A stretch of DNA of 64,000 bases, taken from assembly GCA_951406725.2 (NCBI GenBank), contig OX597822.1, forward strand, positions 108,500,001-108,564,000, written 5' to 3'. A model generated the notes under the pieces. It ran no database searches, had not been told where the DNA came from, and saw nothing but the letters and a program-made list of their open reading frames with translations. The translations under genes and the position numbers were made by a program. This stretch comes from Octopus vulgaris. Its lineage: Eukaryota. Below are positions 1 to 64,000 of this stretch, one piece after another (position 1 is the stretch's first letter; the number at the start of each line of letters is the position of its first letter).

Positions 1-159
1 TAGGGGAGTGGTCAAAGGAATCGGTGGTAAAGTAGATAAAAGAATTAAAAAAAAAAAAAAAAATTAAATAATAAAATAATAAAAAAATATAAAAAAATAA
101 AAAAATAAAATAAAAAAATATAAATAGAAAAGTTTTAGGTAAGTGGGGAGACTCTCACT

Positions 160-874
160 TGTACATCTACATATATATATATACATACACATATACACAC
201 CCGCCTATTCACATATATCTTTACATATACATACATACCCACATATACTTACATATATATATACATACATACATACGTACACATACACATACATATATAT
301 ATATATACATATATCTACACATACTCATGTACGTACACACAGATACACAAACACATACACATACATACACATATGTATACCCACTCGCACATATATATAC
401 AAATGCATATACATGCACACACATACACACACATTTTTATTCTCTTATTTTAATTTTATTAACTACTTTAGTTTATATCTTTATTTTTATCTTGACCGGT
501 CAAACTTGTCCCAAGGGATCTCTAAAGATACTGTTTTTCTATCAACTTACTGATACGAACGCAAGCACTTACTCACGCCCACACATTCACACGTACACTC
601 ACGCACAAGTTATATTCATACACGCCTACATCTACATACATTCACGTATATTCACATACACGCATACACATACATACCTCAACACACCCACAGAAGACTA
701 GTCCATACATATACTCTAATTAATATATATACACACATATACTTGTACACATACATACACATACATACATATACATACACATATACACATATATATACAT
801 ATATATATACACATATACATTCATATACATATACATACACATATACACTCATACATATATACACATGCACACAT

Positions 875-940
<66 letters not shown>

Positions 941-1173
941 GGAAGCTTTATGAAAATATATATATATATATACACACACATACATACATACATGCGTACA
1001 CATACACACACACACACGCGCGCGCATCTATATATACACCTAAGTACATACATGCATAAATGTATACATATGTCTAACACATGCATACACATCCGCACAC
1101 ACACGCGCCTCCTTATGTTCATAAAAACATACATGCATACTGGCATATACATATATACATACATTCATACTCA

Positions 1174-1240
<67 letters not shown>

Positions 1241-1389
1241 TTAATAATATATACGTGCAGTTACCCATTATTCAAACGGATACCTACATAAAAACATACC
1301 CATATATACCTATTTACACATATGTATATATAAATATACATACATACACATATAACTACATACCTACATATACATAAACACACAAGCGT

Positions 1390-1442
<53 letters not shown>

Positions 1443-1765
1443 TACATATACATATACATATCTATACACATATATATACGCATATATATACATACACACA
1501 TACATACACATACACATATATACACATCCATATACACATATACACATACACATATACACACACATACACACACATATATATATATATATACATTTACACA
1601 CACATTTTTACACATATATATATATATATACACTCATACACATACACACACATACACATATATATATACATATATATATATACATATATATACACATATA
1701 ATACATATGTGCACATATACACATACATATATATATACACATATACACTTACATACACACATGCA
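160..1765. repeat. Compound low-complexity microsatellite tract (TA/CA/TACA, with (AAT)n at ~1173-1240)
   Basis: Read directly; accounts for all YI/HT-rich ORFs here. Confidence 0.95.
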
Positions 1766-1769
1766 CAAC

Positions 1770-2108
<339 letters not shown>

Positions 2109-3940
2109 TATCCGCAGAATAAACGTTATTGATGCCTATCATGCCTTACTTAATGACTAATTCGTGAAAACCTCTGACACACTTGAAAACGTTCCATTCA
2201 AGAAGAACGGAATATCTACTCTTAAAGAAATTTATCACATATTAAATACTTCATCAGAAACGTAACTCATTCTGCTTGTTACTTCTGACTGTTAAAGAAA
2301 GTAGAATCTAGTGTTTAAATCATGAAATATATTTTCTAAACTACAGTCGATAATTATAGTCTACCAAGTGGTCTTCATAACTGTATGGCCTAAGATATTG
2401 TCGCGTGCACCAACGGAATTTCTTTGCAAGAAATTCTGCACAAAAGACAAAGACGATTAGCCGAGAAAATTATTCATATTGCGCGCCCAACTAAACGTAA
2501 AACTCATATTAATACCAAATACTTGAAGAATTCTACAGGAGCTGTCCGTTCTTAAAAGATATGGTGTAATAGTCAGAGATATCTGGAATAAAGCAATATA
2601 TAAAATAATAACGTAAACCCACTGAGAAAACTATGTAAAAATAATTGTGATAGCAGTAAAAAGAAAAACAAGTTAACAAAAACATTCGATCTTACATTGA
2701 AGTTTTACACCTCAGAAGGTAAACCAAAAAGATGAGAGTGGGTCGCAGACATCATTAAAGGAAATTATTGTGTAAAACTTCGTACCGATGTAAATGGCAT
2801 CACTGAAAACAATGAGAGATTTATATCCAGTATCGAAAATATACTTTAAGTTCTATAATAATTATCATTGAAGTCACGATATACTTACCAATTCACCTTG
2901 ATCAACATAAGGTGTGATTCTCGAAAACAAATGATTAAAATCGGTTAGTGAGGCAGCTCTTGATGTACAACCTGGCCATGAAATGTCCAGTGTTTTTGTC
3001 AGGTCGTTATATTTTGTTCAAACTTAATTGAATTCATCAGTCAAGATTGTGCAGTGTGGCAAGATTCTAGATTGTCAAGTTGTTTTAGACTGTCAAGTGT
3101 GTGCGTGCGTGTGTGTGCATGTGTGTTTTTTGTGTATAGACGAGTTGTTCTCTATAACACATTTGTATCTTATGTGTACAATTAAATATTCGACTGATAC
3201 CGTAGGAGTTAGATCTCTACATACGTTGTCATTAACCAGTCGGCTTCTACTATGGTGCTTAGTCTAACACTGCAATTAGTAGCTTTACCAGTTACTATAT
3301 ATGTAGCTTTTGTAGGGGAAAATTAAGATAAAGATATTTGTATACAGCAATGTATTTCTAATGCTCTGATAAGAACAAAATCGTCGCGATTTGCATCTTT
3401 GCCACAAAACAATAATATAGTTTCTCTGCTATATCAATCTTTATTGAGATACGATCGAAAAACAAAAGGGTTCTTACGATAGGCCATGATATTAGAAATG
3501 GTGTGACCGACTTTCATCAAACAATTCCTTATCTCAGAAATGTATATTTTTCTCTACACATACAATCAGCGTCAGAGTAATTTATTTCAGTACACATCAC
3601 CGCCAAATTACTTTTCTTCGAAACCCTGCAAAATATATCATTCTCGCCATCTCTAGCTGCCTACTTATTGCTAAACGTAAAATTATCCTGGCATAATTTT
3701 GAAGAGTGACAAATAGCAATTGAGATGATTGAATGTATTCATTGAATGTAATAGGTATGCGAAAGATAAAAATGATAATTATAATATATAACTGTACCAA
3801 ATATCCTTTTCTTCCTCTTCATCGTTATCATTTCACTCAAGTTTGCCGTCGTCATTGGCCGAGGTAATTTTGTCTTTCATCGTTTCGGAGTCGATACATC
3901 AATGATCTGAAAGTATTTGTCTCTCATATTCGATATGACA

Positions 3941-4080
3941 CTGGCAGAAGAGTTAGCACGCCGGGCAAAATGCTTAGCGATATTTCGCCCGTCGCTACGT
4001 TCTGAGTTCAAATTCTGCCGAAGTCGACTTTGCCTTTCATCCTTTCGAGGTCGATAACAACTACCAGTTGATTACTGAGG
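3941..4080 (+). mobile_element. tRNA-headed SINE family A (partial)
   Basis: ctggcagaa..ttagcacgccgggc, B-box-like gagttcaaatt, gcctttcatcctttcgaggtcgata. Confidence 0.85.
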
Positions 4081-4379
4081 GGATGTCTATATAATCAATC
4101 AAGTACAGGGTTCGGTAGTCTCTGCTAATATGTTCCTAGGCAAATTACTGGAAGGCACCTAAATCCAAAATGATTGTAATTATTATCATTATTGAATGAT
4201 AATAATTCAGGTTACTTGACCATTTAACATACTATCATGGCACTCACGCATTCTTCTTTTTCTTCTTCTGAAGCTAAGGAGTGGACGAAATGACAACACT
4301 TGCCCCAAGATCTCAGGTCTTGTGTTTATAGTAAAAGCTTTGTCCTCCTCCTCCTCCTCCATCTTTTTCTTCTTTTTCT

Positions 4380-4444
<65 letters not shown>

Positions 4445-4446
4445 GA

Positions 4447-4610
4447 AGGCAGTGCACTGACAGAATCGTAACTGCATAGGATAAAATGTTTAGCGTATTT
4501 TGTACCCTGTTTACGTTCTTAGTTCAAGTTCCGCCGAAGTCGATTTTGCCTTCTATATCGTCCTTGAATTTACTGGCCTTGCGCAAAAAATTGAAACCAT
4601 TATTAGTATT
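4447..4610 (+). mobile_element. Degenerate SINE family A
   Basis: Diverged match (acgttcttagttcaagttccgccgaagtcgattttgcctt); follows an (ATT)n tract. Confidence 0.6.
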
Positions 4611-4679
4611 TTTGTTGTTGTTAATATCAGGCATATTTGTTTTTATTAATGTCATTATCTTTTCCATTTCAGTTCACAG

Positions 4680-4798
<119 letters not shown>

Positions 4799-4799
4799 A

Positions 4800-5185
4800 T
4801 AAAAAATCCTACCTCAATCCTACAACTAGTTAAACACAACAATAGTTTGGTCAGTTAGTGGATAATATTCTTCAAATTTAATTCTAAATCTTTATCTGTA
4901 TATCTACTTTCTCTAAAATGTTACTACTTGATTTGCAAGATTTTGTATTATTGGAAAACCTATATTTTTGGCTGAAGAGCACTCAACATCTTAAATCTGC
5001 TGTAATAATTACAACTTTTAATAACATGTTGTAGTGCGAAACAATTGTACCAAATTACCGGAGTCATTCTTGTTGCTTATTTTTTTATTATAATCATCCC
5101 GCAAATTTTTATGGATAGCACCATACAAAATTCTGGTGCATCTAAATTAAGTACCATAATCATTTGAATCTAAATTGTTGCTGAA

Positions 5186-5186
<1 letters not shown>
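4800..5186 (+). mobile_element. Hammerhead mini-element family H1 flanked by (TA)n on both sides
   Basis: 3' part homologous to 49291-49640 and 61246-61902; contains a canonical hammerhead. Confidence 0.8.
4967..5054 (+). ncRNA. Type-I hammerhead ribozyme (canonical core)
   Basis: Helix I TTTGG/CCAAA; core CTGAAGA; helix II GCACT-CAACAT..ATGTTG-(T)-AGTGC; GAAA; palindromic helix III ACAATTGT; GUA cleavage triplet at 5047-5049. Confidence 0.85.
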
Positions 5187-5242
<56 letters not shown>

Positions 5243-5255
5243 TTATGTATGTATG

Positions 5256-5286
<31 letters not shown>

Positions 5287-5309
5287 GTATGTATGTATAC
5301 ATACATATT

Positions 5310-5700
5310 ATGTATTAAGTCAACAGTTTCCGGCTCCAAATTCCTGGAACCACCGTTGAGACTGGCTTACGCTTATTGTCTGATTTCCATATAATACAGC
5401 ATTAATAATCCTCACACTTTCCGTCGCGTTCTTGCCTTTATTGAACTCATTAAGCAAAATATGCTGAATATGCTCCTTTGTCTCTCCCGTTGTAGCTTTG
5501 ATAAACTGGCTGTTAAAATCGAACTGCACTCTTCAAAATTTGCACTACGAATAATATATATATATCGTAAATTCAGGGACCACTCGAACACTCGTCTTCG
5601 CCTTGAACGGAAATGTATCTCTCTTCGTTCCTTTGCGCCATTCATGTTGGTCTAGCTTCTTATACAAAATGGTACAATTCCGATCGCTCTGCTTGGATAT
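5310..5700 (-). pseudogene. Mariner transposase N-terminal (HTH) relic with 5' UTR
   Basis: ORF 5320-5529 KEHIQHILLNEFNKGKNATESVRIINAVLYGNQTISVSQSQRWFQEFGAGN matches the mariner HTH consensus (H.LLYEF..G..A.E..R.I..VYG....S...RWF..F..G). Confidence 0.8.
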
Positions 5701-7232
5701 CAGATATACAATTATTTCGAGAAATTTGTTAGCATTTTTGCTGACTTTGAATCATTATGACTTTTTCTTCTTACGCAAATATGTAGAATTAATAAATGAT
5801 TTTTGAAAATCTGTAAAAAAAAAAATGATTTGAGAAGACAAATTTAACAAACCGAAAGCAATGACAAATATATGAAATATGATCTCACAAACGGCAATCA
5901 ATTACAAGAAAGTAAACTTTCACAATAAATATTTTAATAATGCTGTCTTCTAAATAGAGAATTAAAATTTAAAAAGACGTGGGACAGATAATTCACGAAA
6001 TCGTTGGCTGCCTTATTAAATAATTTTGTTTTTTCAAATAAAGAACAAGGAGAAAACTGACATGCAATTGCCGCTTAAAAAGGAGTAGAATTTTCAAGGT
6101 TCCCTTTCGAGAATATTTGAAAGATTTCACTTATATTTTTGCTGAAGGCAAATAGGGAAGCACTGTATTATGACTAGAATTTAAAAATGTGCACGCGGGT
6201 GGCAATAAGAGTTGGTGCGTAATACAGCAGTATATAGGGAACTTGCGATATACAGAGGGGCAGAAAACGAGGATAGCTGACATGCAAAAGTTTAGATGTA
6301 TTTCCTATCTGTTTGCTAGATGGCTCACGTTAATATAATTTGTATCGGAGTAGAAGTGCTTTGTGAGGGTGGAGATAACCGAAAAATGTTATGCTTTTGG
6401 ATGCGTGTCTTTGTGTATATATTAATATTATAAAATGCGAATACCGCAGATCGGTCTCAAATGCTATCTGTGCATAGAAGAAGGTTAAGCTGCGGCGCAT
6501 ACTGTAATAAGTACGAATTGCATATTTTCTAAAATGAAGGACAGACATCTAAAGAATGAAAAAACACAGTGCATGTCATCAGCAAAGGATGAAATAACCT
6601 CCTGTTATCGCATTTTCGTGTGATAAAACATTGATTTTTTTACAAGACAGCATATGATTACAGATAAAAGTTTTGAAAAACAATTAGTAGTAATAGTACT
6701 AGTAGTAGTAGCTACTTTTCCTTTTGTATTATTATATAAAACTGCATTTCCGATATATTAAACGAAATGAATAACATTTTAAAAAGTGATGATTGTATTC
6801 TAATTGAGCAATACATTCGCTTGACATATTTTCTTCAGTGTTATTTAGAAATAACTGACATGCGCAAAGTGAAAAAAATCGTTCAACACAAATTAGGTTA
6901 AGTGTTTAAAGTGACATAGCTTATCCAAACACATCATAATGATTGACTATTAAATACATAAGCGTATAGAATTCACTTCAAATATAATAATAAAATATGT
7001 TCACTGTTTAGGAAAAAAGGATTTCCGGTGTGTTCTGCTATTCATAATATCCAATAAAATTGTGTGAAAATGCATAAATTGCATGTGAACGAAAAAGAAA
7101 AACTATTGAGAAAGTTATGTAATCTAAGTCTTAGAAGCCCTTCTGTATGTATATATTCCTTATATTTACTAATACGCAGGTCGAAGAGCGGTGTTCAATA
7201 CGTAAACCAAAATATGAGGTATTCATACAGAG

Positions 7233-7447
7233 GAGCTGGCAGAATCGTTAGCACGCCGGGCGAAATGCTTAGCGGTATTTCGTCTGCCGCTACGTTCTGA
7301 GTTCAAATTCCGCCGAGGTCGACTTTGCCTTTCATCCTTTCGGTGTCGATTAAATAAGTACCAGTTACGCACTGGGGTCGATATAATTGACTTAATCCGG
7401 TAGTCTGTCGTCTCTGTGTTTAGTCCCTTGTGGGTAAGTAAAGAAAT
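7233..7447 (+). mobile_element. SINE family A with target-site duplication
   Basis: Near-consensus copy; AGGTATTCATACAGAGGA repeated at 7217-7234 and 7448-7465. Confidence 0.92.
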
Positions 7448-8058
7448 AGGTATTCATACAGAGGATAAGCTCCAACATAAAATGATACCATTCCCTTTAG
7501 GATTCATTGCATGAAGAATAAAAAGACAACATGATACTGACATGAATAGATTTATAACCAACTATCGAATTAATGTAACGGTATCGCTCGCAATGGAGTG
7601 ACGAAACAGGCCGGTTTCTCCCGATAACATAAAGTGACGTTTTTCTTCCGATAGCATGAAGTGACAAAACATGTCATTTAAATTTGTGATTTTTAACATT
7701 CACTTCTTAGAATGTGAATAAAAACACATATGTAAAATCAGTGCTAAATTGTATAGACTTATTCCGAACTCGAATGCTTATGTGCGAATATGAACGCTCT
7801 AAAAGACGCTTCTCCGCATTCCGACTAATTTAAATACTCTCGATGGGTATTTTAATTGGAATGATGTAAACGCTAAATTCTTTGAACGAGGTGTGAAAAT
7901 GAATGATCGTAAAATAAATTTGAATGGCTTACTTTATAGCGCTAAGTTTTTCACGACTTGGAATGACCCGATTATCAAATTAAATGACAGACGTACGAAA
8001 ATGACTACAAAAACCTATAATAAAACGATACGCTGTCGGATTTTATTTTATACAAAGA

Positions 8059-8454
8059 CTAGCAGTATCGCCCGGTGCTGCTAGTGTTTGTAAGGGAAAT
8101 AACTATATAAGCATTTTTAGAGAGTTATAGCCAAAAAACAGCAAAAAAATGCATTAAAAATGGAAAAAAAAGTGATTGTATTTTTCTTTAAATCGTTGAC
8201 TCGTCGTAGACATTTTTAGAGAGTTACTTCCCTTATATGATAGCGAAAAAAATGCATTAAAATGGAAAACAATGATGGTAAACTTTTTTACCATCTTCTT
8301 TCCCTTTTAACGCGCGCTAATACCCAGAATGGCTCGAGATGAATCAGGACTATAAGATACCCGGTTTTGGTTAAACTGCACCGCAAAATGTGGGAGTAGT
8401 TAGGAATCTAAATCGTAGGAGACAGACACACAACCTTACTTTTATATATAAAGA
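8059..8454 (-). mobile_element. Non-autonomous Helitron
   Basis: Minus strand starts A|TCTTTATATATAAAAG and ends CTAG|T, with a GC-rich subterminal motif and no TSD; homologous to 22526-22924. Confidence 0.8.
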
Positions 8455-8499
8455 TTTTGAGTGTTCTTACTTGCAAAAGATACGAGATTGGCTATTTCA

Positions 8500-8603
<104 letters not shown>

Positions 8604-9803
8604 TTCCTTCCAAGACTTCAGTGAATTGAAACAGATCTGAGTAGGTTGCAAGTGGAAACTGCATATTTGTGAAAAGTTTGTAACAATTGAAAGTAGTATC
8701 ATCTATGTTAAGTGAGTGCTATTAAACGAAACATAAAATATGACATAGAGAAAGAAGTCAGAGTGAATTACGCAGTAGAAACTACATTGTAAAAGAGAAA
8801 TCAATCAGATAACACTCATTGTTAATGGACCGGAAGCTATGAAATCAAGCCATAAGACAGTAATGAAGCGCTAAGCAAGAATTTCCGAGAGGAATGTTAC
8901 CTGCAAGACACGATGAAGACGATTTTACTGCGGAGGACCAAAGAATAATAAACTTTTTCCATGGTGAGTCACGAGTGGATCAAATTTTAGTTTAGGTAAA
9001 CTTTTTGTAACTACCTATGCATTAACCCCAGAAAGCTCATCTGATAAAAACCTTTGTTCACAGAAAGATCTAATTCACTGATAATTCGCTGATCTTTTTG
9101 CAACACCGAAATCAGAAGAAAAGATGTAAAAAGAAAACAATATGTTTCGAATGTCCAAACATAAAGAAATATTATATTTGTCTTACAATATACTTCAGTC
9201 AGAACTAATTCTGTTTATACGCCGCAATGTTTTAGATATTCATACAAAGAGACAAAAAAAAACGATATATAACGAATATTACCATTTCACATACACAATA
9301 TACGCGAACCTGCGAGCTACAAGTATGCAGGATGTCACACTATTGTTTCGCTTACAGAGCAAGATTCATATATATTTATAAAGTATTCAAAATAGCCATT
9401 GTCATGAGATTCTACACAATTTTCTTAATTAAGCGCAGAATAGAGTAAAAAGCCCAAATGAACTTTAGTGCTTATTTCGGTCTTGTAAACGATGATTCTA
9501 TATTGCCATCAATGAAATTATCATTCATTAATTATGCACCGTAAAATATTCTTAATTAGCCAAGTAATGACATTACATTAGCCATTTATATAGCTGCATA
9601 TATGTGTGTTTTACCACAGAGATTCTTCGGTAGGCAAGATATTAAATGCATATATTATAAGCACTAAGGGAACACAGAAGGAATAGTTACTAATGGGAAT
9701 TGTGAATATTGGCAATTTAACAAACAATGAATATAAAACCAATACATGAACACATACACAGATGCCCATATATACATATACATATATATGTATGTATATA
9801 TGC

Positions 9804-9840
<37 letters not shown>

Positions 9841-9894
9841 TATATATATACATATATACACACATATATACATATATATATATACACATATATG

Positions 9895-9930
<36 letters not shown>

Positions 9931-10686
9931 CATACATATAAAAATTAAGTATACACATACATATATAGAGATATGCACATAAATACATATTTAGTTATTT
10001 ACGTATATATCATTTTTGTGGGTATGTGAAGCGAGCGCAAGTGTTCGTCTTTAGTGAATATGTATGTTAATAACTTAGGAAACCGGTAAAATCTTACAAT
10101 GATATACGTATGTGAGCATGCATGGAAGCGCATAATCAATTATACACTCCGTCACATATAAATAGCTCCACACGCGCCTACACGAGAGCATACACACGCG
10201 CCGACACATTTATTTATGAAGGATTGAAAACTGAGTGACAGAGAAAGTGAAAAAGGGAGACGAAAAATGATAGGACACATAGATGGATAGATATATAAAG
10301 TTTCATGGATGCTGTTACATAATATAATTCTCAAATATTTGATCTTATAAAGGTACTAGCATTCACATACATGCTTTCTACGATGAGCTACTGTGATAGT
10401 ACTCTTGGAGAGATAAGCCTCAAAGCAAAATACTTAGAGCTATTAAAGAAAGAATTTAATTTCTCAGGATTTTAACTACCCGAGTTGTCTGAATTACTTG
10501 TGATGCTCGTTCGATAAGTACTCGATAGACGAAGCATCTTTCACTTTAGCTATATTGGGTGGAATTCCTAATATCGAATATACCACTGTATCATTTGTAC
10601 CTCACACAAACACACATACAAACACAGACGCATACACGCACTCTCATGCACACACACATACACGCATATATATATATATATATATA

Positions 10687-10940
10687 TTGAGCAAGGCACT
10701 TTATTTCACGTTGCTCCAGTTCACTCAGCTGTAGAAATGAGTTGCGACGTCACTGGTGCCAAGCTGTATCGACCTTTGTCTTTCCCTTGGAAAACACTGG
10801 TGGCGTGGAGAGGGGAGGTTGGTATGCATGGGCGACTGCTGGTCTTCCATAAACAACCTTGCCCGGACTTGTGTCTAGGAGGGTAACTTTCTAGGTGCAA
10901 TCCCATGGTCATTCATGACCGAAGGGGGTCTTTACCCTTT
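10687..10940 (+). mobile_element. CORE-type SINE family C, 5'-truncated
   Basis: ttgagcaaggcactttatttcacgttgctccagttcactcagctgtagaaatgag (CORE-like); near-identical to 35125-35372. Confidence 0.88.
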
Positions 10941-11023
10941 ACGTCTACATATACAAATGCTTATATGTGTGTATGTTTGTGTGTGCATGTCTGTATAAGT
11001 GAGTGTGTGTATGTGAATGTGTA

Positions 11024-11068
<45 letters not shown>

Positions 11069-11269
11069 ATAAATGAATTTTTGACCCCCACGGCAATGCA
11101 GGCTATAGAATTAGTAACAGATTGACAGTTACCAAATAATAATACTGAACATCGACTTGTATTAACTTTTAGAAATTAAACTGTTGTGGATTTAAAAAAT
11201 TAGAATTTTGCATATAAACCAGCCATTGCTTTATGAAAAAACAATAATAATTAAGCCGTTGAGTAATGA

Positions 11270-11720
11270 AAACAATATTTTGGCACTTTGTGGAAGGGCC
11301 GAAATGTACTGAACAAACATATCTCTTCTGGCTGCTTTGCTGTAGAACTCGATGTGGATCTCTCCTTCTTCCATTATGTTCAGTTGGAAGTCGAGTAGCA
11401 ATAGGGATCCAGTGTTGTCAGGATGTTCTATAATGAACCGTATGTTCATGTCCATGTTGTTGAACGTCGTAAATATTCTCTCTGCATCTTCATGGAGGAT
11501 GTGATTATGATGATGTCATCTACGTACCTGGTAAAGAAGGCGCATGAGCGGCAGGTGTTGAGTGCTCGACGATCCAGATGGTTCATATATGTGATGTCTA
11601 TTAGGCCCGAGAGACTGGATCCCATGGGGAAGCCTCTTGTCTGTATATGTGCTCATGGAAAAAGAAGTAGATGTTGTCCACGATGATGGACAAGAGTTGA
11701 TGTATATCAGCTGCGGCGAG
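11270..11720 (-). pseudogene. Penelope-like reverse transcriptase fragment
   Basis: Minus strand reads GFPMGSSLSGLIDITYMNHLD, RYVDDIII, then IRFIIEHPDNTGSLLLLDF..IEFYSKAARRDMFVQYISALPQSAK (PLE RT motifs B', C and thumb). Confidence 0.85.
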
Positions 11721-12409
11721 TCCGAAGCAGTGGATATGCTACTATGTAGTCAGTTAATAGTAACGCATCTGATCTGGAACATGGAGCTTCATCTGAGTGA
11801 AAAAAAATACATAAAATAAAAGACAAGGCAAAGAGCCTCGAGAAGAGGAATGAAGGCTTAATATATTTAAATTATACCATGTTACAGAGTAACAATTCAA
11901 GATGTTGAGTTAATGTCTGAATTAAAAATATTAATTTGTGGTTTAATCGATCTTTAAGGGTACCAGGGAGTATAGATTATAAAAGCAAGCAAAGTATGTA
12001 CTTTACCATAACAAGATATGCCAGTAGATCTAGAAAAAGAGGGAGTGATAGTGCCATAACGTGTAGAAGTAATTTTAAAAGTTCTTACGTTTATGTTAAC
12101 AATACTAATTGATATTTATCCAAATAAAATACCTTTCCATTAATTACATTTATTTACTTACTGATATATTGTGAAGGCCAACCATTTATTGTCCGTAATG
12201 GGATTGACCAAAGTCCACATTTCAATGTAATAGGTCAGCTAAATATAAAGCGGAAGGGCAAGCTATTGTGACCGTTATACGGGTAAATGTAAATAAAAAG
12301 TAAATAAATATGTAAATAAAATGTAAAAGTATGGAGAATATGTGTTATGAGTGGCCCAAGGCCGCTTAAGACATCATGACTAAAACAACCAAACATGTAA
12401 ACAAGTACC

Positions 12410-12640
12410 TAGTTCTTTACTACCCTCAAGGGGCTAAATACTGAGAGGACAAACAAGGACAGACAAAAAGATTAAGTCGATTATATCGACCCCAGTGCGC
12501 AACTGGTACTTAATTTATTGACCTCGAAAGGATGAAAGGCAAAGTCGACCTCAGCGGAATTTGAACTCAGAACGTAACGGCTGACGAAATACCGCTAAAC
12601 ATTTCGCCCGGCTGCTAAATTTTCTGCCAGCTCACCGCCT
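12410..12640 (-). mobile_element. SINE family A with TSD
   Basis: Full copy; TAAACAAGTACC at 12398-12409 and 12645-12656. Confidence 0.9.
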
Positions 12641-13144
12641 TATTTAAACAAGTACCATGCAAAGGAAAGAACATCAGCCACAGTGTGGTTAAACCCTATT
12701 TGGACCGTTACGGTTTAAGTCGTTTACTGGTGGCGAAGATTGGACAAAAGCTTTATAAAATTGGAGTGAGAGATTAGTAGATAAAGAAAATAATTTAATA
12801 AGTAGGGGAGGGACGAGTGAGTGGGTAAAAGTGGACCTACAGTTAAGTGAACACTACCTTTAAGGCGAGGTAAAGGCTAGGGCATTGACCTTCAATTAGA
12901 GTATTATAATTCTAAGTCAATCGTTTGTAATAGCAACCACAGTATCAATTCGGTGGTTTTACTAGACAAATAGTAATTGCCTAAACATTTCTAAATACAT
13001 TCAGTGTAGTGTTCTTATGAGATGATATCAGTACAAATCCTCAAATTGATTAAATGGTTACATTAAATTACTTACTAATTACTATTATAATTACAGATAC
13101 AGGGTCCCACTACAGTTTGCTCAATCATACTTAATGTGCATTAT

Positions 13145-13363
13145 TATTGAGTTGGTGCATAATTATTGCGGCTGTTTTCCAACAAATTTTATTCAACAAA
13201 AACAATAGCAAGATTTAACAAAAACATATTGAAATGAAAGTCTGACTGTCTGCCAAGCTAATGCTCCGGAATATTCATTTAAATATACTTTTGTCACATG
13301 TTTTTGTTTTTGTTGCAAAAGTTTGTTGAAAAAATGCCGCAATGATTATGAACCAAAACAATA
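13145..13363. mobile_element. Mariner-type MITE
   Basis: TA-flanked TIRs ttgagttggtgcataattattgcgg / ccgcaatgattatgaaccaaaacaa, similar to Hsmar1/MADE1-type TIRs. Confidence 0.75.
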
Positions 13364-13889
13364 TATTCTTAATATTACTAACCTTCTCGATATATCATAC
13401 CCGCTAGTATGAAAGCATTATCATTGATGCACAGATGACATTTCTTATTTCTTACATTGTATGAAGGTACGGAGGCGAGGAATTTCCATTCTAAAACGAA
13501 TCTAATAACTTTAATCCGTCAAATACATTTATTTAATCCGGGCGAGATAATCTTATTTGTACTTCTGAAAGAGTGTTGGTGTGCGGCTAGTCTTTGTTTC
13601 ATTTCATTTTCGGTAGCTCTTATATATATATATATTACTAAACTATGTTGTGACTGTGCACTGGTAAATTACATCTGTTCTTATACAAGTATTTCCAAAA
13701 GCGCAATTATCTTTACTTCTACAATTCCATAGGTTTGCTATGGGGGAGAATTACTTACTAGTGGGTTTGTGCTAGATGTATTAAGTTTGAATCCGTTATT
13801 TTGGTTCTGAGTGTTATCGTTACTAAGTATTGGGTGGTTATGGGGGTTATTATTTTTATTGTTGTTATTGTTATTCTATCTAAATAGGG

Positions 13890-14040
13890 AACTCTAGCTT
13901 TTTATTATTTGGGGAGGAAATTAAGCTCGATAAGTTATGCGTGAGACTATAACCTATTTTTATTACTTCACAATTAATAATTTCCGAATACTATTTGTTT
14001 ATATCTACCCGTATAACGTTCCTAATAGATTCCCCTTTGT
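13890..14040 (-). pseudogene. Possible PLE RT-to-endonuclease linker fragment
   Basis: YSEIINCEVIKIGYSLTHNLSSLISSPNNKKL resembles the PLE motif IFN.NT.K.SYS...N..SIIS.HN.K. Confidence 0.45.
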
Positions 14041-14650
14041 TTTTTGCTCAGTCACATTACGGACGGTAGGTAGTTGGTTTTTACAATATATCGGTAAGTA
14101 AATAAATGTAATTAATTCGTGGGTATTTTATTTGGATAAATATTAATTAGTAGTATTAACATAAAATCAAGAAGTGTCATGATTATTTCTAAATGTTATG
14201 GCACCATCAGTCCCTCTTTTTCTAGAACTATTGGCGTTTCCCGTTATGGTAAAGTATATATTTTACTGTTTTTTGTAAATTATACACTCTGTTACCCCTA
14301 AAGAAAGTTTAACCCACCACTTCACATTTCTAGTTTAGTCATTTACTCAATGTTCCGAAGCGTTACACTGCAAAATGGTATAATTTAAATATATTAAGCC
14401 TTCATTCCTCTTCTCGAAGCTCTTCCTCTTGTCTTTTCTTTTATTTTATGTATTTTTCTTCACTCAGATGAAGCTCCATGTTCCAGATCGGATATGTTAC
14501 AACATATAACGAATATTATTCTCAGAATTTTAATTGTCAAAATTGTAGGATGCTGGAATCAGAAACGGCCGTAAATAATAATCGATGGAAGTCAATTTTT
14601 GCTAATCAAGTTTTCTCCATTTTCTGCTCAATATATATATATATATATAT

Positions 14651-14868
14651 CCTTTATAAAAAAAAACAGGAAATATATCACAAAAACTATTACTTAGAAT
14701 TTCATGTTCCTTTCGTCTAAACAAAACTGTCCGATGAACGGTAACGTGAAACTCTGAGTAACAGATTCTGTGATATGTTTGATGATTTTTAATAATGCAT
14801 ATTACTCTACCTCTGGTATTCGAGTGCTCTATTTACCAACTTGCTTAGAATTAATGTGCTCATTCTGG
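14651..14868 (+). mobile_element. Hammerhead mini-element family H3 with decayed inverted 5' arm, in (TA)n
   Basis: Homologous to 41240-41460 in the opposite orientation; 14675-14722 is a degenerate reverse complement of 14728-14778. Confidence 0.75.
14727..14764 (+). ncRNA. Minimal hammerhead-like motif (CCGAUGA variant)
   Basis: CTGT-CCGATGA-ACG(GTAA)CGT-GAAA-CTC(T)GAG-TA-ACAG; GNRA loop on helix II. Confidence 0.7.
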
Positions 14869-16014
14869 TATATATATTTATCTATGTGTGTGTGTGTGTG
14901 GGTGTATTTTGAGCGTTTTTGATTTACATACAAATATATTTACGAACGTAAGAATCTTCTTTCGTAGATGGTAGTGTTCAGTAATAGCCATTATTGGTTG
15001 CATGTACGTATTTGTATAGAAATCTATTTATATATTTGTATACATAAGTCTGTTCATTTTGGAATGAATTTGCTTTCTGAGAATTTAAGATCTGTGGTGA
15101 GTTTGGTAAAAGATATTAACTGAATTGAAAATTGCAACTCACATTAAAATGTATTTCTCTACACGCCACAACTATATATAGCTGTTTACGAGCCAATGTT
15201 AGACGAGAGCTCAAGTATTAAAGGTCATAAATATGACCGGTGAGGTAATGGGCTGCCGACAGTGTAATATACATACAAAGTTCAAGCGTGCGAAGGAAAG
15301 GAAGAGTGTCTGAGAGAAAAGAAAGGTGTGTATATGAATGAACGTATGTACTAGAGAGGGAGATTAGCGGTAGTTATACGTCGTCCAATGTGTTTAAATA
15401 TGGAAGTGCGTGTGCTATGTTTGCAGAGAGATCGAAGTTCTGTGTAATTAGGCGGTTTGTATAAGGGTGTGAGATGCATTGCCGATAGTCGAAATGTCAG
15501 ATTCATGAGTGTTTAGTGATCGAAAATTGAATGTTCTAGAACTGTTAAAAGATTGCAGAAATAAATAAAACGTAGACATAAATGTAATACAAAAATTGAA
15601 CAATCAAATACCGGAATATTTAGATATGCATTAGCTATGAATGAGCCAGGCTATATTTAATTCAATAATGCTAGCTAGGGTAGTCTTTTAAATCATGTTT
15701 TTCGACACTATTATTCATTTGATTTTGGGGTTGTTTTGTTAAATATATTCATATGTTTAGTTTGGTTTGGAAATTCTGGGACAAATTTCTCCCGGTATCA
15801 TGTGAAATGTATAGTGTACTTAAAGCATTTTGCAATAATGTTAAATAAAGCAGAACCATTTGATATAAAAAAAAGAAATCGTACCATGTTGCTATGCGAC
15901 GCCAACTTTGATTCAACTTCATTCAAGTGTAGCTTAATTCGCGGGTGCATAGAACGCACAGGCGCACGAGCCGGGAAATACTGCTAGTATATATATATAT
16001 ATATAAGGTTCATC

Positions 16015-16047
<33 letters not shown>

Positions 16048-16051
<4 letters not shown>

Positions 16052-16233
16052 TACCACCGGCGATTTTTTTCCTCTGTCCTCCCGTTTCGGGATCTTTCCT
16101 TCTCCTATGTTTCCGACGAAGAGCTCCGCTCGAAACGTCAAACCCTCCTTCTTCCCTTCTTTCCTGAGCGTCCAACAATACTTTATTTGTTCCACATCCT
16201 TGCGTTGTTGTCTTTTTGTTTTCTTGTTTGGAT

Positions 16234-16238
<5 letters not shown>
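16048..16238 (+). mobile_element. Hammerhead mini-element family H4 between (TA)n tracts
   Basis: Motif at 16109-16143: GTTT-CCGACGA-AGAGC(TCC)GCTC-GAAA-CG-TC-AAAC (minimal, essentially no helix III); related copy at 33383-33600. Confidence 0.75.
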
Positions 16239-16269
<31 letters not shown>

Positions 16270-16270
<1 letters not shown>

Positions 16271-16473
16271 TTCTGTGCTTGTGTTTGATTATTCCCCAAC
16301 ATCGATTGACAACCAATGCTGGTGTGTTTATGACCCCGTAACCCACTGTTCGGCAAAAGAGACCGATAGAATAAGTACTAGGGTTACAAAGAATAAGTCC
16401 TGGGGTCGATTTGTTCGACTAAAGGCGGTGCTCCAGCATGGTCACAGTCAAATGACTGAAACGAATAAAAGAA
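16270..16473 (+). mobile_element. SINE family B 3' half
   Basis: gttcggcaaaagagaccgatagaataagtact..ggcggtgctccagcatggtcacagtcaaatgactgaaac. Confidence 0.88.
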
Positions 16474-17240
16474 TACATTCCAGTTCGATTTGCAACTGAT
16501 GCTCACTTCAGGAAGTTACGACATTTTTCAAAAAGCTTGCTCAAATAAAGATACTTATCTGCCTAACTGAGTAGGCCTACTTCAATGAATCAGAGATGGT
16601 GACAAGCGATTATTTATCAGGCACATGCATCTGATGTGTCAACTGTGTTACAATTGTTTTGAACCAGGGCCCATACGGCTCCTGTGGATCTAGATTAGAT
16701 TTTGTGGCGTCAATGCAGAAAAAATAATAAGGCGGGATCCAGAATAGTTTTTTAAAGGCTGATGAATTTTACTTTTGATGTATTTATTAGTATGTATTGC
16801 AAGAAACAGCTAAGATTCTTTCTGTAACATCTTACATCCCTTAAGCTTACAAGTTAATGAGTGAAAAACAAACTAGGAATTTTTATTGAAGCATCTATAA
16901 AACTAGTTTTTAAACATTGAGTATGTATGGGAATCTACAAGAATGAAATATTATTCAAAGAAGTCCATAAGTAAAAGTAGTTGCGAACTCATGTAGTGGC
17001 TACAACGTGTGGTGGTTAAGATTTGTATCTCGTTATGCTTGACAGTGCGTAAGACTAATTCGGGTTTCATTTTGAAGGTAGACAAATGTATTCTTTGTTT
17101 TATCATTTTTATTGTATTTGCGCACCTTGGTCTTATTATTCCCAGTAAAGGCGTACAGAGCGCACTCTTGCGTAGATACAAGACAATAATTTCTCTTTGT
17201 TAAACGACACTCACCATCTATAAGAATTTCTGCACATATA

Positions 17241-17590
17241 GGTGCAGGAGTGGCTGTGTGGTAAGTAACCTGCTTTCCAACCATATGGTTCCGGGTTCAG
17301 TTCCACTGCGTGGCATCTTGGACAAGTGTCCTCTACTATAGCCTCGGACAGACCAAAGCCTTGTGGGTAGATTTGGTAGACGGAAACTTAAAGAAGCTCG
17401 TCGTATATATATATATATATATATATGCATGTGTATATTTATGTAACATTAGCGGTTCGGCAAAAGAGACCGATAGAATAAGTATTAGGCTGACAAAGAA
17501 TAAGTCCTGGGGTCGATTTGCTCTACTAAAGGCGGCGCTCCAGCAAGGCTGCAGTCAAAATGACTGAAACAAGTAAAAGAGTAAAAGAGT
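17241..17590 (+). mobile_element. SINE family B (tRNA head, internal (TA)n)
   Basis: A-box-like tggctgtgtggtaag, B-box-like ggttcagttcc, tail (gtaaaaga)n. Confidence 0.9.
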
Positions 17591-18391
17591 ATTCTGGATG
17601 CTGTATTTCAATTCCCAAAGTAGCGTGTGGGAGAAGAAACCAATTTCCCAGTAGAAATACGAAATGTGTGGAGGGATTAATAGCCGTTGTGTTACTGGAT
17701 TTGCATTTCAAACTTAACATAAGCAACCGCAAAACTAAAGTTGTTTATTTACTTGCTTTAGAGCATGATAGAAAAATACTCTTCCATTGATTACGATACA
17801 TGAACATCGAAAATATTGAGAGTTCTTGATAAAATTTAATCTTGTATTCAAATTTTTAAGGAAAATGATTAAACACAATATACGAATTTTTTGAGTTTGC
17901 TTGTACCATGTAAGACCTCAATGAGCACCTCATCAAAAATAGTAGATACATTCGGTAATATCCTACAATCTACAATATCGCGTTACAATTTTAAGCAAGC
18001 GTGGTAGATTTGGCTGCCATTTTTAATAGATTATCCGATAACTTTATATCTAATTCGCTCTTAGCTTTTTCATTTTATCATTTCGTAGTTCCGTTAATAG
18101 TTCGGATGTTCCTACTAAGACATAATCGATTGAACCACATAACGGAAATTTTATTGTTCACATTTACGAATTCGGCTTTTCAGAATAAATTACACACACC
18201 ACATAACCGGAAAACATCATTTAAGACAGTATAGGTTAACAATGAAACATGTCCTTGACCAATGCAGGATAACAGAAATCGGTATGGTATCATGTCTAAA
18301 ATGTTCTTCATCCTACAACAAAAATATGCAATTTCACGACATAGCAAATTTTATTCGGAAATATATTACATGCATATATGCTCACGTATAT

Positions 18392-18622
18392 ATTTCTTTA
18401 CTGCCCACAAGGGGCTAAACATAGAGAAGACAAACAAAGATAAACGAAGGGATTAAGTCGATTACATTGACCCCAGTGCTTAACTTGTACTTTATTTATT
18501 GACCCCGAAAGGATGAAAGGCAAAGTCGAACTCGGCGGAATTTGAACTGAGTCCGGAACGGCAGACAAAATACCGCTAAGCATTTCTCCCGGCGCGCTAA
18601 CGTTTCTGCCAGGTCACCGCCT
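18392..18622 (-). mobile_element. SINE family A with TSD
   Basis: TGCTCACGTATAT at 18379-18391 and 18623-18635. Confidence 0.9.
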
Positions 18623-19019
18623 TGCTCACGTATATGCATTCTCAGACTTGAAGCCTATGTTTGGATCATGTTGCCTCACATTCTGGGTACACGCTGTTTC
18701 CAATAGCTTTGGATCGACTACTGGCTTGTGAGTGACATCTATTTGACGGAAGCAGTATTGAAGTCAGTCTGGTAGACTGATTTGGCGTGTCACACGCACG
18801 GTTTGGTCACTCATGAAGTTACGGTGATATACGTATCTGCAGAATATTCAACCACTTGCGCTGGTTACTTCATTTGATCGAACCCAACGCATCATTCCCG
18901 AAAAATGGAAGTCCACATTCATCCCATTGTTAAAATAGAAATAACAGTTCTTGACTGTCTTTGTGTAAGTTTTCTTATTCATAGAAAGATATAAATGCAA
19001 AGATTTATAAATGAATATA

Positions 19020-19600
19020 ACCATATATCTCCATTTCCGGCGCTGATATCGACATCATCCTAGAAGCTAGGAAAAATTTTATATATTTCAATAGCAATTA
19101 CTGGTATGCTGCGATCCGTCTGTGAATCTATTTGATATAATCATGAGCTCATCTGACTCTGCTCAAGTTACCAAGCGTTTGGTCTCTTACTTCTTTCTCA
19201 GAGTAACCAATGTTTCACCAACAAATTTAGAGACATGTACTAAGATGACGCACTCCTTACAGCCACAAGTTTGATTCAACCATCATTTGATCGTATACTG
19301 AGAGCGCTCCAAAGGTTTCTTAACTGCAATAAACTTTCTATCTCATTTAAAAGTAACATAAAGTAGATGTCTTCCTACATGTCACTCTTGAGTTAGATGC
19401 GAAACTATATTACGCTTATCATAAATCGAATAAGTCGCTACACTATATCAACGTCTAATTCTACCTGCATTCATCCTTTGTAGAATCGTCACTGGTGTTA
19501 CTTTCATGATATCTAAACAATCACTTAAAAAGGACATCTTTAATAATCAAACCTTATATTGTAGCCAGGCTCTCAAGATTAGCGGCATTCGGGAGAAGAT
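19020..19600 (+). pseudogene. Decayed Penelope-like RT (second PLE lineage)
   Basis: Frameshifted segments DIDIILEARKNFIYF, LFDIIMSSSDSAQVT, MY*DDAL and FLHVTLELDAKLYYAYHKSNKSLHYINV match the FDVTMGS.DGAE / LYRDDGL / FLDVTL.L..Y.PY.KPN..YIN type of PLE RT. Confidence 0.7.
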
Positions 19601-20096
19601 CCCAATAGCACACTAAAAAGAAAAGTCGCACTTCTACTTCCCCCGTGCGGATACTGGCCCGGCCAGCCTAATTCTGCCCGTCCACATCCCATCAACCTGC
19701 AAGTAGATGCTCATATGCCTAGTACTTGCGAAGTCTTCTGCCGCCTCGAAGATTAAGTTACTTCAAGCAATCTTGCGTTAGGTGACACGTAGTGGGGCTG
19801 TAGCAGGAACCATTTGATTCAAAAGAAAACTTCTCACCACACAGCCATAGATATGTGTGTGCATGTATGTCTGCGTGTATGTTTATATGCATGCATGCAT
19901 GCATGTACATATGTATACACACATACGAACACTCACATACATATACCCAATATAAATGTATGAATATATATCCTAAAAATTTACATAAATACATACATAT
20001 GAATATATATATATATACATATATATACACACACATTTCTATCTATCAGAATTACAGCGTAATTGCTAATATTATGCGACCACTGACGTTTAGTAT

Positions 20097-20175
<79 letters not shown>

Positions 20176-20200
20176 ATATATATATATATATTATATATAT

Positions 20201-20932
<732 letters not shown>

Positions 20933-21200
20933 ACATACATGCGTGAGTGTGTGTGTGTGTTTGTGTGTTTATATTTATCAGAAGAAACGGAGTCACTCAA
21001 TATCCGAGAGCTTCGTGTGTTGGAACTCATCGACATACGAAACTCTCGGATCTTCAGTCACGCTGTTACTCCGTTAAATATTATTAAATACATACTTATT
21101 CTCCTATTTCGAATTCTATCATTCGTGTTTCCATCAATATATATATTTCTTTGTGTGAGCGTGTGTGTATGTGTGTGTTTGTGTATTCGTATCAGATATA

Positions 21201-21584
21201 TCTCTCTCTATATAAACGGCAGTTTGTCTGTGCGTTTTCTGTGTGTCTGTTTTCTCGTACCCTCACTCTGACCACGGCTTTCAACCGATTCTGATGAAAC
21301 TTGACACACACATAGCCCAATGTCATAATTCAAAACTAACGCAGCGAAAATTTTGAAAAGTTCCCCCAGTTCTGAAAAAAATCGATAAATTCGACATGGG
21401 GTCGAGAATTAGAAACCCAAACCACAGACCGTCTAGGGGACGCAACTCCACCTTTTTTAACTGTCAAAACAAATTTACCATCATTTTTTTTCCATTTTTT
21501 TGCTATTTTTTTGCTATAACTCTCTAAAAATGCTTTATAGTTATTTCCCTTACAAACCTGAGCAACGCCGGGCGATACTGCTAG
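21201..21584 (+). mobile_element. Non-autonomous Helitron (second 5' type)
   Basis: A|TC start; 3' hairpin cctgagcaacgccggg then CTAG|T; 3' ~110 bp shared with the 8059 and 22526 copies. Confidence 0.8.
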
Positions 21585-22034
21585 TGTATATATATTTGTA
21601 CACTTATGCGGTACAGCCCAAATATAAATGCTAGTAACTCAATAGATTTATAGGTCAACTACCTTAGATTTACCTTTGTTGCATCATACCCTCTTTCTTC
21701 TTCCTTTAATACAAACTATTCGTTTATAAAACAAACACTCAATGAAATGCGTATGGAATACAGTTCCATGATGGCATTTAATTTAACGTTAAAGTCAGTC
21801 ACGAATGTAATTATTTTGATAAGCGACAAATATTTGAAATATTTCAATACATTTTACTGCTAACAGCAATAAAAATCACGAATATGCGCGCTTTGCATAC
21901 AAACGCACCCGCACCCACGTCTACAAAGTTGCATATGCATAGATGTGTTTATGCATGTATGTATTACTCATTGTGTTTTGGTTTCCTTGTATAGAATCGG
22001 TAAGATTTAATTTGAATATCCAGTATGTAGTGAA

Positions 22035-22335
22035 GGCACGTGAATCAGTGATTAGAGTGACAGGCTAACCATCATAAGTGACTTCTATTCCCGGACCGGT
22101 CTGTGTTGTATTCTTCAACAAGACACCGTAGTTCACGTTTCTCCAGTTCACTGTGTCGTAGAAATGAGTTGAGACGTCACTTGTACCAAGATGCATCGGA
22201 TTTTGCTCTTCCGTCGTATAACATCGGTGACATGGAAAGGTGAGATTGGTATGCATGTGTAACTGATGGTCTTCCATAAGCAACCTTTCCAGAAACTCGT
22301 GCCTTGGAAGGGAATTCTCCACGTACAACCCCAAT
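22035..22335 (+). mobile_element. Degenerate CORE-type SINE family C
   Basis: ttcacgtttctccagttcactgtgtcgtagaaatgagttgagacgtcac..ggtcttccataagcaacctt. Confidence 0.75.
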
Positions 22336-22525
22336 AGTAAGTGTATGTGTTTGTATGTGTGTAATAATGCTTCCATTTATAAAGAAAAGTAAAATATCCT
22401 GATCACTTCATTTGTTAACTTTAGTGTCTTTAAAGTTTTATTAGTGCTATTATTGAGGTTATTCTTATTCTGGTTCATGTCATATATCGATATCATAATG
22501 GAGAAAACGGCTTATTTATTAGGTA

Positions 22526-22924
22526 ATAGCAGTATCGCCCGGCGTTGCTCGGGTTTGTAAGGGAAATAACTATATAAGCATTTTTAGAGATGTAAAGTAT
22601 AATAGCCATCTCAATATGGCTAACCACAAAGGTCGGGGGGTGTTACTGTAGCTTTTTACGTTCTGAGATTTAATAATAAATTTTTAGAGAGTTACTTCCC
22701 TTATATATGCCAAAAATGCATTAAAAATGGGAAAAATTGATGGTAATTTTTTTTTTAAATCGTAGACTCATCGTAGACGCGCGCTAATACCGAGAAGGGT
22801 TCAATATGAATCACGACTATAAGATACCCTATTTTGGTTAAACTGCACCGCAAAATGTGGGAGTAGTTAAGAATCTAAATCGTAGGAGACAGACAGCACA
22901 CAAACTCACTTTTATATATAAAGA
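22526..22924 (-). mobile_element. Non-autonomous Helitron
   Basis: Homologous to 8059-8454; TC 5' end, hairpin cccgagcaacgccggg, 3' CTAT variant. Confidence 0.8.
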
Positions 22925-22944
22925 TGTAAGAGTTACTGAAAAAA

Positions 22945-23358
22945 TGCAAGAGTGGCTGTGTGGTAAGTAGCTTGCTAACCAACCACATGGTTCCGGGTTC
23001 AGTCCCCCTGCGTGGCATCTTGGGAAAGTGTCTTCTGCTATAGCCCCGGGCCGACCAATGCCTTGTGAGTGGATTTGGTAGACGGAAACTGAAAGAAGCC
23101 TGTCGTATATATGTATATATATATATATGTATGTGTGTGTATGTGTTTGTGTGTCTGTGTTTGTCTCCCTAGGATTGCTTGACAACCGCTGCTGGTGTGT
23201 TTACGTCCCCGTCACTTAGCGGTTCGGCAAAAGAGACCGATATAATAAGTACTGGGCTTACAAAGAATAAGTCCCGGGTTCGATTTGCTCGACTAAAGGC
23301 GGTGCTCCAGCATGGCCGCAGTCAAATGACTGAAACAAGTAAAAGAGTAAAAGAGAGT
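22945..23358 (+). mobile_element. SINE family B, near full length
   Basis: tRNA head, CORE-like gcgtggcatcttgggaaagtgtcttct, internal TA/TG microsatellite, LINE-like tail. Confidence 0.92.
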
Positions 23359-23655
23359 ATTAAAGGCTTGAAATTTTGAAATATCTTTTTTATATATCCG
23401 TGTTCCAAGAAATTACCTGTAATTTTGATTTCTGAACTTTATAGAATATTTAAACTACAAGTTATTCACAAATTTGAATATTCGTCTAATTTACTGTGGA
23501 GTAGATTTAATGTCTAATAAACGATATTAATTAGTGCCAGGTGAAATTTTCCGCTTTTATTTGCAACTGTCTCTCACTGTCTCTCGCCTCTATTTTCATT
23601 ATTGATGATTTCATATATAGTCATTTTGATATATTTATATATATATATTTATAAA

Positions 23656-23706
<51 letters not shown>

Positions 23707-23919
23707 GCGTGTGTGTTTTTGTGCGTCTGTGTTTGTCCCCCTAGCATTGCTTGGCAACCGATGCTGGTGTGTTTATGTCCCCGTTACTTAGCGGTTCGGC
23801 AAAAGCGACCGATATAATAAGTACTGGGCTTACAAAAGAATAAGTCCCAGGGTCGAGTTGCTCGATTAAAGGCGTTGCTCCAGCATGGCCGCAGTCAAAT
23901 GACTGAAACAAGTAAAAGA

Positions 23920-23921
<2 letters not shown>
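23707..23921 (+). mobile_element. SINE family B 3' half
   Basis: Matches 23150-23350. Confidence 0.9.
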
Positions 23922-23965
<44 letters not shown>

Positions 23966-25990
23966 TGAATGAATGCTATCAAACAAAATAGCCATATAAT
24001 TTTGTGGCTTATGATACGAGGCTCAATCTCAAGAATAATACCAGTTTCCAAAGTTTGTTCAATGAATAATTTTGATATAATACATTTTTTTAATAATCCG
24101 GTATAATTTTAAGTAAATTAATGAATGATTTTGTTGGTATGACTGGAACGCTATAAGACTTACAATAATAACTATGTGATCGCTGCTACTTCTAGCACGC
24201 AAAACGTAGTTGGGTTGCCTTGACGTTTGTTGGAATTAGAGTTATATTACAACTATGATAAATTACCGAGATTTTTTTATAAATCGAAGTTTGCATGAAA
24301 ATTTAATTTGTGAAGTCCCATTTTTTACTGAAGTTCACAAATTCAAATATTCGATAAAAGATACTTTTTAATGAGCTTTTATTTATACGATTTTTTCGTT
24401 TCATGTTTATTTCATTCATTGTTTGCAATATTCTCTCCCACACTCTCTCTGTGATAAAAGCACACTCACTTTCTCTGAAATATAAACACACAAACAGTCT
24501 GTGTTTGACTTCATTATTACACAAATTTTGCAATTCAACATAGAGCACCCCCAAAAATACGTGGCTGAAAAAGAAAATGTAACAGAAAAGTATAATGCCA
24601 GAGAGAAAAACGACAACTGGATCATATATAACCAGAGCAAAGCGACTGGAACAAATGTTTGAATATGCAATAGACGCAAAGATAATTGTTTCCGCTACGC
24701 ATGACCGACTGCTTAGCGTATCTCGAGAGTAGCATATTCTACTTCAAAATAAGACACTGAGTCAGCTTTTAACGCCTGTGACTATTCCGTTGCCTGTTAA
24801 TAATCAGTATCAAATGGGATCAAAGAGAAACAATAATCAGTATCAAAGAGAAACAATAGTGCCAACAAACAGGGTACTCAGACACGAAACCGAATATTTA
24901 CCAAAGGAGTTCAGCTGAAAATATTTTCGAATTAGGAAGACTTAATATTTATTCATTGCATTTTATCATTTTAAGGTTTATTTCGTGATTTCAAATGAGG
25001 AAGTCAGGTATTTTGCTGACTTAAATTCGCTGTGCAAAAGCCCTCAGTTTATTGTTTATACATACTAGAAAACAATTATGTTGTACAAGTTATTAAAACA
25101 TGCTCAGGCTTCCAACTCATCTGTATTATTACTTTTCTGTCGTAATGTAAGAATAATCAAGTGAATTTGTTGCTATGGCTATTTGATACGGTATAGTTAT
25201 TAAAATATCTTTATGTAATTGCTGCTACTTTTTGCACACTAAACGAAGTTGGATTACCTTGATGTTTGTTTAAAAAAGAGAGGTTATGACTGTGATAAAA
25301 TAATTAAAGCAATATTTTCTAATCGACTGATATCTATTATATAAAGAAATAAATAGAACTAAAATGTCATAAAAATAGTTAGAATTGGGAAGCATTTGTG
25401 AAAATATTAGGAAATGGGTTGCCTCTATTAAATTATTTGTACTATTTTACTACTATCATGGCTACCTCAGCCTTCACCGCTACCACGATTCCTATTAGTG
25501 CAACAGCCTCTACTCCCGCCACTGCTACGACTAATTGAGCAACAATAAATTTCACCACCAACACGATTACTGCTGCTACTGTTGCTGCTGCCAACAACTA
25601 CTACTACTACTACTACTACTACTACAACTGTTGCCCCTTTTACCATGGCTACGACTACTACATCAACAGATAGTACATCGACACTGCTGCTATTATCTGT
25701 ACAATTGATCAGTCTTGGTCTGTTCAGAAAGCAACTCTTCGAAACGGACTTCTGATTCACAATGTAATCGTCATAAAACGATGCTAAAATAACAGAGAAT
25801 GAACAAAAGTAGAAGGAATACACGAAACACAACTAAATACTGAAATTCAATGAATCAGGTATGAGTAGCCAAACGGAACGTTTGACCTTTGCCAAAAAAA
25901 TAAATAAATAAACAAGAGCAAAGAAAATACTCAGAACCTTATAAGCTATATATACATATTCATGCACACACACACATATATGCCTGTATT

Positions 25991-26052
<62 letters not shown>

Positions 26053-26234
26053 ATGTAAACGTATAACTTGAGATTCAGCGCTACTTGTGTTAGTGGTGAA
26101 CATTTCGGGTGGTACAAATTTTGACACCATATTACAATCAATATAACTTAGGTGTCTTTGTATGTATCTGAATGGTTAACTTGTGTGCCCAAAGCTGCAA
26201 TTGCATTAATTTCATTGTAAATATCAAAGCACTA

Positions 26235-26592
26235 GTGTGGTAAAAATCTTGTTTTCCGACTATAAGGGTCGGTTTTCAGTCACACATCGTAGCATAATGG
26301 GCATACTCAAGCCTAAATCCAACCAAATCCTTGGTAGATGGAAACTGAAAGAAACCTGTTGTATAAATATATGTGTGTTAGTCTTTGTGTCTGTATTACC
26401 CCCACCTAAACTGGTTGTCATCCGGTGCTGGTGTGTTCACGTTCCAGTAACTTTACGGTTCGGCAATAGAGAACGATAGAATATGTACCAAGCTAAAATA
26501 TATATCAGTACTGAGATCGATACTTTCGACCAAATATTTTTCAAGGCAGTGCCCCTGCATTGTCGCAGTGTAATGACTGAAATTATTAAAGA
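26235..26592 (+). mobile_element. Older SINE family B copy
   Basis: ttggtagatggaaactgaaagaaacc..cggttcggcaatagaga..aggcagtgcccctgcattgtcgcagtgtaatgactgaaa. Confidence 0.75.
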
Positions 26593-27062
26593 AAAAAAAA
26601 ACATTTAAAACGATGGATAGAGAATAACTCAGTGAGATTCATGCATTTCTGACCGATATATTGGCAAACCTGAAGGAATATATTCATGAATTGCAATATG
26701 CTCACTATAAATTAATTTTATTTGGATCCTAATCAAAATTTGAGATATGAATTATTCTCTATAATCCTTCTCAAAGGATGGATATCGAAATTCGGGTTGA
26801 AAAAATTATAGATTATTTTGAATTTCAGGAAGCTGTAATCTTTAATATGTATAAATTTCTCTATGTAATTATAAATTATGTTTTCTAAAACTAAGTTTTA
26901 AGGTGAAGTGAAACTTTAGTTTGCAACTTGAAAGCGAATATATATTTGATTTTGTATTAATTTTTATATCGTTTTATATATCTATGCTATATTCATAGAA
27001 AATTAATTACCTGTAATAACAATTTTAAAATTAATTCAAGACATATTCGTCTATATATATAT

Positions 27063-27095
<33 letters not shown>

Positions 27096-27494
27096 TTGTG
27101 TGAGTATGTATATATGTTTGCATGTGTATAGATATGTGTGTGTGTTGTGTGTGCTGTGTTTGTGCGCGTGCGCAGAATACGATATTTACATAACTTCTGT
27201 TTAAGCTATTTCCTTACATGGCAGCAATAAAATATCATAATTAAGCGTGATATATAATCGATATTGTCTAACTTGGAAAAATAGGGAGGTAAAACCGTAT
27301 TTAACGCTATAAATGAGAATAAATTCCGCAGCAACTAGAATACTGTTCTGTAGAAACTTCGCAAATGTTTAGGTCATCTTGAATATTTCAGCACAGGGAT
27401 TAGAGGAGTAACTCCTATGAAAAAAAAATCTTAAGCTGTTTGAATTCTGTTAAAACAGGTTTATCACTTTGGACATAATTTTTTTATAGTGACT

Positions 27495-27680
27495 TAATAT
27501 AATACACACACTGGTTCAATTTCTACTCCTATTTCTTAAAAACTGCTTTTACGCCGCCGTATTTGCGACCGTACCAATGGATTCTGACATTGACGGTCAC
27601 AAACACGGTGTCGAAAAAGCTTTCTGGAATAAATATATAAATAAATGAGTGGAAATTTAACCGGTGGGTGTGTTATATTA
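27495..27680. mobile_element. ~186-bp imperfect hairpin (MITE/fold-back); one arm related to ~62045-62090
   Basis: taatataatacacacactggttcaatttctactc / gagtggaaatttaaccggtgggtgtgttatatta, with inner ccgtatttgcgaccgt / acggtcacaaacacgg. Confidence 0.7.
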
Positions 27681-27802
27681 TGACCCCATGACACTCCATA
27701 GAGAAGAGAAAATTGTTCCAACACAAATTTCCCATGGTCATAGGTTATGTTGTTGTAATTGTAGTTGCTGTTTTTGATGCTATTCTCGTTATTATTATTA
27801 TT

Positions 27803-27935
27803 AGCTGGCAGAATCGTTAGCACAACGAGTGAAGTGCTTAGTAGCAGTTCGTCCCTCATTACGTTCTGAGATCAAGTACAAGTGTGGTCGACATTACCTT
27901 TCATACTCTCGGTGTTGATAAAATAAGTACCACTT
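27803..27935 (+). mobile_element. Degenerate SINE family A
   Basis: agctggcagaatcgttagcac..gataaaataagtacca, followed by (ATT/GTT)n. Confidence 0.7.
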
Positions 27936-27942
27936 AACTGTC

Positions 27943-27996
<54 letters not shown>

Positions 27997-28410
27997 GTTG
28001 TTGTTGTTGTTGTTGTTCTTGTTGTTGTTATTATTACTGTTGTTGTTATTGTTGTTGCTGCTGTTCTTGTCGGTGGTGGTGTTCTTGTTGTTTATGTTCT
28101 AATTATTATTACTTTTGTTGTTGCAGTTGTTTTTGTTGTTACTAATATTATAGAACATCCGAGTAACAGTACAATTTTGGTGGACGCTTCTTAGAGAATA
28201 GAAATGACTTGTATTGGATAAACTTGTTGAAAGATAACAACTACAAAATAAGTAGTATTTTTAATGAAATTCAAGGTGTAATTTTATAATACTCGAGAAC
28301 TGTCTCACGTTTAATTCACTGTTATAAATTATTTTCCCATTATTACTTTTATTGGAGAATATACATAAATACATGTATGCATACATACATACGTGCATAC
28401 AGACACATGC

Positions 28411-28449
<39 letters not shown>

Positions 28450-28467
28450 ATCGCCAAACACTTGTAA

Positions 28468-28769
28468 CGTCTCAGTTACGACGAGGAGGTTCCCAGCTGA
28501 TACGATCAACGGAACAGTTTCCTCGAGAAATCAACGTGCAAGTGTCTGAGCACTTCGCAGACAGACACACTTAACGCAGTTCTCAGGGATATTCAGCGTG
28601 ACACACAGTTTGACAAGGTTGGCCCTTTGAAATAGACGTACTGCTCATTTTTGCCAGCTGAGTGGACTGGAGTAACGTGAAATAAAGTGTCTTGCTTAAA
28701 GACATAACGCGTCGCCGGGAACTGAACTCACGACTTTATGATCGGGCGCCGAATGCCTTAACCACTAAG
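28468..28769 (-). mobile_element. CORE-type SINE with family-D tail
   Basis: Minus strand: tRNA head, gcaagacactttatttcacgttactccagtccactcagctg, and tail gtcacgctgaatatccctgagaact..ttccgttgatcg shared with 42107-42400. Confidence 0.8.
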
Positions 28770-30589
28770 AAGAATCCAGTAACTATTTCGAGTGTTATTT
28801 TGCTATGTGTGAAAGATATTGTAAAAAGTCATATGTGAGCTAGAACAATTATGTAAATACCAATGAGGGTTACGTTTAAATTTCAATACCATTTTATATT
28901 TGAAGGATTTCAATGAGGAATAAAGATATTTAAGGAACCGTAAATTGAGATTTGAACACATGCTAAGCAGAATTACTATTCGATTTTCCTCAGTGGTTCC
29001 AAACACTGACGATTCTCTCTAAACATTCTGTATTTAAGAATTGGCTCAAAGTTTATGCGTCTGTATTTGCCTCATATAAATTAGACTCGCATATACACAC
29101 AAAGAAATGCACGCGCACATACACACACAAGCGCACACTCACGCACATGTACATATGAATATACACACAAGCATGCATGTGTGTGCGAGCGTGTACATAA
29201 ATGTATATGACTTCTACATGATGAAAATCAGGTCACTCATCTTATAAATGTACTTTAATTGAAATCAAAATGTTATTACTAGGTTATTTAGTGATTAAAA
29301 TGCAAGTGCATTGGAAATGTATTAGCGGTTGTAAATCATGAAAGGGGCATTTGATCAATACCTTCAGCTCAAATATTGTTTTCCGATTGCTCTCACTAAA
29401 TATAAGGATACGAGTTTTTCATCTGAAGATAACAAATATCTCTTTGTTAAAAATATCACAGAACTCGATACATGTGGTATTAATTCTGAATTTACTCTCC
29501 TCATATTGAATCCCGACAAATCGAAGAATTAAGGTCCGTGATTTTCTTTTACCCCTATCTTCTTCAGTTGGAAAGAAATTTTAAAGATACGTTTAATAGG
29601 AAAATCTTTCAGATTTGATTGACATATTAGCAGATATTAGTCAGTGATTTAAAGATATAAGTATCGAATTTACACGGTTGTTTTCTCTCCTTTTCAACGT
29701 ATTGATTATTGTTTGGTATTAAATGCAAATATGTGATGTATTAATGTAAATAATTGCTCAGCATGAGAGAGGAAATATATAAATTATTTGCATGAACATA
29801 TGAGAAATCGATAGAGAATATAATTTAAGGTGCGAACGTAGGATATCAGCAACAACGTTACATCAAATACTATAACAGAAATGAAATAACATCAATTTTC
29901 CTTCAGCAAACGAGTTATTAATTTTTCACAACAAATTTCGACCACCTACGTGTTTGCTGATGCATTGATCGTTACGGGTTGCACAGGATTTTCCCATATT
30001 CATTAGCAAATTAATCATTGGAACAGATGAAACGATTCTCTGATTCCCTGTGATACACGGCTTTGGAAAAATGTAAAACAATACCGAGAACAACCCGTGG
30101 AAAGAAATCATTTTGTATGCTGTCATGATGACGTGAATCAGTTTCTTAGTGGAAGTAAAATATTGAATGTGCTAATAGGGTAGCCTTCCGTTTAAAATAC
30201 AAGAGCCTAGCACACAATTATCAAGACGGAGGGTATACTAAAATACACATGCTAGTTTAATCCTAGGTGTGGCGTCTACAAAACGAATACTATTAAACCT
30301 CGCGTTTCTATAGCAAATATTATCTTTAGTCTTCTTATTAATTTTTTTATCTAATCTATTTCAGAATTTGTTGCGTGATTGCAGGCATACACAAACCTAA
30401 TCAACTTTTCCGTGGGATCGAAACGTTTCTTCCCTCTGATTCTGCCATATTGAATACAAGCAAATGCCTGTGTTCGGGACATGAATCGTTAAGTGATTCA
30501 TTGTGATTTTGGAGATTGTCATCATTCTCAATATTTCTGCACCAAGAATGATAATTTTGGTAGCTTTCGACACAACGAAGTCTTTCCAG

Positions 30590-30730
30590 ATTGCAAGGGA
30601 GGTCACCAAAGGTTTAGTAAAGAGTGAATCTAGTATAAAGGGTCTCAAAGTTTCATTGATCATGACATGTATCTACAGTTAGGTACCTAAGACAGATAAT
30701 ACTTTAGAGGAGTTTTTAATAGGTAGTCTG
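30590..30730 (-). pseudogene. Possible very old PLE RT fragment
   Basis: PIKNSS..ETLRPFILDSLFTKP has the spacing of IKNS..SFDV.SLFT.VP; weak. Confidence 0.3.
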
Positions 30731-33094
30731 CCGTAATTTTTATAGTACTATGGGTAATGTCGGTTGTCTGGTGTATAATAGTTATCATGATCCCATCATC
30801 CAGAAAACTGCCTAAACGTAATATTTGACATCATATTACAAACAATAACAGTTTAAGCGAAGTTAATGTTTTCTGTGTGTTTCTAACTTGTGCCTGCCAA
30901 GTTGCAATCATTTCAGTTTCTAAACATGACCTCAGAACAAAACGCTTGCCATGCAAGTGCATCTCCGTCGTATGAAATTAATCATATTGATAAATGTATC
31001 ACAATAAAAATCATAGGATTAATACATTCATATCAATTGCGCACAATGTTTCTATTCTTTTACATGTCTATTCGCCGATCGATCTGTGGAATAATCACTT
31101 TGCTTTATACAAATCTTTTCATAAATAGATTCCTTGTATAAAGCTAAATCGGAATAATGATTCTATGTTATAGGGGAAAATATTTCTGAGATAATCTCGA
31201 TATATATATAAACAAAATTTAATTTACAATCTGATTTTTAATCGCTGCATCTTTAGTCAATGCCTGGACGATAAATCCTTCAAACCCCATCAGTTCCGCT
31301 CTTAATGCTAAGCACCATGTATGTTATTCATTTAAGCATCATTTTTAATTTACCCGTGTATGTTCATTTTTCCTTCTATAAGAATGTGAGGAAAAACGCA
31401 GGAAAAATAAAGATCCTCGTAGAGAAAACACCAAACCATTACTAGAAAATATTTAATCGCAGAACCAGTCTAAACAAAATTTTAAAAAATATATATTTAC
31501 ATATTATAATAATTGTATGCATAACATTTATTATATACATATAATGAAATGGATAGCATATACAAATTTAAACAACATGTGTCGTATTCACACAATATTA
31601 TGAGTAATGATATTGAAGAGGGTAATTGCTTATCGGACAATGCCATTCTCGTTAAAGGCAATCACATGTTACGATAAACATCAGTGAATGAAACAGATTT
31701 CTCACAGCAATGAGACTGTGCATCACAAATGGACGCTTTAACTTTTGCGAAACTAAATGTCATAATATCAGCATTTCTAAACTGACATTATGCTCCGTTT
31801 CCATATATGACAAAAGACGTCAGGAATAATACATAAACCATACTCGCCTAAACACACACACATATACATACGCCCATAAATTTCGCTCCACACACACACA
31901 TATATGTATATATATATTTATATATACATGCATGTATTCGTTTGTGTATATATGTCCAAGAGATTATTACCTAAACTTCTTCCGGTTACAGAGATTGCCC
32001 TCGCATTTTCAGCCCTGTTGGATAAGATATATTCATTAGTTATGCTTGAATATTCCATCAAAGCTCAACATTTATTGTATCGGAATTTCTTCGGTAGCAT
32101 TGAGAATACATTTTCTTCGACGCCATATTGTTTTCATTGGATGCTCATTGAACTTCGATGTGGCCATTTCTGTTCAGTTCCCGGGTTTCTGCGACGGGGA
32201 AAACAGAATAAATGTCTATCGACTTTTAAGTTATATGGCACTGATTTCCCAAAGGGCCGATGCCATTCTAGCATTCAATTCGCGTCACAGAAACATCGGA
32301 AACTTTGCAACTATTCCATAATACTTGCACTAACAACGATAATAATAACAACAACAAAACAAAAGAAAATGGAATAGTATGATAAAAACAACGACAAAAC
32401 TAATGCATAGAAAAGAACAAAAGGACCATATAGCAAATACAATAAACAGAATCACGACTACAACGACTGTTATTATATCACTACTACAGCAGTTGTACCT
32501 GCTATGACAGATGATCATGTTGATGATGTAATATTGGAACACAAATGAAAATCAATAACAACAAAACTGCAATAATAATAATGGTAATGGTAATGATAAT
32601 AATAATGATAATAATAATAATAATGATAATAAAAATAAAAATAATAATAATAATAATAGTAATAATAATAATAATGATAATAATAATACGAAGAAGAAGA
32701 ATGACAACAACAACTGCAAGAAAAATAGAAAAACATGATAATAACAACAGCAATGATATTCTGTGCAAATATATGAACCTTCATTGTGTTGCACTGGAGA
32801 CAAATTATATTGTGGAAGATCGCATTCACAGTCATTTTATTAGACAAGCTCTAATAATTCACTTCCGGATATTTCCCATGTAGCTGTTTATGCCACAATA
32901 GAAAATGAAAGGAAGCTTTTATAAATTTATAAACCTTTCAAGGAAAAGATGGTCTGGATCGCTTTAGAGACCGTTATTCTTTCTCGATTTCCAATTGCTG
33001 GTTAAATTTTATTCTCACCGTCACAAAATACTACGTCATAAATTTTCAGACCTATATCACAGTATCGCTTACAGATGCTATATCTTTCATATGC

Positions 33095-33164
<70 letters not shown>

Positions 33165-33345
33165 ACATGCATGCTAGAGCATCAGTATTAGTGTTAATCA
33201 ATTGCCTCATGCGGAATCAGGACCAAATGATAAGAACTAATTAAACTGCTAACGTAACATGCAAAGCAAAAATAAAAATTGAAGTGTATTACGTCGTCTC
33301 TGCATCTACACAATTACGTACACATTAAATCATTTACTTTCTCTC

Positions 33346-33382
<37 letters not shown>

Positions 33383-33384
<2 letters not shown>

Positions 33385-33592
33385 GAGAAGGTTTAAGAAA
33401 ATTAAAAAAAGATGAAGGCAGGTGGAGTACAAACAAAAAATGTATTAGTATGGCGCTCAGGAATAGAAATAAAACAAGTCTTTTACGTTTCGAGCCTACG
33501 CTCTTAGACAGAAACATACACAGAAAAGAAAGAAGGAGAGAAAAAAAGGTGAGAAAAAACTTGCGTGTATGGGCTCAAGATCCAAAATGGCG

Positions 33593-33600
<8 letters not shown>
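33383..33600 (-). mobile_element. Hammerhead mini-element family H4 (decayed core) between (TA)n tracts
   Basis: Minus strand at 33481-33518: tatgtttctgtctaagagcgtaggctcgaaacgtaaaa, parallel to 16106-16143; shares cctgagcg. Confidence 0.65.
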
Positions 33601-33639
<39 letters not shown>

Positions 33640-33660
33640 TATTAGATACACATATATATA

Positions 33661-34754
33661 ACTTGGAGTGTGGTTACATGACTTCCTGAAAGATAGGAGT
33701 CAGGCAGTAGTGGTTAATCGAGCCACCTCTATGAACTCACAAATCGTGAGTGGTGTTCCACAGGGCACTGTCTTGGGACCACTGCTTTTTATAGTGGCCC
33801 TCTCAGATATGCCCTCAAAAGCCCGGATAGCCACTCTGGCCAGCTATGCAGACGATACGAAAGTCTCGCAGAAAATACAGAAACCCAGCGATGTTGCACA
33901 CCTGCAGCAAGAGTTGGACTCAATCTACAGATGAGCTGAGGATAATAATATGCAGTTTAATGCGGAAAAATTCCAGGCCCTGTGCTACCAGCATCCAAAA
34001 CTGAATATTAAACTTACAGGATACACCGGTCCACAGGGAATTTCAATCCCAGAGCCTAAGTCTGTGAGGGACCTGGGTATCGACATGAGTGAGGATACCT
34101 CTTTCCAAGTGCACATTACCATGATGACGACAAAGTGCAAAAGACTGGCTGGGTGGATCCTAAGAAGTTTCAGAACCAGAGATAAGGAAACCATGATGGT
34201 CCTCTGGCGGACATTCGTCCTCAGCCGCCTGGATTACTGCTCACAGCTTTGGTCAGTCACCAGTGTGAAATTAACAGCGGACCTTGAAGGTTGAAACAGT
34301 TAAGACTGTATTCCCTGGAGAGAAGACGTGAGAAGTATGCAGTAATATATGTCTGGAAGATCCTGCCAAATTTTGGCATTGTAAGCTACATCAAAGCTAG
34401 AGCAGGACAACACTGCATAGTGCCAAAGATCCCAGCAATGCCATCACGCTTCAGGACCAGCTTCTGCAACAGACTGGGTTTCAAGTGCCCACAGATTTTT
34501 AATATTCTCCCAAAGAGTCTGAGGATCTTGCACAAAGTAGATGTAGCGGTTTTTAAATCAAAGCTGGACATCTTCGCGTCGAAAGTCCCAGATGAACATA
34601 CCTCACGGCAAGAGGTGCAAATGAGAGTAGCTATATCAAACACCATTCTTCACCAAGTGCCACATATTAGAGAAGGTTCTTCGTAATAACAGTGTAGCAC
34701 AAAACGGCAGTGCATCAGCATGGCCGCAGCTCTGAGCTGAAACTAGAATAAAAG
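33661..34754 (+). pseudogene. 5'-truncated CR1/L2-group LINE (RT and C-terminus, 3' UTR)
   Basis: SGVPQGTVLGPLLF, YADD, MQFNAEK, VRDLGI, LDYCSQLWS, LYSLERRR; stop at 33932-33934 and a frame break near 34290; flanked by TA tracts. Confidence 0.92.
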
Positions 34755-34810
34755 TATATGCACATATTCACAATAATATATAATGCATATATACATATTT
34801 ATGTGTATGC

Positions 34811-34863
<53 letters not shown>

Positions 34864-34874
34864 AATACATACGT

Positions 34875-34937
<63 letters not shown>

Positions 34938-34975
34938 CATACATATATATATAAATACATATTACTATTTCTCTA

Positions 34976-35040
<65 letters not shown>

Positions 35041-35042
<2 letters not shown>

Positions 35043-35372
35043 CGCATGACTCAGTGGTTAGAGCGTCGAGCTTACGATCGTGAGGTTGTGAGCTCAAATC
35101 CCGGACCGGGCTGCGTGTTGTGTTCTTGAGCAAGACACTTTCTTTCACGTTGCTCCAGTTCACTCAGCTGTAGAAATGAGTTGCAACGTCACTGGTGCCA
35201 AGCTGTATCGACCTTTGTCTTTCCCTTGGATAACACTGGTGGCGTGGAGAGGGGAGGCTGGTATGCATGGGCGACTGCTGGTCTTTCATAAACAACCTTA
35301 CCCGGACTTGTGTCTAGGAGGATAACTTTCTAGGTGCAATCCCATGGTCTGTGTCGTGACCGAAGGGGGTCT
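35041..35372 (+). mobile_element. CORE-type SINE family C, full length
   Basis: tRNA head ggcgcatgactcagtggttagagcg..gagctcaaatcccgg, CORE-like domain, tail gaccgaagggggtct. Confidence 0.92.
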
Positions 35373-35374
35373 CC

Positions 35375-35456
<82 letters not shown>

Positions 35457-36032
35457 CAATAAATGGTGGGGTTGTGTTGACCGCACGTGGAGAAATTATA
35501 AGCAAGGAAAAATTGTAAAAAGTCAGAATGCTAAATTGAAAGAAAATTTTAATGAAAATGGGTGTATGGAAATTTTTGGGAAAAATTGATAAAATATATG
35601 TATATTCATTCAAACCGGTTTTCGACATTTCAAGAATTGGAAAAAAAAAAAAAAATTTTTTTAAAGTTCGGAGGGGGAAAAAACAGAGTTACATTGTTTT
35701 TTGCATAAAATTAAAAATAAATATATACAAAAATTAAAAAATAGGTACTGCGATACATTGTAAAGTCTTTGCGTATCTTGAGTTTAATGATTGTTCACGA
35801 AAAAATTAACTTGAAGTATTGAGATCCAATGGGATTATATCCATATGTTGTTTAATTTAATTAAGGGTGTCTCTTAAGTGCATGGCAAAACAGGAAGTAG
35901 TAGTAGTCCAGTTCCTGTGTTGTGAATAAGGGGAGAAAACTCAATGGGTTTTAAGCTCTTCAATTTGTGTTTATCAATTTTTTGTAATAAAGGGTGTTAA
36001 TAAACCTTAACTTATAAAATTATCACTTTTTG

Positions 36033-36100
<68 letters not shown>

Positions 36101-37351
36101 TATGTACATATATGAGTGTGTGTGGACATATGTGTATGTGCATAGGACATATTTCTTTCTATGCAGAAAGAGAGTGAAAGAGAGAGACGGATGGACAAAC
36201 AGACAGAAGTTTACTATACATTCTCACTGCCGTCATTCCATGCCGTCCGGAGACCTCAAACCGCACCTTTACGTTTACCTTTTATTTTTTCCGATGAAAA
36301 CAACACACAAGGACACATCAGCATAAATTTGTCAACTATTTGGATATATTTCATAGTCACAGTAATTGAGAGAACAATTTCCAGACTTCTTTGGATATAC
36401 TAGCTCTATTGGAAAGTAATCGCTCATGAGGCTGCAGCTCTATTTGGACAACATGACATGTAAAGTTATTCCACCCAATCTAGCGAAAAACAAGTTTCCA
36501 ATTAAGGAGTACTCTTCCAGGACAATCAATGATTAAGCATGACTATAATTACACACAGTCACCCTTAAATATTCCAGAATGATAAGAACAGATAACATCA
36601 TGATTCGTGAAGAAGTTAGGATCACCACTGTTACGGAATGCCTTCTGCATCTAGAGTCATTTTCAGAGAACGTCACCCAATTTAAGGTGTATTATACATC
36701 AAAATACTATTAATATTCTATGCAAAAATAGAGATACCAATATTTACACTGACACCTATCATCGCAATTTTATAAGGAATCCAGATCTAATTTATAACAT
36801 TCATAGCTTCCTTTCAGCTCGATACACATTTCGGTTCTATAAGTTAACATTTTCTGAATCCCTTTAATTCAACTTACATTAATGGTTGATATTCAATTCC
36901 TTAGACACAAACACTTCAACATTCATACACCACCGCCTTGATCTCCTTATCGTTCTTTCTCCCTCTCAGTCTCCTCACACATACACACGCGCTCATACAT
37001 AGCACTGCACTGTACAAACATTCATTCGACCACTACTCATTTTGACCTCATTTTCTACCAATCCTGATATCAAATTCTCCATTCACCTATCCGCATTTGA
37101 CCTACAATTCCACTTCACATTATTCGTTTAATTTATTAAAATGCCGTTTTCTTTATCGTAAATTTCATTTCAGAAAAACATTTGAAATAGTTTTCTCACT
37201 CTTTACACAATTCACTTTAATAAGGACATTTACAAATGGTCTATGACTAACGTTCGCAATGCCGGGCCCATATAAGGACATGGCTTTATATGTTAGAACT
37301 TCCTAAATATCACCCAAAAGGAAACTGAAGTGTACAAAATACAATTAACGT

Positions 37352-37394
<43 letters not shown>

Positions 37395-37401
<7 letters not shown>

Positions 37402-38240
37402 GCATAGATAGATAGAAGGTTGAAAAGTAACAAACAAATTGATATGTATAAGGAAAATAAGAAAATAAGGCAGAAAATACTAAAATGATTTTATCATGAA
37501 GAACATTTTAGTACCGGTTTCAGACTTTGCGACGTTTTCAACTTAGAGTAAAGCAGGAAAAACAAATAAAATAATGGAAAAATTAAATCAAATGTTTTAA
37601 AAAAAAATATTCCCATAGTTTTCAAAAGCAAGGGACATTTTCCTTTTTTCTGTCTGTCTCTGTCTCTTTTTTACACTTGTGGTTTCGAGGTAGTTAGCAG
37701 GAGCTAGTTTTATGTGAATCTTGTTTTTGATTGTTTAAACAGCAGTAGTAGTAGAGAAAGTAGGTGGCGAAGACGAAGAAATAGAAGAAGATGAGGAAGA
37801 AAAAGAGGAAGGAGAGTGGTATGGTCAAGTGGCCTAAAAGTGACTAGTTGTAGTTGTAATAGTAGTAATTGGGAATGTTCTAAATAAATTTATGTGACGT
37901 GACTGTTTTGAAAATACCGTTTTTAATATTTGCGTGTTATTCTAAGGCCCTGAAGATAGTGTCATTCGTGGTGTCAAAAGGGGATTATATTTTGTGATAA
38001 AGAATGACTCATTATTAATGCTCTGACCACAGGTTGTATCATCGCTGAATTGATAGAGGCTGAAAATTTTGAAACTGGGTTTGTTATTGGCGCAATTTTT
38101 TCTGTGTTGGCTGAATGTTACTTTCCTATTTTTCGGAATTTTGATATGGGATCCGTGCAGAGCCATACTTTGATGTAGTCTATTTTTGGTTTGGCCTATA
38201 TATGGCTCTCGACAACAAGACCAGGTTAATAAATAAATAT
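37395..38240 (-). mobile_element. 3' fragment of a Penelope-like element: GIY-YIG endonuclease remnant plus 3' region with hammerhead-like motif
   Basis: IYLLTWSCCREPYIGQTKNRLHQSMALH..QHRKNC..ESFFITKYNPLL (37942-38240); downstream TTGAAAA..GAAA-CCGG-TA at 37508-37543. Confidence 0.8.
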
Positions 38241-38334
38241 ATAGCTAGATAGATAAATACTTATGACTTGAGGATATAAAATGATTATATCAATGGCTAT
38301 CGCATAAAAAGTCACATATGGGTAAGATTAATTT

Positions 38335-38562
38335 TTAATTATATAATTACAAAAAGATAATTATAATTAAGGGCATTGGAATGCCAGCTTCTATATGCTA
38401 GAAATAGATGTCAAATACCTACAATCCTCTCTAAATTTGTTCTCTATTTATAAGCCAGATTAAGTATTTGTACAAAATTTCGGTCATTCTAATATCTTAA
38501 TATTTCGTGCTCGTCTTCTCGTTCCCTTAATTATAATTATATTTTTATAATTATATACTTAA
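38335..38562. mobile_element. 228-bp element with ~38-bp AT-rich inverted ends
   Basis: ttaattatataattacaaaaagataattataattaaggg / cccttaattataattatatttttataattatatacttaa. Confidence 0.6.
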
Positions 38563-38585
38563 ATATATATATATATATATATATA

Positions 38586-38910
38586 GACAATATATTGGTA
38601 AAAACGGTAAGATAACAAAAGAAAGAAAGAGACCACAATATTATGTAAATAGAGAAATTTATCTGTAAAATTATATGTGATACTTATTCAGTAGCCAAGA
38701 TAAGACTCTTGGTTACGGATGCCGATGTGGAAATCCACACCACCATCTTTTCGGTTATCTGGCCATGTGTAAAACGCTATGAGAAAAAAAAGCGTTTTCC
38801 AGATGGCTAGATAACCGAAGAGATGGTGGTGTGGATTACCACCTCGGCATCCGAAACTAAGAGTTTTATATTGGCTCTGATAATTGTCACATATTATTTT
38901 ACAGATAAAT
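38586..38910 (-). mobile_element. Fold-back hammerhead element family H6 (palindrome 38657-38910)
   Basis: Arms of ~120 bp around an A-rich loop at 38779-38790. Plus arm: GATAA-CCGAAGA-GATG..CATC-C-GAAA-CTAAGA-GTT-TTAT (38810-38869); the other arm keeps GTC-TTATC. Confidence 0.8.
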
Positions 38911-38928
38911 AAACAATATATATATACA

Positions 38929-39160
38929 TAAATTAGAAAAGAAACCACACTATTATGTAATTCAAACAATGATAGACATAAACCAAATCATAAAAGAAAA
39001 AATAAAATATATTATAAAACATATAGCTAGATCACAAAAAGTACAAAAATTGAATAAACAATATATAATAAGTAAAAAGACTACGTATGTTTCGTGGATA
39101 TAACTTCAATTCGAATTAAAATTAAATTTAAATTTAATCGAAAAACAATTCGCCAGCGTG
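38929..39160 (-). mobile_element. Partial element related to family H5
   Basis: aaattagaaaagaaaccacactattatgtaattcaaacaatgatagac parallels 20207-20255; minus strand carries the half motif GAAACATACGTA. Confidence 0.55.
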
Positions 39161-39165
39161 TATTT

Positions 39166-40260
39166 ATTGACAGAATGCGTTATGTCCATCCAATGTAAAC
39201 TGGTAAGCTTTTCCTTTACATATCAGTAGCCCACCCATGTCCAGTGAGAATGTCGGCATACATGTCACTCCTCCAAGGAAGACTTTCCAGTCTTTCAGGT
39301 GCTGTGTTTTCTCACCACTCAGCATGAGTTTGTCTCCAACACCTCGATTGTTTGGTTCAAACCCTTTCGCAGAGTCTCCCGTGTACATGTCAGTGCTAAA
39401 TATGTCAGGTGAGAGCTGAAGATTAGATATTTCCCGAATGCTTGTGGAATCTCACGCAAGCAATGGAACACTGCGTTCCCATTCTCTGTGAGGAAGCTCG
39501 TCACATTCTTTCACATGTTTGAAGCCTTTCGATATGTCTGTCTTTGCTAAAAACACGTCTGTCAATCCAATGCTGTATAGAACAGACGTCGATGGGTATG
39601 TCAACAGTTTGTCAACAGTGAAGTTTCCGACCAGTGTGTGCTTGAGACGTCACTAGTAACTGAAATACTATACTTCCCTGCTGCTTGTACTCGATAACTT
39701 TTTATTTGAGAAGTTGAGAGTTTCACGGACTTGTGCATCTGTGCTAGGATTTTCAAATTTGGGCGTTTAATATGATGAAAGTAGCCATCATTCTTCATTC
39801 CGTTTTCTATGAGGTCTTCTTTGCTAGCCTACAAACAATCTCAGCAGTGAGCATGTCCATCGAAACTTCTGAATCCCGAGCGCCGGATGATAGATTGTGC
39901 AACTTTCCATCATCTGGGATGTTGAAAGGCTTATAGAAGCACTTGATGGCGGTAATGTTCCCTGAGACAAGTTTCTCGCTGGTTGCAATTTCACAAGGTT
40001 CGAACATCCCGATGTTGCAGTCCTTTGTCTTCTTCATCAGACATTCCCTCTAGTAAAATGTACCCTGAAGTGTGAAGGGATTCGGCTCGTTCTTTACCTG
40101 ACTTTGTCCATCTTTGATAGGCACTGTAGTATGTCTGCAGACAGCTAAAGCCCTCTCAAGTCGAGCCACTTCCACCTTTTGATTTTGCATGCTTCGTAAA
40201 AGGTTTTTGATTGCCTTGTCAGCATCACACCTATTTCCTGGAATAAAGGATTTCACCATA
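39166..40260 (-). pseudogene. Decayed coding-like segment, possibly a DDE DNA-transposase relic (family unassigned)
   Basis: Higher-GC, non-repetitive stretch of staggered minus-strand ORFs; motifs CDADKAIKNLLR, FHCLREI..SHL..RETL, LDMG(G/W)..KAYQF recall invertebrate transposase-like proteins (memory only). Confidence 0.3.
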
Positions 40261-40484
40261 TTGATCGCATATTCTACAACAAACACACACACAAAAACTT
40301 GATAGGGTCTGGTGATAAATAAAACATATACATGTGAGATATTACTGGCAAAGGTCAAATTTCATAACCCTTTGAGCTCTGGTGACCTTGCAACAAAATA
40401 TATTCATACATATATACATCTATAAATATATGCAGATTTGTACATGCGTATGGAAAGATAAACATACTTATAACAACGTGTGTT

Positions 40485-40535
<51 letters not shown>

Positions 40536-40714
40536 GCGTATATATATATATATATATATACATATATGTATATATCTATTTGGGTGTTTTTAGGTCTATT
40601 TGTTCCCGACCACCACCATTCACACCACTACCAATGGATGGAGTGTTTACTTTCTCGTAATTAATTAGTTCTGCAAAAGAAACGATAGAATAAATAGCAT
40701 CCTTGAAAACCGTC

Positions 40715-41121
40715 AACTATTGGCAATCAAAATAGGCTGAGGATGCTCGACCTTTATTCTCTTGACAAACGCCGCCGCCGTGGTGATCTCATTCTCATCA
40801 TAAGCGGAAAGTGTAACCCCTCGAAAGAGCTGTTCTTCACTCCTGCTCCAGAGCGTCGGCTGCGGGGTCATTCCGAAAAGCTCTACCTGCGACGATTTCA
40901 TCTCAATCGAAGGAGAGGAGCTTTCTCCGTCCGGGTTGCGGATCCGTGGAACAAGCTGCCAGACGAGATGGTGAAGATGCCGACGATCGCTTTGTTCAAA
41001 GCCTCCCTGGACCTCAAGTGGCCTGAACTCTTTACATGAACACCATTCTGTACTTAACTCCATGTCCCCCTACATGGCCTTGCTATTTGCTTTTGAGCCA
41101 AATTAACTAACTAACTAACTA
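40715..41121 (+). pseudogene. CR1-group LINE 3' end with (AACT)n tail
   Basis: LYSLDKRRRRGDLI..RLRGHSEKL..FSVRVADPWNKLPDEMV..FKASLD; tail ttaactaactaactaact; follows a SINE-B remnant (40580-40710). Confidence 0.9.
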
Positions 41122-41162
41122 AAATACCAAAACACACACACGCGCGCGTATACACACATATA

Positions 41163-41194
<32 letters not shown>

Positions 41195-41205
41195 TCACAC
41201 ACACA

Positions 41206-41239
<34 letters not shown>

Positions 41240-41454
41240 CCGGAGTATACACATAAATGTGAAACAAGGTGGAAAAAGAAGGGTACTCAAATACCAGTGG
41301 TAGAGTAATATTCTTTATTTAAAGCAGCAGAAAATACAACAAAACCTGTTACTCTGAATTTCCAGTTGCCGTTGCTAGCAAAAACTGTCCGATGAACGGC
41401 AACGGGAAACTCAGAGTAACAGGTTTTGATGTATTTTTTGCTGCTTTAAATAGA

Positions 41455-41460
<6 letters not shown>
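41240..41460 (-). mobile_element. Fold-back hammerhead element family H3 in (TA)n
   Basis: Inverted arms 41308-41373 / 41395-41460; plus-strand motif CTGT-CCGATGA-ACG(GCAA)CGG-GAAA-CTC(A)GAG-TA-ACAG at 41385-41422. Confidence 0.85.
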
Positions 41461-41502
<42 letters not shown>

Positions 41503-41505
<3 letters not shown>

Positions 41506-41696
41506 GGTCCCGGGTTGATTCGGGGTTAACCACAGTAAATAAGGTACTCAATACATAGCAGAGTAAAATTAATTTATTATATAGAAGGAGCTTCTACAGG
41601 ACTAGAACTGTTTCATTCAAGAGAAATCATCAGGAAGCTCCTGATGATTTCTCTTGAATGAAACAGTTCTAGTCCTGTAGAAGCTCCTTCTATATA

Positions 41697-41702
<6 letters not shown>
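41503..41702 (-). mobile_element. Fold-back hammerhead element family H2 in (TA)n
   Basis: Perfect ~63-bp arms around AAGCT (41635-41639); hammerhead core on both strands. Confidence 0.88.
41587..41641 (-). ncRNA. Type-I hammerhead ribozyme
   Basis: GGAGCTTC-CTGATGA-TTTC(TCTT)GAAT-GAAA-CAG(TTCTAGTC)CTG-TA-GAAGCTCC: 8-bp helix I, GUA site. Confidence 0.8.
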
Positions 41703-41749
<47 letters not shown>

Positions 41750-42032
41750 ACTATAGCTATAAACAGATCCATATATATGCAGAAATTTACTCACGCATAC
41801 CTAGAAATTCACCCATACAGAGCATAGTCAAATAGTCTTGTATTTTAGAATAATAAGATTTTAAAAGTTCATTATTATATACATATATAGTTGAGGTCAA
41901 TTCCGTTAGGAACCTATTAGAGTACAAAGTAGAGCTCATTCATCATTAGAATTACGAAATAGACGGCAGTATCGAAACGTGTTGTGTTTATTAAATAGCT
42001 GTCAAAACATATTCATTCTTCACTCTGTTTAA

Positions 42033-42106
<74 letters not shown>

Positions 42107-42107
<1 letters not shown>

Positions 42108-42400
42108 GTGGTGCAATGGCCCAGTGGTTAGGGCAGCGGGCTCACGGACGTAGTATCGCAGTATCAATTCTCAGCCACGGCACTGTCAGTGTTTATTGAG
42201 CGAAAACACAAAAAAGTTCCACGAGGTTCCGGCAAGGGGTGGTGGCGAACCCTGCTGTACTCATTCATGCAACATTCTCTCACCCTGTCTGTGTCACGCT
42301 GAATCTCCCCGAGAACTATGATAACTGTACACGTATCTGTGGACTGCTAAGACACTGGAACGTTAATTTCACGAGCAGGCTCTTCCGTTGATCGGATCAA
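42107..42400 (+). mobile_element. tRNA-headed SINE family D
   Basis: ggtgcaatggcccagtggttagggcagc head; tail shared with 28468-28769. Confidence 0.75.
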
Positions 42401-42603
42401 TATGTTTTATTTGTACAGAGATGATTGAATAATGAAATATTATTTTAGACAAAATCATTGAATCTTTAATATTTTCAATACTACGGACTCTTTATTTATT
42501 ATACCATTTCTTTCTTTACAAAATTTTTACCGCCTTTCTATGAAGTAGCGTAGTTTATCATTCAAAAAGATATCGAATATTTTTATTTCTGATTTGGATT
42601 TGC

Positions 42604-43180
42604 CAGCTGTCAGAATTGTTAGCACGCTGGACGAAATGCTTTGCGGTATTTCGTCTGCTGCTACGTTCTGAGTTCAAATTCCACCAGGTGAACTTGGCCT
42701 TTCATCCTTTCGGGGTCGATTAAATAAGTACCAGATACGCAGTGGGGTCGATATAATCGACTTGTTCCGTTTGTCTGTCCTTCTTTGTCCTCTCTGTGTT
42801 TAGCCCCTTGTAGGTCATAAAGAAATAGGTATTTCCTCTGCCGCTACGTTCTGAGTTCAAATTCCGCAGAGCTCGAGTTTACTTTTCATTCTTTCGGGAT
42901 CGATTAAATAAGTACCAGTTACGCACTGGAGTCGATATAATCGACTTAATCCGTTTGTCTGTCCTTGTTTGTACTCTCTGTGTTTAGCCCCTTGAGGGTA
43001 GTAAAGAAATAATTATTTCGCCCTTCGTTACGTTCTGAATTCAAATTCCGTCGAGTTCGACTTTGCCCACCATCATTTCATGGTCGATAAATTAAGTACC
43101 AGTGAAACACTGGGGTCGATGAAATCGATTAGTCCCCTCCCCAATATAAAACTCCTTGTCCATATAGTAGAGAGGAATAT
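42604..43180 (+). mobile_element. Head-to-tail triplet of SINE family A
   Basis: Units restart at ~42828 (ggtatttcctctgccgctacg) and ~43014 (tatttcgcccttcgttacg). Confidence 0.85.
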
Positions 43181-43678
43181 TTTATCGCAGTTGAAAAAAT
43201 AGGTACATGTTGAGAAACGTGATCGTTATGATCTACTTGTCCCATTCTCTTGAAGCTTAAGGACTTGTGTCTCTAGCAGAAATCATCATGAACATTATCA
43301 TTTACCATCATCATCATATATCATCAGAAGTATTATTATTGTGTGAGAGACCAGCGCACGACATTAATATGACAATAGTTTACACATACGACACCAGATG
43401 TACCCATCCTGATTACTCATCTTTTAAGGCTACATCGGGCACATGCATCACAAACATATGTGCGTAACACGATGATCTTATATCGAGAGAAACATTATGT
43501 GACTTTACGCCCATAATTTTATTCATACCAAGAAGCCCATCCTGCTCAAAATGTTCTGAATAAGAGGTCTTTAAGGACAATAAACAAAACTCCGATGGTT
43601 CCACAGCTGAATTATTAAAACCCCCAATAAATCCCACTGAACACATGGCTATGGCGTTTCCCCACTGTCTCTATACGC

Positions 43679-43971
<293 letters not shown>

Positions 43972-43973
43972 AT

Positions 43974-44114
43974 TGCAGCGTGGAAGGTGTGTATACGCCA
44001 TTGAATAAACACACGAAAACCGCTAGATTCACTTCAACATTTAAATTTAATTTGTCAATATATTTTCATCGCTTTGAGACCGCGACCTGTTGACTGACAA
44101 AACTTCGTGCTGCA
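43974..44114 (-). mobile_element. 141-bp element in (TA)n with short inverted ends and hammerhead-shaped junction
   Basis: Ends tgcagcgtggaag / cttcgtgctgca; minus strand TTTGTCA-GTCAACAG-GTCGC..GCGAT-GAAA-ATATAT-TGACAAA (44051-44101). Confidence 0.6.
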
Positions 44115-44136
44115 TATATATATATATATATTTATA

Positions 44137-44226
<90 letters not shown>

Positions 44227-45225
44227 CATATATATACATATACATATGTACACTATAGTACAATCTTCTCAGTTGTACATCGATACGAATTAGCATATAC
44301 TTAACTTTACAAAATATCTTGCATCTTTAATTATATTTTCTTACGTAAACTCGTGAACTCATTAGACAAAATTTAACGTCACAGAAACTAAACATACTTT
44401 CATTTCGTATTCTTCTAATTTCTCTTTCTTGTAAATCTAATTTTAATGATTTCCTATTTTACATGCATACACACAAGTGCAAATTCGCTCAAACATGCAT
44501 ACACTAATGCACCCACAAACACACCCTGACAAACAAGCTTTTACGAACATACATTCAAACCCAAATTATCAGTCGTAAATATTAGTACTATTGCCATTCA
44601 ATTATACAGAAAAAATATCTGAGATTGCCCCCAGTATTCTGTTTTCAATTATAATTTTGTTATAACTTCAATCTATTAACAGTTTGATTTTTCTTTTAAT
44701 TATCATCCCCTATGCACCGACACAAACACAGTCAAACAAATACAACCACAAGCACATTCACAGACAAGTTAACATTGCATTTAGTCAATCCTCAGGAAAT
44801 TATTTAAATCTGATTTCAAGAAAAAATATTTGAGATGTGATTCAAAATCTTAACACGTTTGAATGATGATCACAGAAAGTGAGGGTTAAACTTGAACATA
44901 TAAACAAACGCAAGCAATTCGATAATCAAAATAACAAATGCAAGACATGTAAACGTCACGAAAAATTCCAATTTCTCAATAATTCAACAAAATAAATCAA
45001 AGAGAAAAGAATATGACCACAAAATTAACGCCCTGAAGAAAACAAAAATAAATATCTCCTACTCCATACACACTCCATTGGTAAACACTACGACTACGAA
45101 ACAGATTTTCACTTTCTTAATTCTATAGCTTAAGATGGAGGAACAACGGGGAGGGTTCAATTTCATCAAAATAGATTAAATGCAAACACACACACCCGCA
45201 CACACGCACACACACACACACACAG

Positions 45226-45264
<39 letters not shown>

Positions 45265-45267
<3 letters not shown>

Positions 45268-45495
45268 TTCTTTATTGCCCACGAGGGGCTAAACACAGAG
45301 GGGACAAACAAGGACAGACAAAGGGATTAAATCGATTACATCGACCCCAGTGCGTAACTGGTACTTAATTTATCGACCCCGATAGGATGAAAGGCAAAGT
45401 CGACCTCGGCGGAATTTGAACTCAGAACGTAACGGCAGACGAAATACGGCTACGCATTTCGCCCGGCGTGGTAACTTTTCTGCCAGCTCGCCGCC
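45265..45495 (-). mobile_element. SINE family A
   Basis: Near-consensus full copy. Confidence 0.92.
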
Positions 45496-46622
45496 TTCAA
45501 AGTGAGATAGGGGTTGTGAGTGTATCCCACTATGGGATAACATTTATCCAATATACTGCCAGTAAAGTACCCAGAAATGCTAATACATAAATGCTAAGAA
45601 TTGCAATGCAATTAATTCGTTTATTGTATTATATGGGCGGAGGTAAAATGTTTTACCTCTAGCTGCTTTGTCGTATACGAGCAATGTCATTGCTAGAAAG
45701 AATCACTGAAATGAGTTATTGTTGGCGTAATGTGAAGCCCTTGTATCACTCTTGAGCACGGTGGAAGTTTGGCATATTCTATCACACTGGTGCCTCGAAT
45801 ATGAAGTGCAATTCATCTGGGAAAAACTTACATTTATGAATATACAGAACATGACCTCAACAATGAGAAAATAAACAATAAGGAAACATTTGTTTCAGTC
45901 AATGCTAGGGCTCTGCCCCCAGGTGTCGATCACATCGACACCTGCAATTACCTTTTTAGAAACCTGCAAATGCTACTACCATTACTCTTGCCTATCTTAC
46001 GACAACTGGACACATGCCAGAGGAAAAAAGAAATGTATATAACTAATGGTCTGTCAAAGAAAGAGCTCTAAAATTAAGATCGTTAATGCCATTCCAGTGC
46101 ACTGTTTAGAACTGGGAAATTATGGTTTTACTGGGTACATTGTTTGGTCAGCCAATCTACGACAGAAACAAATTCTTGATGTGTTTTTTTTTTCCAGAGA
46201 CCTTAATGGCTAGCATCTTACTAACTACATATGCACCAGTAAAAACCTAAATAAAATTTAAACTTAATACACCTCAATTTAGGATTGAGAAGGGAAAGTG
46301 CGTATAGTTGTGGAAATCATGTTAACATGAAGCTGAAGTTCTTTGAAAAAGAAATCACTTATCCTAAACTATTGAGGAATCTACAGCTATTCTACCCAGA
46401 TTACAAGTTCAGGTTTATAATTTTAATTATTGGACCACTGGGCTATGTAACACAGAGTTAAACGTAAATTCGTATTCTCATGTTTCCATGTAGTGAGATC
46501 GAATTCTTCTTGGAAATTACGTCGAGTTTAGACACAGAAATGCAAGACCAATTTTATCACAAGATTACTAAGCTAGTCACACAGTAAATCTTTGAAAATG
46601 TTACTTATTTGTAGGAAGTAGT

Positions 46623-46703
46623 GACACCTGTCGATCGAATAGACACCTGTCGATCGAATAGACACCTGTCGATCGAATAGACACCTGTCGATCGAATAGA
46701 CAC
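46623..46703. repeat. Perfect tandem repeat of a 19-bp unit (GACACCTGTCGATCGAATA) x4.3
   Basis: Four identical units plus GACAC; no spacers. Confidence 0.95.
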
Positions 46704-48844
46704 AATGCCGCAAATATATTTCTATCTATACAAATACATATTAACACAGACACACACACACACACATGCATATCATTCAATTATTGTTAGACGCAACTTA
46801 ATAATTCATATATTACCGATATCACTTATTTAATGGACGCCAGTTAAAAAGCTTGTTTCTGCGGTATTCGAGTAAGGGAGATTCCTTTAAGGACGTATAG
46901 TGTTTTTTTAATATTTTTTGAGGTGCCTAACTAAGACCAATCCCCACAGCTGTAAACTGTGCGTATTTATGTACGTGCAAACAATTCTTCTTATTCTCCT
47001 TCACACGGATGTATGAAGGTATCCACTCGGTTTACCAGAACTTTCTTCCATAACATAATTTCATGTTAATTAATTTATACTAACTATATGGCATTAATTT
47101 AAAAGCTAAATGAGAGCAACTCTCATAATTTTACACGCTAATTTCGAAGTGTGATTTAAATGGGGGCCACGGTTCACGTTTAATTTATCTACTAGCACGA
47201 TGATATTTAAGTATATGGTTTAGCGAACATTTTTCGGCAACGTATTTCTCAAATATAATCCAGTTTGATTTTACCGATATGGAACAATGCCATTTCAATT
47301 AAATAATTGGTCGACTGGCATCAATAATAAGATGAAATTTAAATTCAACGTGATTGATATAATCGCTTAATACTCTTCAATTCCCCAACCTTTGCCTTAG
47401 AAAATATTCGGCTTTGCTTGCAAAGGCATCACCATTTCTGTATCAGCAATTAAAATTGTTATACAGGGAAATTGGCAAATATTATCATTTGAAAACCTGT
47501 GCGTAAAAAAAGGGTAATTCCTTCATTGATTTTAGCATGATATGAAATGAATTGGTGAAAACGTAGGAATTAATCTACTGGTAATGTTTGCGAATCGGGC
47601 TCTGTGAAGATAAGGGCCTCATATTACTAACGCGAATTATAAACAAAAATATTGATTTCAGAAAATAACCCAATTATTTCATTTAATGAGTTGATCTTGT
47701 AATTGTAGTCAACAATTATCTAAAGATTAATTAATTTTGTTGACACCAGATTAAACTAAGATAATTGCCAATATTACACCTACAAAGCATGTACAAAAGA
47801 ATTGTTGTCTTCTTACATCAATCTCCACACATATTGAGCATATTGCTTCTTTCTTTAATAATGTAAGTGAAACACTATTGTGGATCGGGCTTTGGGGTAA
47901 ATTATTTATATAAAAAATCTCTTCTAATGACACAGCAAGAATTAGCGAAAAAGAAACAGAATATAGAATATTACGGATTTTTCATTTTCAACGGCAGATC
48001 GAGAAATTAATTTTTTGTAACTAAACACTTTCAATCTTCGGACACTGGGAGACTGTGTCATATAAAACATCTTTTAACTTTAGTGCTGCTGAAAACATTT
48101 TTAATTTCAAAGCTATTTCGAGTTGAAATTGTCGTATTTCTGTAATTTCAACCCATGTATATTTTACGTTGTCGTCACGTTTTCAGCAATACAATAAAAT
48201 GCATTTATTCGACTAACTTACTTTAAATTGTTGTTTAATATAAAGTTTAAAATACACAATAACATGGCTAACGCTATTGCTATTATAATACCAGCTGCTT
48301 TCGTTTAAATGTTAGGTACGTACATGATATACACTATAAACTATTCTGCTAATTGATTGAAAGGAAACTGGAAGGCTTACACAATTGTATATCGGTTTCA
48401 GACAAAGCATTTTAAACTGTGTCTGTGGGATGCAGTAGATAAAGTGCAACATTCCAGAAATTCAGGGAGCCACAAACAACACACACACACAGACACACAC
48501 AAACACGCATACACACACACAAAATATATATTTAGTATGTAAGACATAAGCATCACTATACTGAAAAATTATAGCGGAGTGTAAAACAACGTTTCATCAA
48601 CCTAGTTGTTTGTCATAACTTAATGGTGTATCTACATAGGAGAACTCCAAATTGTATTCTGTAATGACAAACTTCTGAAGAAAAAATGTCACATTATATC
48701 ATTTGGCATACAACGGCTAGGTAAATTGCAAAACACTTATTCAATCATATAATTACAAGATTTGTATTTGCTATATGATTAAGTAGTCGTTGCCGTTGCT
48801 CAACGCATCATTTCCTTACGTACATTTATTAACGTTATAATATA

Positions 48845-49072
48845 TATTTCTTTACCACCCACAAGGGGCCAAACAAAGAGGGGATATACAAAGACAGACA
48901 TAGGTATTAAGTCGATTACATCGACCCCAGTGCGTAACTGGTACTTAATTTATCGACCCCGAAAGGATGAAAGGGAAAGTCGACCTCGGCGGAATTTGAA
49001 CTCAGAACGTAACGGCAGACGAAATACGGCTACGCATTTTGCCCGGCGTGCTAACGTTTCTGCCAGCTCGCC
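48845..49072 (-). mobile_element. SINE family A with probable TSD
   Basis: taacgttataatatat (48830) / taacattataatatat (49073). Confidence 0.9.
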
Positions 49073-49193
49073 TAACATTATAATATATGCTTATGTTACA
49101 CCAATCCATTCATTAGAATATAACATTCTTTAATTATTTTATCTCACAAAACACATCAATTTATTCTGCCATCGATTTCAATTTATCTCACTC

Positions 49194-49264
<71 letters not shown>

Positions 49265-49290
49265 GTGTGTGTGTGTGTGTGTGTGTGTAC

Positions 49291-49637
49291 GTTCAGCAAA
49301 ATTTAGAATCAAATGAATATGGTACTTAAGTTAGATGCACCAGAATTTTGTTTGGTGTTATCCATATGAAACCATGGGGTGATTATAATTAAAATAAGCA
49401 ACAAGAATATCTTCGGTAATTTGGTACAATCGTTTCACGCTACATCATTTTTCATGTTAATTGGAACATGAAAATAAGTGTGAAAATAAGTATATGTATT
49501 GATGGAAAACCTCTATACATGGCTGATGATTGCTCAACATTTTAAAACTGTTGTAATACTTACAATGTTTAAAAAAATGATGTAGCGTGAAACGATCGTA
49601 CCAAATTAGCGAAAATATTTTTGTTGCTTATTTTGAT

Positions 49638-49640
<3 letters not shown>
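49291..49640 (-). mobile_element. Fold-back hammerhead element family H1
   Basis: Inverted arms ~49384-49452 / ~49573-49640; plus-strand motif TGG-CTGATGA-TTGCT..AGCGT-GAAA-CGATCG-TA-CCA at 49520-49603; homologous to 4800-5186. Confidence 0.85.
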
Positions 49641-49672
<32 letters not shown>

Positions 49673-49694
49673 GTGCAAGTATCTGTATATATAT

Positions 49695-49740
<46 letters not shown>

Positions 49741-51394
49741 TCCTTTAAACTAGTTGTTAAAGGATGATCAAAGTTCATTCCTTCTGTGATGCACAGAATT
49801 TATACGAGAAATTGTAAAAGCTATAGATACTTTCCATCTAATAATTTTTGAACCTACTCTTTAAAAAATATATATATGTTTACTTCTAATAAGTAATGCT
49901 GCCACTATTCTGCAATTCCATCAATGCTTCTGACATCAAACTTATGCGCATACATACATCTATATAGACACACTTACACCATTTAGATACAAACACACAT
50001 ATTATATTCTTGTTGAAATGTAATTAATTCGTGAAGTTAGAAATATTGTCTTATTGCCCGCTTCGAAGCAAATACGAAATAATCATATGAATTTAAAATT
50101 AAACCTCATATATTTGGTCCTCAATTGTATCCATGATTTTTCTTGAGTTACATTACTGAAATCATTTGAATATATAAAGAACCTATATAGGTGATGAACT
50201 GGAGAAGTTACATAAACGTCTGTATACAAGGAAAGATGATACATTGATACTATCATTCAAATTGTTACACGCAAAAACAAATATAAATAAGGTAAGAGAA
50301 AAATTATTGGCTCAGCTAAATGTCTCTATGAATTACCAGCCAGTAAACAATATTACTGAGAAACTTATGTCTAGTTTACAAAGCACCGTTCGAAACTTCT
50401 GACCAACTGTCATGCATACAAACAGTGGAACAGCAAAGGAGACCTGAATACATACGAGCAAAGTGGATTTAAAAACAAGAAGATTTTTTTAGCACTCTGA
50501 TACATATATTTCACTTCTAAAACAGAGGCCTGTAGTACATCTGATATCGAATATAACGACGTGTGTTTATACAAGCTTTTCATTACATACTCACTGAAAA
50601 TAGTTATATATTTTTCAGTTCTTAATAATACGAAGCATGTTTAATTAAAAATCCTTGATCAATATTATTTAAATTTATGTGACTTTTATTACAGCTCTAT
50701 ATGAATGCGATACATTTAAGTAGAGTTTAAAATAAGATAAACACTGTGTTTCCCTGAGAATGATTTAATTTTATAGCTTAAAGCACATCATAATTTGAAA
50801 AAAACAATTTGGAACATATGGAAAAAGTAATCGGATTGATTAAAAAAATACAAAATACCTCAGAAATTATATTAGAAAATATAAGCTATGCTCTAAAAAT
50901 GTGAAGCTGCCAAATTACAATTATAGCATAAAGCAAAATTTCAGAGTTTATGATTAGGAACAACTTATTTTCATTTCCAGTTTGCCAAATTAAACAGTGA
51001 TATTAAATGATTTACGCTTCTGGGCAAATTTGATGTTACGTATATATACTTATTTATGTAATTTCAATTTTAACAGCATGACAATAAATCCGAAACACAA
51101 ATACGAGAGCCGCATATATCAGCTAATTCTTTTCAAACCACACGTAGCCTATGTTATGCAATGCGTGATAACGGATTAAGAATTCTTTACTGTTATATTA
51201 CATTGACACTAGATCTGCTTGAGAAACGAGAAGTCATAGTTATAAAACAACTACAAGTACTAGGAAAGACTATGTGATATATTAAGGACATATAGATACA
51301 GGCAATTGAAAAATGAACAATAAAATTGATAGGAAGAATAAATATTATTCTTTACTGATAATTGATATTAGTTTCAATTTTTTTGCACAGCGTA

Positions 51395-51583
51395 ATTAAG
51401 GAGATGGGGTAATTCAAATATATCAACCCCATTTCTCAACTGTAACATAATTTATCGATCCCGGAAATCTGAAAGGTAAATTCGACCATAGAGAAATTTG
51501 AAATCAGAGCGTAAAAACATTAAAGCGGAAATGCCTCTAATTATTTTGTTCGGCGTACTAACGATTCTACCAGCTCATCACCT
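51395..51583 (-). mobile_element. Degenerate SINE family A
   Basis: aatttatcgatcccggaaatctgaaaggtaaattcgacc..ctaacgattctaccagctca. Confidence 0.7.
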
Positions 51584-51586
51584 TCT

Positions 51587-51800
<214 letters not shown>

Positions 51801-51805
51801 GACGA

Positions 51806-52400
51806 TGGAACGCTCGATCCGAAAACTGATATCAGGAAGCTGTATATGAGAAGAGATCAGGGTAAAAGAGGCCTAATAGTAGTAGCAGAATGTGTACAGC
51901 TGGAGAAAAAAAAAAGCCTAGTAGTAGAGAATTTAGAGAGAATCACAGAAAAACTACCAAAGACAATGAATAAAGAACATGTATTCACACGCGTAATGTG
52001 GGAAAACGACAAGAATGATATACAAACAGCGCTCGTCGGATAGGTGGAAGAGAAACCTCTGTATGGTCAATTTTGGAGAGCCACTGAAGGTGCGTGTGGA
52101 ACAAAAAAACTGAGTTTGGTTATAAAAGGAGCGATTAAAGGAGAAATAGAATGCCTACTTGTAGCAGCCTAAGATCAAGCGATCAAAAAACAAACAAACG
52201 GAGGAAAAAATACATACGGAAAAACTGTGTTAGAAAAATTTAGAGTCTTTGGAACTTTGAAAGAGACAGCGGCACACATCGTGACAGAATGGCTAAAGCT
52301 AACACAGGGAGAGTATAACAAATGGAAGCACGACCATGTTGTAAACGTTTTACAGTGGAAAGTCTACTATAAAAGTAATGGTAAGGTGATGGTTATAAAT
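51806..52400 (+). pseudogene. R4/Dong-type (RLE) non-LTR retrotransposon fragment, post-RT region
   Basis: LDPKTDIRKLYMRRDQGKRGLIVVAECV, KPLYGQF, AA*DQA, KETAAHIVTEWLKLTQGEYNKWKHDHVVNVLQW match R4/Dong motifs (HPKADVDRLY..GGRGL; ET..HI...C..LAQ.EY..RHD). Confidence 0.82.
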
Positions 52401-53192
52401 TATCACTTGCCTTGATTCTTACCCCTAGCAACGCTGGTGCTGATGTGCACCCTTAGTCATTTTAGTGACGTTTTGTACATGTGACATTTGGTTGAAAATT
52501 GCTAGTAGCCACTTTAATGATTTATAATTATCACTTTACCATTTTACTGAATCAGCCAGTGATTCGTGCGACATATTTTATAAGCTGACAGGTCGAGTTA
52601 GCTTAACCGTAGACAACGGAGTAGCGTCACCGATGCAGATTAAGTCGATCACTGGTGCCCTCGCTTGCTGCAGAGATGTTGCCACTCTTGTCACTCTTCA
52701 TATGTACATACATTCACACACACACACACTCACACATATAAACACATGCACATTCACATACATGCATATCTATATGTGTATACAATGAAAAGAGGACGAC
52801 AAAGAATTCTTTAACACATCTTCATCTTATTTTGCAACGCCAGTTTACGCGAAAATTGTAAAATAAAAATTACATATTTGCGGGTTTAGGCATTGGGGAG
52901 ACAGTGCCTCAGACTTGCATCAAAATCATGTTATTACATTGTACATCTATGAGACATTTATGTTTAAAAAATTAAGTGTGTATGCGAGATGGGTCCCAGG
53001 GGAAGACATTGTGGGTGGGGGAAATCAAGATGGTGGATAAGCATTATGATAGGAGGGAGAAAGAGATAGGAGGAAGAAAACAAATAGAAGAAGCCAAAGA
53101 GGAGTAGAGGAAGAAGAACATGGAGAAGAAGGAGGGGAGGAGGATGAAAGGGAGAAGAGGAGATGAGCAAAAGCAGAAAACGAAGAAAAATA

Positions 53193-53380
<188 letters not shown>

Positions 53381-53483
53381 TCCGGGGGCGTGTCAGCCAG
53401 TACTGGCAGAGCCAATGTTACTTAGATTCATCCAATGCAAGATGATGTATTTAACCAGACAGAAACATTAGTCTGTGATCTAT

Positions 53484-54341
53484 TATTAGGTCATCAAGTA
53501 TGAAATGTGTAGTAAGCTATATGGTAAAAATTTGACAGCTGCTAATTTTGCTCTACTATTATACATTGACAAACTTCATTTTATGTTAGGAAGCTGAGAC
53601 ATCTTTTTCTTCATTTCAACTCATTTTGCGCTTATAAAGTATTTTGCAATTTTTGTTTTGAGATGTATACGTCGGAAATTCGTACAGTTTTGAAATATGA
53701 GTTCTTTCTTGGAAATATAGCGCCACAGACAGCTCGGAATATTAATGAAGCATTTCATTCTAACGCAGCAGACAGTATCACATTGAATTATTTTGATTTG
53801 AAAAACAATTCCGACCATGTTGTAACACAGGCCTTCCAAGATTTTATTAACTCTATTGTTGGCATCCTTCCTGTCTCGGGAGACAATGGAGTTGCGCATA
53901 AAGTAGTCTAGTCCGGCTTTTATATTTCATGTCCTGATACATTTCTTGCTGTGGCTGTGTAGTCCTATCCTGGACAAACACTCCCTCTGGCAGGTACCGC
54001 AAATGTAGCGAAGACTGTTCCTGGCTGGTTGTAATGCCATGGTCTCTTGTTGACATCTCTTCTTTTCTTTCCATTTCTCCTCTCTCTCTCTCTATCACTC
54101 CTTTGTATTCCCTCTTTTACGGTACGTCGCCATTCTCCACGGTTGTCGGCAACTGCCTCCCAACCGCTAATATTGATGTTGCAGGCTTTTACAGTTCTGA
54201 GCTGGACAAGATACTTCTGAAATGGTAAAATTGTATTGACAATATGGCTGCATACTTTGATGAATAAAATTATTCCTAGTATTTTAAAAACATATGCAAA
54301 CTATTATCTTTTCTACAAATTTCATACTTGACGACTTAATA
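53484..54341 (+). mobile_element. Internally deleted mariner element interrupted by an RTE insertion
   Basis: TA-flanked TIRs ttaggtcatcaagtatgaaatgtgtag / ctacaaatttcatacttgacgacttaa; N-terminal EIRTVLKYEF..QTARNINEAF fused to C-terminal VVTQAFQDFINS|GFYSSELDKILLKW*NCIDNMAAYFDE. Confidence 0.88.
53857..54180 (-). pseudogene. RTE-clade LINE 3' end
   Basis: NINISGWEAVADNRGEWRRTVKEG..YICGTCQRECLSRIGLHSHSKKC*; RTE-type 3' UTR ctccattgtctcccgagacaggaaggatgccaaca. Confidence 0.88.
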
Positions 54342-54996
54342 GAAAACTAAACAAGTATCCGGAGTCAAAGGATGAGCATGTTAAGGATGTATATTGTATA
54401 TATTGTAAGTGGACCTAAATATATGATCTTAAAATTTTTCGGCACTGGGAAAAAGATTCATGTAGGAATTGTAGAACTCGAACTTACATACACAAATGTA
54501 CACGTAGATACACACCAACACACAGACACTCACGTACATACAGGCACCCACATACACACGTGTAAAAGTACAGGCATAAAAAATACACACATACATGTAC
54601 ATATGCACATGCATGAACACACCCATAGACATACATGTATACATGTATACATATACGAGTACATACACACACATATACATACATACATATATATATATAT
54701 ATCAATACACACATATCATTATATATAAGTATATCTCTATATATGTATATACATATATTGAGAAAAACAGTCAGAATTTTGGAGAAAATCCTTTTCTATC
54801 TTCATTATTATTATTAGCGCTTTCGTTCTTTTCGAGAACTTGTCAAATAAAATTGTGAGTGTACAAACAAGTTGTTATATAAAACAGAGGATTGGCGGGG
54901 TGGGGGAGGTTAGAAGAGACTATTGCTTTTGTTTTTTTATGGGTGAGGATAGATAGATATATAGATACATAGATGGATAGATAGATAGATAGATAT

Positions 54997-55033
<37 letters not shown>

Positions 55034-55229
55034 CAGGCAGATGGACAGATAGCTAGAGGGGAAGACAGAGAGAGAAGGGTATCTACCTTCCTAGTCACCA
55101 TTCATTCGTTTATCCATATACCTTGTCCTTTACCATTGTAATAAATAAATAAGTGAGATCTACTGCATTTTCACGCAAGATCGATTTTGAAACTGAATTC
55201 CACTCGCCTATCAATGTATCAATTTGTTG

Positions 55230-55720
55230 CAGTCATTGCGATCTCCCAGTTCACTGTTTTAGGTACATCCAGTCTGACATACTGTTTGTCTTTATATTGT
55301 TGAGTGTCAGAATTCTCACTTTCACTGTAATCACTCAGTTACATCAGCGTTTGTGACAATTTCGTCGAGGACCCCAATGTGGGTATTTGATGAATATTCT
55401 ACTTCCACATTGAGGGGATGTTTTGTTTTATTATTGTCTTTATTTGTATGGCTATTGGACCGAACATACAATTGAATATCGTGGATATCTTGGTCAGTCA
55501 ACCAAGTTTTCTTGATGGAGTTCCTGCGAACATTAGATAATTTATTACCATCTCTGCTTAGTTTATTGGTAGGGATTTTCCTCCTCCAGTTTCTATGTTC
55601 CGTATCCAATCTCCAAGTTGGAAAATACACTGCAGCATAATATTCCGCCACAAAGTTCTTATTTTTCTTCTCTAGTCCATTTTTGTCTTGTTTTAGTTGT
55701 AACAGACGAAGATGGTTTGC
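55230..55720 (-). pseudogene. R4/Dong-type ORF N-terminal fragment
   Basis: RQKWTREE..YYAA..WRRKIP..DGNKLSNVRRNSIKKTWLTDQDIHDI, typical R4/Dong N-terminal motif. Confidence 0.65.
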
Positions 55721-56079
55721 AGGATTGCCAAGGTTTGAGCTATCCTCTTAATAAAAGCCAACGTGTCCATGTTTTGAGAGGGTTTCAAAGCTTCTGCAGA
55801 TTTATTGACTCCAGATTAAATGACAATGGAAAACTCAAAATGCCTTCCTTCCGAGTGTCCATTTGTCCGGTGTGTGTATTTCGTAATGCATTATGCATAT
55901 TCGAATAATCGCAAGAAATGGATACTCACAGAAATTGAAAGATTTTCAGAATTTTCAAAAACAAGGGCGATACTGGTCTCCAATGTTGAAACGAACGTGG
56001 AACAGAATGTTAGTAATAGCTGGAGCGTACGCATCAGATAAACACACGCACACACGCGCGCGCACACTCACACATATGA

Positions 56080-58960
56080 GGAACGTAATAAGGAGTAAAG
56101 CGAAAATGCACATTGGATATAAAATAAAGCCCTTTTTAATAAAAAGTAACGACAAATATATACAATTAGGTGTACTGAGGTAGAATTAAGAGGAATAAAA
56201 TTCATTATTTTGAATTGTTAAAGAAATTGGAAGTCATACCGGTATCGTCAGCTGCTTTTCACTGGCTTTGAATGCGCTCCGATTATCAAACAGTGTTGGC
56301 TATGAGTAAAAAGACTGTGAAAGTTATGTAAGTAGTTTTGGATGTTGTGCAATTACGGTAGATATAATACCGTAATATGAATGGTGTAGTATTCTGTATT
56401 ATGTTATGTGTTCATGTTAAGTTGTGGATGAAATTTATTGATGAAAGCTGCCGCTTTATTCATTCTTTGCTGTACTGAGGTGTTCTGTGAACATTGATAC
56501 AAGGGGAAATTTAGGAAGTTAGAATTAAAGTTCCTAGCACACCTATCTATGTGTTCACAGACCTGTATCTCTCTGTATTGTGGGTGGCGGATTTATTCTT
56601 TGTGAAGATTGGTTCTTCGACGAAGTAATATTCCTGTTTGACCAGCATATTGATTACTGCACGCTAAGCTGGTAATGGCATAGATTAGGTTTCCGAGGCA
56701 CATGTGAAATTTAATTCAAACTTAAGTATTTCACATTGCTTAAAGTGGAACACTGTTCCCTCCAGAAGTGGGGGGCATGTGCCACAGTTAGGCCGGCTGC
56801 ATTTTTTCACCTTTTGTTCCGTTGTTACTGGATATAGTCTTGCGTTGGTTAATACTTTTTCAATGATTCTGGTTTCATCTTGCTCTTGTGTGAGCCTAAA
56901 AGTTTGTTCATTGCTTTATCTGTTGTGAGAATGGGTAGATTTTGGATGATAATGTCGAAGGCCTCATTATTTCTACAGCTATGTGTGGAGATGTATAGGA
57001 GTATTTTTTAAGTCTGGTGTAGTATTTCGGTTGACCCTTAATGTTCGTATGATTGTTTCCTGTGCTCGTTGAATCTCATCATTTATTAATGATGTTGGGT
57101 AGTGTCTCTTGATTAGTATTTATCTGAGTTCAAGAAGTCTTCGTTGACGAGTATTGGTGCCCGAAGCTATGATACAGATTCTTTTCGATAGATTATAAGG
57201 TATATTATTTTTTATGTGTTTGGTGTGGCATGATTTGAATAATAGGTATTGTTTTGAATCTGTGAGTTTATAGAAGATGCCTCCTTCGATATGGCTATTG
57301 ACTATTTTGATTAGGATGTCAAGAAAAGGAGCTATTTATTGTTGTATTCCATGGTGAATCGCATGCTGCTTTTGATATATTACTCAGCATAACTTCGAAA
57401 TCGAGGTGCATGTCCGTGCTATCTTTTGAAAGTAGAAAGCAATCATCTGAATACCTCTCCCAGTTCTCCTTTAAATATCAATGAAATGAGGTGCCATATT
57501 TTTATCGTGATGATTGGTATATTTTAAGTTCTAGTTAACCGATTACAAGGTTCGCAATCACTGGGAAAGCTCGGGTTCCCTTTGCAATTCTACATTTTTG
57601 TCGATAGTAAACTGTATTGAACATGAAATAGTTGTTCAGTAGGATGAATTTGAGTGCTACGATTATGAATCTGTGGTTGATGCGTCCTGGGATCCCTTCT
57701 TGTTATTTTCCTAGCCAGAGGGTGATTGCTTCTATACCATATTCTTGTGGAATATTGGTGTACAAGTTCACCACATTGAATGATACTAACATGGTTTCTT
57801 CATTTATTGTCTTCGGGAAGTGGTTAAGCATGTCTAAGCCATCCCTGAGGATGATTTTCTCATATTTTAGAAATGGTTTGAGTAGCATATCGAGGGAAGT
57901 GCTCAAACAGTGGGTTTCACAAGAAGGACCAACAATGAGAGGTCTTAGTTTGAGGTCAGTGGGAAGAAACATTAATGCATAGGCATGGAGAATCTTTGCA
58001 AGCTTTACAAATATGTGGATTTTTGTGAACTTTAGGTAATCCGTAGAATAGTCTTGAACCTATATTTAAAATTGGATAAATAGTCAATTTCGTTTTTAGT
58101 GAAACCCTTTCCATATATTTGAAATATGGAGGATTATTTTTCAAGAGTCGTCTGTGGGTTGTATTGTACTATTTTCTCATAGTAAATATTGTCTTCCAAC
58201 ATGTAGAGTATTAAAGTTTTATAGTACTCTGTGTCCATCAACACTACCGCACTTCCTTTATCGGCTTCTTCAATGCTTATATCATTCTTATATCATTTTT
58301 AACCCTGATTAGGTTTTTCCATTCATTTCTGTTAAGGTTGGATTGAATTCCTTGATAATGTGTACACAAAAATCATCAAGTGCTTTATTTCTGCATTTTG
58401 TAGGGCAGTATTCGCTTTTGATTTTTACTATTGTCATCTTCGCTGGTGTAGTTCTGAAGTGCCTTTGTGATGCGTAATTTTTAGCAAAAATCCATAGTGT
58501 TATCCTTAAATTAATTCGGGTTCAATCAGCGAGCGGTTGGTGTAAACTTTAAACCACTTGCTAGAATTTTAGTTTGTGTAGTACTTATGATTTTCTTCGG
58601 TAAGTTGATTATTTTATGTTGTTCTAGTACATTTTGTTCCATTCCATATCTCTGTTTCTCTGATTTAGGCTTAAAAAATGGTTGTAGTCGGTGTATTGTT
58701 GTAGTAGCTCTGTATTGTACTTAGTTTGCTGAGGAGAAAATGGGTGTAAAGTGTGTCTGTAGAAATATGTTTATAGTGGAGTGACTGTGTAGCGGACTAG
58801 ATCATTGTTGTACTAAGGGTTGTTATATTGTCTATGGTTGTTGTGGTTTGGGTTAAATTTAATCTTTAATATTGTTATGTGGGTGGAGGGAGAAGCTACG
58901 TTGTCTAGTTAGGTTGTGTCTTGTTGAATGTTTGAAGTTTCCATGTTGAGGCTTAAGACG
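56080..58960 (-). mobile_element. Near full-length decayed Penelope-like element (RT plus C-terminal GIY-YIG, Neptune-like Cys linker)
   Basis: EADKGSAVVLMD, FYGLPKVHK, LKLRPLIVGP, LVSFNVVNLYTNIP, WERYSDDCF, CSRPNCGTCP, LIYAITSLACSNQYAGQTGILLRRR, ..FINKFHPQLN* (stop 56404); degenerate hammerhead TTGATAA..GATA-CCGG-TA at 56233-56292. Confidence 0.9.
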
Positions 58961-59115
58961 AATAACGAATTACTCAAATAAAAAAGCACGTATATCCATT
59001 CTACATAAGCATATGTATTCACAAACGAACGCTTGATATAAAATAATACATATATGGTTTGAGAACAAGAAGATAAACAAAGGTTAATAGATAGGGATAG
59101 AGTAAGAGAGAGTGC

Positions 59116-59176
<61 letters not shown>

Positions 59177-59726
59177 TGAAATGAGGTGACGGAGATTGAG
59201 AATGTCTGAAAGTGAGGGATAGCAAGATACAAACTCTTTCAGAAAGGGAAAGAAAAATAATGAAACTTCCTTATATGTAAAGATACATATTTTCGAAATT
59301 TTCCTTTTATTCTTAGTAATTTGCAACCATTATTATATATATATATATATTCATAAACTCTACATTTAATTATACACAATAAATAAATGCTTTTTTATAC
59401 ACGAGTATGTCTATATGCACTGATTGGCTACTTCAAAATGTGTCACAATTGCCTTTTGTTATTTTTTTTACTCTGCCAATTAAGTTCCAAGTTTAACTAT
59501 ATGAAATATTCAGATGCATAGACGCAATATTTAAAGATATTGTCTCAATGTATAATTAATATAAACAAATTTTAAAATCGTACTTCCGTCTGAAGGATGA
59601 TTATACAGTTAGTGAGAAAAATAAGGTCCTATGTGAACCATTCAGTTGATGGTAACATGTGTGTATGTATGTGAGCGCATCTCGGCATATTATGTTATAT
59701 TATTTCTCTCTCTCTCGCTAGCTACC

Positions 59727-59784
<58 letters not shown>

Positions 59785-60859
59785 GAACGCTTACATATTT
59801 CTTTCACACACTGTATGAAGAATTCGTAGTATCGAACAGAATTATCGTACCGAATCAGTTATACGCATTGTATATTGGTTAATAATGTGGAAAGAAAAAT
59901 TAGAGACAAAAACATCGACGATGTTATATGAGAAAATTACCAAAACTAGGGAGTTGAAGAGAGAGAGAAAATGTAGCGGTAAATATTTAAATAGAACACC
60001 ATGAATAGAAAACCAAAAAAGCGTACTTTAGCAAAAAAACAACTACAAGAATTATAGTTATATGCAGTTATATTTTAGATTGTAGGTTGTAGATTAGTAA
60101 AATAAGTAACATATAATTTCTTTTACTTCAGAATGCAAGAATGAGATTTTATATTTCCTAAATTACAAGGGAAATGTGTGAATTTTTCGTGACAAGTTGT
60201 CAATTAAAATACCCCACTGAAAGTTTTAATTTCAGTAGTAGATGCAAATACAAAATTTTGTTGTTTCATGTAACATTATTTGCAATAATTTAAAATAAAT
60301 GAAATTTTTAATCTCATTGTTGTTCCAAATGTTAGTGGTAAAATAGAAGAAAAACACAAAGAAGTTCATGATACACTAAATAATATTGATTTTTTTTTAA
60401 CGTGTAGCCTTCCGTCGATGTGAAGAAGAACAGGTAAGATTAGACATCTACATTTAAGCTCTTTGCATACATACATATATACATACATACATATATATAC
60501 ATACATACACATATACATACATGCATAAGACATACGTATATATTTGTGTGTGTGTGTGTGTATGTAGGTGTGTGTGTAAATTTCTATACGGGAGAAATTT
60601 TGAATATGCAAATAAAGTTTCTATTCAATTATGCCACCAGCATTCAAATGATGGTCTTTCGTGAACCAAATTTTTGGTGTTGCTTCGAGCTGTAGCGATG
60701 TACTGTAGAAAAAATATAATAATAATTCCTTGGACAGAATTTATAAGCATTTGATGCATCACTAGATCACATGTCTCTTAGATCCGAGCCCGTATCCCTA
60801 AAATGCTACAACCTTACCACTATGCCATGCGCCGTAACAAAAACATATATAATATATAT

Positions 60860-60900
<41 letters not shown>

Positions 60901-60917
60901 CATGCATACATATATAT

Positions 60918-60970
<53 letters not shown>

Positions 60971-61211
60971 CAATAATTCATAAATCTGAAAAAGAATCAC
61001 ATCAAATATTAAAGCAGTAATATATCTTTTAAGTCATAGTGTTTCACCTATAAAGTGCTTTTCAGAGTAGGACACTCGTCAAGATCAAATAACCGAAGGT
61101 GTATAGCCTCTCTACAGAAGTAGAGAGTTTGTGCGAACCAAATGACCACTCTATGACAACCCTTAGCCTTTAACGTGCTCCTATAAATACATACAAACAC
61201 ACACACATACA

Positions 61212-61247
<36 letters not shown>

Positions 61248-61388
61248 CAAAGCAATTAAGATTCAAGTAAATTCCAATGAATTCACTTTATGGTGTTATC
61301 TATATATGGTGTTATCTATATATGGTGTTATCCATACAGTAATGTGGGGTGATTATAAACGAGAAAGAAGCAACAAGAATGGATTAGT

Positions 61389-61479
61389 TTTTAGTACAAT
61401 TGTTTCATACAAAGACAGGCTTTATTACAAGTTGCACAAATTGCAGCAGATAAAAGTGTCCCGTACTCATCAGCTAAAA
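61389..61479 (-). ncRNA. Type-I hammerhead ribozyme (minus-strand mirror)
   Basis: Reverse complement of 61782-61872 with all core nucleotides intact. Confidence 0.83.
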
Positions 61480-61781
61480 TACATTTGAGTTCTCTAGACA
61501 TCTTAGTGGGTGAGGTTATACTCATGAAATATTGGAGATAGTTCCATTAGAGGCAGATATAGGTTGTAAACAGTTTTTCAAAGTTCCTTAATGATGATGC
61601 ACAGTCTTATCACAGATTTTTAAAAACTAATAAGTTTTTAAAAATCTGTGATAAGACTGTGCATCATCATTAAGGAACTTTGGAAAATTGTTTACAACCT
61701 ATATCTGCCTCTAATGGAACTATCTCCAATATTTCATGAGTATAACCTCACCCACTAAGATGTCTAGAGAACTCAAATGTA

Positions 61782-61872
61782 TTTTAGCTGATGAGTACGG
61801 GACAATTTTATCTGCTGCAATTTTTGCAACTTGTAATAAAGCCTGTCTTTGTATGAAACAATTGTACTAAAA
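61782..61872 (+). ncRNA. Type-I hammerhead ribozyme
   Basis: TTTTAG-CTGATGA-GTACGGGACA..TGTCTTTGTAT-GAAA-CAATTG-TA-CTAAAA; GUA at 61864-61866. Confidence 0.85.
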
Positions 61873-61900
61873 ACTAATCCATTCTTGTTGCTTCTTTCTC

Positions 61901-61953
<53 letters not shown>

Positions 61954-62217
61954 TATATATCTTTTGGGATGTGGTTTGCAAGAATCTTGTGTTGAGGCAT
62001 ATTTTCTTGTGTCTCAGGTGAGTAATTCTGTTTTAATGCCTTATTAATTAACACACTCACCGGTTCAATTTCCAGTCATTTACCTATTTGTCTTTTTTTC
62101 TATCACTTTCATTGTTTCTTGTAGCATTTTCAGTAATCGTTGAATTTATATATGCATAACCCCACCATATATGTATAGGTATATACACACACGCGCGCGC
62201 ATATATATGTATGTATG

Positions 62218-62282
<65 letters not shown>

Positions 62283-63139
62283 GTGATTGGGACTGTTTTT
62301 TAATGAATTTTCGGGAATCACTTGAGTGTAAGATTTTTTTAATAATTGCGTGTGTGTTCACCCAGGTAAAATTTGTTTCCGTTTGATTTCTGATATATTT
62401 GCATGTTTCACATCATGTCAGCGATGTAGGCAATTCTCACTCACTGTACAGTGACCTATCAATTCATTCTTTATACGCTCTGTAAGTTTCTGACGTGGAT
62501 TTCTGCTCAGAATATCTATTCGCTATCAGAAAATATCTCGAATATCTCACGGAAAGCGTATTGAGTTTACAATACCTGAGATCTACCACTGTATGGCAGC
62601 AATTTTAGAAACTCCACGGCGTTTAAACCTCGTTGAGGCTACCTCGGATCGATGATAATCCCCATGGCACAGGCTCTCCTATATTGGAATCAACAAGAAC
62701 ATTATTTACTGATGTGCAGGACAGGGCGCTTTTTCGTTAAGTATCCTATTTGGCATATTCGAACGTGAATATCTGATTGATGCTGTTATTCGCTACCGGA
62801 GTACATATATTAAGCGGCTATGCTGTATGTGTTCATGTACCGACACGTATTAAGAACGAATAGACACATTATTGTAAGGGTATCCGCATTCCTCATTGCT
62901 TCCTTCTAATTATCACCACACAATTATTTTCTGTTAGCAATTTAATTCACATAATCAACTTCTGTAATCTTGTAGCATCAATGTGTCATTTGAGTGATTA
63001 CGTATAAATTGATTTCTTGTGATGTTCAAATAATCATTATAGAAATATATAATTAGGGAAAACAATGTGTCATTACAAAATTATATCTTGCACTCTTAAT
63101 GTCAACATCTACTGTTCTCTCTGTTTATTTCATTCTGTA

Positions 63140-63186
<47 letters not shown>

Positions 63187-63192
63187 CATAAG

Positions 63193-63245
<53 letters not shown>

Positions 63246-63247
63246 CT

Positions 63248-63344
<97 letters not shown>

Positions 63345-63346
63345 AG

Positions 63347-63407
<61 letters not shown>

Positions 63408-63840
63408 GTATGTAGATAGATAGATAGATAGATATGCAGTGAGAGATTGACTGGGAAGAATTAAGAGACAGAGAAAGTAAATGAGGGAGAGAGAGAAAGT
63501 GAAAGAAAGTGCGAGAGTAGTAGTAATCGAAATAAACACAGGCGTCGTATGAATATATTTATATGTAGCCCCAAAAATACAGAATAGAATATAATTTCTT
63601 CATATTTTCTTAATATTTTATCCTGTATATTTTTTGTCGCTCTTATATAAAAGTTTATAACAATCCTAACTCTGCTATCTCGATTACAACCTCCATATCG
63701 GCTCTATTTGGTTATCTCTTATAGCTCTTCTTATCGATGCGGTATTTGCCCGGAGGAAGATTTCGGAGTTTCATTATAAAAGCATTTTGTGCCCTACTTC
63801 CTTTGCGTTTTCTCTCCCTCTCCCTCTCTCTCCACACACA

Positions 63841-63878
<38 letters not shown>

Positions 63879-63943
63879 GGATACATGAACTGTGCAGAAT
63901 GCTGGAAACAATAGTTTTAAACTTGATCGTATAAAAACCTACT

Positions 63944-64000
63944 GACTTCAAATTCTGCTGAGGTCGACTTTGCCTTTCATCTTCTCCGCGTTGATAAAAT
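63944..64000 (+). mobile_element. SINE family A fragment at window edge
   Basis: ttcaaattctgctgaggtcgactttgcctttcatc. Confidence 0.75.

What the first reader, a model, noticed from the sequence alone, without database searches (positions are those of the whole stretch)
4967..5054. Compensatory covariation supports a selected ribozyme fold in family H1
Seen across three diverged copies (4967, 49520, 61782): helix III ACAATTGT vs ACGATCGT (double change that keeps it palindromic); helix I TTTGG/CCAAA vs TTTTAG/CTAAAA; helix II base GCACT/AGTGC vs GTAC/GTAT; core CUGAAGA vs CUGAUGA varies only at the tolerant position 7; GAAA and GUA invariant. Helix II is unusually long, enclosing a ~35-50-nt insert. 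This is what selection on RNA catalysis looks like, not chance motif matches.
Basis: seen in the sequence. Interest (0 to 1): 0.7.

Follow-up and report, generated by a model that had tools for sequence, protein, structure and literature searches.

The report
Long-armed hammerhead of Hydra-clade retrotransposon
This is the broken-off tail of an abundant Penelope-like jumping gene, carrying a hammerhead RNA motif of a known kind whose fold was kept by selection in the parent elements and which likely cuts itself only as a pair; the unusual part is a folded side arm several times longer than in described relatives, and cutting is untested.

Summary
The motif is real: a type I hammerhead at 4967-5054 with the stated helices and core. 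It lies at the 3' end of a 5'-truncated, (TA)n-flanked copy of a Hydra-clade Penelope-like retrotransposon. Full copies elsewhere read pLTR - 980-aa RT/GIY-YIG ORF - pLTR, with this ribozyme in both repeats. At least 6,658 copies exist (control 0). The three window copies are three separate subfamilies. Across 89 copies found without using the core, changes shared by lineages keep pairing (29:12), private changes mostly break it (36:55, p=0.001), and the core is fixed between lineages but decays at the background rate within them. So selection acted on source elements; this copy is a fossil. No single pair is significant in an R-scape-like test, and the helix III swap coincides with CpG sites. 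The 'insert' is a conserved folded extension of helix II. The palindromic helix III predicts dimer-only cleavage. Hammerheads in Hydra-clade pLTRs are published; the 59-nt arm exceeds the published Hydra examples (loops 3-10 nt). This scan already noted long-armed Hydra hammerheads on other DNA. Extra lead: copy 5' ends pile up just 3' of the cut site.

The parts
4828..5187 (+). Copy A: 5'-truncated 3' end of a Hydra-clade Penelope-like element (long-tail end), between (TA)n runs; may start near 4800
   Evidence: BLAST to longer copy L004 from 4828; L004 carries the endonuclease C-terminus upstream; ends read
4967..5054 (+). Type I hammerhead, copy A; predicted cut after A5049
4972..4978 (+). 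Core C3-A9 (CUGAAGA)
   Evidence: fixed on lineage branches
4979..5037 (+). 59-nt helix II: 5 bp (4979-83/5033-37), bulged U5032, 6 bp (4984-89/5026-31), irregular middle, terminal hairpin TGTAA/TTACA (5001-5013)
   Evidence: pair probabilities 0.9-1.0 for the two basal stems; lineage changes keep pairing
5038..5049 (+). GAA, palindromic helix III octamer ACAATTGT (5041-5048) and H17
   Evidence: monomer pairing probability 0.08-0.09; 8-bp duplex between two copies
5050..5187 (+). Sequence 3' of the cut; holds the two fixed element ends, about +36 and +137
   Evidence: end distribution of 156 copies
49287..49451 (-). Copy B, inverted arm: tail plus 3' half of the hammerhead (no CUGAUGA)
49495..49637 (+). 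Copy B, forward arm with hammerhead 49520-49603 (3-bp helix I, U.U at 10.1-11.1), short end
61321..61628 (-). Copy C, inverted arm with intact hammerhead (C3 61473, H17 61395)
61633..61902 (+). Copy C, forward arm with hammerhead 61782-61872; young subfamily (98-99% identical copies)

Best explanation
The stretch is a type I hammerhead motif in the 3' pseudo-LTR of a Hydra-clade Penelope-like retrotransposon, left here as a neutrally decaying 5'-truncated copy; its core and helices were kept by selection in the source elements, where it likely cleaves the element's RNA only as a dimer and probably with help from the element's protein. Shown: element identity and layout, copy number, conservation pattern, folded long helix II by comparison. 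Predicted: helix III forms as an 8-bp duplex between the two hammerheads of a pLTR-ORF-pLTR (or tandem) transcript, 4,650 nt apart in L263. Inferred: cutting would trim the element out of host or tandem read-through RNA, leaving a 5' end about 210 nt before the ORF's ATG; reverse transcription starts at about +36 or +137/+155 from the cut, and most copies run through an intact site, so most templates are uncut or re-ligated. The long arm is likely an enlarged but pairing-constrained helix II with no separate catalytic role.
For: Full copy L263: 373-bp direct repeats each with the hammerhead, 984-codon frame, unit 4,650 nt, then (TA)n. Hydra marks RWK, DKT, CxCx5C, no CCHH, CxxC/CxH (against PMC8557442 section 11). 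Subfamily A, B and C copies all lead upstream into the same endonuclease end; Pfam GIY-YIG above cut-off for L093. Fixed 3' ends, ragged 5' ends, inverted 5' arms. Tree tests on 89 core-free-anchored copies: lineage changes keep pairing 29:12 against 36:55 private, p=0.0013, all 21 pairs; core unchanged in 10 of 11 columns against 24 of 88, p=7e-5; 90% of cells paired against 58% in 500 simulations, none reaching it. 12 of 24 pairs with double changes, 89.7% paired against 32-48% slid. Swapped dimer of A is the co-folding minimum, -41.6 against 2 x -15.2 kcal/mol. Published: PLE hammerheads work weakly as dimers (PMC4209133); an Anolis PLE hammerhead cuts only with protein and is not needed for insertion in vitro (PMC11167929).
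Against: No cleavage or expression data. No single pair passes the R-scape-like test; helix I and helix III taken alone are not significant in the tree test (p 0.32, 0.29). The classic G10.1-C11.1 pair is present in only 8 of 89 copies (U.U 43, G.U 26, A-U 11). For window copies B and C the swapped dimer is not the co-folding minimum. 7 of 12 near-full-length copies extend upstream through the 5' cut site and none starts at it. Clade placement rests on motifs, not a tree. No intact ORF was looked for in subfamily A itself.
Confidence: 0.8

Rival explanations
1. The fold is selected as a protein-binding or template-positioning structure for retrotransposition, and cleavage is marginal or absent in vivo.
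For: Most copies pass through an intact site; weak 10.1-11.1 pair in most lineages; core mutants do not change insertion in vitro in the Anolis element; Naiads spread without canonical hammerheads.
Against: All 11 catalytic core positions are fixed across lineages while the tolerant position 7 varies among U, A, G, C; a binding site need not keep that exact pattern.
Confidence: 0.12
2. The long helix II makes the ribozyme active as a monomer, by supplying tertiary contacts that replace a stable helix III.
For: Copy A can adopt the monomer fold at only 0.6 kcal/mol above its minimum; the arm's terminal hairpin keeps pairing through U-A, U.G and C-G forms.
Against: Helix III probability 0.02-0.09 in monomers; the octamer stays self-complementary in 69 of 89 copies as one of three forms; arms of other families share no sequence.
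Confidence: 0.05
3. The covariation is only shared descent plus CpG decay in a repeat family, with no selection on structure.
For: Non-paired columns covary as strongly as paired ones; ACGATCGT to ACAATTGT is two CpG transitions and the mirror product ATGATCAT also occurs.
Against: Lineage versus private contrast, slid controls and simulations all reject it; the same core recurs in unrelated families with unalignable arms.
Confidence: 0.03

Closest known systems
Hammerheads of Hydra-clade PLEs, including Hydra-1_Obim of Octopus bimaculoides (Craig et al. 2021, PMC8557442; read: section 11, passages, supplement parts 2-3 and search hits)
   Same: Type I topology near the 3' end, palindromic helix III, frequent U.U or extra base at 10.1-11.1, 3-7 bp helix I, (TA)n targets, ORF motifs RWK, DKT, CxCx5C, no CCHH.
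   Different: Listed Hydra loops 2 are 3-10 nt; here 59-60 nt lie between the core halves and fold. Unit 4.65 kb against 'generally <3 kb', with Asn-rich ORF inserts and a 1.5-kb 3' UTR. Hydra-1_Obim (2,507 bp) has another ORF start and another hammerhead, compared by eye.
Minimal and short-helix-III PLE hammerheads (Cervera and De la Pena 2014, PMC4209133; read parts 1-2 of 4)
   Same: In pLTRs, many solitary truncated copies and close opposite-strand pairs, consensus families full of compensatory changes, palindromic 15.2-16.2, predicted dimers.
   Different: Helix II 6-8 bp and G10.1-C11.1 highly conserved there; here a long irregular arm and mostly U.U or G.U.
PLE-X1_sMoe and PLE-X1_sTam hammerheads (File S2 of PMC8557442)
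   Same: PLE hammerheads with long loop 2 (35 and 29 nt), so a long arm has precedent.
   Different: Plant, endonuclease-less Chlamys-type elements; flagged there as deviating; no covariation shown.
Poseidon PAc hammerhead of Anolis (Frangieh et al. 2024, PMC11167929; read parts 1-2 of 4)
   Same: Two reverse-transcription start sites downstream of the cut giving a 'tail'; uncut RNA as main template.
   Different: Tail 30-40 bp there, about 100-120 bp here; different clade; ORF starts inside the ribozyme there, about 210 nt after the cut here.

Membership tests
Type I hammerhead ribozyme | Core C3 U4 G5 A6 N7 G8 A9, G12 A13 A14, A15.1-U16.1, H17 | tested here: met
   All present in A, B, C; 68 of 89 core-free-anchored copies fully intact
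Type I hammerhead ribozyme | Three helices, open end in helix I | tested here: met
   Helices I and II form and are kept; helix III only as 2 bp or between molecules
Type I hammerhead ribozyme | Purine-pyrimidine pair, usually G-C, at 10.1-11.1 | tested here: inconclusive
   G-C in A and 8 of 89; U.U 43, G.U 26, A-U 11; U.U also in published Hydra rows
Type I hammerhead ribozyme | Per-pair significant covariation | tested here: inconclusive
   No pair significant in own R-scape-like test, low power; whole-structure tests positive
Type I hammerhead ribozyme | Self-cleavage after H17 | not testable with these tools
   needs an assay
Rfam hammerhead families | Score against covariance models | tested here: not met
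   No hit at E<=10 over 4900-5190; the long arm likely defeats the models
Penelope-like element (EN+) | Single ORF with RT and C-terminal GIY-YIG | tested here: met
   976-1,091-codon frames in L262-L264, L267; GIY-YIG above Pfam cut-off, RVT_1 E 2.7e-4 below cut-off
Penelope-like element (EN+) | pLTRs from partial tandems, inverted 5'-truncated arms, tail | tested here: met
   L263 direct 373-bp repeats; inverted arms in L262, L264, L267 and window B, C; two 3' ends
Hydra clade | RWK, DKT, CxCx5C linker, no CCHH, CxxC and CxH around E/N | tested here: met
   RRIRWK, PADKT, CKCRIKSKC, one Cys between VIY and YIG, CQLC, CVH in L263
Hydra clade | Insertion in (TA)n | tested here: met
Hydra clade | Generally shorter than 3 kb (descriptive) | tested here: not met
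   unit 4,650 nt
Hydra clade | Placement in an RT tree with reference PLEs | not tested
   reference proteins were seen only cut short in a supplement
Non-LTR retrozyme | Short non-coding tandem repeats, no ORF | tested here: not met
   copies are truncations of a coding element

The most novel reading that the evidence does not exclude
The long helix II is a selected module of these Hydra-clade ribozymes (a docking site for the element's RT-endonuclease that gates dimer cleavage), and the roughly five-fold pile-up of copy 5' ends at +1 to +20 from the cut is a genomic record of cleavage in vivo, which has not been shown for an animal PLE hammerhead in the papers I read.
Probability: 0.2. Interest if true: 0.6.

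Novelty: new variant of a known kind. Interest (0 to 1): 0.3.

Why it matters
The association of hammerheads with Penelope-like elements is known, but what the ribozyme does for them is open. This family offers about ten lineages with natural compensatory variants, young copies with intact ORFs and both ribozymes, and a long arm that Rfam and short-spacer descriptors miss, so PLE hammerheads are likely under-counted. The contrast between lineage and private changes is a clean way to tell selected repeats from fossils. The 5'-end pile-up near the cut makes the cleavage question testable.

Tried and rejected
Rfam, whole window and local: only spurious miRNA hits on microsatellites and palindromes. 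Single-strand folding z-scores: not significant. R-scape-like G-test with tree null: no significant pair. The 15-pair subset (24:6 against 23:46) was picked after seeing the data, so the 21-pair result is the one to quote. One search used a structure string shifted by one column; corrected. misread minus-strand loci as oriented; corrected. The descriptor scan was faulty and is not used. Sequencing runs: no RNA holder listed on record; contigs only, which cannot show ends or strand. Lunse et al. (PMC5785218) is not held; known only through the review PMC6765202 passages. No ORF remnant of the element in the window (tblastn). Neptune, Nematis and Naiad rejected by motif (C-terminal EN, no CCHH). 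Sharp start at +1: not seen among 12 near-full-length copies, 70 tail-anchored copies read by eye, and 1 of 67. Literature searches for this family or a long-armed Hydra hammerhead found no description; supplements of PMC4209133 and PMC11167929 and most of that of PMC8557442 were not read and may bear on arm length.

Full report
Observation. Copy A is a type I hammerhead: helix I 4967-71/5050-54, CUGAAGA 4972-78, helix II 4979-5037, GAA 5038-40, ACAATTGT 5041-48, predicted cut after A5049. A core pattern with a 55-68-nt spacer has 7,479 matches in the 2.8-Gb genome against 1 for the control; a pattern using only the inner hairpin and a downstream motif has 6,658 against 0. The host is likely an octopus (inference from genome size and microsatellites; earlier scan notes say the same).

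What it belongs to. Each window copy has its own subfamily: best hits 92-96% for A, 95-97% for B, 98-99% for C, with 1,600-2,200 candidates each. Copies share fixed 3' ends and have ragged 5' ends. Longer copies of all three lead upstream into a GIY-YIG endonuclease end (Pfam). A search with the RT found many frames of 900-1,090 codons. L263 is complete: 373-bp direct repeats, each with the hammerhead, a 984-codon frame, a 1.5-kb 3' UTR, unit 4,650 nt, then (TA)n. The ORF has RWK, DKT, CxCx5C, no CCHH, and CxxC/CxH, the marks given for the Hydra clade (PMC8557442 section 11). Intact frames were seen for C-like subfamilies; none was sought for A. In 156 copies the first (TA)4 after the cut lies at +35-38 (65 of 89 short copies) or +135-139 and +151-157 (24 and 16 of 67 long ones), like the two start sites of PLE reverse transcription (PMC11167929) but with a longer tail.

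Is the fold selected? I recovered 99 distinct copies of the first 100 core-free matches, dropped 9 truncated inside the ribozyme and 1 with a deletion, leaving 89. On a tree, branches leading to four or more copies stand for source lineages, terminal branches mostly for decay after insertion. With all 21 non-anchor pairs, lineage changes keep pairing 29:12 and terminal changes 36:55 (p=0.0013); by helix, IIa p=0.009, IIb p=0.013, I p=0.32, III p=0.29. The core is unchanged on lineage branches in 10 of 11 columns against 24 of 88 others (p=7e-5), while on terminal branches it takes 22 changes in 11 columns against 44 in 24 otherwise invariant columns; 21 of 89 copies have a core change. For 15 well-paired positions chosen after inspection, 90% of cells pair against 58% in 500 simulations. 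On 23 representatives that I chose, 89.7% of cells pair, 12 of 24 pairs show double changes, and slid controls give 32-48%. Against this, an R-scape-like per-pair test finds nothing significant (best proposed pair I.4, rank 8 of 4,666), since few lineages make unpaired columns covary as well. The helix III swap is weak evidence alone: the octamer is ACAATTGT 30, ACGATCGT 21, ACGATTGT 18 of 89, the swap equals two CpG transitions, and CpG sites change at 0.046 against 0.020. So selection on core and fold is supported for the source elements; copy A is a fossil that happens to keep an intact core.

The 'insert'. It is an extension of helix II: 5 bp, a bulged U, 5-6 bp, an irregular middle and a 5-bp terminal hairpin that varies U-A, U.G, C-G (the hairpin was the search anchor for the 89-copy set, so it was left out of the tree tests). 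Other repeat families here have 51-68-nt arms of unrelated sequence that also fold; one of them (L265) is a related PLE at about 69% RT identity. Published Hydra hammerheads have loops of 3-10 nt and often the same U.U at 10.1-11.1; two plant PLEs have 29-35-nt loops (File S2).

How it likely works. In one molecule helix III forms with probability 0.02-0.09; two copies give an 8-bp duplex, and for A the swapped dimer is the co-folding minimum (-41.6 against 2 x -15.2 kcal/mol), though not for window copies B and C. This matches the dimer mechanism described for animal PLE hammerheads, which cut weakly in vitro (PMC4209133; review passages). A pLTR-ORF-pLTR transcript holds two same-strand copies; cutting would free the unit and leave about 210 nt before the ATG. 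These steps are inferred. Most inserted copies span an intact site and 7 of 12 near-full-length copies run upstream through the 5' site, so templates are mostly uncut or re-ligated, as in the Anolis element where the ribozyme needs the protein and is dispensable for insertion in vitro. In palindromic insertions such as C, read-through RNA would pair the two arms and hide both ribozymes (inference).

A lead on cutting in vivo. Prompted by earlier notes on HERO elements, I mapped 5' ends of copies anchored only in the tail. Of 67 distinct copies (from the first 73 listed matches), 15 start at +1 to +20 from the cut against 3.4 expected (P=3e-6) and none at 0 to -19. Limits: the interval was chosen, three loci are shared, starts are BLAST ends, only one is exactly +1, local palindromes favour fold-back, and four inverted arms (L300, L305, L376, L383) cross the cut by 3-7 nt. 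Cleavage, stalling at the folded ribozyme, and collision with the second primer at +36 all remain possible.

Verdict. A real, selected, known kind of ribozyme in a known clade of retrotransposon, in a family I did not find described, with an unusually long folded helix II. This scan has noted long-armed Hydra hammerheads on other DNA, seen after my reading was formed. New variant of a known kind; interest 0.3.

Noticed in passing
window 20183-20605 and 38905-39014: A second, unrelated fold-back repeat (197-bp arms, 97%) with a short-armed hammerhead on the minus strand (helix I CCAC/GTGG, same ACGATCGT octamer); the plus-strand arm has a damaged core. A partial relative lies at 38905-39014.
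   Followed up: partly
window 61628-61633: The centre of palindrome C falls on a small natural hairpin of the element (AAACT-AATA-AGTTT, also in L091 near 5205), which suggests fold-back priming at that site.
   Followed up: no
L263:2077-4947; L264: The ORF carries long Asn-rich low-complexity inserts after the RT thumb and before the Zn-finger linker, absent from database relatives; they vary in length between subfamilies.
   Followed up: no
L265:5737-5822, L116, L134, L096, L102: At least four or five other repeat families with hammerhead cores and folded 51-68-nt helix II arms of unrelated sequence.
   Followed up: partly
G000: Over a dozen frames of 900-1,090 codons and 98-99% identical 3' ends point to recent activity of the C-like subfamilies.
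   Followed up: partly
window 11800-12234 / 14021-14455; 12403-12593 / 42828-43018 / 45260-45447; 38739-38830: Other inverted or dispersed repeats and a hairpin repeat, not examined.
   Followed up: no
window 61640-61900: The C subfamily and its variants are held by runs of five coded organisms, so the family is shared among relatives.
   Followed up: partly
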